NCBI GenBank assembly: GCA_013265495.1
Contig: MU057999.1
Span: forward strand, 620,001-684,000
Reading direction: 5' to 3'
Source: Vicugna vicugna
Taxonomy: Eukaryota
Length of the DNA: 64,000 bases
How positions within the stretch are numbered: the stretch's first letter is position 1; each line of letters starts with the position of its first letter. The notes below the pieces were generated by a model. That model did not search any database, was not told the origin of the DNA, and worked only from the letters and a program-made list of their open reading frames with translations. Position numbers and translations under genes: made by a program. Of this stretch, positions 1-64,000 are shown one piece after another.

Positions 1-3000
1 AACCGGGTGTGCGCTCCGGGGCGTAGGCAGGGCTCATCTCAGGGAAGTGGCCCCCGGGCAGCCAGGATCTTTCCAGCGACCAGATCTGAGCCTCAGTTTT
101 TCTAAACAAGAGGCCACAGAGCCTCAGGATAATGGGGTGAAATGGCCATGCATTCAGGATAAGAATGGGGAAATTTTCCATATAAAAATGAACTTGAATT
201 AACAATTAGCAGAATATTGGATTAAACAGTACATATCTCTATGTACATATCACTTGTAGAGAGAGCTGGTGAGGCCAAAGGTGTAGTTATCAGGCTCCGC
301 CCTGCCCTGGGGGCTGTGCACATCCCCAGGGAACCGCTCTCTCCTGCAGGGGGCAGGTCTGCTCTGCTAGGGGCTCTTTCTGGGCTGGGAAGTTTTGCAG
401 CCCCCACCTGCTTCTGCCTGCATCTTCACAAAAGGAGATCCAGGTCTCCCAGGCTGTCTAAGAAATCCCACAAGAACAGACCAGCTGGGCCCTATGGGAA
501 GATTTCAGGAGCACTTGGGAGACCAGGGCAGAGAGCAAGAGAAACTAGATCTGGATGTCAGAATGTTCTGCTGGTAAAGGCTACCGGCTCCCCAAGCAGA
601 ATGGGGACCCAGAGGCAGTGGGTCCAGGAGCCCAGGAGCCCAGGAGAGGAAAGAGAGTGCAGCAAGAACACCTGGAGAGCCCCCTCCTCATTTAGCTGCA
701 ACCAGATGCGAGGCCTAGGGGTTTGTTCTCAGGATGGGCAATCTGAATGATTGTAGAGTCTTAGAGGAAACAGCCTGCTGAGAGGGGAGGGTGGCATGCG
801 TCCCAGAGGCATGGGACAGTGGTACGGGAGGTACCTTCATTGGAAGTAGGGTTCCAGATACTCAGAGAGTGGGTGAGGAGAAGGCATGTTGTGAAAAATG
901 TTTAGTGAGGACAGAGATGCTCCTGACACGCTGTGAACTGACAAGAGCCTGTAAAACTCCACCATCAGCACAATGCCTCTGTGCGTGTGTGCGTGCGCAG
1001 CACGAAAGACGAGAGACAGAGGAAGGGTGGAGTTATCTTGTCTCTTCGTAATGGGATTAGGGGCGATTTTAATATTCTTCTTTAAGCTTCTCTTTATTTT
1101 TACAGTTTTCAATAACGATTATGGGTTACTTCTCTAACTGGAAAGAATCTGTAAAAACTACCTGAAAATGACATTCTCTGCTGAGTTATTTTCCTTTCTT
1201 ACCCAGAACGCCAGTGCATGTGAATTTCTAGGATGATGGGGAGGGTACGGGGAGGACTGGGAACAGCAGTATTTGGAGAAGGGGCTGCTCTGCGGGAAGG
1301 GGAGGGGAGCTGTGGGTTTCGGGACACACTGCCCACAATTGCTCGTCCTCCGCTCTGAGCCACCTGGAGTCAAGGAAGGAAGGAAGAAGCGCTGAGCGCC
1401 CACGCGGCCTCCAGGTGCTGTGATAAAAATGGAGTGGGTGCCGATGTGGGCAGACAGCCGGCTCAAGCTCTGCCTGGGTGTCCTCCTGGGAGAAGCCATG
1501 CCCTCAGGCCAGGGTATCCTCTCACCCAGGAGGTGAAGTGAAGGTATGGTCTGAGCACCAAATGGCAGGGGGGCAGGAGTGAGAACCCTGCCCCAAGCCT
1601 AGAAAGGGCTGGAGGAGGGAGAAGTGAGTGGCTGGATGTCCTCCCCGAGGGCTCCCAGCTGGAGGGGGCGGGGACCGGGCTGAGCTGGCAGAGGAGGGCT
1701 CGTTCCAGGGTGACTTTGCCAGGCTCTCCACGGGCAAAACCGAAGGTTGGCATTAAGTGGTCTCTAGAGGGTGATTCTCCTCTGACAGGCTGGGGAGAAG
1801 CTGAGAGGGCCGTGGGGAAGGCCTGGGGCAGATCAAAGATGAAAAAAAAACCCTCAGCTGTAAGCATCTGCCATGCTTGACTATGAGATGAGGCTATTTT
1901 GTTACCTGGCAGCCATGTGCAAGATGAATTGGACAAAGAAGTCATAATGCAATGCCTGATCGTTAATAACCCACAGCTCTCACGCAGAAGTGTAGAACTC
2001 ATCATTCCAGCTGCTGGTCGCTAGTCAGGATGAACCTCCACCATCTCATGTCATCGAAAGATCACTGACTCTACACACTCCGGGCAAAGCGCTGTACCAG
2101 GTGCCAGGGAATAAGACCCCATTTATCCTTTCAAAATATACTACCGAGTATAACACAATAAAATACAGTATACTAAAAGTAAAGCTCACTGGCCACCGTA
2201 GACGTGCTTGTAGTTGGAAGGGGGGCAGATACAAGAAAAGCCACTAAAATGCTAGTGAAAAGCATAGCCCTTTTAGAGAGCCCCAAGGAGGAAGAATTTG
2301 CTGGCAAGATCTGGGGGAGCACTGAAGAAAGGGCAGAGGACGAGAAATACATCCACCTCTGAGAGAGCTTTGACCGGCCATCCTAGAGCCGAGACATCAC
2401 CCATGGAGATGCACCTAATAACCTCAGGCTACGGAATCTTGGTTTTCACTTCTGACAGTTTGGAAATCCCAGCGCCAGTGGGGTTTCCAATGTGGAAATA
2501 ATGGAGGTGGTGATGGATTCAGACTGTGACTGTCATTTTATACAGAGGTGGTCCGGCCCCAGCAGCAGCGGGGCTGAGCTGCCTGCAGTGGGCGGTGCAC
2601 CCTGCACACAACAGCCCCTAAACACAGTGGACTTCCTCCACTCTGAACACTTCTCGCAGGATGTCTGAGCCACGTGGAAAAAGACGGAGGGAGGGAGGGA
2701 TCATAGTCGTAGGAGAGGCAGTGAAGCTTGCCCTTCTTCCATATCTTGATGACAATATTGTAATTTCTAATAGTAAAATGAGGAGACATGGTTTTATTAA
2801 CTTTAAGCCCAATGGTCAGTTTAACTTGGCAAACATATGTGAATTAGAATTTTTAGGGCCTTGCTGTTTCGAAATCGTTCATCCTCAAGAAGGTTAATGT
2901 TATTAAAATAAAGGTAAACTCTGAACAGAAAAAAAATTGTGTTTTCTACACTGCAGCAGGACAGACATAACCATGACTTACATTTCACAATTTATGTAGT

Positions 3001-3144
3001 TGATTTCTTGTAAATTTGATGGTGTCTTTATATTTCTGCTCTATGGCCCCCTTTCCCTTTTTTTATACCACCCTATGTCCAGGTCAGTAACTATAATCAG
3101 GGTAATAATTCTCACTCCAAAGACCTGAGGTTGAGTTCAGGGGC

Positions 3145-3260
3145 CTCCTCTCTGACAAACGAGGAATCCACAGTTCAGAGAGGGAGACTGACTTGCCTGG
3201 GGACACACAGCCAGCCAGGGGCCAAAGCAGCACCAGGGCTCATTTGTCCTGATGCTCAGG
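3145..3260 (-). mobile_element. MIR SINE fragment
   Basis: gaggaatccacagttcagagagggagactgacttgcctggggacacacagc resembles the MIR core in reverse orientation. Confidence 0.5.
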
Positions 3261-4635
3261 AGGCTTCATATTGCACCAGCTCTTTTGTACACTGAGGGTT
3301 TTTTCATCTATAAACTTTTGGGTGGTATACGGAGTGACGTTTAAGGCTGGTTTGCTAGAGTGATGTAATTCACCTTTGTGAGCACCATCCTTTGGGGTAT
3401 CTATAAAGGTGGGGGAGTTCAGATGCCCCTTTCAGTGGCCTTCTATGACAGAGCTAAGGGTTTTTCATCTGCCTCTTCCCAGCCTTTGGGGGCCTCAGAA
3501 GCCAAGTGATGCTCTGGGATTGTCTGGGACGTGATGCTGAGCTGTGCATGCTACTGTGACAGCTGGAGGACGCATGGAAAACAGACTGACATCTGATGGG
3601 TGACAACCAGTCTCTGCAGCATCAAAGCTTCAGACTGGTAATAAGCTCCCAGCTTTATCAAAAGTCCCTGGGAAATCTGCTAGCTGGTGGTGCTAGAGCC
3701 GTGATAACAGAAAAAGGAATTATCCCGGAGGCTGACTCAGTGGCAGGATTCGGGGGAATTAAGTTTGGCCCCTGCAAGGAAAGTAAGCAGAATGCATCAA
3801 GGCTGTGGGGAACGGAAGCAAAAGGAGAGACATTAATACTGGACCATAGAAGGTCGGAAAGAAACTGGACCAGCATTTACAAGCAATAGTGCTACCAAAA
3901 AAAAAAATGCACATTGGTTACTTAGGAAAGACGATGAATGAATGATATTGCAAAAATATCTGAATTCCCCACCAAATTACTTTATTAAATCAGTCTTTAA
4001 TGAGGCCCTTGCAGGCAGGTGGCAGGGACAGGCAGAAGTAATGGTGGCCGCATAGGTACAACTCTTGCTAAGAGGCCACCCTGACAACTAAGCAGGGATA
4101 AATCAGCAAGTGTGAATTACACGTCCTCGGTTACTAAGCAATCGCTAATGAATTTACCAAACCTTCAGCCATAATTTTAAAGAGAAGAGAAATTAGGAAA
4201 GATGCGTGGACAAGGTTACTGATCTTTAAAGCCAAAGTTAAAGGAATTCAGAGAACTGTGAGCTATTGTGTGGTTAAATGTCCCAGGCAATGCGGAGAGC
4301 ATTTCACATGGTAACTGCCAGGCTGGAACCTAACTTTAAATGATGCAAAACGTTGGGATGTGTTTTAATGATCAGCTGTGGGCCAGAATCTGGCTGTAGT
4401 TCAGCCTCTGGACTAGGCCAAAGAGCTGACGGTTCCACTCAAGGCAAATGTCAATTTTCTGAGCCTACGTGAATCTATGTGGGTCTGCAGGAAAGTTCTA
4501 CACAGCAAAAACATTCCAATATTCTGACAAGGCAGGAGAGTTAAAAAAACCCCAGCAACCTCCAGGTTAGCAAACTCCAAGCTGCATGTTCTTGTTTAGT
4601 GCTGTAGTCCTGCTGATGGGAAACAGAATTCTCAG

Positions 4636-4770
4636 GGTGCAGATGAGAAAACTGAGGCTCTGAGAGGCTAGGTGCCTTCCAAAAGGAACAAAACTAATAC
4701 GTGGTGAATTAAGGACTGGAAATCAAGGACTGGTAAACGAACTGAGTCTTCCTGGCTTAAATCTGATACT
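4636..4770 (-). mobile_element. MIR SINE fragment
   Basis: cagatgagaaaactgaggctctgagagg core motif. Confidence 0.7.
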
Positions 4771-6741
4771 CTCAGACCATGCTAAGAAGGCTTCTATTGG
4801 ATAAAGAAGGATCTCTTCTATGACTTAAAACCCCGAGGGTTTTCCAATTTGCAAATTAGGATGAAAATAATTACATTCTGAAAAATGCGAGGCACAAATG
4901 GAACTGAAAGCAGAATGAGGGTTATTTCATCATCTAAAAAGAGAGTAAGGTCGATTTCATACAAGTCTGCGAGGAATATCTTGTCATTTCCTGGCATTGA
5001 GGGCCTACTGTGTGTAGGACTCTGAGATGGATATTCACAGGGGAAGCAGGAAGGCAGGGACAAAGACGTAAACGACCTAAAAGACCTGTAAGACCTACAA
5101 GGGGAAATGAGCACAGGTAACACCTACGTGATAGAACAAAGTCCAGAGAAGAATATGACAAAGTGTTAAGTGTCCTCTCTAAGTAGTAGGATTCAGGGTG
5201 ACAATTTTCTTCTTTTTGCTTCTGTGCACTTTAGAAGCCATCTACAGCTAAGTGTTTGTTTGTTTTTTTTAATTTAGAAAAGTGATTAAATAAAAGCACA
5301 AGACCTGAGCGGGTGTATAGGTGTGCTGATGGCATCAAGGGAGGGCGAGCAGGTGGGCGGTCCTGCAGTGGGGCCTGGGAGAGTACTAGAGAAGAGGGGA
5401 GCACCCTGAGCCTGTCCAGCTGGAGTGCGGGAACTGCTGGAAGGCGCAGGGCTGGAAGGCGGGGTGAGGCCGGGTTTGGGATGACTTTACGGAACAGTGT
5501 GAGTCTTTACTCTTGTTCAGGGATGTAGGGCCTGTGGAGCCTGGGCAGGGGGTCGGTGAGCATCCTGGTTCCTGGAGAGTTGCGGTGCCAGGGCCTGGGG
5601 TGAGGTGAGGATGTGGGGGGCAGGGAGATGGGTTGCAGAGGAGTTGGCATCCTCTGCAGCCTGACCTGCCCTGGTCCCCTCTGGGCCTATGGTCTCAGGG
5701 GTGCGCCTTGGAGGTGGGGGAAGGGAAGAGCATAGAGCAAGCAGGAGAGTCGGAGCAACATGTGTCTGCACTCAGCGATGGTGATCGGGGCAGGGGGAGG
5801 CTGGACTACTGGGGGTCAGGCCAGGAGTGGGTTGCATGTGCCCCAGGAGCAAGACAGCGAGTGACCACCGCACCACACTGACACATCACAACGGCCCGAC
5901 TGTGGACCCTTAAGTGTTTGCTGCTACTCTTGGTTTGATAATTACCCTCTGCGGTCCTGGCCAGCTGATACCTGGGGGCCTGAGAAGACCCACTCCCAGA
6001 AGCCTGCAGGACAGAGTACACAGTCTGTCCACACCCCTGGGGAGGGGCTTTTCGGTGGCCTTCAGGCGTGACTGTTTCCCAGGGATTGCAGTAGACCCCA
6101 GTGGGCACAGGAAGCTGTGGGGGTCAGCGGGGCCCCCCAGCCTTGGGTCACGGCGTCGAACGCCGTGAGTCTCCAAACACAAACCACTTAACAGCCACTC
6201 GTCTGCTCTCACCCCACCTCCCGGGCCACCCGGCCAGGTGCTCGCTCCCAGGGCAGTGGAAACGGAGCCCACAGGCGCCAAGAGAGGAGCTGCTTCCTCG
6301 TTATTCAGCTTTTCCAGCTGACAAATCTTTTCAGGGAGGAGATCTTTTGTTTCCCCAGAGAGGGCCCCCGTGCCAGCCCCGAGGACAGCCTTTCACAGTC
6401 CTCTTGGCGTCAGCAGCCACTGTCCTCACGTTCCCAGATCTGCCATTCTTCTAACCTTCAGCTGCACAGAGATGGGAGAAGGTGGAAAAAGGGCCTTTTA
6501 TAACCAAATTATCTCTGTGCATTCATCTGCCATTATGTTAATGCATCACGAAGCCCGGCAGATGGTACAAAGTCAATTATGCTGGTGTTAAAAAGGGAGA
6601 AATTGACCTTTTCAGGACTCACTTGGATTTGGAGCAGAGTTTGCAAACTCAGGTTTTGGGCCCTGTCTGTGGATGAATGCACATGGTGCTTGGCCTGGGG
6701 AGAGGCTGGGTCAGGATGGTCAGCCCGGGACCCCTCCGTAC

Positions 6742-6859
6742 CTGCACATTTTCTCGAAGAGCCCAGCATAGCCATCACAGTTGGTCTTCTGGGTCTGCAG
6801 GATGGTGGTGGGTTTGAAGGCTTGGCGGTCCTTCTCCTGGGCAGCCTCGATGTCGTACT
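6742..6859 (-). CDS. KY: KY coding exon 8 (118 nt, phase 1-2), contains the putative catalytic Cys
   Basis: gccctccag|AGTACG...GCAG|gtacgg; encodes (E)YDIEAAQEKDRQAFKPTTILQTQKTNCDGYAGLFEKMC(R). The Cys of the NCDGYA motif is at 6777-6779. Confidence 0.96.
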
Positions 6860-8343
6860 CTGGAGGGCAGAGGAGGGGACCATGAGGAACCAGGTCCTGG
6901 GAGACCACTGGGCTGGTGCAGAGGAGAGGGGGTCCCCTGCCTGTGGTACCGCCCCCGCCCTCCGCTGTGGCTCCAGCATTGCACCATTTGGGTCGGCCTC
7001 CCTCAGGCGGGGGAGAAACCACTGTGGGCTGAATGGAACCAGGGCCTCAGGCTGGGCAAGATCTGGAAATGCCACCTCTTTGTGTGGGTGGTGAGAGGAA
7101 GAGCGAGGCTTTGGCTCCTGAGGCTTCCGAGGAGGGGCTGGGAGGGGAAGGGACTAAGATGGCACTGGGGGTGGCGGCTCCGGCCGCTTGTCTCCTCCTC
7201 CAGTTCCAGCTGCAGTGAGGCTGCTAGCCCATCCTTGCTGGGGCCCCCAAGGCCAAGGCCTCACCCTGACCTGCAGGGGGTGTACTGAGCTGCCATGAGA
7301 GCTTGTCTCCCCCATAGCACATCACTCCGCTAATAAGAGAGCCTAAGGTTGGCGGGGAAGCCCTGAGGCAGGAATCACTGTGGCCTTTGAGGGCACAGGG
7401 GCAGGGGGTATATGTGAGTGAGTGTATCAGTGAGTGTGTGAGGGTGAGGGTGGGGGCAGCAAAGTCCAACAAATGTTCTGTTTCCCACCCCCTGCTCCCT
7501 GGAAGCCCAGGCTGAGCTGCTGGAGTTCGGGTGGAGGAGGCGGCCCCTCAGGGCCTATGGCCAGACATCCTACCTGTGTCAGGGGAGTCCATCCGCTAAG
7601 CTGCATCCCTAACTGCTGCTCTGGGAGGTCAAGGGGAACGCCCAGGGGCAGCAGGTCAGGAGAGCCCCGCTGGTTGTTATGTCAAAGAGAAGATGCTAGA
7701 AGTCCACCTCTCCACCCGGCTCCTCCACTGACTGCAAGGGGCAGCAGCCAGCATCCCCTTAGCAACCACCTGCCAGCTTGGCTTGAGCTGGTCAGATTAC
7801 CAGGCTGTCCCGTGCAGAGCTGCGGGCAGCTGCACAGGCCCAGGTCCCCTGAGGTGGCTCTGAGAACCCGGAGACTGAGCTGAGAGCAGTGTCTGAGGTC
7901 ACCCAGGTGGGAGCAGAGAGCAGAGAGAGTGGTGCCCACCCTTCTTGGCTCAGGTGCTTTATGAAACCTCTTAAAGTGTGGTGATAACTTCTCAAATAGC
8001 TGTGACTCGTCCCCAGCCTCCTCCTTTTGGAGACAACCTTCTGCCTTGGGTTCCCATCTCTGTGGAGCAGGACGGAGGGAAGGCTGCCGCTGGGTGAAGG
8101 GCTTCTACTCTGGCTGTGGGCAGAGGGCCACGTGGGATGCCTGCCTACCCACCCTTCATGGGGACCACTGGCACATGGTGAGTTACCCATCTTGGGTTAG
8201 TCTTTGGTTATTCAACCCAACCATCTGGGAGCCCCTCTCCTTCACCTTAGTCTTACTCCACACACTCTGGTGATAGAGTCAAGCCCAGAGATGCTCTTCT
8301 GGGACCAGGGTCCTAGAGCCAGTGGCCCCACCAGTGGGCCTAC

Positions 8344-8452
8344 CTATGTGGTGGCAGATCCAGATCCAGATGGCGCGGACCCTCTCCAGGTCACTGTGGG
8401 CCTCCTGGAGCAGGTCACTCACCAGCTCGTCCAGGCCACTCTTGACCGTCAC
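8344..8452 (-). CDS. KY: KY coding exon 7 (109 nt, phase 0-1)
   Basis: ctccctag|GTGACG...ATAG|gtaggc; encodes VTVKSGLDELVSDLLQEAHSDLERVRAIWIWICHHI, start of the transglutaminase-like region. Confidence 0.96.
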
Positions 8453-8732
8453 CTAGGGAGTGGGAGAGATGTGCTATGGCAGGGCCTGCACGAGGGCTGT
8501 GGGGGAGCCCAGTGCATTGCCACCTGCAGCCAGGGCCTCTCTTCCTCCAGGTGAAGAGAGAGGAGAGGCCCAGAGAGGCCAAGGCTGGGCTGAGAGCAGC
8601 CCTTGGTGGGGACTGGCCATGGTGGGCAGTGCTGACCAACTGACCCACTGGGCCTGGAGCCACCGCATCTTTTCTGTGTATGTCCTGGGGGCCACCCAGT
8701 TGAGCATCTGGGCACTACAGTGGCTCCTAGTC

Positions 8733-8968
8733 AGGGTCAATACTCCCCAGAGCAATCTATAGATTTAGCACAATCCCTATAAAATTTCAACAGCCTTTTT
8801 TTTTCTTTTACAAAAACAGAAAAGCCAATCCTCAAATTGATATGGAATTTCAAGGGGCCCAGAATAGCCAAAACACCTCTGAAAAAAGATGAATCATGTT
8901 GGAGGACACACATATCCGGATTTCATACTTAACTCAAAGCTACAATAATCCAAATAGTGTGGTAGTGA
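8733..8968 (+). mobile_element. L1 (L1M-type) ORF2 fragment
   Basis: gcaatctatagatttagcacaatccctataaaattt...ggaatttcaaggggcccagaatagccaaaaca...aaagctacaataatccaaatagtgtggta is typical L1 ORF2 3' sequence. Confidence 0.85.
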
Positions 8969-9149
8969 CATCAGGTCCTGGCCTTCTGTCCCCCATCCAC
9001 GTGCTGTGGAAAGGCACTCTGGGTCACCCACCCAGGGGATTCACGATATATTCAGGAGGGGCGCGGCCACCCTGGCTCAGGGAACTGCAAGCCACCTTGG
9101 ACGGAGGGGCTGAGGGGCGGCCCACAGGCCGAGGGCCCGGCTCTCCTAC

Positions 9150-9232
9150 CTGTGAGGCATAGGTGTCCAGCTTCTCAAACTGCCGCAGGTCCAGCGGCAT
9201 GGATTTCAGGCTGGACCGATCCCAGGGGTAGG
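9150..9232 (-). CDS. KY: KY coding exon 6 (83 nt, phase 1-0)
   Basis: tgtttccag|CCTACC...ACAG|gtagga; encodes (A)YPWDRSSLKSMPLDLRQFEKLDTYASQ. Confidence 0.96.
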
Positions 9233-11908
9233 CTGGAAACACAGGGAGGCTCAGTCAGCAGCCGAGACCGGCTGACAGGGCTGCCCAGCCCAGGCCTCCC
9301 TGTCTCTCTGAGGAGCGGGGACTGTCTGGCCTTCAAAATGATTCCCAGACTGAAACCCTGCTCTCAGGAGCTAGATCTCCTAGAAGGGTTCCTTGGTCAG
9401 ACCGGTTTGGGAACCGAGGCGACTCCTCACCGGGAACCGAAGTCAGCAGTGAAGAAACTGGCTTCACCTCAGTGAGCTCAGCAGCCCCAGACGGACTGAT
9501 GACGGAGCCCCTTCTCCCCACCACGTAGTTTCCTGCAGCTTCTCCGCCAGCTGTTCTGGGAATGAGTTCTCTTCCTCCCTCGCCCACAGTCAGCTGGAGA
9601 CTGACCACATGCACCTCAAGGGCAGGCGCCCAAGATACTGTGCGGAGGCCCCTGAGGGAGGCTGGGCCTCAGAATCACTCACGGATGTCCAGCCTTTCTC
9701 AGAAGGAGCCTGGACCCGGGACAGCCCCAGGGAGCTGCTGCACGGCTAACCGACCAGCAGTCAGACCCATCGATCGATGGATGAATGGGCAGCAAGCCCC
9801 TGTCCCAGCCCAGAAAAGAGCCCGGGCTCTGGCTGAGTCTTCCTTACTCAAGGCCCTCTGACCTAAATCAGCCAAGCTGGGCGGGAGGACAGGGAGAGGG
9901 TGAGGAGAGGATGGGGCCAATGGGACCCTGAGCCCCTAACTCAAGTGGACCAACTCTCAGCCTGCATGTCAGGAGCCTCCGGGTGCTGGCTGCGTGAGGG
10001 GTGCAGGTGGGGCCCCAGGACATGACAGCAAGCCTGGGAAGAGCACAGAAACGTGCGGGTGTGCCTGGTGGGGCTGCGCAAGGCCTGGGTTCCAGTCGGG
10101 CCAACCTCCACCAACCTCTTGGCCTCAGGAACGTATCTGTGGGGAGACTAGGGGAGTGAATGAGATGGTGGGTCACGTGGGAAAGTCAGTGTCACTGATT
10201 CCCAGGTAGGTGCAGGGTGGGGGGGATCCTCTGCCGGCAAGTGCAGGATCAGAGGTATGAAGCCACTGTGCCCGGTGTGGGGCTGCGCCCACATGTACCC
10301 ATATACCCCCCGAGGACCGTGAGAGTCCCGTTCCTTAGTGCTGTAGACCCCAGAGATGTGGTGAGAGGGTGAGGATGGGGTGTCACCACCAGCTCTGGCC
10401 GGAGCTGCTCCACGACCCCCTCTGGGCAGCAGTGGATGTGACACAGTGCCAGCTGGTTAGGGAGCTGGTCCCCGTCAGGCCACAGAGGGGCTCCCAGGCA
10501 CTAGTCAAGTTCAGCCCCCAGAGGCAGGCCACATGCATTTTCCCTCTGCTGAAAAGCCCCTTCCTTTAGGACCCAGGCCTCCTCCCTTCTCGACCTCAGA
10601 CTGGGTTTGGCCACCTCTCTCTGTCTCCTGGGTCCCTCTTAGGAGAAGAGGTGAGGGAGGGGCTTTGGTCCCTTTGACCTGAAGCCTCTGACACGTCCAG
10701 GATCCGAGGCTGTTCCTCTCCTAGGAGGGAGCAGAGCGTGTGGTGGGCAGGCAGGTGATGCACACCCCACTGTGAGGCTGTGGCCTCACCCAGCAACCTA
10801 GCCTTTTCTTTCTTCACTTTCTGCTCTTCCACAAAGACCAAAACAGTCCCTGGACCCCTGCCCCCACCCTTCCACCTGCACGGTCTTGCGCTGGAGCGCC
10901 CTTGAAGCCCTGCACCATCGGGGCTCACTCGGCTGCTCCCAGAGCTGGAATTTTTTGCCTCCATCACTCAGATCACCATCAGGGCATCTCCTGGGCCCAG
11001 CCATCCCCTCAGAAGGGAGTGGGGACACCTGAGCAGCCCTGCTGAGCTTCCCCCTCTCAGTGTCCTCTCCCCTCTCGGGACTCTGGCTCCTGTCACCCTC
11101 TGACAAGGGCCGTCACGGGGACTTAAGTGGGTATGAAGTGGACTTACACATTTAACAAGCTTCAGCTCTGCAAACGAGGCCTCCCCTGCCCCCATTTCGA
11201 AGAAGGATGGCATTTCTAAAATGGGACTGAAAACTCTATTATTAGTTCTACCCTTTTTGGGTTCCATCTTACAATATCTGAACATTAAAAATACCCATAA
11301 TGATTTATGCCTCATTAAATTTACCTTTGGAACAGATTCTATAAGATTCAAATATGCTTTGGCATAAATACATTTAAAACACCAGTGGCATTAACTAGAT
11401 TATTCCAATTTTAAACCAAAACAATGGGAGGCTGTACCAAACTGCACTAAACCTTAGATGCCATCTGGTCTACTGAGGGGGAAACTGGGATCCAGGGAAG
11501 GTGAGTGAGGACCAGGGGCAGGACTGGAGCCCAGGCCACCTATCAGCTGTTCCGGGAGTCTTTCTCTGCCCTGCTCTGCTTATTCACACATCTCCTGCCT
11601 TACAGAGGCCTGGCATTCCATTTGAAGTGAACACAAGTCTGCACCCTGCTTTCAGTGTTTCCCATAATGGGCTGCCTTGTTATTGCTGGCGTTTATGCTC
11701 CAGCTCTGGGATCCCGTCTGGTGTGTAAGCTGTTTCACTCCTCCACCTGTGCGCACGCAGACACTCCGGTCCCCTGAGCCCAGAGGTGGCCCCAGGCTCC
11801 CAGCACAGGGCTCCAGGGAGCCATTTCCAATTGACTGGAGATTGGCCCACAGGGGTTAAACCAATCTATTGTCTCAAAGAATGGCCCCAAGAAGGCCCTG
11901 CAGCTTAC

Positions 11909-11971
11909 CGTGGGCGTCTTTCCCTCCAGGCTGCCGGGGTCTTGTGTTTCCATTTTTATCACCTTGTAAAC
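11909..11971 (-). CDS. KY: KY coding exon 5 (63 nt, phase 1-1)
   Basis: attgtag|GTTTAC...CCACG|gtaagc; encodes (C)LQGDKNGNTRPRQPGGKDAH. Confidence 0.95.
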
Positions 11972-12844
11972 CTACAATATCCCAAAGGCCAGAAGTAGAG
12001 ACACTCAGAAGCAATAGAAAAGCAAGCACAGATGGCTCCCTGTGTGGTGGTCCTTGCTTCTGAACCCTCCTCTTCACCCTCCTTTTCACCCCTTCTTGTT
12101 CCCATCCCCCACCTCTGAATTGCTGCTGGGATTGCCCTGGACTTCCTGGTGAGGCAGATGGAGGACCAGGAGCCAGGGAAGGGGTGGCGAGAAAGAGAAG
12201 CGTAGTCTGTGAGCAGAGGGAGAATCTGCTCGGACATCGAGGCTTGTGATTATTCAGAGGCCCTGCCTGGACCCCTGTGCTCTTAACCTCCTCCGGAGGC
12301 TCCCGGCATCTTGAACACAGCTGGGGATCCTGGGAGCATCAGTGAGTTCCCTAACGGGGGACCCCCAGGCAAGAACCGACCACAGGCAGACATGAACGTG
12401 AGAAGACGGGAATTATTCCTCGGGAAGGTTCAAAGACAACCAAATCCCATAAACCCAGGACTGTTGAGGCAGAATGGTCACCAACAGTTATCAGACTCCA
12501 TGAGCAACAGAAGAGTTTCCTGCTGATCTGAAACCAGATCAGGAAGATGTGGGTCCCTGATGGAAGCAGGAGGATCTGGTTGGTGGGGGGGGAGCGGGTG
12601 CCAAGGCTGGTTGTCTTTGCCCTTGAAGGCCATTGTAGGCTGTAAATATAACAACGGAAGGTTGCAAATGTATATAGGCCACTCTGAGAACAGTGGGCCT
12701 GCTCCTTCTTATACTCACATTTTGTTTCTACCTACACACCTTGGTAGAGTGATGGGGGTTCAGAAGAGTAGCCCCCAAGTCTTGTGTACCTACCACACCT
12801 GGCTCATGCTTTATATTGCCTAGCTCCTGTAACCTACACGAGCC

Positions 12845-12965
12845 TCTGAGGGACGCTGAATTATCATCCTCCTTCTAAAAATGAGGAAACTGAGTCCAAA
12901 AGAGAGGTTAAGCCACTTGCCTGAGCTCACACAGCTGAGCTGTGAATCCAGCCATTCGACTCCCA
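12845..12965 (-). mobile_element. MIR SINE fragment
   Basis: aaatgaggaaactgag...agaggttaagccacttgcctgagctcacacagct. Confidence 0.75.
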
Positions 12966-13242
12966 GGGGCTGCCCTCTCTGCACCTGCCTGCCCTCGTGA
13001 GACCCAGGTAGCCAAGGGCTGCGGGCCCAGGCAGCGTTGGAGGAACTGCCTTGGCCCACCGAGTGGATGTGGAGTGAACCTGAGCCTTGGCTGTTCTGCA
13101 GCCTCCATTCCTTGGCCGGCGTTTCCCCAGACCCCTGTTTAGCCACAGATTGGACAGATGTAGGGAGAGGACCGAGAAGAGGGCAGAGGAGACATGGTGG
13201 GCCTGGGTCCAGGCCTGTGCACACGGCTCAGAAAGCTGCCGA

Positions 13243-13435
13243 GTACGGTAGTTAAGAGCACAGGCTGCATTTGGACCTGGGTTCTGATCCGCCTCCTAGT
13301 TGGGTGACTTAGGCAGTTAATTCACCTCTCTGAGTCTTTGCTGATTTGAAAGGTGGGGATAATTCTGGTATATATCAAAGAAGTAAGTTACTGAGTGTAC
13401 AGTGCTTAGCGGTGTCGCAGTCAATAAATGGTATC
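13243..13435 (+). mobile_element. MIR SINE
   Basis: gttaagagcacaggct...ctgggttctgatcc...gtgacttaggcagttaattcacctctctgag...cagtgcttagc...caataaatggta. Confidence 0.7.
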
Positions 13436-13712
13436 TAAAAACAACAACATTCTTGTGATGAAATTCATCTTTAGCTAAATGCTTGGTGTTACCCATGCCT
13501 AATGGCACAGACTTTAAGGACAGGGGTTGCTGACTATGGAGAAGAGAGCTCCCCAGGATGAAGCTGTTGTGTCTCTGCCTCATTCCAGTGTGTAGACCCA
13601 GGTCACCACTCTCCATCCCCTAGAAGGTACCCAGGCTGGGCTCTGGCTCTTCCAGATGCCCTCCATCCTCCCTGCCAGCCCTCCACATACGAGCAGCCCT
13701 GTACGTACGTAC

Positions 13713-13787
13713 ATTTAGCCAAGGAGAACTTCTTGAGCAGTTGGGGCATGGCGTCTCGAGGGTGGACCTCCACAGTCAGCTGTGTCC
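13713..13787 (-). CDS. KY: KY coding exon 4 (75 nt, phase 1-1)
   Basis: tcctttgcag|GGACAC...AAAT|gtacgt; encodes (G)TQLTVEVHPRDAMPQLLKKFSLAK. Confidence 0.95.
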
Positions 13788-13936
13788 CTGCAAAGGAATA
13801 GGAGGTGATATTCTCTGCCAGATGCAGTGTTTCATGACAGATGTCTGAACAACAAAACACAAGTGGTTTTAGAGCTTTCTTTTGAATACCCAAGTAATTT
13901 TTGTTTAAAAAAACCCCGAAAACCAAGAAATAAGCA

Positions 13937-16900
13937 GTTTCCAGATCTGGGCAAGATGGAGTAAACGTATTCCGCCTTGTCTCTCCCACTGACTGCAGCT
14001 GTAAGCATTGGAAAGAATGCATGGACCAACTATCTGAGGACTCTGCAAAGTAAATGATAGAAGGCAAATTGGGGAAGAAGATTAGAATTTAAAGCATCAT
14101 TAAATTGGCAAAATTGACCGTTCCCCTACCCTTATAGTATTACCTAAACTGGACTCAAAGGCAGCCCCAAACCTACAAATGCATGATGGATGCAGGCAAA
14201 GAGTGCTCTAAGGGAAGCCCTTTCTTCCAGCCTATGGAATGAGAAAGGGAAACTCTAAGAGTCAGAGAGAGTGGGGGAAATTTCCACCCGCCTCCGTTTT
14301 CTGTTATCTCTGGACTCAGCCCCTAGGGAAATTCTGTTGGTAGCAGTGCAGCAGTAATTCTGGTGGCCCTGTAGGCACCTAAGTCTTTGAGGGAAGGTAC
14401 CAGCAAAGCTACGATTCCCAAGAGTGTGGGGGAAAATACTCATTGGTTTTTTTCTCTTTCTATTCTCCACTGTTTGGCTCCAGATGCAGACACAGTGGTG
14501 AGAAATACCTGGACAAATGGGGAAACTAAAATCCCAGCTTTTGGGCTGAAGGACAGGGAAGTGGGTAGTAAAGAGGTAGGGAGCTCAAGAAAGCAATTCC
14601 GTAAAGTTATGGATGAACTCCTGTGGTCACCTCTGCATGGATGGGTCTCAACCATGTTGTGTATGCTTGGATCTCATCTTAAACATCATATCACAGCCTT
14701 TGAGAATTAAACTATGGGGAAGGCCAATGCCCAGACTGACTGCTGGGTGGTGCATGTGCAGGGCAGATCTGTACAGCATTACAAAGGCTACAATTCCAAA
14801 TTACTCAGTATGGAACAACCTTGGAAAATGTATCATCTTAAAAAGGAAAAGAAAATCAACAGATGCTAACCCCGTGATGACACAGATTTTGGAATTACCA
14901 AAGACTTAAAACAGCCATAATGACCATGCTCTAAGAAGTGAGGGTAAACAGTCTTGAAATAAAGGAAAAGAGATAAAGTATCAGTCAAAGTGAGAGGATA
15001 TGAAGAAGAAACAAACAAACAAAAAATTTAGAACTGAAAATATAGTAGTTTCAGAATTACCTGGATATGTTCAATAGCAAAATATTGATGACAAAGGAAA
15101 GAGTCAGTGAACTTGAAGACAGATCAATAAGAATTATTCAATACAAACAATAGAGAGAAGCAGTGAACAGAACCTCAGGAACCTGTGGGGCAATACCTAA
15201 AGATTTAACATTCATGTCACTGAGGTCTCAGAAAGAAAGGAGAAATAGTGTGGTACAGAAGAAATATTTAAAGAAATAATGACAGAATCATCAATGAAAC
15301 CAAGAGCTGGTTTTTTGAAAAGATCAGTAAAATTGATAAAGCTCTAATCAGAGTTACCAAATAAGAAAGAGGTAAGATGCAAGTCAGGAATCAAGACACC
15401 AATATCAGGGATGAAATGAAGGCTTTCACTGCAGACCCCATATATATTAAAAGAATAATAAAGGAATACTATAAACAACTCTATGCACAAACATTCTGCA
15501 ACTTAAATGAAATAGACCAATTCCTTGAAAGCTACAAACTACTAAAACTCACCCAATGAGTAGTTAACCTGAATACTCCTATATCTATTTTTAAAACTAA
15601 ATTTGTAGCTCAAAATCTTCTGAAAACAAACAAACAAGTATGCAAACAAAAGCCAGGTCCAGATGGTTTCACTGGCAAATTCTAACAAAATTTAAAAAGA
15701 AATAACACCAATATCAATTTTTCACAAGATCCTTCAGAAAATAGAAGAGTAGTGAATACTTTATAAACATTATATGAGGCCAGCATTAATCTGATATGAA
15801 AAGAAGGCAAAGACAGTGTAAGGAAAGAATACTACAGACAAGTATTTCTTATGAACATAAACATAAAAATCTTCAATAAAATATTAGAAAATAAAATTCA
15901 GCAATATAGTAAAAGAATCAAGTCACAACCAAGTGTAGTTTATTCTGGCAATGCAAGGCTAGTTCAATATCTGAAAATCAGTGAATGTGATTCACCATAT
16001 CAGCAGGTTAAAGAGGAAAAACCACATGATCATATCAATTGATGGAGAAAAAATATTTGACAAAATTTAACATCCATTCATAACGAAACCTCTCAAGAAA
16101 CTAGGAATAGAGGGAAATTTCCTAAATCCAAAAAAGAACATCTACCTAAAACCTAGCAGAAACAGCATATTTAATGGTGAAAAGAGGAATATTTTCCCCC
16201 TAGGATTGGAAACAAGGCATGGATGTCCACTCTCTCTGTTCCTAATAAACATTATATTGAAAGTCCTATCCAGTGCAATAAGATAAGAGAAAGAAATAAA
16301 AGTCATATAGAGCAGAAAAGAAAAAATAAAATTCTCCTATTCACAGATGATATGTCTATCTACACAGAAAAATTCCAAGTAATCTACAAAAGAAGTTCCT
16401 AGTACCAAAAGGTAAGTATGGCCATGGGATACAAGGTCAGCACCCCAAAATTAATCATATTTATACAGGCAATAAATGATTAGAAACTGAGTTTAAAAAT
16501 TACTATTTCCCATAGCTCCAAAAATGAAATACTTACGTATAAATCTAAAAAAAAAAGTGCAATAACTTTAGGCTGAAAACTAAAAAAATATGGTCAAACA
16601 AATTAAAGAAGACTTAAATAAGTGTGGAGAAATACCATGTTCATGAAATGAAAGACTCAGTATTGTCAAGTTGGCAATTCTCTCTACATTCATCTATAGA
16701 TTTAATGCGATTTCAATCACACTCCTTGGAGGAATTTTGTAGATTGTTGATATAGGCAAGATGATTCTAAAATTTAGATGGAAAGATATAGCAACTAGAA
16801 TAACAAACCAATTTTGAAAAAAAAAAGTTGGCCTCCTCCAACTGATGTAATGATAAAGCTACGGTAATTACAACAGTGTGATGTTGGCAAAGGGATACAC

Positions 16901-17680
16901 AGCCCAATGGAGCGTAATAGAGTTAAGAAATAAACCCACACACAGGTGGAATTTTTACAGAAAAATTTTGTCTTTGTAAAAAAAATCCAATTAAAAAATG
17001 GGTAAGAGAACAGATCTATCACCAAACAAGTGATTACAGGTGCCAAATAAGAGATTACAGATGTTCAGCATGATTAGCCATCAGGAAGACTCAAATTGAA
17101 AGCAGAATGAGATATCACACTTATTAGAAGAGCAATAATAAAAAAAAATATAACTTTGGCTGATAAGGTTGTGGAGAAACTAGATCTCTCATATATGCTG
17201 GTGGGATTATAAAATGGTCCAGTCACTCTAGAAAATAGCTTGGCAGTTTCTTATTTAAAAAAACAAAACAGGCACTTAACATATAACTCTATGACTACAC
17301 TCCTGGGCTTTTATACCAGAGAAATAAAAACTTATGTTTACACAAAAACATACGCACAAATGTTTACAGAAGCTCCATTCATAATCACCACAAACTGGAA
17401 ACAGCTGAACGACCTTCAGTGGGTGAATGAATAAATACCTTGCAGTGCATCCATATCAGGGGTACTTCTCAACAGTACTCTTAGGAGCGATGGGAGGAGA
17501 TGAATATAAAGTACGTGCACAGGAGAATATTGAGTTGGGGGACAGAACTGCTCTGTATTCTGATTGTGGTGGTGGTGACATGAACCCGTGCCTGTGTTAA
17601 AACTCACCGAACCACACACGAGCAAATTTCATTTTACTGTATGTTAATTTAAATTAAAACAAAAATTTAAAAATACCAAC
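13937..17680 (+). mobile_element. Old, internally deleted L1 (L1MC/L1MD-like), antisense to KY in intron 3
   Basis: 5'-like start (caagatggagtaa), ORF1-like segment at about 14860-15285, decayed ORF2 (IIKEYYKQLYAQTFCNLNEIDQFLE; MNINIKIFNKILENKIQQY) and an L1MD-like 3' UTR ending in an A-rich tail; many stops and frameshifts. Confidence 0.9.
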
Positions 17681-17789
17681 CAAACAGAAAAGTCAAGGCA
17701 GAATTAAGACAACACAAAAACATGGATGATACAGAAAGATGTAAAACAGAAGGTGGCGACGCAAAGCAGGATTTTAACAATTGTGCTTT

Positions 17790-18150
17790 TTGCAACCTTC
17801 TTTGCTTAAGTCTTTATATGTCAGTGAGTAGTCGTATGTCATCATTTTGAATGGCTGCATAGTACTCTAAGCTATAGATGGTTTTATAATCATAATAAGC
17901 AATCTCCTGTTGTTGGATATTTAACTTTTCCCAAATGTTTTGCTGTTATAAACAATGGTGTGATGAACATTCTGATACGCATCACTTTACACACTTTTCA
18001 GATCTGTTCCTTCAAATAAATTCTTAAACATGGATCACTGAGCATGAAGATTTTTAAGATTTTTTGCTAGACACTGGCCAACTTTTCTCATGAATTGTCT
18101 TAACAGTTTATGATCCTCTCAACAGTGCAAGAGAATGCCGATTTTGCTCG
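17790..18150 (-). mobile_element. Ancient L1 (L1ME-like) 3' fragment
   Basis: aatggctgcatagta...tgttggatattt...ttttgctgttataaacaatggtgtgatgaacatt matches the reverse of an L1ME 3' region; it appears to resume after the LTR and SINE, to about 19010. Confidence 0.7.
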
Positions 18151-18157
18151 TTCTTGC

Positions 18158-18639
18158 TGTGCTAGATTAAAAAGTTGGCCACAGTTCTTTGTAGTTCCTC
18201 CCCCAAAGAGGTCCTTTATTCCTTCCCTTGAATTTGGGCGGGCCTTAGGATGTGGTTTGGCCAGTTAGCAGATGGCAAAAGTGACTCTTTGCAAGCTCGG
18301 AGCCTTGGCCTAGAGACGGCAGTTTCCACTTTCATTCTTGGGATTCCAGTCACAACTGCCATGTGACTGCGTCCAGGCTAGTCCCCTGGAGGGTGAGAGA
18401 CCACATGGAGTGGAGCAAAGCCGTCACAGGTGAGGCCACCCTAGACCAGCTGGTCTCCAGCCAACCCTCCAACTGATCACCACACATGAGCGAGCCCAGC
18501 CAAGACCCGTGATCAGCCGGGTGGGGCTCAGGCAAGAACGCCCAGCCAATCTGCAGTCTTCGTGAGCTGGGAAATGCTGATTGTCTTAAGCCACTGAGCT
18601 TTGGGGTGGTTTGTAACGTAAAAATAGATCACTAATACA
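18158..18639 (+). mobile_element. MaLR solo LTR (MLT1F/G/H-like)
   Basis: TG...CA termini; ends in ttaagccactgagctttggggtggtttgtaac...gatcactaataca, the MLT1 3' signature. Confidence 0.85.
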
Positions 18640-18673
18640 ATCACTGACATTTGATTTTTGTTAATCCTTTAAG

Positions 18674-18794
18674 GTTTTTTTTTTAAATTCTTTTTTGGTG
18701 GAGAGGTAATTAGGTTTTTATTTATTTATTTTAATGCAGGTACTGGGGATTGAACCCAGGACTTCGTGCATGCTCTAGACTATACTCTCCCCAC
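18674..18794 (-). mobile_element. Camelid tRNA-derived SINE (Vic-1-like), internally deleted
   Basis: Reverse strand reads ggggagagtatag...gcatgcacgaagtcctgggttcaatccccagtacc...aataaataaaaacctaattacct...polyA; TSD taatcctt(t/c)aag at 18662-18673 and 18795-18806. Confidence 0.85.
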
Positions 18795-20703
18795 TAATCC
18801 TTCAAGTTTTTATCAAGGACTAATGACACCACATTGTTCTTGGGTATGTCTTTAATTTTCAGTGCACTATTTTTCACACATCTATGTGCCATTTTTAACG
18901 CTTAGTTTGTGAATCGCCTATTTCCCTATTGACGCATTATTGCTTTCCTTATTGATTTTGTAAGAGCCCTTCTTATAAACCCTTTGCCTGCTAAAAGTGC
19001 TTTCACAGAATAACAGTACTTTCTCATAAACTTGCTCTGCATGCCAAAGAGAATGGCATTCTCAAACAAGTTCAGAAAATACAATGTGGCCTCCAAAGGG
19101 ATTACTCTGAAGGGGTTAACATTCACTTTGGTGCAGTTTCTAGCATACTCACTGTCAAAGAAAGTCAGCCCATGACTTGATAATGAAGATCGTAAGCATT
19201 TCAGCATTAAAAGCATCATTTAGCTCTGGTCGTAGGATCAGGCGCCCTGGCCATCGGCACAAATGCTGCCTGTGCCTTCCCGTGATGCCCTAGGCGTGAG
19301 ACTGCGCGCCTCTGCCTTTCCACCTTCCCCACCTGAAACACTCTGGGGCATTTTTCGAAGCGGGTGCCCAGCTGTATTTGGGTGCTAGATGCCTTGTGAA
19401 AAAAGGGTTTGAGAAACACGCCCACTTCCTTCTCTTTTGTAGGTCGCAATGCACAATGCTCTGAGAAGTCCTGCAGCAAAGGAATCGGCTTAACCCAGGA
19501 CCATTTTGTCAAACAGAATCTGGGAGACACTGGGCTGGAACAACGTCCAGAAGTGGAGAGAAGCTGTGAAACTGAACCAACCGCCTGTTGGTTTAGGGCT
19601 CAACCACAAACCTCTTCTGCGAACGTCTCCTAATGTCCAAGGACTTCCTACCGCTCCCAATTCAGGTCCGTCTCTTTGTTAAAGAAGGAGTGAGCCAAAA
19701 CCCAAAATACTCTTTCAGCCCCTCCGAGGTCGGCACTGAGGTAGCCTCACACGTGGAACGCAGATCGGCTGGAATCTCCACTCACCATCAGTTCGCACCC
19801 TTCTCTCTCCCCCCTCACAGGGACAGGGGCTGACATCCAACGTCCCCCTGAGGCCCACCCCCGGCTCTGTCCCAAACTGCTGCTACTGCTCATCACCCCC
19901 CAAAGGACCACGAAGCTCCCCGCCTCTCTGATGGGTGTGCGGCTGTGACTTCTACTCGCACTCACAAGTGTGTAAGAGCACTTCCGGGAGGCTTCTCTGC
20001 TCCCGGATGGGCCCGGGCCTGGTTCACGGTGCAGCCCTGTGCTTCCTAAAGGTGTGGAGTGGTAAGACTTTGCTGACTGTGACATTCCTGTATCAAATAA
20101 AACTCTTAATTTAAGGGAAAAAATCAATTTGCCCCGTCTCCAGTGATAGAGTGAAGCGTCATTTGGAGCAAAATTTAAACTAAGATCTAAACTTTAAATA
20201 CAATCAGATACCATTACACTCATCCAAGTCAGGACCAAACCCAAAGGACGCCCCTCCTGGGATTTCGGGTCACCCGGCTGGCTCCCTCAACTTGTTCTAC
20301 AAGTTGTCACCCAAACATTTCCTGAAGCTGTAGCTTTGGCTGTCTCAGCACAAGTGTGTTAGCAATTATTTTCTGCTGCACCTAAGAAGTGGTTCCAGGC
20401 CCCTTTCCCAGATGCTGCGGGCTCTGCTTCCTGCTCTTACCCTCAGGGATGTGAAGATGCTGTGGGCAAGCCCAGGCACGTCTGGTGCGCTGCCCTGGGC
20501 CTGCCTGCTACCCAGTCAGGAGAGTTCTCCCACCCGACAGCTTCTCCAGGTCTCTGTGGGTTCGAAGCAGGCTCTGTTTAAAGGCCTAATTTACTCAGAA
20601 TTCCTAATGCAAAGATGGCAAACAGATTTCATGTTGTTCATTAACTCTGACTGATTGGAAGTGGCTGCCTGGAGCGCTTATCAATTAGCAAAGACCGTCA
20701 GGG

Positions 20704-20729
20704 GTGTGTGTGTGTGTGTGTGTGTGTGT
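20704..20729. repeat. (GT)n microsatellite
   Basis: Perfect GT dinucleotide run. Confidence 0.95.
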
Positions 20730-21599
20730 ATGAATGTGAGTGAGTGTGCATACACGCGTGGGTGTATACGTGGTGGGGTGCTGCGGGATTCACATCAGAT
20801 ATTTGTCATCATTGACTTAAGGGGTTCCTTAACTCTCTCCGTAACCAGCTGCCACACTTACAATTTGGATTCTCTGGCTCTGGAACATTTTCCTGCAGGA
20901 GCTGAGAGTCAGAAAACCTCAGCTAAAGCATTTGTAACTTCTGAAAAAGCAACCCTGAAACAGCCCCTGGCTAGGTATTCAACAGAGGTTTCTCTGTGTT
21001 GTGGCTTCTGCCCGGAGTGTGGTGGGCAGTTCTAGTGAAGGGAGTGTGAGCTCTGATGTCCCGGGACAGCAAGCTGGATGATGACAGGGGACAGTCCAGC
21101 TCCGCAGGCCCCCTAATGGGTACTGCCAGACGCCACGTGGAAGCTCCATTCAGCACCTCTCCTGACGGGATGACAGCAAGCGTGGCCGAGCCCAGGACCG
21201 GGACCGCTGGGCCGTGTCTCCTGAAGCCCTGACTGACCCCGGCTTTCACTGGGCTCTTGAAAACTCAGGGCCACTTACGATTCCTTCTGCAGAATGGAGC
21301 TCGACCGGGATGTCCCAGGTCTGGAAACATGATAGCTTGCCCCGAGCACACACATGATCAAAGGAGGCGCAGAGTGTCTGCTCGGGGATAAGGGAGGATG
21401 ACCTGAAGGCATGCAGGCCCCAGCAGAAATCTGACTCCTCCAGAATAACGTTTGGGGCCTGAAGTCACCGGGGCTCCTCTCGTTCTGTGCATACACCCAT
21501 TACAGGTTAAACTTCTGAAGCTCTCCTCCTGCGTGAAGATCCAAGATGCCAGTGATCTTTTTATCACCTGTTGCATAAAGTTTACCCCACCCGGTGTCC

Positions 21600-21714
21600 C
21601 TCTGCTGGACGCTTTTCCCCAGATGTCGCATGACCTGCTCCTTCACCACCTCCCTTACTCAAATGTCACCTCCTCAAGGAGGCCTTTCTCAACCACTCTA
21701 TTTTAAATTGTCCC
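21600..21714 (+). mobile_element. L2 3' fragment, interrupted by the MLT1 LTR and resuming at about 22250-22380
   Basis: ctcaaatgtcacctcctcaaggaggcctttct is an L2 signature. Confidence 0.65.
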
Positions 21715-22182
21715 TGTGGTAGGCTGCATAATGGCCCTTAAAGATATCCATGTCCTAATTCTAGGAACCTGTGAATGTTACCTTATATAGCAAAGGGGAC
21801 TCTGCAGATATGATTACATTAAGGGTCTCGAGATGGGAAGGTTATCCTGGGTTATCTGGGTGGGCCCAGTGTAAGCACCAGGATGCCTATAAAATGTGGA
21901 GACTTAACCACTTGTACGGGGAGAAGGCAATTTGATGATGGAGGCAGAGATTGGAGTGACACAGCAACAAGTGAGAAGTGCCAGAATCTTCTAGAAGCTG
22001 GCAGAGTCGAGGAAAAGAGTCTCACCTAGCACCTCCAAAAGGAACCTGCCTGCCACCCGAGAGACTGATTAGCCCAGCGTGATGGATTTGGGACTAGTAG
22101 TCTCCGAATTGTTAAAGAGAATAAATTTCTTAAGCCACCAAGTTTGGGATAATATGTTACAGCAGCCAGGGGAAACTGATAC
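21715..22182 (+). mobile_element. MaLR solo LTR (MLT1C/D-like)
   Basis: Starts tgtggtaggctgcataatggccc...gatatccatgtcctaat; contains gagatgggaaggttatcctgg; ends taagccaccaagtttg...acagcagccaggggaaactgatac. Confidence 0.9.
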
Positions 22183-23598
22183 GCACCCGTGGGCACCTTT
22201 CACCTGCTTCTTGCTTTACCTTCTCCCCTGGCCTTATCTGACTCCTTGCATTTTTATTGTTAGGATCGTCAGTCACCCTCACGTGGGGGTCAGCTCCACT
22301 GGGACGGGCACCTTTGTCTGTTGTGTTCTCTGATGCTCCCCAGTGCCGGCATTTGGAGATGCTTTTTGTGGAAGGAATGGGTCAGTGTTAGTGTGGACTC
22401 CAGCTCAGCCCCAGAGCGGGGCAGCCTCTCCCTCACTTCGGTCTAGGCTCCCAGCAGGTCTTACTGCTGGGCCCATCCCATCCTGACCTACAGAGGATGC
22501 TGTCTTACTTGTAGCATGCCAAAGCCACTCTCTTCTGACCCTCTGGAAGCCTCGGACGCTGGGAGGTGGCATGTGAGTGGCCCACAAAAGCCAGGCGGGG
22601 CTCTTATGACTGGCAGGCCCCATCCCAGCCTTGTCCCACCCCGCAGGTCTGACAGTGGCCCCTTGCTCGGGGACCACAGCAGCCACATCTTAGCTTTCTC
22701 CTCTGTCAACAGGGGTAACACATGACCCCATCCAGGGGTGTGGCCAGAACTAAGGGAGATCATTGGTTGCCAATCCATCCTCCCTTTAGTTAGGTATTGC
22801 TTACTTTTGTTTTGGGGAGAGCTGAGTGCTGCGAGTCCATTTCAGAGAAGGGGCCCTGGCCTGTTCTTGTGGTGCTCAGGGCAGTAGCAGGTCGCGGTGG
22901 CCCACTGAGTGGGCCCCAGGGTTTGTCCTGGAGCCGTACTCCCAGGAATTCTGCCCTAAAAGGATACTGACCCAGATTGCAAGGAGAGCTGGCCACCTCC
23001 TGCTGGGATCTTGAACACACAGGCCAGTCCTCATGACCTGCTGGTACCTCTCCTTGGGGATGCGGGGCTAGCCAGTGTTTCACAGAGCAATGCCCCCAGA
23101 GGATCAGGATGCTCCAGGCCTCCTCCTTCACACTGCACCCTGGACATACCCCTTACAGGTTAGGGTGTCAGTGCTGAGAGCCACATGGTGAAACCTTAGG
23201 GCCGAGTCTAGGCGAGCTCTCAGACACCCGGCCCTGAGTCTTTCATGCAGAGCAGAAGACCAAGGTGAGGGGTGGGGTCTGGAGAGGGGTGGTGAAGCTG
23301 TAGCTGTGGAGTCATCCTGTTTTTAGCCCATCATGCTCTCAGATACAGTCAACTGCAGAGTCAGCACACGGATGGCCTTGCCTGTCCTTCCAGAGCCCCC
23401 AGGACCCATCCCGGCAAAGCGAGGATTCCCAAGGAAGGGCCGCTCACTCGCCCTTGCTGAGTTATGCTTGTCCCCGGAGGGAAGGCTCTGAAGACTAGTC
23501 TTAGGAGGAGAGGCCAGGGAACAGCTGGGACTCAGGAGGGACGGCTTGGACCTGGTGTGCCGGCAGGGGGAGGCCAGATTGCAGGGCGGCTGCGGAAG

Positions 23599-23629
23599 NN
23601 NNNNNNNNNNNNNNNNNNNNNNNNNNNNN
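23599..23629. other. Assembly gap (31 N)
   Basis: Run of N in a G-rich context. Confidence 1.
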
Positions 23630-23651
23630 GGGGGTGGGAGGGGGGTCACAT

Positions 23652-23847
23652 TTTTCCAGCTCTCACTCTTGCTGGCCATGTGATCTTGGACAAAAGACCA
23701 CCTTTCTCAGCCTCAGTTTACTCAAATGAAGATAGCATGAGTACCAATCAAATGTGCCTGTTGTGAAACTTAATTCACAGGAGAATGATCAAGTACAAGG
23801 CCTGGCAGGGTGCCCAGTGTGAGGTTAGCACTCAGGAAATGTTAGGT
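23652..23847 (+). mobile_element. MIR SINE
   Basis: tgtgatcttggacaa...ctcagcctcagtttactcaaatgaag...gcactcaggaaatgttag. Confidence 0.65.
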
Positions 23848-24107
23848 ACAGTGATGACAACTGGGTGATGATGATGACAGCAGGGGATTCTGTGGCCCGA
23901 AGGCTTCATTTCTCTCTCCCATGACACATGCAGCCTCTTACTGTTCCCCATGGGATGCGGGGAGAGGGGAAGGGGCGTCCACATCAATCCACAGGGCAGA
24001 GAGGACCCTGCTCCCCACAGTCTGCACTCTGCAGCTGCTGTCTGTGGTGGGGGCATCAGATCCAGGCACGCAGGAGCGGGATGAGAGGTCACAGGTGGTG
24101 ACCTTAC

Positions 24108-24170
24108 CTTGGCTGTCGTAGGACGTGATGACCTGGGTCTGCTGGGGGTGCTGTTTTTCCACCAGGTTTC
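24108..24170 (-). CDS. KY: KY coding exon 3 (63 nt, phase 1-1)
   Basis: ttctttaaatag|GAAACC...CCAAG|gtaagg; encodes (G)NLVEKQHPQQTQVITSYDSQ. Confidence 0.95.
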
Positions 24171-25477
24171 CTATTTAAAGAAGACAGAGGGACCAGCAGT
24201 GACCACTGAGCCCACGTGAGGTAGAATCTTCTCCGAGAAGCATAGAAAGCTGGCGGGGGCCCGGCTCATTCCAGGTCTGGTCTAAACCTGTGTGAATCAG
24301 CAGTGTTGCACATCTGAATGCAGAGCCAGGTGACCGTGAGTGGTGCACACACACCCTCCTGCTCTCAGCAGGGGCCACAAGAGGCCGGGTTTCTTCTCAA
24401 GAAGCTGCAGATGGCTCCCATGGGCTAAGTGACCACAAGTCCCAACTTCGGCGTCACCAGGCAGTTCCCACAGGGCAAAGGGAAGCCTCACCGGTTTCCA
24501 CAGCTTTCCGTGGAGCAGCCTGGGAAGTTCTTATCCCGATTTCAGGCCCACAGCTTGGATTGGTTAACTTTTTAAGGGTGGGTGGGTCAGATCTGAGACT
24601 TGAATGCAAGTCTCCTGCCTCCAGCTCAGCCTCCTGCCTCCCTGTGAGAAGAACAAGAGGGTGGGGCCACTCGCCTCCTACTCCAGCCTAGGAGTTGGGG
24701 TGCTTGCAGGTTCCTTCAGTTTCACAAGCACCTGCAGGACACCCACCACGCGAACGGTCTCTCCACACACAGGGAACATTCATGTCCCCGACACACAGAG
24801 CCGCCTCAGAGCTGAGTGAAGTCAAGCTGCTGTAGAAAGATGCCCAGTTCCTGCCGTGGGCCATGGAGGGGGAACCCTTAGGCGTATCTGCCCCTCCCAT
24901 GGGAAGCACTGCCTGTATCTCTCCCTTCACAGCCGCTGTGGTGGCCTGGTCTTACTGAGGCTGCCATTGACCCTCTGCTTCAGAGGAGTAGGGGGTGGCC
25001 CTGGGAAGGGCCCGAGTTACGGCAGTAGGAGGTCTCCCCGCCACCACCACCCTGGCCCCTGCCAGGCTGCAGAAAGGCCATTGGCCTGCCACTGGAAGTG
25101 ACCACTGGGACCAGTGCCCGAGCCTGGTGCAAGCAGGCCGCTGGGGCGCTGGCCTGACCTGGTTCCATTCACATGACGTCCCTAGTGTACCCAACCAGAT
25201 CTGCCACTCAGCATTTCCCACGCCTGGGCCAGGCAGAGGCCAGTCAAGGTGGGTTCATTCAGCTGGACTGAACCTGCGATCCATCTGGCAGGGTCTTTGC
25301 CCTGGAGAAGCCCGCCTGCTCCAGCAGGCCCCTCCCCTCCGCCCCTCCGGGGCTGAAGTAGGTCGTTCGGCTGAGGGCCAGGACCACTGTGGGTGCTGAC
25401 CCAGGGTGATGCAGTGTGCTGGGCTGCAACCCCAGGCCAGACCCAGGCGAGGACAGGGAGATCGCCTCCTGCGAGCA

Positions 25478-25715
25478 CAGCTGGCCGATGGAGGAAATAA
25501 GATCTGGGAAGGGAATCCTCAAGGAGGCTGATTGGCTGGCATGGCTGCTGTGGGGTATTTATAGTCAGGGCTGCACAACTGATTTCCCTGTAGCTGTGGG
25601 GCGTTAGTCCCTGTGCTGCTAGGCAGACTTCGGCCAGGACCAAGGAAAGCAGCCAATCACAGCAGGGGAAGCCCGTTGCCGGGGAAGTTGGTGGCTCAGC
25701 CCAAACACCTGCTGC
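25478..25715. promoter_or_regulatory. Candidate muscle enhancer or alternative promoter in KY intron 2
   Basis: E-boxes CAGCTG (25478), CAACTG (25576) and AACACCTGCTGC (25704-25715); MEF2/TATA-like CTATAAATAC (minus, 25555-25564); CCAAT boxes at 25531-25535 and 25653-25657. Confidence 0.45.
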
Positions 25716-27806
25716 TTGGAAAAGTTTGGAGCAGTCAGGCTCCCCCTCACCCCGCGCCGCCAATGCCCCAGCCCAAGGAGCGCGTGGGGCAGCAAGAGGG
25801 GGAACATGTGCCCTTTTGGACCAACCCCACGTTCAGCCACATTTGTGCACACTCCACCAAGCATAAGCCATCAGCTGCTTCCTTTTCAGATGAAAGCCAT
25901 CCAGTTTCCAGGGCTGGGCAGCCTGCTGGTTACCAGGGCTAGGTGCCTTGCACATCAGCAAGGCAAGTGCGTATTCTGGACCTCACCGTCGGAAAACACA
26001 GAAAGAAGCTGTAACTTTCATTTCTGCCTGCATTCAAGCATGGCACTTGAAAAAATATACACATTTTACTTGAAGTAATTTTAAAATTACATATGCTGGT
26101 GGAGTGGTGGAACCATCATCTTTTCCAGGGTGAAGTCTTCTGGGGGATCTCTTTCCAGCCCTGCATTTACCCGAAACTCTCAGTTCTAGGGTGGTTTTTG
26201 CAAGAATTACTTTAATCATTGTCTTCATCGGCGGGCACACTGTACTAAGACCCACTTCATGTCTTTAAGAAGAGTCTTGTAAGTCTGGTAACAGTTACTG
26301 TGTCCCTTTGTGTTTTGTTATATTTTTCCACTAACTTTCCCCCAAATCAGGAACCCTGAAGATGGTTAAAAAAAAAAAAAAAAGAAGAGGATGAATTCAG
26401 TATCTTTTTGATCCTCTCCTGATGCGACAACATGCCCGAGAAGCCACAAGATGAATTTCAGACAGCTCAGGCAAGGTAAGAGCTGCAACAGATGAAGATG
26501 CTGTGCTTCTTCCCCCCGCTGGGCCCATGTGCCCTCACCCCACCCGCGCATTGTCTGGAGGTCTGATTCTTATTGTAAATCTCATGAGCCCACAGCATAG
26601 ATTCGCTAACACTGATGTCTGCTTCCATAGAGCTAGAGCTGGTGCATCTCCCATCAGATGGCCCCGGTAGCAGGGTTAAGGAGGCCATCCCACCCACACG
26701 TGCACATCAGCCAGGACATTGAGGGGTGGTCCCTGAGGGCAGGGGTGTCTTGGGGATATCACCTCCACGCACAGCAAGGGGGACACGGGCAAGCTCTTCA
26801 CCTCCAGGGTGCTGAGGCTCCGCTGCGGTGAATGGCCTTATGAGCGATCATTCTAACAGGGCCCCAGGAGGGCAGGCATTCCTGACTGTCCTGTTCATTG
26901 TTTCACTTACAACAATTAGAACTCCTCTTGCCATGAGTGAGCACTGTAAGGAGGGAATGAATGAACAAATTTACTCTTAGAAGTTCATCCTTCCCCTTTA
27001 TTACTGTCAGAAGGATGGCAGAGCATGGCAACTGAGGTCCTGTCTTCCATTTGTGCAGGGTCACACTAGCATTGATGAGTCAGTCATCTGATCCGGGGGC
27101 TCACACAGCCAGGGTCCCATCGGGGCTCTGGGAGTGGAGATCTGATTGCTGCTAGAATTCCCACGTGCCCACAGTGCAGTTCCACAGTGTTCATTCCTGG
27201 AGGTTGGGCTTATGACTCTCAGAAAGGCACAGAATAAGGCCCAGTGTATCGGTCCAGGCACAGCACTGCCAGAGAAATCCTGGCCCTGCAGGACGACTGA
27301 CGCCTGGCACCAAAAAGAAGAGGCTTTGGAAGCTGATTTCCCTCAGATCTTATTGTATTCTGGGTCCCAGGCCAGGAGTCACAGAACCCTTGACTGGCAT
27401 TTCCCTAGGCCTTGAGTAACACTACCCAAGGCAGGCCGCCATCTTCACAAAATTTTCAAAAGACGGATGACCTGAGAAGCCCCATCTCTCTTGGGAACAC
27501 ATCCAAACCCCGCCATCCCAAATGACTCCAGGTTCTCCCTGATAGCCAGCAAACATGTGGATGCTCAGGTTTACAGCATTCACCCCCGCAATAGCCTCCA
27601 GGAAACAGGGGGACCCGACGCCAAGGAAAACCTGCCATGGTCACAGTGACCCCAGAGACCTGGTTGAGTCCTGAGCAGCCACTGCCTCAGTGGTTAGATG
27701 TCTAAACCAGTCTCCAGACAAGTGAAACCCAATGCACACAGGCATTTTTCAATATGTTGAATTCCAGAGATCGAAAAGAAAATAAAATGAAAACAAGAGA
27801 ATTTAC

Positions 27807-27869
27807 CATGCAGGTCACTGCCTTCCAATTTCTGCCATCTCCGGATTCCGTTTCCGACGACTTGGAGTC
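27807..27869 (-). CDS. KY: KY coding exon 2 (63 nt, phase 1-1)
   Basis: ttcacag|GACTCC...CATG|gtaaat; encodes (G)LQVVGNGIRRWQKLEGSDLH. Confidence 0.93.
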
Positions 27870-30800
27870 CTGTGAAGTAACAAGGACCAGCGTGAGGCTC
27901 TGCAGTAGAGAGACCCAGGCCAGGTGCACCAGTTGCAAACAGCTCTGGGTCAAAGTGTGGCTGGTGGAACTTGGCTCTTCAGGGATCTGAGGGAGGTGGC
28001 CAATGAGACCCACTTGGAGGAATGAATGCCATCCTCACATTTAAAACATTTACAACATCACCACGGGAGTTTTCAAGGGTGGCGGGCTGGTGACCAGGAT
28101 CATCTAGGGAGAATTTTCACAATAGAGATGGCCTTTTGCCACTCCCACATCTCCACTGCACGGATGTGGAACTATTATTATGAAGACATTTGCCATTCAT
28201 TTTGCCTGCCTACTTCTGTACGTGGTGAATCTTCCACTTACAGAGTCTTGATGGGGAGTGGCGGGTGGGCACAGACAGCCCATCCCTATGGGAACAGAAA
28301 GTTACTGTTGCCTGCTCTCCCAGCCTCCCTTGCAGCTTGAGCAGGGACCTGTGTGGCCACGGAAAGGCAGTCAGAGGCACCTGTGTCCCATTCCGTCCTG
28401 GGACATTGTGAGGGAACAGGGAAGGAGATGGAAGCACGTCCTCTCTCTCTCTCTCTCCCTCTCTCTCTGGCAGCGGCTAGAAGTGGTAGCTGCAAGGTCG
28501 AGTTCCTGGCGCAGAACTGGCATATGTCCTGGCAAGGCAAGCAGCTGCAATAAAATCAAGTTTCTGGCGCAGAAGGAGCATCCAGTGCTCCTTGGTGGCA
28601 GCGGAGGCTTCCTCACCAGACCAGCGCTGCTGTGCAGCTTATGGCCCCGTTCCTGGAAGCCCGGCCTGCAAGCTGCTTCTCCAGCCTTTTCCACGGCTCT
28701 GAACCCCCCAGTCTTTTCTCGACACCCTGCTTTTCTGCAGAGCCCTAAGCCATCAGTGTCTGGACTTACTGCTCGGAACCCTCCCTGATACACCCGGGGA
28801 GTGGAGTGCACACATCCCATCAACTTTGAGGAAAAACCTAAGACATCAAAGCTCTTTCAGACCTGGCATGGGCAGCTCAAGGCTACCTTCTCCACGGCCA
28901 GGGGAATACACGATAGGAATTGAGGGCTCCCAGGCACGTTTTGGAGAAGCACTGCTCTAAGGAAGTGGCTGGGGACATGCTAGGGCCCTACTGAAAAGGG
29001 AAGGAGGGTAGAATCTGCTGCCTGGCAGCCTAAATTCCTGGTGCCCACGCTCCTTGCCTCCTTGTCCCTCTGACTCTTTTCTGCCATACAGACACAGCAG
29101 AAAGTCACCTGGTCACAACTTCACATAGTCCTTTGCATGTGACAGTAACCAAGCTTCACTTCTTTTCTTATGCGGAGCTCAGGCCCTCCTTTGCAGAGCT
29201 GGGGAAGATTCCCTGCCCCGCCGGGGGCCTGGAGCTGGGAAGAGACAGGATGAGACGCCTAGAAGTCTGTGTGGGGGTGTGTTTTGGATCTTTGCGCACC
29301 AAGAGGAGGCCTTGGAACAAGCTAGTCTTGTTCAGTGTTGCCCCTCCTTAGGGAGTGGGCCTGCAGGCTGGCATAGCCAGGGGTCTCCCGGACATGACTG
29401 CTGCAGCAGGCCTCGGAGGCCGTGCGCTCGCCCTCTGATGGGCTCCTGTGCAAACCTGTCTGATGGTGAATAAGTGACACCGGTCTCTCCACTGCCGTAG
29501 AGTGGGAGAAATGTCCGTCGGGAAAATATTTGGAGAACAGTATCGGCAGAGAGGGGTCAGCAAACGGGGGTCTTCTTTCCCTGAGTCACGGTTAGGAGTG
29601 TGAAGTGCGTTGGTCTGGAGTCATGCAGGGTTTGTGCCGGGTGTCGAACACCTCTCGGAGCAGCCCTGATCTCTGGCGTTTATGGCCCTTCTCTGTGATC
29701 TCCACCCTCGCTAGTGTCAGAGCCTTTCGGAGAGATGTGATCAGAGGAGGAGAGGGAGGCCGGGCCTCGTGGGGGCCCCTGGCCCCCTGGACTGCGGTAC
29801 GTGTAGCAGGGGCAGCCGCAATTATCTCAAGGAAGGCCAATGGCTTCTGCCAGTTCCCTCCTTACAAACACCCTGGGCGGGCCATTTCCTCTTCTCCCAC
29901 CAGTAGATCTGAGAACTAAAGTACCAACTGACCCAAACAGCTCCAGGGCCCCAAATCCCCCGGGAGACTGAAGTGCCTGGCAACATCCTCAGCTCTCCAG
30001 AATTGACTTCTTTCCCCTGCCTGCCTCCCCAAGAAGTTCCCAGGAGCTACGGGGCAGCCCCAGCCTGTGTGGCTGGTGGCGGCAAAGCCATCCACGGTGC
30101 CAGTGCTTCAGTGGAGCGAGTGGAAGGTGAATGTTCAATACGCACAGGGGCCATGGGGACAGAGGGCCGGGGACAGACTTCAGGGAGCACTGGAGCTGGA
30201 AGGGAGGCAGGAGGCGGACGTCATTTTACCTTGAGGGCGGTCAAGCTTCGCTCCCAAAGAACCCGGGCATAGTCCGCCTAGTGCACCTTCACACCAGCCT
30301 CCTCAAGGGCTCCTGAGGGCTTCCTGATAGACCTGGACCCAAGGGAGTCTCTGACTTATGGGGGGCTGATTTAACCTCCATTATTATCCATCTATACTCC
30401 CTTCACGCTGTGTCCTGTTCTCTGGAGAGTACAGAAGCCAGAGTCTTGCTTTCCACAATCACTCTATGAACAGTCGCTGTATCTTACCAGTTTACCCTTG
30501 TTCAGAAAGTCTGTAGGATATTAGAATTAATAGATTAGCCAGAGTAGGGAGAGCAGCCTTTAAGTCCAACCCTACCCAAGCTTGTGTGCCTTTTACACCT
30601 TGTGTGCCTTCTACTGTAGGAGGCTGGGAGAGGGCTCAAGAGAGGGGACACTGAAGCCATGGGTTGTGCTAGGACACCAAAGGAGCACCCCATCTCAAAA
30701 TCTAACTCACCACACAGATCCCCCTGGATCCCCTGTGCCCTGCAATGTGGCCTGTGGGGAGCAGGCCTTGGGCACGCAAGAGTCAGGCCTGAGGCTCTGG

Positions 30801-30879
30801 TCCCTTTCCTCCAGGGCATCTTCCAACCTGATCTGCACCCTTCAAAGAGTGACTAGCAGGAAACCGGCTCCCGAGGGTG

Positions 30880-31570
30880 ACAGAAGCACAGCAGGCCTGC
30901 ACGGGGAGTCAACCCAGGGCAATCACGGGGCTGCGCGTTGCCACGGGACGCCAGAGCCAGAGCTGTGGCGCGGAGGCGCAGGCAGCCTTGGGGAGCCGGA
31001 CGGCCTCGCTGACCTCGTTCGGGGGCGCGTGGGGCGCCCCCCGGCGGGCGGGCCCCGGGGCGAGGAGGAGGAGGGGCCGGGGGCCATCGATGGACACAGC
31101 GTTGTCGTCCTTCTTCAGCTCCATGGTGCCGCCCGCTCCGGCCGGTGCGCCGCGGCCGCTCGCGAGGCTGCCTGCGCTGCAAATGGCCCGTGCGCGCCGC
31201 TGCCCGGCGCGGGAGACGGCCAGGGCGCGGGAGAGGGCGCTCCCCGCCGCCCAGCCGCGGCGCCGCGTTTCGCTGACTCTGCCAAACTCGCCATTAGGGC
31301 CCGCCCGGGAGGGCGCTACCCCAGTGAAGAAGCTCTAAGTCACCTTTGAAAGGAAATCCCCCGCCGAGGCCCCCGCTCCCGAGTCTCCCTCCCCGCGCCC
31401 CCGGCCTCCCGCCATGGCGCTGGAGCACGTCCTGGGCCCCGCGGGTTACTCTCGGGCCAGCGGGGCTCTGCCCCATCCCGCGATTCCGGGAGGTTTTCCG
31501 AGAGGGCTGTAGATCTCCAAAAGGCGCGGCAAATACAGAGATCGCACAGTGAGAGTCAGTGCGGGAAATG
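30880..31570. promoter_or_regulatory. CpG island / KY promoter and exon 1
   Basis: Very GC- and CpG-rich stretch around the KY ATG, with GC boxes (CCCGCC near 31243 and 31300) and an E-box CAAATG at 31180-31185; no TATA box seen. Confidence 0.85.
31014..31124 (-). CDS. KY: KY coding exon 1 (start codon; 3' part aberrant in this sequence)
   Basis: Strong Kozak context GGCACCATGG. MELKKDDNAVSID matches the KY N-terminus, but sequence below 31086 does not match the expected MLLIVHSEKRR. The best donor is GAG|GTCAGC at 31014/31013, so the 3' boundary is uncertain. Confidence 0.75.
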
Positions 31571-31934
31571 TGAATCGGCAGGGGGCTCCAGATTCGACTG
31601 CAAGGTGTGGAGAAATTGGCCAAATTTTGGCCTTGGCGCCACTCTTTCGGTGGGTGTACTTAGAGCTTGACAGCTCCCTCCGTAAGAGGGAGATAGGTGG
31701 ATGATGGGGTCATGACCCCCTCCCCCATTACGGCCCCACCAGAACTTGGACCTTGCCTGCTGGACGTCAACCTAACAATCCTCTCTGGCCTGAAGTGCAA
31801 GTCTTCACATCACTGTACCTTCTAGAAGCCTGGCTCTTGCCCGGTAGGAAAGGGGGAGGGGAAGAGGAGGCGGCTGAGGTGCAGGGAGCAGCCTGCCATG
31901 GCTGGCGGTCAGGGAGCTGGACCTGAGGGCCCGT

Positions 31935-31944
31935 CTATTTTTAG
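31935..31944. promoter_or_regulatory. Consensus MEF2 binding site
   Basis: CTATTTTTAG (CTAAAAATAG on the minus strand) fits CTA(A/T)4TAG; about 0.8 kb upstream of the ATG of a muscle-expressed gene. Confidence 0.55.
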
Positions 31945-32204
31945 TGGGGCCTGGCCTGCCCAGCCAGCAGTAGCGCGGCCTTTGGCTGTGGGACTCAGGA
32001 GTGTTTACAGCGCATCTGCCTGGTAGCCCTTGGCACGGTGGGCCCACCAGGCTGGGGCCAGTCCTCTAACTTGAGTTTCCACCATTAAGAAATACCATGC
32101 ACGTGGAAGCCTTTGCTCTGGGACCCTCCTTGCCGTGGAGTTCAGTGACCCCACCTTGCAGCACGATCTGGGAGAGCTCCCCCAGCCCCTTGGAGGCAGA
32201 CCCT

Positions 32205-32380
32205 ATGACCCAGGCCTGGGTTCCACACTCGCTGCCCATGTGACCTTGGACAAGACACTTCCCCTGCATTTTCTCACCCGTATCATGGGCGGAATGCAGT
32301 TCCTCCCCCGGCTGCTATGAGTGAGGTGCCTGTGTGGTGCCTGGTACATCGTAAGTGGTCTGCAATTGGTAGCTGTCATT
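32205..32380 (+). mobile_element. MIR SINE fragment
   Basis: ctgggttcc...tgtgaccttggacaag...ttttctcacccgtatcatggg...gtgcctggtacatcgtaagtg. Confidence 0.6.
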
Positions 32381-33084
32381 CTCCCATCATTTTAAGGGTG
32401 AGGAAAGGGACAGGTGAAATGACAAGTCAGTGATGGAGCTGAGGGTCATGCAGCTGACCCCTCAGACTCGGAAGCTCTTTCTCTGCTGACTATGGCTCAC
32501 TGTTTGGCCGCTTGTAAAGGCTGCCACCTCATTGCATCACAGCTGCCCCTTGCCCACCGGGCATCTGATGAAAGGAGAGGTCATTGGCTTCTAGCAGTGT
32601 TGCCCAGAGTCCCGAGAGACCTGAGCTCAGGACCAGCGGAGGTGGTGAATCTCAAAACAGTTTCTGCATGCAGGGAGCCCTGTCCTTCCCTGTCCTGACT
32701 GCCTGCACATGTGCGTGTACACCACTCCCCCTCACACAGATCTCTAGATGACTGGGGAAGTACAACCTATTAATTAATCACCATTTGAAGCTGCTGCGGT
32801 CTTGGAGATTGCCCGGGCAGCCCTCTGGCCCCAGCATTCCCCCACTTGACCTGGGACAGAGGGGCTTAAGTCCTTTGAGGGTGCAGATCCCAACAGAAGC
32901 TCCTGTGCAGCACCTGAATGGGGCTGAGTGGGGAGGAGAGGGCTGCAGACCCCTTGCTCACCAGGCATTTGTGTTTCTGTGCCCCACACTTACTCCCCTG
33001 CTGGGAGTGTTACTCTCAGGAACTCGTTCACCATGGTACCCCTTCCAGAGCTGCCTCTGGAGGGGCGAAGACCTGCGGGTGTGC

Positions 33085-33212
33085 CAGCCCAAGCTCCAGG
33101 AGGATGGTCTGGGGTCCCTACCTATTGGATGCCAGGAGCACCAAAAACCCAGAATGTCTCCAGACATTGACACATGTTTCTTGGGGGACAAAAATGCAGT
33201 GAGAACACTGCT
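33085..33212 (+). mobile_element. hAT-Charlie DNA transposon fragment (MER20-like)
   Basis: aatgtctccagacattgacacatgtttcttgggggacaaaa...tgagaacactgc matches the MER20-type terminus. Confidence 0.6.
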
Positions 33213-35869
33213 TTGGAACAAACCCATGAAAATACAGGCTGGGTGGGCTTGACTGCTCTGGGAGAGGCTACTGCTTTGGGATCTGGATGCTGCTCAGGAC
33301 CCAGACTCAGAGGCTCCCACCCACAGCCCTTAGTCCAGCAGCTTCTTGGGGCCCGCAGAGTTGCTTCTTGCCAGAAGCATGAGCAGAAAAAGAGATGTCC
33401 ACTTCACTCCCCAACCTTCCCACATCCCTGGCCTCTGGTGACCCATCCCCTAAGCCACACTACCTGTTTGGGGCTGAGAGGGAGATACCGCAGGTGGTGA
33501 TGTGGATGAGGGCATTTGGATGTATCTGGGAAGGGAGGAGGAGCAGGAGCGAAGACTGAAGCTGTGAATTATCAGCCAGAAAGTCTGTCCCTCTGCTCAA
33601 ACCCCCCTTCAATTGTTCCCACAACCAATGGGACAAAGAATAAACGCTCAGCCTGTAATTCACAGCCTGGTCCAGCCTCCTTCTACAGACCCATTTCTTC
33701 CTCTTTCCCTGCCACCCCACACATGCGGCAGCCACAGCTTCCCCAGCACATCTGGCCTCTGCTTCCAAGCTTTGCTCCACATCCTAGCCCCTCCATCCTG
33801 CCACCATCCTGCCACCATCCTGAACAGCATGAGATTCAAGGATCTCTGTATTCTGACCCAACCAGTGAATCTACATCCTTGTCTTAAGATCTGACAAGCC
33901 AGGGGACATCTCCATGCTGGGACAGAACTTTAGTTATTTTCATGACAATGAGTTGGAAATTTCAGGACACCAAAAAGACGAAGAACAGTCCCATGGCTAT
34001 AATGTCGCATTTATCCTCTGTCCCATTTAGTACCCAGACACATCTGGCTGTCACTCACACTGCTTTCACCCCTTTGCATGAAGGAGGGATTCGTCAGTTA
34101 AGGAGTTCTGAGCCCTGAGCTGACTTTGCTGTCCTGGAAGTGGGGAGAGGTCGAAAGGGGGAGGCTTACTCACAGCAGACGAGGTCCTCGCCAGGACGGG
34201 GTGTGTTCTGATTCACGCTGTTGTTTTTCTTCAGAAGTAGTAGTTCCTCAGGGACCACCAATCTTAACTCTTACTTCTCTTGAGATTCCGAGGGTCCAGT
34301 TTCCCTCTTCTTTGTAGAGACTTAACAGGCAAGTCAACCCAATAGGCAAGTCAACACGTGAAAGGCTCTTAGGAGGCAATCTGTAGACTTGCTTTTCTCC
34401 ATTGGTGCAGTGGGGAAGGGGTACACAGAGAGAGGGGTGACTCCATGAGGAGCAGGCGACCAAGTCCTAGTCTCTTAACACCCTCGCTTTTCCTGAGATG
34501 GGCAAACCTTTACACAGGCTACCAGACACCTTTCCCAGAAGCCTTTTCTGCAGCTGGTGTCGGCTTCTTGTGGAGTCTTGACTCAGCCTGGCTTGGCTTG
34601 CCTCCAGCTCTGAGTCTCTGTTATTGCTCTCACTTCTTCCTGGAAGACTTCTTCGGACCTCCCTGGCAGGTACATACAGTCCAGCCATTCTTCAAGGCCT
34701 GGCCCTCACCTCCACCCTGAAGCCTTCCTGGTCACCTAGTTCCTGGAGCTCCTAGGGGATGCCAGCTCTGTGTGAGGCCTCTCTTTGTAACCATCCCAAT
34801 AGTTAACAGGACTTGGAAGACTATCCCCTCTCTGATCCCATGCTCATCAAATATAAAAAATCTGTCCATTCCCACAGAAGCAGCTATCCCAGGAAGTTGT
34901 ATGTTTCCAGACTCTACCTCTTAGCAGGGTGACCTTGGTATAAAGTCCTTAGCGATGGTTTAGTTAAAGCTATAGCAGCTTCCTGGGTTCTAGTCAGACC
35001 CCCGTCTGGGTCCTGCTCAGAGGAGGGTCTCATGGATGTGGTGCTACAGTTGGGGAGGGGGGACAGAAGAAACTGGAGGCATCCTTGACCTCCTGGTGGA
35101 GCAGGAAGTTGCCACCCGTCCTGTGTCACTCTCCCCTGTCGCTGTTCAGCCATTGCAGAGAAACTCAGCCAGCCACAGAATCCATTTCGTACTGACATCA
35201 GATCTGTGCAGCAGAATGTGGCTTGACAGGGCTCTCCTTCCTCCCCAACCTTCCCCTGTGCTCTGTGAACGTGGGGTATATCCAGTGAGATGTGCCTCTG
35301 TGTTATCTCCATTTGGGAAACTGAGGCTTAGGGACTTAAGGAGACCTGTGAAAGGTCCCACGGTGTCTTACACAGAGCAGATGATGACACCCTACCCTGT
35401 CTGACTCCAAAGCTCACATGCTGAATCATCTCCCACCCCCGGTGACCATCACATGCCTGTGAGCTGAGGCTGCCTAACATCCCTGCCGAGGGAAAGGGCA
35501 GCCATCTGCCTGCAGGGGAGATGCTTTCAACAGTCATAATGAACACACCTTGAGCTGGGGTCCGAGACCTCTGTTGAGGCTCTTGGGAAAATTCTTTGAG
35601 CTCAAGCCCTGAGCTGGGCCTTTGGGGACAGATTTCTCAGGTTCTGTGGCATCAGTAGGGGAGAGCTGGTGGCAGTGGGAGTAGATGAAAGTTGGTGGTC
35701 TGAAGCAGTGAGGTGGCCGTGCCAGGGACTGAGAGGAAGACAGAGCTCTGCCGTTTGCAGAACCATTAAGAGGTATGCTGTGGTGAGGTTGATTCAAATG
35801 TAAAGAAGTCTTTCCAGTTCTGCTGGGTTTGGATGAGGATCCTGCCTGGCACAGACAGCAGCATCTTCT

Positions 35870-36200
35870 TAAGACCCTACTACGTGCAATGACATTATGA
35901 TGAAATGAGAGTCGGCGTGCCAGGAGGGCTTACCTGTCCTCCTAGAGAGGAAGGTCCAGGAACGCTGCAAGGTGGAGCGGACATCTGAACTGTGTCCTTG
36001 AGAATGAATGAGTAGGAAGAGTCCCAGGAGAAGGGCGAGGACTTTTCAGGCAGAGGAGCAGTCTGGAAGGAGGGGGCTGAGGGGCCGGAGGGAGGGCTGG
36101 AGGTGAGAGAGAAGATGACAGGTTTCAGGACATGAAAGCAGGGTGATCTGGTTGATGCCGCAGTACAGGGAGGAGAGGTCAGCAGGAGGCAGAACCTGCC
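35870..36200 (-). mobile_element. L2 fragment
   Basis: gacatctgaactgtgtccttgagaatgaatgagtagga...ttcaggcagaggagcag resembles reversed L2 3' sequence. Confidence 0.5.
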
Positions 36201-36589
36201 ATGGGTGGGGCCCCTGCTGCCAACCTGAGCAGTGATGGATGTCTGCCGGGAGGCGGGAGCAGGGAGTGTTCAGGAGGGGGAGGGGCAGGCCTGACAGTTA
36301 CCCCGGACTGGCCTTCTGGAGGGGGTGCTAGGCAAGGGGATGATGGCATGGAAAGATCATCCTTGGGCTGTGTGAGGAAAGGGGCATCTGGGGGTGCAGT
36401 GAGGAGTATCTAGGCTAGGGGGAGCCGGCTCAGAGCAAGGGCGTGGGAGGGGGCAGGCGCTGGTGGGCAGGCAGGTGATACATGAGGCCTCTGCTCCAGC
36501 TGGAGGGCAGACCTGGCTCAACCCTCAGACACAGGTGACCACTCCAGGTGAGCAGGGCCACAGGCTTCCACCAGTGAGACAAGCAGCCT

Positions 36590-37560
36590 GCCAAACTCAT
36601 GCTCATTATTGAAAATTTAGGAAGTGCAAATGCTATAAAAGGAAGAAAGTAAAATCATCCAATCCTATCACCTAGGAAATCATCACTTTTGTTTAATTTT
36701 ATTTTTTATTGCAGCGTAATTGATTTACAATGTTAGTTCCAGGTGTACAGCAAAACTATTCATTTATTCATAAACATACGTATTTTTTTCAGATTCTTTT
36801 CAATTATATGTTATTATAAGAAATTGCATATAGTTCCTTGTGCTATACAGTAGGTCAGGATCATCACCTTAAAACATTTTGTTATTTAGCAATTCTTTCA
36901 ACTACAACATATAATTATTACAATATATATAATAAATGAGTATATGTGTATACATACATATACACACACATATATATGTGTATATTTATTTCAAAAGTAA
37001 AATTGAGATCACACCATATAGAATCTGGTCTCACAATGTTTTTGGTCTCCACACATGTAATGAATAGTTTACTAAAAACTATTCTAAACCCAATTTAAAA
37101 GGCCATTTCATCCCCCACGGTACCGATGTGCCATAATCGGTTTTTCTATTTTCTTGTTGCTGTAGTTTGTTTGGCATTTTCCACTTTTATAAATAACGTG
37201 TTGATAAATATCTATGTGGTTATACCTTTGACCACATATCTGATTATTTCTTTAGAGTAGATTCCAGGTAGTGGAATTACTGAGTCAAAGGTTATGACTA
37301 TTTTAAGGCTCGAGATATATATATAAAATGTCAAATCACTTTCCAGAGCAATTGTGCCTGTCTGGTTACTATCATTGCATGAACCTTTGTCATATTATAA
37401 TCGGTACAAGATAACTCTAGTTTTTATTTTTTAATTGTCACTGAGATTGAGTGATATTTTTCACATAAATGTAGATGTGTGTATGTGTGAGTGAGGGATT
37501 TTAGGGGTGTGTAGCTTCAGTTTCTTTTTCCTACTGGAATGGCACAAACATTTAAATATT
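36590..37560 (-). mobile_element. Ancient L1 (L1ME-like) 3' region containing a nested younger L1 end and a (TA/CA)n tract
   Basis: gctcattattgaaaatttaggaag...; ttccaggtagtggaattactgagtcaaagg...tcaaatcactttccagag. Confidence 0.65.
36692..36857 (-). mobile_element. Cetartiodactyl-type L1 3' end
   Basis: ttttattgcagcgtaattgatttacaatgttagttccaggtgtacagca...atatagttccttgtgctatacagtaggtc; flanked by atcatcac repeats. Confidence 0.85.
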
Positions 37561-39244
37561 GGTTTGAAAAATAACTCAGACCTTCAGAGAACAGAGGAGA
37601 AGGAGGTTAAGTGAGGACGAGCCGCTCTGAAGGCACCTCCCCCGCTGCTGACGGAACCATCTGGAGCACGGATCTGGGGAGAGTTTGGTTCCGAGGGTGC
37701 TGCTCAGTCTCACGCAGCCGCCCCCACCCCGTCCCAAGAAGCCAGAATCCATGGTGTTGCTGTTAAACACAGTTTCCATTCTCAACCTTTCCAGTAGATC
37801 TCTCCACGATGGCCCATTTGCCATTCCCTGTTTCAGTATTTCTGTCTAGGACACCCTCATCACCCTTCCTATTTTTCTGTCTGTAATAGACCCCTTGTTA
37901 CGACCCCTTCTTCTCGCATATATGATGTGCCTGTGTGGGAAGCGCCACATCCAAGTTCCAGGTGGCTTGACTTTGGGACTCTCTATACTCACTGGCATTC
38001 TTGGCCTTTTCCTGTGGATGGAGATGATGAAAATCAATTTGTCTCTCACCACCACATCCAAAATATCTCAGGCTATGCCAAGAGAGGTATCCAGTGGCAC
38101 ATGAAAGTCCATGGAGAGATTACCTCTTCTGCTTGACCAAGTGTTTATTGCCGAGCTATTGAAATGCCCCTCGTGTATTCCTCCATACGCCTCGCTCTCC
38201 GATGGAAGCAAGTGTCCTCATGCCCACTTCGTGCTTCAGAGTTCGTCCCCCTGCAGTCACCTGCTCCTGTGCGGAAGTTGGCATTTGTACTTTAATGAAT
38301 TCATGTCGTCCTCGCTCTAGCCCAAGGCCGGGCTGACAACTTTATGCCTGTTTTATTGACAAAGGAATAGAGGAGCAGGAAATCCATTCACACGGTTTCC
38401 CCAGTGCGCTGACACCGGCTTCTGGGTGGGCCTGGTGCCTAAAGCAAGCCTCGTACATTTGCCATCCCGTGTGTTCTAGGAGAAAGGGCAGAGATGCCTT
38501 TTCCGGGGGCAGGCTCAGATTTGGGCTGGCACCCCCAGGTCTGCACTCCCAGTGACACCTGTCCCCAGGGAAAGAGCCCTCCCGCCTGGTGGTGGGAGGT
38601 TGTCTGATGGGGTCGTGAGGTGGCCTCCGGCAAATGGCTTTGGAGTATCAGAACAAAAGCACAGATGAAGTCAGAACTGCCTTTCAGTCATTACTGGAGA
38701 CCCTGGGGGACTGTTGGGAGGAAGCTGGTGCCTTTCTGCCCCAAGCAGGACAGGCCCAGTGGCCTGGATCCCAGGGAGAACAAGGGAGCCGGCTCTCAGT
38801 GTCAGCCGTGGACTCCAGCCTTGCCTGTCCCTGGGGCAGAGCCTCTAATAGGAGCCACGGGTATTTTTAGTCTCACGTGTGCAGGCACAGGACAGGCGAG
38901 CTGGAAGGGAACAGCTAATAAGCAGTGGTCCTTATTAAGTTGGGAAGGATGAAGTAAGGGGAGGGCAGGAGCCTGGTGGAACTTTTGCACACGCCTCATT
39001 TTCAGAGAACTCTTTTTCCATAAATTCACAGAGAAAGATTGAGGTCAGGGTGATTACGCACATCCCCAGTTGCAGAAGCCTGAAAGTGGAGCGCGTTCAC
39101 CTCCCGTGGCCTGCTGGTCCCCTCCCCCCAGGCCCCTCTGCCCTCCCGGGGGGCAGGCTGGGCAGGAAGGATGGATGCTGGGCTACCAAGGCTCTCGAGG
39201 TTGGGGGGTCTCTAAAAAGACCGGATGAGAAGCTGATCCCCAGT

Positions 39245-39400
39245 GTGATCCTCACAGCCTCAGGAGATAATTGAGTGGTGTCAACTGTGATCCTGATTTC
39301 ACAGGATTGGGAAATGGAGTTCAGAGAGGTGCAGGCCCTTGGGCAAGGCCACACAGCTGGGACATGGCAGAGCTGGGATTCAAACTCAGTGTCCTAGATC
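39245..39400 (-). mobile_element. MIR SINE fragment
   Basis: atcctcacagcc...ttcagagagg...caaggccacacagct...ggcagagctgggattcaaactcag. Confidence 0.65.
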
Positions 39401-40009
39401 AAGGTGCACCATTGTTTTCCAAGACACTCCACTTTTCCCCAAATGACAGTCAGTCATGTGTAAGACTCATTATCCATTTTATTAAACCACACACTTTTTT
39501 TCTATGCCAACTCTGTGTCAGGAACTTTATCACTGGGGTGAGGATACAGTTGCTTCTCCTGGCTGAACCTCGAGGCAGCCAGTGTGCCAGCTTGTCCTGT
39601 GGGAGAGACAGACTGGGAAGTGAAAGCAGCAGGTTTCCAGACTGGGGTCCAGCATGAGGACAGTCAAAGCTGTGCTAATACAGCCAGGACCCCTCCTGTA
39701 TAGCATCTTCTGAGGGTGAGACTGGGGGCAATGACCAGGGTGGGGCAGGCATGCCGTCAGCCCTTTCTCCAGACCTGTGTTGCTTGGAGTCTAGGGCAGG
39801 ACTCACTAAGTGAGGGCTTGGCAAAGCTGGAATTAAGGGAGTACCCAGCCCCTGCTGCTATCAGCCACTCCCTTCCTCCCCCTCCCCACATCTTTATGGT
39901 CTGAGAGCAGGAGACAGCGAGAACGTGGATTTGGGATGGAAGCGTTGAAGTGAGTTCCATCCACCTCCTGTCTCAGCCCAAAACCAGCCATGGCGTGTGA
40001 CTCTGTTTG

Positions 40010-40268
40010 TCCATCCAAAGACCCATCCTTTCATTTACTCTTTCATATCTAGTCATCCGCTCCATCTAGCCACCTATCCATTCACACTCTCATCCATCCA
40101 TCTCAGTTAGCCTTTTGTTCACTCATCCCTCCGTCTCTACCTGGACGTCACTCGTCAATCATCTGTCAGCCCCATCCATCCATCCCTCCTATCCAACGTG
40201 TTCTGTCCATTCCCTCATTTGTCTACTCATCCATCCCCATCCAATTACCAATTCCTTCATTCCATCCG
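40010..40268. repeat. Degenerate (TCCA)n low-complexity tract
   Basis: Repeated catccatc units next to a reversed L2 3' end (about 40270-40340). Confidence 0.7.
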
Positions 40269-40512
40269 CACCCAGACTGTTCCAGGTCTTGTGTCTGGTG
40301 CTGTGGGGACACAGAGATGAATGAGTCTTTCTCTTGTAGTCAACCTAGAAAACAGGGTGCAGATCAACTTATGAAGGAAACAATGTAATTTAAGAAGGTC
40401 CCGAGAGGAACAACAGAATGAATATGGCTGCAGGAGAAGGAGAATGAGGGGGCTGAAGGAGAGGGGCCAACAACTCAGGTCATTACACTCTACTTGTGGG
40501 GGAAGATACAAT

Positions 40513-40806
<294 letters not shown>

Positions 40807-43789
40807 ATGTATTGAATGTCCACTCCATGCTAGGTGCTAGGTACTTTCACTAGTCTTACTTAATTATCCCAACAGACTTTCAGGTGCATTTTGGAGATGA
40901 GGAACTAGGGTTTGGGTAGGCATCTGTTAACCATGAATAAAAGTTGAAGAGCAGGGCTAGGTTGAATATGCCTAACACAGAGGATCAGAGTGAGAACTTG
41001 AAGCAAGTCGATCCAGGACAATTGAAGAGCGGGCTATTTGACAGTTAACTTCTGGAATACAGTTCCTGAAGTTGTGCATGTGGACAGGAACCACAAAGTC
41101 AATTGGCTCCCGGGTGCTCAGTGAGAAGGAGGCAGGGGGGTCACGCACAGCTTTTGGACTTGGATGCCAGGTTGCATCTGTTTGTCACGGAATTGGAGCC
41201 TTCCTTAGTGGCTGTGCCAGGTTCAGGGTCCTCCTGGAAGATTCCTGGTCCTGGACCCTCTCTGCCAGGATGCAGGCTCAGGTCTGCAAACACCCTCAGG
41301 CCAAACTTGCAGGCATTCTCGCAGCCAGTTCAGTGTCAAGTTTTGCTTTGCTTTTCCGGTCCAAGATCTTCTCCTGGGGGTAGGGTTCTGTGAAAATCCA
41401 GTAGAGCCCCAGGGAGGAGAGCTCAGCTTTACCTCCCAGCTGTTCGGGCTTCAGCCAGGGAGCCGTGAGTCCCAGCTCTGGGCCCTTCTGACACCCCAAA
41501 GTGCAGTTTTCAGCTGACACATCATCCCTGGCACTTTCTGGATCCAGACCCAGTTCTTATCATTTGATGTCATCAAATTGTTCCCTGACAGTTGGATAAA
41601 TCTCTACAGACCACTGATTGTCAATCTCTGTTTCAAGACTGGAGTGTTCCCAAATGGTTAGGAAGGTGGTCCAAGCAACTAAGGACTCTGGTGACAACTC
41701 AGGGTGAGGGGAGCCCTGCAGCTTCCCAGACAGATGCCTTCCAGCAGCTGCAGAGGACATGGCAGAGGCTGGGTGGGGATGGCAGCATTAATTAGAGGTC
41801 TCTAGAATTACATAGGTCTCATACAGTTGGGCCCTGCTGCTTCCTACAAACTTGTAGGTCTTCTCCTCTCTGGAGTCAGTCAGTCTGTCTGTCTATCTGT
41901 TGAGAACCATCTCAGCTTGGTCTTTGCCTTCCTGCCCTGGAGAGAAGGTTCGGGGCATAGGAATGCAGGTGCCTGGGTAACAGTCCTGGGTCCAGTGGCT
42001 CAGCCCCGCACGCAGGGCTGGGAAGGGGTATGTGTGAGGAGTGCGGCTGCTCTGGGCCCCGTTCCCTCGTCCGTCCTTCCTCCCCAGCTCCCCCCTCGGC
42101 ACGGCCGGCCCCACCTGCCAGCTCAGCTGTCCTTGTTCACCATGTAATCCCTGCCAGGAAGAGAGGGGAACATGAGCCGGGCCTTCTCCCACTGCATCCT
42201 GCCATCCCATCCTCCCTCCAGCCAGGAGGGCCAGGGGAGGGGGGCTGCTGGGGACAAGGAAGGGCAGAACGCAGGCTCAGCTGCCTCCGGGCTGCTGCAG
42301 CCGCGGGGCCTCCTGGATGCATGAAACACACAAACCCCAGGCCTTCCCTCCACAGCCCGTGCACACGCAGGAACTTCTCTGGTGTCTGGTACCCCGACAC
42401 CTGCTGGGCCCACTCAGTGCAAGAGAGCCTCTCTTCCCTCCCCTTCACTTCCATGGGTCTGGGGTGGGGGCCCCTGCCAGGTGTTTTAATTTTCATTCTA
42501 AAAAAGCCACTTGGGACCCAGGGAGCTCAAGTTCCGTTGTTGCCAGGCAAGTCAGAGCCTCAGTCTCCCCATTTGTAGCCCAGCAGCCATCATGCCTGCT
42601 GCCCAGGGTAGGAGACAGAGCGAGGTAGTGCAGACTGGCCTGGCGCACGCTGGTGCATGGTGGTAACTGTTCACAGGCAGTGCAGGCCAGGCCCTGAACC
42701 TGGGACTCGGCCACACGCCTGCAACCCTGGCGCCTCTGTACATTGCAAGGAAGGAGCATCTTGCAGTGGGACCTCAGGGACATCAGGGTGGTGGCCTATG
42801 TACCACAATCGTGGGGAGCTGTGCTTCCAGGGCTGTACCATTCATCTATGTTTTCCTAAAGCAGCTGCTCCCTGCACATGCCAGGCACTCCTTTAAGGCA
42901 GTTCCGTGTTTGTGCGTGCGTATAACAGGGCCATTTGGTCCCTAACTGGTGCTGTAGAATTTGGAGGAGTCATGGCCCTCCTCTGAGCCTTGGTTTCCTC
43001 ATCTGAACAAACGGGTATGTTGATCCCTGCCTGACGGGCTGTTCTGGATTCAGTGGCAGGCCCTGGCCCCCTGCGTGGCACACGGTAAGTGAGGGATCCT
43101 GCGACCCCTTCCCCTCTTCCAGTGCAGAGGTTTCCTCAGTTGCCTTGGGATCTGCTCCAGGGAAGAAGGGAAAGGCCTCGGAGGGCACTGGATGGGCAAC
43201 GGGGGTGTGGGGGGCCCTGGCTTCTCACTGGCCACCGATGCTCTCTGCAGACAGAAGTGGGGCAGGGCTGGCCTCTGGTCAGCAGCACAAGGCCACTTCT
43301 GGCCCCACCCTGCAGGTCTGGGAGAAATCAGGTGGCTTTCAGGCACACCACCCAGCCTGGCTTCTTCTTCCTGCTAAGGGAAGGGGCCAGGGTGGAGGCC
43401 TTGACCATGCCTCTCAGTGAGGGATCAGGGCTGGCCCGTGTCCATGGAGGATCCCTGCTTCCCAGTGCTGCCTCTGGGAAGAGCCTAGGAAAAGCCTCCT
43501 GGGTGCGAGGCCCCCCTCCCGCACGGCCGGGCCTCTGGCCCTGGAGCCGAGGTTGCGCAAGCAGAGCCGGGAGCTGGCCTCGCGCAGGGTTACCCGAGGC
43601 AGGCTGGGCCCAGGGCTGGGCCAGGCCCTGGATCACAGTGGTGACAGTGACCTGCTTGTGGCAGGACAGTTTGCACTCCCCAGGTGGTTGTTGACAAGCT
43701 GCCACGGAGGGAGGAGCCTCTGTGATGACACGGGCCTCGGGCCAAGGCCTGACAGCCATCTGCTCTGCCACCAGCCTGCAGGCCTCCGG

Positions 43790-44225
43790 GGAGGGAGAGG
43801 GCAGGGGAGGAAACAGAGGGAAAAGTGGGGGCAGAGAGGGCCAGAGACAGAGAGAGACAGAAAGACACTCAGGCAGAAACAGAAAGACATAGAGAGGAAG
43901 AGAAGCCACATAAAGGCAGAGAGATATATGATAGGAAGATACCCAGACAGAAAGAGGCGGACAGAGAATGAGAGACACAGAGAGATAGGGACAGAAACGA
44001 AGGGAGAGAAATAGAAGGACAGACAGAGAGAGACAAGGAGAGACAAAGAGAACAACAGAGGCAGAGGAGCCAAGAGAGGGGCTGAGAGAGGGAGGGTGGT
44101 GGGGGACAGAGACACACAGAGGCACTACAGAGACCAAGAGAACTAGAGACATGGAGAGAGACAGAGGCCGTCGGGGTCAGGGAGAGACGGAGAGGGGCAA
44201 AGAAACACCCGGAGACGGGGAGCGA
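43790..44225. repeat. GA-rich low-complexity region
   Basis: Degenerate gagaca/gaga units. Confidence 0.85.
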
Positions 44226-44356
44226 GGGTGCGTGCTGGGGCAGCTGGGCCGGAGTGGCAGTGGACGGACAGAGGCTCTGGCCAGGTTCCTGGTGAAAGGA
44301 GAGCTTTCAGAGGGAAGACGTCACACTGACCGGGGACCCCGGGGCCAGGGTCCTGA

Positions 44357-44512
44357 CAGTGATCCTCAGATGTTAGTAGGCAGCAGAATCACGGGGGCCA
44401 CATTCAAGTTCAGGAGCTGGCCCATCCCCAGTCTGATTTGCTGGTCAAGGGGAGGCCAGGAATCTGCATTTCCAGCAGGGTCCTCAGGAGAGTCTATTGT
44501 GGGGTCACACCA
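44357..44512. mobile_element. MER5A-like hAT DNA transposon
   Basis: cagtgatcctca...cagaatcac...gccaggaatctgcatttccagcagg. Confidence 0.6.
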
Positions 44513-44854
44513 GTCAGAGTCAGGACACTGCACCAGGGGAAGCCTGGCTGGGCCCCTCCCCCTCCCCCTCCCGCTCCCCTTCCCCCTCCCTCATCTCCTC
44601 ACACTGTGGGGCCCTGAGTGGGCGAGGCCAGGCCTGGGAGGGCTCTGAGGGAAGTCTCCACAGACCTGGGGGCATCCCACATCTTCTGTTTCATCAACCA
44701 GTGATGCCAGGAAGGACTGGGGGCCTGCTGAGCCCCGGATGGGTGGACCGGGAGGCACCATGAAAGGTCATGATTAAGCCCTGTGCAGTTGAGGAAACTC
44801 AGTGGCTGGGCTGAGACAATGGAGATAACATGAAATGTTAATTTTTCAAGCTCC

Positions 44855-45035
44855 TGCTATGGCCCCGGCTCTGTGCTGAATATTATTTCATTCCATCCTC
44901 TTAAATAGGGTAAGAGTCAGCATGGACTCCACCGCAGAGGTGAAGAAATGAGGCCCAGAAATGACAAGTAATATGCCCAAGGTCACATAGCTAGTGAATG
45001 GCAGAGCCTGGACCAGAATCCCGGCCTGTGTTACC
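44855..45035 (-). mobile_element. MIR SINE
   Basis: tgaagaaatgaggcccagaaatgacaagtaatatgcccaaggtcacatagctagtgaatggcagagc. Confidence 0.8.
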
Positions 45036-45679
45036 CTGAAACCCGGGGTCACTTCCAACCTCTCCGCTCTTCCCACGAATGGCTCTGTTGCCTCTCAGGC
45101 CAAGATCCCGGACTCAGCCCTCTTGATTCCTTCCACCTTGTTCCCACACAATCCATGTGCAAGGCCTCCGATGCCAGCCCCACGCTAGTCTTCTCTCCAT
45201 CACCATCTCCTCCCACTGTAATGTCTCTTCCCAAATTCAGCCCTCATGTGTCTTGCAGATCTGCCAAGGCGGTAATCATCCAACTCAGTGTTCCCCCAAA
45301 CGTGTTCCCTGTGCTGCCGGAAGGGAGCGAGGTGATCACTCCTAGAGTACTTAGAAGGACCTGGTCTTCCAGGTTGTTCCCCGGCTCCTCTTGGGCAGCC
45401 AGGGGACACCATGACTGGGTTTGGAACTGTGGCAACTCCCACCTTGGAGCCCAACTGTTCCCCCCGGGGAAGGCAGATGTGGCTGGAGATGTTGGCAGGC
45501 GATGACTTGATGGCACTGGGGGCGGGGCTCTCCTCTGAGCAGATGCGGAGTAAATCAGAAGACAAAACATACACCAGGATGGTTAAGTTCACGTCGTGTT
45601 TAGAAATCGGTAGACTCGTGTCTGGTCGCAGCTGGCTGTGTTTTCTTTCTCTCACACTACATTGCACTCCCAAGACTCA

Positions 45680-46365
45680 AACCAACACCAGGTGTGTGGG
45701 TTTTTCACACCAAGAAATTCTGACACTAACCGCCTGGAGCTGACCCCGAAGGTTAAGGGCTCAGTCCCACAAGACTGCCCCCCGCTTGAGACACAGATCT
45801 GAAGTCACAGGTCCCTAGGTAAGCAACACTTCTGTCTGACTTGGCTACAAATTGGAGGTTCCCACCACCCCTCCATAGCTTTAATAATTTGCTAGAGGGG
45901 CTCACAGAACGTAGGAAAATAGTTTATTGACAATTTATAACAAAGGATAGTGGGTAAGATGAACAGCCTGATGAAGAAAAACACAGGGAGAGGTCTGGAA
46001 GGGTCCCCAGCACAGGAGCTTCTGTCCCTTGGAGCTGGGGTGCATTGCCCTCTGGGGCCAACCTGGAAGCTCTCCAGACCCCATGCTTTGGGGATATTTA
46101 GGGAGCCTTCTTCACCTGGCCATGATCGATTAGTAACTTGCTTTCCAGCTCCTCGCCCCTCTCAGGGGGATGCAGGGTGGGCCGGAAGTTCCAAGCTTCT
46201 GATCATGCTTAGTCTTTCTGGTGACCAGCCCTCATCCAGGAGGCCACCAGCGTCCCCTCACTGGCACACCTGTCCTCCTATCACCCAGGACATTACAAGG
46301 GCTTGAGAAGCCTTTGGGGAACCAGGCTCAAAGACCACATGTTAGCAGTCCCCAGGGGCAGAGAC
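45680..46365 (-). mobile_element. MER21-like ERV solo LTR
   Basis: ctgacacta...gggctcagtcccacaagactgccccc...aatttgctagaggggctcacagaac...gtctttctggtgaccagccc is the reverse of recalled MER21 consensus blocks. Confidence 0.85.
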
Positions 46366-47260
46366 TAATAATATACATACATACATATAATAATAATAAA
46401 TTATATAATATATAGTAATAATAATAATAATAATTATTATTATTTTACAGCTTGACTATAAAAAACCCAGTGGAACATTCATGGTTCTGCTTCACGGACA
46501 CATCTGTCTCATGACCCTTCTGGGAAGGGCGCTCTCTGGCTCGAATGTAGTGGCCGGCAAACTTCACGCTCCAGCCTCTGAGGAAGGGCTTGCAGGAGGC
46601 TGTCCCCCACCAGACCACAGGTCTCTGCTGGGACTCTCCTGGTGGAAGGGCCAGGAACTAGAAGTGTGGGGCTCCAGAGGGCCCGCGGCTGCACCTGAGG
46701 CTGCCCTGGAAGGAGGAGCGTGGGGCCTGTCAAAAGGTGTAAATGCCAAGTCTGCACTTTCTGAACTCTTGGGGTGCCCTGACTCGCTGCTTCTCAGGTG
46801 CCTCTGGCCAGGTCATGGGGCCAGGAAGCCAAGAAGCCCATGACCATAACCCCCCTGTCTGCCCAGCCATCCACCTTGGCGTGAGAGGGAAGTCAAAGGT
46901 TGAGAAAGACCGTGCAGGTGAGCTGCCCGGGAGCGGAGCTACCAGCAGGCCCTTGGCCCCAGGAGCTGGGCCCACCCAGAGCCAGGAGCAGAACTAGGAG
47001 GACGCATTATGAGCTCCCTCCCTCCTTGACCTTCACGACAAGCCAAGAGCACTTCCTGGAGCTGCTTTCAGGAACACCCAAATGGCTTTCTGTCTGAGCT
47101 GAGTGGTGTCCAGCTAATGATCATGAGAAAATCATTTGTTTCTTCTTTTAACTGAACGCAACAGCTCTTCAGGTCGACGGCCACTCACATCGTGGAGATT
47201 TCCACACAGGTGCTCCTTTCCTAATAAGGCACATCTGAGTGTCGCTTTCCTGTCAGAAGG

Positions 47261-47400
47261 CCACCACCTCCACCTCCATTTTCACCTCCACCTCCACCAC
47301 CTCTACCACCGTCATCACCTCCACCTCTACCCTCCCGTCCCCCACTACCTCCACCACCATCTCCACCACCTCTACCACCATCCCTCTCACCCTCACTACC
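47261..47400. repeat. (CCACCT/CCA)n low-complexity tract
   Basis: Degenerate ccacctccacca units. Confidence 0.9.
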
Positions 47401-48879
47401 CAAAAAATTTGTCCTCCACCTCGGAGACCCTCAGCCTTCAAATTAGCAGCAGATGGAAGTGGGGCAGACTGCAGTCAGAGGGGCACACACCATGGATTCA
47501 GAGCAGCAGCCCCTTTCCCTCCTCTTCGAGAGCCTGTTCTGTGTTAGGGTGATGTCCAGGCTTCCCCCTCTACCAAGCTTCCAGCCCTAATGCTTGCAGC
47601 CCTTGTAATGCAAGAGTCTGACTGTGCAGTAATGACGGGGGGCTCTCGGCCCGGCTTGCCCTTTAGCTCGCTTACCTGGTCCGGCTGCGCCAGGCTGTTG
47701 ACAGCTGCTATCTGATTGGATTGATCAGCCCCTGCGTGGGGTGGATCATTAAATATTTTGCATAACACCAGTGCTGCCCAGGCTAACTGGGACTCAGTTC
47801 ACCTTACTTGTTGACGAGGCTGATGGTGACTTCAGTCATGATAAAGTTCTTTAGTCTTTGTTCCAGTTTCAGGGGGACTAAATCACCCAGGTAATTGGAT
47901 CGAAGACTTTAGGTAAATATAGAGCCAGCGCATGTTAAAAAGTTGGAATTTGGGGACTGGCAATTTCTGAGCACAAGCAAAGGATTTCAACTATTATCAA
48001 CTAGATAACTCAAAGCAAATATGATTTTTCAGGCTCTCTGAGCTATGTTCACAGACAGCTTTGCAAGTTGTTTGCCTCCAATATGGAATACTCCTCCCAA
48101 ATCCACATGTGGCCCCTCTGCATCTAAAATTTAACCTTGGGCGAAAAATCAGTTCTAACTAGTGGATATCTGATTTGATAAGAGTACTTGGGGAGATGCT
48201 CTGGAGGATCTTGGATGCCCACAGTCTGAGCTTTTAGCACGAAGAGAACAGTGAGGACAAACGAAGAAAGTCAGGCAGTGGTTCAACATTGTAAGGTAGT
48301 TCCTTAAAGAGTCAGCCTTGGGAAAGAGATGGTACTCCTGAAAAGAGCAGTGAATTCCCCCTTTCACGTGAGAGGATGGCATGGCTGGTCGGCAACGCCA
48401 TGCTGTGCTGTGGGTAAATGGACCGCTCATAGCTGCCTGGAGGGAATATAAACTCTTCCGACACATTCAGGGGGTATTTTGGGACCACCTAATAAAGTGG
48501 AAATGTACATGCCCCATGATCCAACTCAGATCTCACAGGGACTGTTTATCGCAGTAGAGTTTGTAAAGCTCACCAACTGGGACGTGTCTGTGGCTGGGAT
48601 GGTTGTACCCATCACGGCCTCCTCCCTCCCGCACTGGATTTCTACGTGGTAGTTACCACGGACGTACTAGATCTTCATGAATGGTGATTCCTCTGTGGAG
48701 AGAGAGAACTGGGGAGGGATTCACATAGATCATCAATCATCTGTAATAGTTTACTTTCTTTAAAAAAAAGATCTGAATCAAACAGAAAAATTTTAACCTT
48801 TATTCACTTCCAGTGGTAGGTATTTCTTACGTTTTGGGTATCAACAGTGCTGTTCTGTGTGTTTGAAATATTTCATAAT

Positions 48880-49480
48880 GAAAAGGATACACGTGCCCCA
48901 GTGTTCATAGCAGCATTATTTACAATAGCCAAGATATAGAAGTAACCTAAGTGAACATCAACAGATGACTGGATAAAGAAGATGTGGGGTGTGCGTGTGT
49001 GTGTGTATGTATATATATATTTAAAACTAAATGTTACTCAGCCATAAAAAAGGATGAAATTTTGGCATTTGCAACAACATGGATGGACTTGGAGTGTATT
49101 ATGCTTAGTGAAATAACTCAGAGAAAGATAAATACTTAATGTATCACCTATATGTGGAATCTAAAAAGTAGAGCTGACCAGTGAATATAACAAAAATGAA
49201 GCAGGTTCACAGATATAGAGAACAAACTAGTGATTATCAGTGGGGAGGAGAAGTGAGAGGGACAACATAGGAGTAAGGAATTAAGAGGTACAGACTGCTA
49301 TGTACAAAAGAAATAAACTATTAAGGTATATTTGTACAGTATTGGAAATATAGCCACTATTTTATAATAACTATAAATGAAATATAATTTACAAAAATAT
49401 TGAATCACTATATTGTACACCTGAAGCAAATACAATGTTGTACATCAACTATACCTCAGTTAAAATTTTTTTAAAAATGA
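48880..49480 (+). mobile_element. L1 ORF2 end and 3' UTR (laurasiatherian/cetartiodactyl type)
   Basis: gttcatagcagcattatttacaatagccaaga...gcaacaacatggatggacttggag...gaatcactatattgtacacctgaa...caactatacctcagttaaaa. Confidence 0.9.
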
Positions 49481-49489
49481 AAACAAAAA

Positions 49490-49995
49490 AATGTTTACAT
49501 TAAAACTTATACATGGATGTTCATAGTAGCATTACTTACAATAGCTAAAAAGTGGAAACTACTCAAATATCCATTAACTGATGAATGGATAAACAAGCTG
49601 TGTTGTATCCATTACAATGGAATATTATTTAGGCATAAAAAGGAATGGAGTGCTGATATATACAACATGGGCGAAAAAATTATAAGTGAAAGAAACCAGA
49701 TACTCAAGTCCAAATATTTTGTGATTTCATTTATATGCAATGACCAGAATGGGCAAGTACATAGAGAAAAAAAAAGTAGATGAGTGGTTTCTAGGGGCTG
49801 AGGGCAGATGGAAACGGGAGAGGATTGCAAATGGGGATGGAGTTTTGGTGGAGGGGTGAGGGAAATGTCCTGGAATTAGGTAGTGATAATAGTTGCACAA
49901 TCTTGTGAATAATGTTTTAAAAAATTAAAGTGTGATTGTACACTTCTAAAGGGTGAATTTTATAAGTGAATCATACCCTCATTTTTTCAAAAAAA
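49490..49995 (+). mobile_element. L1MB-like 3' end
   Basis: MFIVALLTIAKKWK...WINK-type ORF2 tail followed by ggaaatgtcctggaattaggtagtgataatagttgcacaa...gggtgaatttta. Confidence 0.85.
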
Positions 49996-50059
49996 TGATA
50001 AAAAAGGTGAATCTGTTTGAGGATGGAGTCGACGGTGAGGACTCAGGGGTAGAGGGGGA

Positions 50060-50210
50060 GAAACCAGATCTTGTGATCTTACTTGAATCCTCGTATCTGG
50101 TTGTGCCAGAAGTCAGACTACTTTGGAATGTTTCAGTTCTGTGAGCCAACAAATTCTCTGCTTCTTAGGTCAGGGTGGATCAGGTTTTCTGTCACTTACC
50201 CCCAAAGGCA
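50060..50210 (+). mobile_element. Old MLT1 (J/K-like) LTR 3' fragment
   Basis: ttcagttctgtgagccaacaaattctct...ggttttctgtcactta. Confidence 0.55.
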
Positions 50211-51499
50211 CCTAGGCTGGCACACGTGCCCTCTGACTTCCTGGGAGCCTGGCACTTTTCCTCTTGTTTCTCCACCTCTGCCTCTGTTGGCTTCTGCTTC
50301 ATGCTTCTCCCATTTAAAAATTTATTCTCCTCAAGTCCACTTCACACATTTCTCTCTTCCCCATTTCACTCAAACCTTCCTAAGAGTGACCCAACTTTGC
50401 TATTCTGTTTCCTCGCCATTCCTTTCCCTCTTGACTTGGGGTCGTGGCCCTCTGCTCCCCGGCTGCTCTACTGCCCCCCTGTGGCCAGTTCCCAGGATGT
50501 CCTGCCCTCCACTGTCCTGGTCCTCCCTCCTTCTATCTGGGAGGGCTCAGATCTCTGGGTTGCCCTCTGACTTCTGCTCCTCCACTTCCTGGCAGTCTCT
50601 GCCTGGGCTACTCACCCCAGGACATTTGCACTTCCCTTGACTTTGTGTGAGACCTTCACTCTGCTCCTTCTCCCTGGGGAGCTGCCTCCACGCTCTTGCC
50701 TCGCAGTTCAATTCCTCACAAGCACAACCTTGCCTGTGCTTGTCCTCCTCTGACCCCTTTCTCTTTCGGCAGCACCTCCATGGACCTTGTCACCTCTCTT
50801 CCTCTTCATGCTGTCACCCAGTCATGCTGTGCCAGGTCCCCTCCTAAGCATTCTCGGTGTCTCTGCACTCTTGGCAGCCCCATCACTATGGCCTCCAGGC
50901 CAGTTGGCTCCTGGGGGACTTTGCCTTTGGTGTTGTCTCCTGTGGTTCCACCTCTTGTTGTGCTCAGATTTGAGTATGCCACTCCCTGCGCAAACCCACA
51001 TGGGGTCGAGTCCAAGCCCTTGGTGGGGCGCTGGGCCCCAGGTGCTGACTTGTACCTGCTTCTCAGATGCACTTCTGCTCATCTCTGCGTATGCTTCAGC
51101 TCCTCCGACCCAGAGCTGCCACGGGTTGCCATGGGGACCACATTGCCCCACATCTCTCTACACATGGAGTCCTCCAACCCCAGCCCCTTTCCCATGACAC
51201 TCTCACTCGTCCTTTATTATTGGACCAGGGGATGTCTTCTTAGAGATGCCTTTGTGGACATCCTAGCTCTCCACCCCCAGTCACACCAGGTCACGGGCTC
51301 TTCCTGGTTTCCGTAACTGCTCAGGCTTTATCTCTGCGAGGCTAGTTATAACATCATTTAGGTGGTTTTCACATCTGTGCATGCTGTGTGCTTCTGGAGG
51401 GCCAGGCTGTGTGTTGCTGGAGGCCAGCATAGTGCCAGAACGCTCCAGATGCTCAGTCAAGGTTTAATGAAGGAACAGGAAGAACTAGAATAACTATGG

Positions 51500-51665
51500 C
51501 TCCCTGGTTACTGGCTATATGCCAGGCACCCTCTAAGGACTCTTCATATGTGAGCTCATTTAACCCCCACAACCACCTGTGTAGTGGGCACCACAATTGC
51601 TCCTATTTTACAGGAGGGTGCTGAGGCACAAATAAGGCTAAGCAGCTTGCCCAAAGTTGTGCAGA
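51500..51665 (-). mobile_element. MIR SINE
   Basis: tatgccaggcac...ctcatttaacccccacaacc...cctattttacag...ctgaggcaca...cttgcccaa. Confidence 0.75.
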
Positions 51666-52424
51666 GCTCTGGGGGCTGGCCCATACCCACCACACTGTGC
51701 TGCTTCTACAGCCCTGCCCACGCCCATCGCTGACCTCTGCCCTGTATCACCTCCACCGGGAATGCCAGGGCCTGGGGACCTCCTCCACCTTGCTGGGGAC
51801 CCAGCTTAGACTCCTCTTGTACCTGCACGACTCGTGCTCAGCCCACCTTGACCTCCTCGCCCCAGCAGCAAATATGCCCTTTATAGATGGCGTTCATCGG
51901 AACAGAGCACGGCACCCCAGAGCTCATTCCAGGCCCAGCACAAGCTGCTTGTCACCTCCCAAAGAGAGCTGGTGACACAGAGGCCCACCAGATACAGGCC
52001 GTTAAGAAACACCACCATCCACATCCTTGTCTTTGGAAATGCCATCTTCTTGTGGGGGGTGTGTTCGTTTACTTGAAAGGAAAAAGAGATGTAAGTTTTA
52101 ATGACTTTCATTTATTTGGAATAATGACAGTTCCCAACGTGCTGCCACTTCTTTGCTGTGTCTTATTTGATCTCTCTGTTTTCCTGCATAGTGTTCAGGA
52201 CAGGTTGGCCTCATTTCACTGAAGAAACAACCGAATGTCAGCAGTACTGGGTGCTGCCCCCTAGGTCCTCAGTGCCCGGTTTGCTGGCTCAAGCTTGCAT
52301 TCATTCCCGATCATTCTAAACACCTCCAGCCACCGGTCAACCCACAGTACCTGTCATTCAGCTGGCGGGTGGCAGAGGAAGCCCTGTACTCAGATATCAG
52401 CTCTGTCCAGGGCCCTGCATATGA

Positions 52425-52735
52425 AGATAGAATCTTTAGAGAAGTGGCTGAGATAAAAGGAAGCCATTAGGGTGGGTCTTAATCCAATAAGATTAGTGTC
52501 CTTATAAGAGAGGAAGAGACCCCAGGGATGCACCCACACAGAGTAAAGGCTACATGAGGACACACAGAAAGGCAGCCACCTGCGACCCAAACAGAGAGGC
52601 CTCGGGAGAAACCAGCCCTGCCGACACTTTGACCTTGGACTTTAGCATCCAGACCTGTAAGAAAATAAAATTCTGTGATTGAAGCCCCAAAGTCTGTGGT
52701 ATTTTGTTATGGCAATTCTAGAAAACTCAGACACA
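52425..52735 (+). mobile_element. MaLR LTR (MLT1A/B-like), 5' truncated
   Basis: cattagggtgggtcttaatccaata...gtccttataagagagg...ggcctcgggagaaaccagccctgccgacactttgaccttggact...gtctgtggtattttgttatggca. Confidence 0.9.
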
Positions 52736-54031
52736 CATATATTTTCAAGTTCTGTTGAATCCTGTGACCATTTATTTACATTCAGTCTTTCAATAGTCCC
52801 AGTCTTGTCAACACTGTTGTTTGCCCAAACACTGGCTACTGGGGGATGGGCTCCATCACTCACATCAAAGTGACCCTTAAAGGGGCCGTGCACTGTCCCG
52901 AGTACTGATGAGCAGAGCTCTGGACAACGCCGAGCACGTCCAGCTTGGCCACTCGCTCCCCAGGGGTCTGGGGGAGACAAGTAGACTTGACCGAGCCTAG
53001 GTTTGCTCCTCTGCACGATGAGTGTGTCTCAGCACAGGCTCAGTTCCCTTCCAACTCAAGAATGCCATCAGTTCCTGATGGGAGAGCGTACAAGATCTCT
53101 GGCTCAGTGATGCTATGACATTCATGTTTCGCGTTGCGAGGGTCCACAGCCCCCTACTGATCTCTTTCTGTTGAAAGGCTGAAATACGCAAGGCTCTTTG
53201 GTTCCTTTGTGGGACTGGAGCTGGTGACTCGGCGAGAAGGCTCAAAGGGATCTAAAAGCAGCTGGAACTGCCAGCTCACAGGAGAGGTGGCAGGAGTTTT
53301 ACGAGGACTTCAGCGAGTGCCTTTGAAACTTTCTGCTCTTCAAGTCTGTTTAAAGCTCGCTTCTGAAGCCTGATATCTTTCAACTCGGGTATCTTAATTC
53401 TTCCCTCCTGCCCTGGGGGCTGAGCCCAGAGGAGCTTTGCAGGACAGCGGCACTTGTGAGTGAAGCCCTGGGACAGGTGGCACTTGGGACAGGAGCCTGG
53501 GAACACGCGGGGGCGGGCCTCTGAGCAGGACGAGGTTCAAGGATGGGGAGAGCTGGGGGCAGGCAGGCCGGCAGGTGGACCCTGTGAAGGCCCAGGTCCT
53601 TTAAGGGGCCCTCTGGTATTGAGGTCAGAGCCGGGAAAGCACGTCTTTTGAGGCAGACTCCAAGAAAGGGGAGCTGAAGAGGCGGTGGAGTTAGCCTTCT
53701 GTGGCCTCTGGAATGAGAACATGTCACTTTGTTCCGTGGCACCTTGTAAACTGTGAAGTGAGGGCCGCTTACCCTGCCCCTTAGGGGATGACTCGCGAAC
53801 GCGTGGCCAACAGGCATGCTGGCCAAGCACAGATGGGAAGGCTAGAAGCTGCCGAAGGTCACTTAAGGCAAGGGACTTTTATCTTGGGGTACATGTGGCC
53901 CTAAGAGGCCCAGAGAGGGACTTCACAGAGTCCGAGACACATGCAAATGTGTGGTCATTTTGGCAGGGGTGAAGACCATAGCTTTAATTAGATTCCCAAA
54001 TATGTCTGACCCTTCAAAGGTTCAGAAGCTC

Positions 54032-54119
54032 GGGATGGGGGTATAGCTCAGTGCTGGAGTGTGTGCTTAGCATGCGCGAGGTCCTGGGTTCAATCTCCAG
54101 TAACTTCGTTAAAAAAAAA
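54032..54119 (+). mobile_element. Camelid tRNA(Ala)-derived SINE (Vic-1-like, short form)
   Basis: ggggtatagctcagtg...gcttagcatgcgcgaggtcctgggttcaatctccagta plus polyA; 16-bp TSD aaaggtt(c/a)agaagctc at 54016-54031 and 54120-54135. Confidence 0.9.
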
Positions 54120-55254
54120 AAAGGTTAAGAAGCTCTAATTTGGGATGAAATATGGTGAATGTTAAATTAGAACCTGGAATGTTTTCCAGAAGGAAGACTG
54201 CCAAGAAGTTATGGCAGGAGATGGTGGAATCTGGGACAGGGGGTCAGTGTGAAAACTATTTAGAGATTATCCATCACCGGAGACAGTGGTGGGAGAGTGA
54301 GTGGATCCAGGGGCTGGTGCTGGCTCTGGGCACAGAAATAGATTCCAAAAGGAGGAAGGACACCTAAGAGAGTAGCCTTGTGCCACTTGGTGAGGTAGAA
54401 ATTGTATATGTAAGAACTCAGTCAGTTCTCACAGCTACCACTTGACATTTGAAGAAACTGAGGCCCAGAGACGTTGGAAATTAGCCCGAAGTCAACTGGC
54501 TAACAAACAAATCTTGCGAGAGCAGCAAGCCAGCCCTGCTGGGGCCCTTTGCCCACTCTCACTATACTCTGCAAGCCCCTTTGGGGGTCTACACCTCCCT
54601 GTTGGCCGACCCACCCTATTCTGGTTCTGCAACCAGTGAGCAGCTGGGGGTTTAGAGGGAGCGTCTTCTGGGAAGGAGTTCTCCAAGTGATGCCTGGGGC
54701 TGGGGCTCTGGTCTAATCGAACTCCTATTACACTCAGCAAATGGTCTTTCTGCATCATCAGTTGGTTTCATTTAAGAATAGTTTCGGAGAATTGGTTCCC
54801 AAATCCTGTTATTTCTGAGTCTCCATGGGGAATTGAGTTCTGGGTCAGTTGGTCATTCTGGGTATCTTTTAGCTAAAACAGACATAACTGGGGAATGAAT
54901 CTGCAGTTGTACTGGGGAGCAGTTCATACTGGATACCCAGAAGAGCACGCTTACCCTCGGAGCTGCAAATTATCATTATCTAGACATCCTGGTCCTGGAA
55001 GCCAACAGTAAAAGCTCCAAAGGAAGGAATTTGTGGGGGACTCAGGAGTGGGCAGGCATAGCAGAAGTAAGCTGTGTGATCTTTCCCTCCTGAAGTGCCA
55101 CTTTTACAACGCCACTATGAATAAACATTTACTTGCAACCTACACGATGTGAAATATTTTTGAGTATTTCATGCTTTGACCCCATGTGTTCATCCAGCCA
55201 TCCAAGCGGCCATCTGTCTGGCACTGAAGAGTCCATGAGGAATAATGATGATGA

Positions 55255-55410
55255 AGAAGATAATGAAGATTTATCCTGTGCTTCCTACATGCTGGGCACA
55301 GTTCTGAGGACCTCACTCATTCAGTACTCCCAACAACACTGGGAGGAAGGTACTATTATTATCCCCATTTTACAGATGAGGAAAATGAGCAACAAAGAGA
55401 TTAAGTGACG
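55255..55410 (-). mobile_element. MIR SINE
   Basis: tactattattatccccattttacagatgaggaaaatgag core. Confidence 0.85.
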
Positions 55411-56129
55411 CGTCTAGGATGCTCATGTAGGCAGGAGTGGGAGGAGGGATGGGAGTTAGTGAGCAGGTGTCCAACTTGGCAGCTGGGGTGACAGTCACTG
55501 AAGGGCTTTGAGTCGGGACCCTAGAATTCATTGACAGATACAGTCTGTTTTTAAACCTCTGGAGATTGTTAAACTGTGATGATGCCTCTCCTACCTCTGA
55601 AAGGGTTTGTGGATTAAAAGGCTGAACGAAGTAGATTGGCTACAGCTACAGCCAGGCAGTACTCATTAAAAGGCAGGTGCAGTGAGGGGGAGGTGGTGGA
55701 AGGTTTCAGGCACCAGAAACTAGCAGATGACACATCTCACGATGATCGTGGTTTTATGTTTTGCTAAAGCAAAGCAATTTTGCGTGGTTCTCCTTATCCG
55801 AAATTTGATTAAAGTTTTAAAAGTTTTATTTTAATGTTTTGAATCCACTCTCTTGAAGAAAACAGTTTGTATCTAAATCTGAGTGTGAAGGTTGCTGAGA
55901 GACTATTCATAGAAGTATACAATTTGAGGGCAGGAAAGGGCCTGGAAATTGGGTCCCATGCTCTAATTTCATGAGCACACTTGACTATGACTTGTTCAAG
56001 GTCAGACAGCAAGAATTTGATGCTCATTAGGAGTAACCTATGTCTTTTACCTAAGACCAAGAACTAAATAATAAGAGAGAAGGAAAATCATTTTTTTTAA
56101 AGGTTGAGATATGTTATCAACTCGAACTC

Positions 56130-56480
56130 CATCAGTTACAGGTGATAGAAAAATCAACTGACGTCTTCAAGCAAAAATAGAGAATATATCCCTTGTTCAT
56201 GTGAGTGAGAAATCCCGGACCCTGGTTTAAGACATGGGGCTCAAATGATATAATAAGGACTTGATCTGTCTCTCACCCTGTTTCCTCTTTCCATATTTGC
56301 TTCATTTTTAGGCAGGTTCTTTTCATAAGCCACCAAAATTGTCCCAGCACCTCCAAGATGGCTTACATGAAAGAATGTTCCTTCGGTCCAAATGGACCAA
56401 GTTAGGTCTCCCCTCCATCCTTGGACCAATGACAGTCGCCAAGAGGGATGCCAGGTGCTGATTGGATGCCTGAATATAAG
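56130..56480 (-). mobile_element. Old MLT1 (J/K/L-like) LTR
   Basis: cagttacaggtgatagaaaaatcaact...tgcttcattttaggcagg...ccttggaccaatgacagtcgccaagagggatg...gctgattgg. Confidence 0.55.
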
Positions 56481-57454
56481 AGACATGCTTATCATGCTGG
56501 CTCCACTAATCAGAGCCCTCACTGGAGCTGGAGCTGGTCCAGGGGCTAGGACACGTGGCTGAAGTGGAGGAGGGGAGGAGTCTTGGATGCAGGTAGGCAT
56601 TAAGTTGTGTTTAACTGGGCTGTGCATGTTTAATGTGTCCTAACATAACTATTTTTCACGAAAAAAAAAACAGTATTACTGACACGTTATGGTTTACACA
56701 GACCTTTATGGACTTAAACTTATAGCCTAAACATCATGTATAAGACAATTTGTTTGGAAAAAATGTACAACCTCACACCATGCATCTTATATATAAATGC
56801 ATTTATATCAATTTACACTCTTTTGGGATGAAGCAGTGATCATAACAGTTAGGTCTTTGGGGAAGTGTGGTTACTGGGACCCCGTCCAGAGCTTTGCAGA
56901 TGCCCTGTCTGACCCACAGCACCCGTGAAAGGCACACGTCTACACAGACGTGCTGAGGGCTTCTCTCTGGGGATGCTCATCACACCACTTGCATGAGGAT
57001 TCCCACCTGCATTTATCCTTTGCCCTTTGTCCCAGAGTCTGGGTGTAGAATGTGGTCTATGACTCTTTGTGTATTGATTAGAGTCTACATTTAGAACAAG
57101 GTAACCCTTGGGGTTTCATCTCTGGGTGCCCAACTTCAGCGCTTTCTGAAGAATGCTCTGGTTTGGGAACAGAAGAGTTCGGGTAATAAGAAGCTATAGA
57201 TGATGCCACCCCCACCTCCGCCTGCTTAGCTGAGGCTTTCTACCTCCTTCAGCCGGAACCCTGAGCCCAGGGGCTTCCAGCCAGCCCATCTGTCCACCAG
57301 CAGAGTTACAGGGCATGGGCGAACCAGCAGGAGGCACTGTAAGCACACGGTGGATGAGAGCAGGAGCTCCTCAGACCGCTTCAGATTCTAGCCCAATGGT
57401 CTTCATTCTCTTCATGCTTAAAGAGGAGACACTGTTCCAATGATACATTTGCCT

Positions 57455-57650
57455 GCCATTACTAAGGGCTTACGCTGTGCCCGGCTCTGGGCTACCAGTG
57501 TCCCCTCCCTTACATCATCTAATTCCCCTAAACCATAGCAAGCAGGTCTTGTCATCTGTATTTTAGCGATGAGAAAACTGAGGCTCAGAGAGGTTAACTG
57601 ACTTGCTCAAGGTCAAAATCCCGGGGCTCAAGGCCTGGTCTGACTCCCAC
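57455..57650 (-). mobile_element. MIR SINE
   Basis: gatgagaaaactgaggctcagagaggttaactgacttgctcaaggtca. Confidence 0.85.
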
Positions 57651-59344
57651 GCCTCTGCTCTTGTGACTCACTCCCCTGTGGGGAAAGAACATGGAAAGAG
57701 CGTAGCCCAGGGCCCACTCCCCTGGGGTGTTCGCAAACAGGGCTGGTTGCTGCTGCTGCAAAGCAGAGGTCCTGGACAACCCTCAAAAGGACAGCCGGCC
57801 CTGCAGAATCTTGAGCTGGCCATGGTCTCCCTGAAAACTTGTTTATTGCCCTTGTGGTTCTCTGAAGAAAGAGCTGTCTGTTCTCTCTCAATTTCTCAGG
57901 CTCTCAGAAGGTAGGCTCGAGTTACCGAGCACATCCACCTGTTGTCCTGGGTCGGGAGGGGCCGGGGAGCTCAGGTGACCCAGCGCACGTCTGACCTGGG
58001 CTGGGGTCAGCAGCGTCCTCGGCAGTCTGAGAGGCTGGCCAGCCAAGAGCCTTTCTGCTGGAGGCCCGATGGGAGCAGTCGGGGCTGCTCTGGGCCCTCA
58101 AACCTTCCCTCAGGTCCTCCTGGCCCCCACCGCCCACCCCACACAGAGCACAGGCTCTTCCCCGAGGCAGCTCCACAGCGGTGAGGGCAGCTCCCAGATC
58201 CAGGAGAGGTTGGGGAAAGGCAAGGAATAGCAGCTCAGAAACCTGCCAAGACTAGTGACTGCTTCTTGGTACCTGGCATGGGGCTCAGGCTCTCTGTTCC
58301 CTGTGTCATGTGACCTTCCAACACACTGAGTGAGTGATTCACTGTCACAGGCGTCATTTTAGGGCCAGAGAAACAGGCTGAGCGAGGTGGCGTAACATGC
58401 CTGCTCGCACCCAGCAGACACAGCTAGACTTGCTTGATGTCTAGCATGGAAGTTCATTGTCTTAGTCATGCTGCTGAAGGGTCCCTCCCCCAAAACAAAA
58501 GCTTGGGACAAGGCTGTATTCTTGCGCTTTCCTTCGGGAAACACGTTAGCACAATGACAGTGTTGGGGAAAGCGTCAGCCACGAGCCAGGCACCATTCTG
58601 GTGCTCTCCTCATCCTCGAGTCTCACAACAGTCCTGCAGACTACAGCTCAGAGAGGTCGAGTGACTCACCCCCTGTCACACAGCTCTCTATGCTTTCATA
58701 GACCCAACTTTAGTCACCCGGGAGAAGTTCTCAAAGTGCACCAGGACACACATTTTCTCATCCCCTCCACCTTCATCAAATTTCTCAAAAGCTACTGACC
58801 CTTCTCACCACTTCATGTGATTCTCTGCAAAAATTCTAGCTTAAACTCAGCTGAGCCTGTAGCAAGTCCAGAAATGTGAGCTGCAGCCTGAATGAATGGG
58901 CTGCTTGTCACCCAGGTCCCAGAGAGCTGGGAGATGGCGCTGTCCTCCTTATTGCTGAAGGAGCGTCCCCAGTGTTTGTCTGCACCAGGAGCAAATCCTG
59001 ACCCTTGATGCCTGCTACGCTTATTTCAATGGGCAGTGTCGGCTCCAGCTGGGGTCAGGACTGATGTACCATGGAAAGTGTTCAATTCAAATGGGTGCTG
59101 TTGCAAGGGACAGAACTGCATGCACTCTCACTTAAGTTAAAAAAAACATTTTATTGAGAAGATATTATACAGAGTAATATACAGACTCTAAGGAGAGCAG
59201 AATAATCAGGCCTCAAGAAAGACGGGAATCCAGGGTGCCCAGGACCTGCAGCAGGAAGGAGGGGCAGCTTCCTCAGTGTGCTGCCCAGGATGGGTCAGCC
59301 ACAGCTGTGGCCTCACTTCACGCGGCTCAAGATTCAAATTCCCA

Positions 59345-59992
59345 ACCCACAAGTGGCTATAATCAAAAAGGCAGATAGCAACAAGTGTTGACAAGGACGT
59401 GGAGCAACTGGAACTCTTCTATGTTGCTAGTGCGAATGTAAACTGGTACAGCTACTTTGGAAAACAATCTGATGCTTTCTCATCAGCAGTTAAACATAAA
59501 CTTGCCATGCTCCACTCCCAGGTGTTCACCCAAGAGAAGTGAAAGCAAACCCACACACAGAGTGGCATGCAGCTGTTCCTAGCAACATTCCCACCAAAAG
59601 ACGGAAATAACCAAATGGCCATTTAGAGAATGGATGAACAAAATGTGACAGAGTCACCCAATGGAATGCAAGTAGGCTATAAAAAGGAATGAAGTATTGA
59701 CACATGCTGCGATGGATGAAACTCAAAAACATGTATATTGTACGATTCCATTCATATGAAATGCCTAGAAACAGCAAATCTTAGACATAAAGCAGAGCAG
59801 TGATCGCCTTGAGCACAGGGAGTGCCTGCAAATGGGCACAAGGTTACTTTTCAGGGTGATGGAAAGGTTTTAACACTAGATTGTGGTGATGGTAGTGTAA
59901 CTCTACAAATTTGCTGAAAGTTCCTGAATTGTATATTCAAAACAAGTGAATTTTATGGTATGTAAACTCTACCTCAAGGAAACTATTAAAAG
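59345..59992 (+). mobile_element. L1MB/ME-like 3' end
   Basis: aacaagtgttgacaaggacgtggagcaactggaactct...actggtacagctactttggaaaac...gattgtggtgatggt...gtgaattttatggtatgtaaa. Confidence 0.85.
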
Positions 59993-61207
59993 GGAAGGAT
60001 GTGGGCTTCCAGCAGAATCTGACTCACTTGTGCAGTGCCCCTGAGGCACCGTACCCAACAGGCCGCCAAGGAGACAACAAGAAACTGGAGACTATCAGGC
60101 TAGTGTCCTATCAGCAGCCCAAGTGAGAAGAAGGGCTGCTGACAGGAACCTCAGACACCCCCTCCTTCTCTCGGGATGGCAGGTGGCTGGGACCATCATT
60201 TTGGCTTCCTCAAGTGTCAGAGTTGCCAGTCACTGAACTGCACTCCTCTGCAGCTGAGGTCGGGCTTATGACAGCCTCCCCCCGCATCCGGATCCTCGTG
60301 ACAAAGGCCTTCTTCTGCCAGGGACTTAACAACTGAGGCTGAGATTGGGTTCTGGCATGGAGACCTGGGGGATAGCTTCCAGGGACAAGCAATAAGTCAG
60401 GAGCTTGCAGAGGTGTGGTTTTGCTCACAAAAACGAAATAGACGCTTAGTGACTGTTGGGCATGGCACAGTTACCTCCAGCTGTGCGTACATGGAAGTGC
60501 ACACAGGATGACCACTCTGCCCCCATGTACTTTGGAGTCTCTCTCTCTCGGTCTCAGCCCCTTTTCTACCCAACAAACAAGATAATGAGGAAGCCCAAAC
60601 TAGAAAGAAAGGACAGCTCTAAGCTAGGAAAAGTAGACAAAGGAGAGGGTACCGATGTCAGCAGATAGCAGGATGAGAACGGAAGTGACTTCCAGAAGGC
60701 ATCTGGGTCGCATCATTGCTGGGGTCCCGGAGCAGAGCTTCACACACTCTGTGGTTTGTGAATTGTGTGAAGGACCATATTACTTTCTAATGAACACTTA
60801 CTAATGATTTTCTGTAACTGACTAGTGAGGCTACCAGTGAGCTGCTACAACAAGTTCAAAGAGGAATCCAAGGAGTAGACATAATCACAGATTAGGAATA
60901 CTGCAGTGAATGAGTAAATGGAGGCTAAGCTGTCTTCGGCCACAGCAAGGGAGGGAAGGCAGTTGCATGACAGAGCTTTGGATGTCTGTGGGCAGAAATC
61001 GTTTTGCATTGCTGCTAGTTATCTACAATTTATAAAATTGTAAAATAGCTCAGCGAAAGGCTAGAATCAGCTAAGCAGGGAGCATGTGCTCTCAGCAATG
61101 CAGTTTGCCCTTGAAGTATAAAATTTTCTATGGAGTACCTTGACCCCCTCTTTGCTTGGATAACCAGTGTTTATCCTCTAAGATTCATCTCAGGCATGAG
61201 AGGAGCA

Positions 61208-61472
61208 TATTTTAAAAATTTCCAATGCATCGTGGAACACTTTTGTAAAGTATAGTAAAAATAAATTGCTAGAAAGATAAAATGAAAGAGAGAAGACATA
61301 CAAAATATAAGCCCAACTTATCTTATTGCTAGTTTCAAGTAGGCATAAAATAACTCTCTCAAGTTACTATGGAAGCTTCTAGAAGCTCCTCAAGATGTCT
61401 GTACTTATCACAGCTGGTGGTGACTAGTTCTCAGCCCGGCCCCGATACATGGAGCACATTTCCAGCAGCACC
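61208..61472 (-). mobile_element. hAT-Charlie DNA transposon fragment (Charlie18a-like)
   Basis: agacatacaaaatataagccc...cataaaataactct...ctgtacttatc resembles a reversed Charlie-family element; the subfamily is uncertain. Confidence 0.55.
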
Positions 61473-61601
61473 GCACACCCACTGCCGCAGAGGCTTCTGG
61501 AGCTGCTGCCTTCTGATGCCAGGGTCCCTGAGGTCCAGCCTTCATCTTGCTCCCACTGTTTAATTCCCAGGAGACTCCCCATCCTTATTAGTTAATCTGG
61601 A

Positions 61602-62520
61602 ACAGCAGATCTCCAACTCTTCAGTCTCAGGACCCCTTAACACTCTTAAAAATTATTGAGGATCCCAAAAATTTCTTTTTAAAAGGTAGGTTATGGTTAT
61701 CAATGTTTATCATATTAGAAACTAAGACCAAGGAATTTAAAAAATGATTTATCCATTCACTTAAAAATAACTGTAATACAAAATTTGTAGATACTGACAG
61801 GCATATATAGAATAGATAAAAAAGATTATACTGTATAGCACAGGGAAATATATACAAGATCTTGTGGTAGCTCAAAGAGAAAAAAATGTGACAATGAATA
61901 TATGTATGTTCACGTATAACTGAAAAATTGTGCTCTACACTGGAATTTGACACAACATTGTAAAATGACTGTAACTCTATAAAAAATGTTTAAAAAATAA
62001 AAAAAATGTGACATATATGTATGTTCACGTATAACTGAAAAATTGTGCTCTACACTGGAATTTGACACAACATTGTAAAATGACTGTAACTCTATAAAAA
62101 ATGTTTAAAAAATAAAATAAAATAAAAATAACTTCAATAAATCATTGTATGTTAACATATTTTTAATGAAAATGATGATTTCTCAAAACAAAACTAAATA
62201 GAAGAGTGGCATTATTTAAGTTTATGGAAACTCTCTTAGGGTCTGCTTCTCTGGTTCCTTTCTCTAACATAATAGGAGACAGCTGAATTCTCATATCTGC
62301 TTTTGCATCCAGTCTATTGCAGGATCACACCTCATATAACGTCTGGAAAACGTAGTTATCATACATCAAATAACCTCTGGAAAATTCCTTTGTGTATCTG
62401 TGAGAGAAAGAATGAAAGAGGCAAATAAAACACTATTAGAAAAATAGTCTGACCTCATAGATCCTTTAAAAAGTCTTGAGGGACTTCAGGGGTCCTCAGA
62501 TAACACCTTAAGGATTCTGG
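61602..62520 (+). mobile_element. MER119-like hAT-Charlie DNA transposon, interrupted by a young L1 end
   Basis: gtctcaggaccccttaacactcttaaaaattattgagga...gaagagtggcatt...gacagctgaattctcatatctgctt...caggggtcc. Confidence 0.8.
61773..62122 (+). mobile_element. Young camelid-type L1 3' end with a tandemly duplicated terminus
   Basis: ctgtatagcacagggaaatatatacaagatcttgtggtagctc...aattgtgctctacactggaatttgacacaacattgtaaaatgact; TSD taaaaataact at 61762-61772 and 62123-62133. Confidence 0.9.
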
Positions 62521-62579
62521 TCTGAGATCTCTAGTCTAATAATACCAGATTCACACACACATACACATGTGAACGTTTA

Positions 62580-62655
62580 AGATCACCAGCTGTCCCTGTT
62601 TGCCTGGGACTGTCCTGGTTTTAACACTAAAAGCCCTATGTCTAGGGCAAACTGT
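62580..62655 (+). mobile_element. MER81-like hAT-Blackjack fragment
   Basis: accagctgtccctgtttgcctgggactgtcctggttttaacactaaaag. Confidence 0.6.
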
Positions 62656-62674
62656 GGCTCTTGGCCTCACAAAT

Positions 62675-62700
62675 ACACACACACACACACACACACACAC
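62675..62700. repeat. (AC)n microsatellite
   Basis: Perfect AC run. Confidence 0.95.
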
Positions 62701-62929
62701 GCAGATAGAGCGGCGTACGCTTCCACTGGAGCCAGCCTGGGTACCCTGCTCTGGGCTCTGTTTCTAGGCTCTGCCTCCTCCCTTTCCCTCTCCCTCTCTC
62801 TTCCTCCTCCTCCTCTGTCTAATCCACTTCCCAGACCCTTCAGTGAACTGGCTGAGTCAGGGCAGGCACACAGCTGCGTGGTGGAGACTGCCGGGTGCCC
62901 ACTGCATAGCCTTTCCCCCTCCCTCCTTA

Positions 62930-63718
62930 TCAACAGAACTCCTATTTTGTTGGGATAGCAATGCACCCAGAGGAAAAAATCCCAGCCTGTCTTGCAGATG
63001 GAATGGTCATGTGCTATAGTTCTGGCCTCTAGAATGTTCAAGACAATTGTAGGATGAAGCTTCTAGAAAAAGACATTTAAAATAGACTCACAGATATAGT
63101 AAACAATCTTATGGTTGCCATGGAGAAAGGGATAAATTGGGAGTTTGAGATAAGCAAATATTAACCATTGTATATAAAAATAGATAAAAACAAACATCTT
63201 CGGTATGGCACAGGGAACTCTATTCAATATCTTGTAGTAACCTTTAATGAAAAAGAATATGAAAGTGAATATATGTATATATATGTGTATGTATATATAT
63301 ACACATACACATATGGCTGAAACATTATGCACCAGAAATTGACACATTGTAACTGAGTATACTTCAATTTAAAAAAAACACACAAAACTGAGTGGATTCA
63401 TAACACATGTTTTGCCCTTACCCTTTTTCATCCTCCTTCCTGCAACTCAGCTGGGATGGCTGGAGCTCCAGAGTCAGCCAACAGACATGAGGACCAGGGC
63501 CGCCACTGGAAGAAGCAAGGTTGAGGGCCGGAAGGAGACTGGGTCCCTAAATGGCTTCATGGAGCTGCTGAAAAAACCTGGGGTTAATTACTCCCAGAGT
63601 CCTTCTGTAAGCTAAATTAACGAACTAACTAACTAGGTAACTAACTAACTAAAACCCCAGTTGTTTTTAAGTCACTGTCTTCCAGATTTTTGTTGCCAAA
63701 AAATTCTTTAACAATGCA
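62930..63718 (+). mobile_element. MLT1J-like LTR, interrupted by an L1 3' end
   Basis: tcccagcctgtcttgcagatgg...catgtgctatagttctggcc... gatggctggagctcca...ggaaggagactgggtccct...catggagc...tttaagtcactgt. Confidence 0.7.
63078..63385 (+). mobile_element. Cetartiodactyl/camelid L1 3' UTR fragment
   Basis: agactcacagatatagtaaacaatcttatggttgcca...gggataaattgggagtttgagat...gcacagggaactctattcaatatcttgtagtaacct...tatacttcaatttaaaaa. Confidence 0.9.
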
Positions 63719-64000
63719 AGGTGTTATTTGTTTTCTTTACTGGATAGAAAGTCTTTGCATAAAATAGCAGGAAGCAGGAAAAAAATGGTTGATTTACGGC
63801 TGGTTTACAGCTGCTCTTGGGGCTCAGACATTCCCAGGAGGCGGGAGCCTCTGTGGAGAAACGATCCTTCATCTCTGGGCTGGATTCATTGGCTGTCGAT
63901 CTCTGCCCACAGTCACCAGACCCTTGGAAGCCTCACCAATAAAGACCTGAGGGAAACCGAGTGGGGAGGAAGCAGGGAGCGGGCTCTCCTCTGGCTGCTC

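Follow-up and report, generated by a model that had tools for sequence, protein, structure and literature searches.

In the window, by which we mean the whole 64,000-nt stretch of DNA analysed here, the first coding exon of KY breaks off after codon 13 at a join from which about 125 bases are missing. We consider it probable, at roughly 78%, that these bases were dropped by the assembly in the GC-richest part of the KY locus and that the animal itself is unchanged. Coverage would have fallen away over the ∼80% GC boundary between exon 1 and intron 1, and the two good flanks would then have been joined gaplessly, either by gap closing or through a consensus taken from a read that skips the segment. 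If so, the animal would have a normal 136-nt phase-1 exon 1 and would make normal KY.

The start of KY and the join

KY lies on the minus strand and starts at the ATG at 31124, which has a strong Kozak context. Reading from this position gives 13 KY codons (31086..31124), all 13 residues of which are those of the alpaca protein (P0128), and then a peptide rich in P, L, G, A and R. A GAG|GTCAGC motif (31008..31013) follows after 111 nt of coding sequence and lies in phase 0, whereas exon 2 starts in phase 1. Splicing at 31014 to exon 2 yields a product of 82 codons that ends at a TGA in exon 4 (13778-13776, 63 nt upstream of the exon end), and the unspliced frame reaches a stop after 71 codons. 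The original prediction had reported this phase conflict and the 82-amino acid product, and both were reproduced when the exons were joined as written; it had also stated that exon 1 departs from KY after its opening codons, a departure that can now be placed after codon 13.

The normal form of the exon is well documented in other mammals. Among 80 mammalian KY proteins longer than 300 amino acids, the start pattern was matched in 46 and all 46 show the normal continuation; the remaining 34 start differently or come from models that lack exon 1. These proteins support the 136-nt, phase-1 exon with the continuation MLLIVHSEKRR that the original prediction had described. In KY orthologues exon 1 consists of 45 codons plus one base and ends in phase 1 at a GTAA-type donor; the window has 13 codons only and the donor is absent. 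Judging from the codons, the assignment of the true donor to the phase-1, GTAA type is probably correct, as residues 46-47 of the orthologous read-through are G-N in 35 of 50 ORFs and G-K in 7 of 50.

The join itself contains no N. The sequence upstream of the start codon (31125..31334), comprising the KY 5′ flank and 5′ UTR, is GC-rich (79.5% over 31125-31300) and colinear with its orthologues, matching 58 of 70 residues of the gray whale sequence P0179 in the same frame, and the 72-nt block on the other side of the join is likewise colinear with orthologues. The upstream region also holds a 59-codon ORF (31294-31115, minus strand), which is out of frame with KY and has a stop that overlaps KY codon 3; its ATG is in frame with KY in macaque (P0028) and in P0184.

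The 72 nt that follow codon 13

The nature of the 72 nt that follow the join (31014..31085, 88.9% GC) was established by comparison with orthologous genomic ORFs. Residues 1-50 of P0128, used as query against short proteins, gave 51 matches, mostly ORFs of raw genomic contigs that cross from exon 1 into intron 1, and the 50 new ones were used. The 72 nt were translated in three frames and compared with 45 of these ORFs (five that were too short were left out), a match being counted as significant at 3 of 300 shuffles or fewer. On this measure, 28 of the 45 matched in the intron 1 read-through and none in the exon; two of the 45 are spliced forms, and these scored at chance level. Intron matches were seen in each of the three frames, as expected of homology at the DNA level; with P0193, for instance, 12 of 12 residues are identical. 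After extension of the stretch by 54 intron bases, 33 of 48 ORFs were significant and 45 of 48 scored higher on the intron than on the exon (two ORFs left out).

On this homology, 31085-31014 is ordinary KY intron 1 and not a garbled exon. The original prediction had called exon 1 corrupted and had taken the 72 nt for the exon itself in a low-quality consensus, on the grounds that its LLLL..RRGA stretch loosely echoes MLLI..RRAA. In tblastn, a weak extension across these bases (E ∼1e-4 to 1e-2) points the same way, but it includes the 13 true codons. None of the 45 orthologues was significant against the exon and 28 were significant against the intron at a single register, and we rejected this explanation as barely credible. 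What looked like corruption is intact intron sequence shifted up by a deletion.

In the same manner, the site that had been taken for the exon 1 donor is, according to the orthologous introns, an intronic GT situated ∼100 nt inside intron 1 of other mammals. The peptide-level motif around the GT at 31013 recurs at an intron offset of 93-111 nt in 9 of the 50 orthologous ORFs, and this GT scores 4 of 7 against the donor consensus, compared with 4-6 for the donors of exons 2-8. As a separate observation, the first ∼100 nt of KY intron 1 are recognisable across many mammalian ORFs, which would fit a regulatory element of the CpG-island kind.

The intron alignments also give the size of the missing segment. 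They imply an offset of 116-130 nt (median 125), and since the 72 nt are intron 1 at this offset, ∼125 nt (116-130) are missing at a single join. The position of the join (31085..31086) comes from the register of the 28 significant alignments, and its exact base is uncertain by a few nt. Missing there are 97 coding bases, which make up codons 14-45 and one further base, together with the true phase-1 donor and ∼25-30 bases of intron 1, and the shortfall is ∼125 nt rather than 25 nt. A misplaced copy of the missing part of the exon was sought within the 64-kb window and rejected, the best tblastn match to the missing peptide having E = 1.3.

The rest of the KY gene

Exons 2-8 were first located by motifs and then verified by tblastn with fetched KY proteins. 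They are exon 2 (27807..27869, 63 nt, starting in phase 1), exon 3 (24108..24170, 63 nt, missing from the alpaca isoform X2), exon 4 (13713..13787, 75 nt, which holds the shifted-frame TGA and, at 13749, the in-frame ATG that comes next), exon 5 (11909..11971, 63 nt), exon 6 (9150..9232, 83 nt), exon 7 (8344..8452, 109 nt) and exon 8 (6742..6859, 118 nt). All have AG..GT borders and are open over 190 codons in their own frame; no KY exons downstream of exon 8 were found within the window. Exon 8 encodes a Cys of the transglutaminase-like domain (6779-6777), which we take to be the putative catalytic residue of a presumed Cys-His-Asp triad, and its homologues carry PF01841. A search with exon 8 retrieved KY proteins, and all named matches were either KY or transglutaminase-like domain proteins.

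The gene had been identified as KY, and this identification was borne out by the alpaca protein (RefSeq XP_072795696.1, P0128), which has a complete and normal exon 1. The window is identical to it at all 182 residues compared, that is, 13 of 13 in codons 1-13 and 169 of 169 in exons 2 and 4-8, P0128 being an isoform without exon 3. This places the window in a camelid closely allied to alpaca. The exon phases are shared with the alpaca and other mammalian KY orthologues (PF01841, PF23265); unlike them, the window lacks codons 14-45 together with the donor and the first part of intron 1.

Two minor observations concern the same part of the gene. A stretch of KY intron 1 (28468-28548, minus strand) resembles an extra exon of a cat model (P0016; 67% over 27 codons), has a stop in the window and is probably conserved non-coding DNA. 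Three kangaroo-rat KY models (P0029, P0166 and P0168) read exons 2-4 in a shifted frame and have regained the normal one ahead of exon 5; their shifted frame is the one given by the splice as written in the window, where it runs into the stop in exon 4.

These data bear on the idea that this camelid species or lineage has lost KY or carries the deletion as a fixed or common variant. Ten sequencing runs do share one tier of word content over the region (described below), a tier for which the lacking words are not specified. However, the alpaca KY protein is intact and identical, which means that there is no camelid-wide loss of exon 1. The further disabling changes and relaxed constraint that mark a unitary pseudogene are not seen in exons 2-8, which are open, keep their AG..GT sites and carry no amino acid change over 169 residues, so they give no hint of decay. 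Furthermore, loss of KY is harmful in mouse and human, according to two reports (PMC6078408, PMC13544891). Taken with these points, a lineage-wide loss appears very improbable. P0128 is the only camelid protein found to cover exon 1, and a second cluster look-up added none; the dromedary model (P0141) starts after exon 8, lacks exons 1-8 and is uninformative on exon 1.

A real allele that has been rewired and yields protein all the same, be it from another donor, by exon skipping or by a restart at the ATG at 13749 in exon 4, seems to us more improbable still. A restart is conceivable from the sequence, as this in-frame ATG lies ∼27 nt beyond the premature stop and a pika model (P0170) starts there, and two phase-1 GTs are found upstream of the unspliced stop. 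However, both GTs fit the donor consensus poorly, and the whole proposal presupposes a real deletion. Rescue by exon skipping was rejected: with up to three of exons 2-7 left out in every combination, starting from the join at 31014, the frame was regained only when exon 4 and exon 6 were both absent.

Assembly dropout or deletion allele

The position of the lesion argues for dropout. Among 200-nt windows across the 64 kb, the three with the highest GC content (79.5-80%) begin at 31021-31121, so that the GC-rich island noted earlier is confirmed as the GC peak of the window, with the join inside it and the 72-nt block adjoining. The assembly is also gapped, as shown by its sole run of N in the window (31 N at 23599-23629, in KY intron 3, beside a G-rich run). 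It has been reported that false losses and indels of genes in draft assemblies concentrate in GC-rich 5′ exons (Kim et al. 2022, PMC9516821). The present case has in common with those a first coding exon at a GC peak in an otherwise intact gene, together with an intact copy in the annotation of another assembly (alpaca P0128, at the protein level). It differs in that the errors in that study were confirmed by read mapping, whereas the join described here is known from the assembly, and in that ∼125 nt are lost gaplessly rather than through a small indel or an N gap. Dropout is further favoured by the identity to alpaca KY over the 182 compared residues, which shows no sign of gene decay.

The main alternative is a real, rare deletion of ∼125 bp in the sequenced animal that makes KY null, most likely heterozygous, with the assembler having kept the shorter and less GC-rich haplotype. 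Such a deletion would look identical to what is seen, namely a clean, N-free join with two sound and colinear flanks. An artefact in a GC-rich island had been favoured from the start, and that preference stands, but the clean join makes a real deletion less easy to set aside than the original prediction implied. In addition, KY disease is recessive and an early human frameshift, c.51_52ins28, is on record (PMC13544891), and a frameshift allele cuts ky mRNA tenfold in zebrafish (PMC6078408). Set against this, the lesion lies on the GC peak, where assemblies fail, none of the listed runs described below exceeds the top tier, and the protein searches returned no match with the join. We therefore regard a real allele as unlikely, though far less so than the other alternatives to dropout.

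Twenty-four sequencing runs were listed for positions 30500-31500. The best ten, all DNA and from four organisms and four studies, reach 0.89 of 104 words, four others reach 0.88, and neither the six RNA runs (0.05-0.16) nor the four runs at 0.00-0.01 were counted as evidence. A run from a carrier should gain about 3 words, and none of the 24 listed exceeds 0.89, these shares being whole-stretch totals that do not specify the lacking words; the run of the source animal may not be among the 24. A clean join explains only about 3 (3.2) of the 11-12 lacking words (P(≥11) = 1e-4), so most of them are left unexplained by it under dropout as well, a point against our preferred reading, as is the single camelid protein that spans exon 1. 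The excess could come from wrong bases or broken contigs in the 89% GC block, from private SNPs or from words that the index does not score; as a point against a real allele, it would suit sequence of poor quality at this place in the window. If the 72-nt block were wrong throughout, 10.9 lacking words would be expected, which fits the 0.89 ceiling; this reading was rejected on homology, and the ceiling stays only partly explained.

At the protein level, none of 262 proteins compared has the join of the window, and 144 of them have the normal continuation. The 55-residue frame as written had no match at E ≤ 0.001 among 1.84 billion representative proteins, which is weak evidence as a join-bearing protein may hide inside a 50% cluster. 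A pattern scan of metagenomes gave 52 matches, none of them a relative, and the 25 exact 20-nt matches in metagenomes are attributable to chance because none could be aligned with the window for longer than 45 nt and none encoded exon 1.

If the deletion were real, the donor would be gone and transcripts would either splice at the intronic GT at 31013, giving 82 codons and ending in exon 4, or run on into the intron, giving 71 codons. Both are predicted targets of NMD, which would make the allele null in a gene for recessive myopathy, and a heterozygous carrier would likely be healthy. Recessive loss of KY in people causes myopathy, kyphoscoliosis or spastic paraplegia (PMC13544891). The allele would belong, as a new member, to the known class of recessive KY nulls (human c.51_52ins28 and c.710+1G>A, PMC13544891; the ky/ky mouse and zebrafish ky-yo1, PMC6078408), with which it would share an early frameshift, loss of a donor and predicted NMD; those alleles were validated in carriers, whereas the lesion described here is known from one assembled sequence. 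A natural KY null in a New World camelid would make it possible to test for carriers and would serve as a large-animal model for the human KY myopathy, and no paper on camelid KY was found in titles and abstract openings among the best-ranked matches.

If dropout is the correct explanation, this is an ordinary false loss and a warning that this assembly can lose an exon boundary gaplessly. Reads are required for gene-loss calls at GC-rich first exons, and intron sequence that a deletion has brought forward can mimic a garbled exon.

Finally, two repeats were noticed elsewhere in the window. Positions 61898-62123 hold two tandem copies, 99% alike, of a 115-nt AT-rich unit with an A-rich tail end, which looks to us like a duplicated 3′ end of a retroelement or, alternatively, a duplicated contig end, and a 260-nt (AGAA)n purine array occupies 40527-40788.
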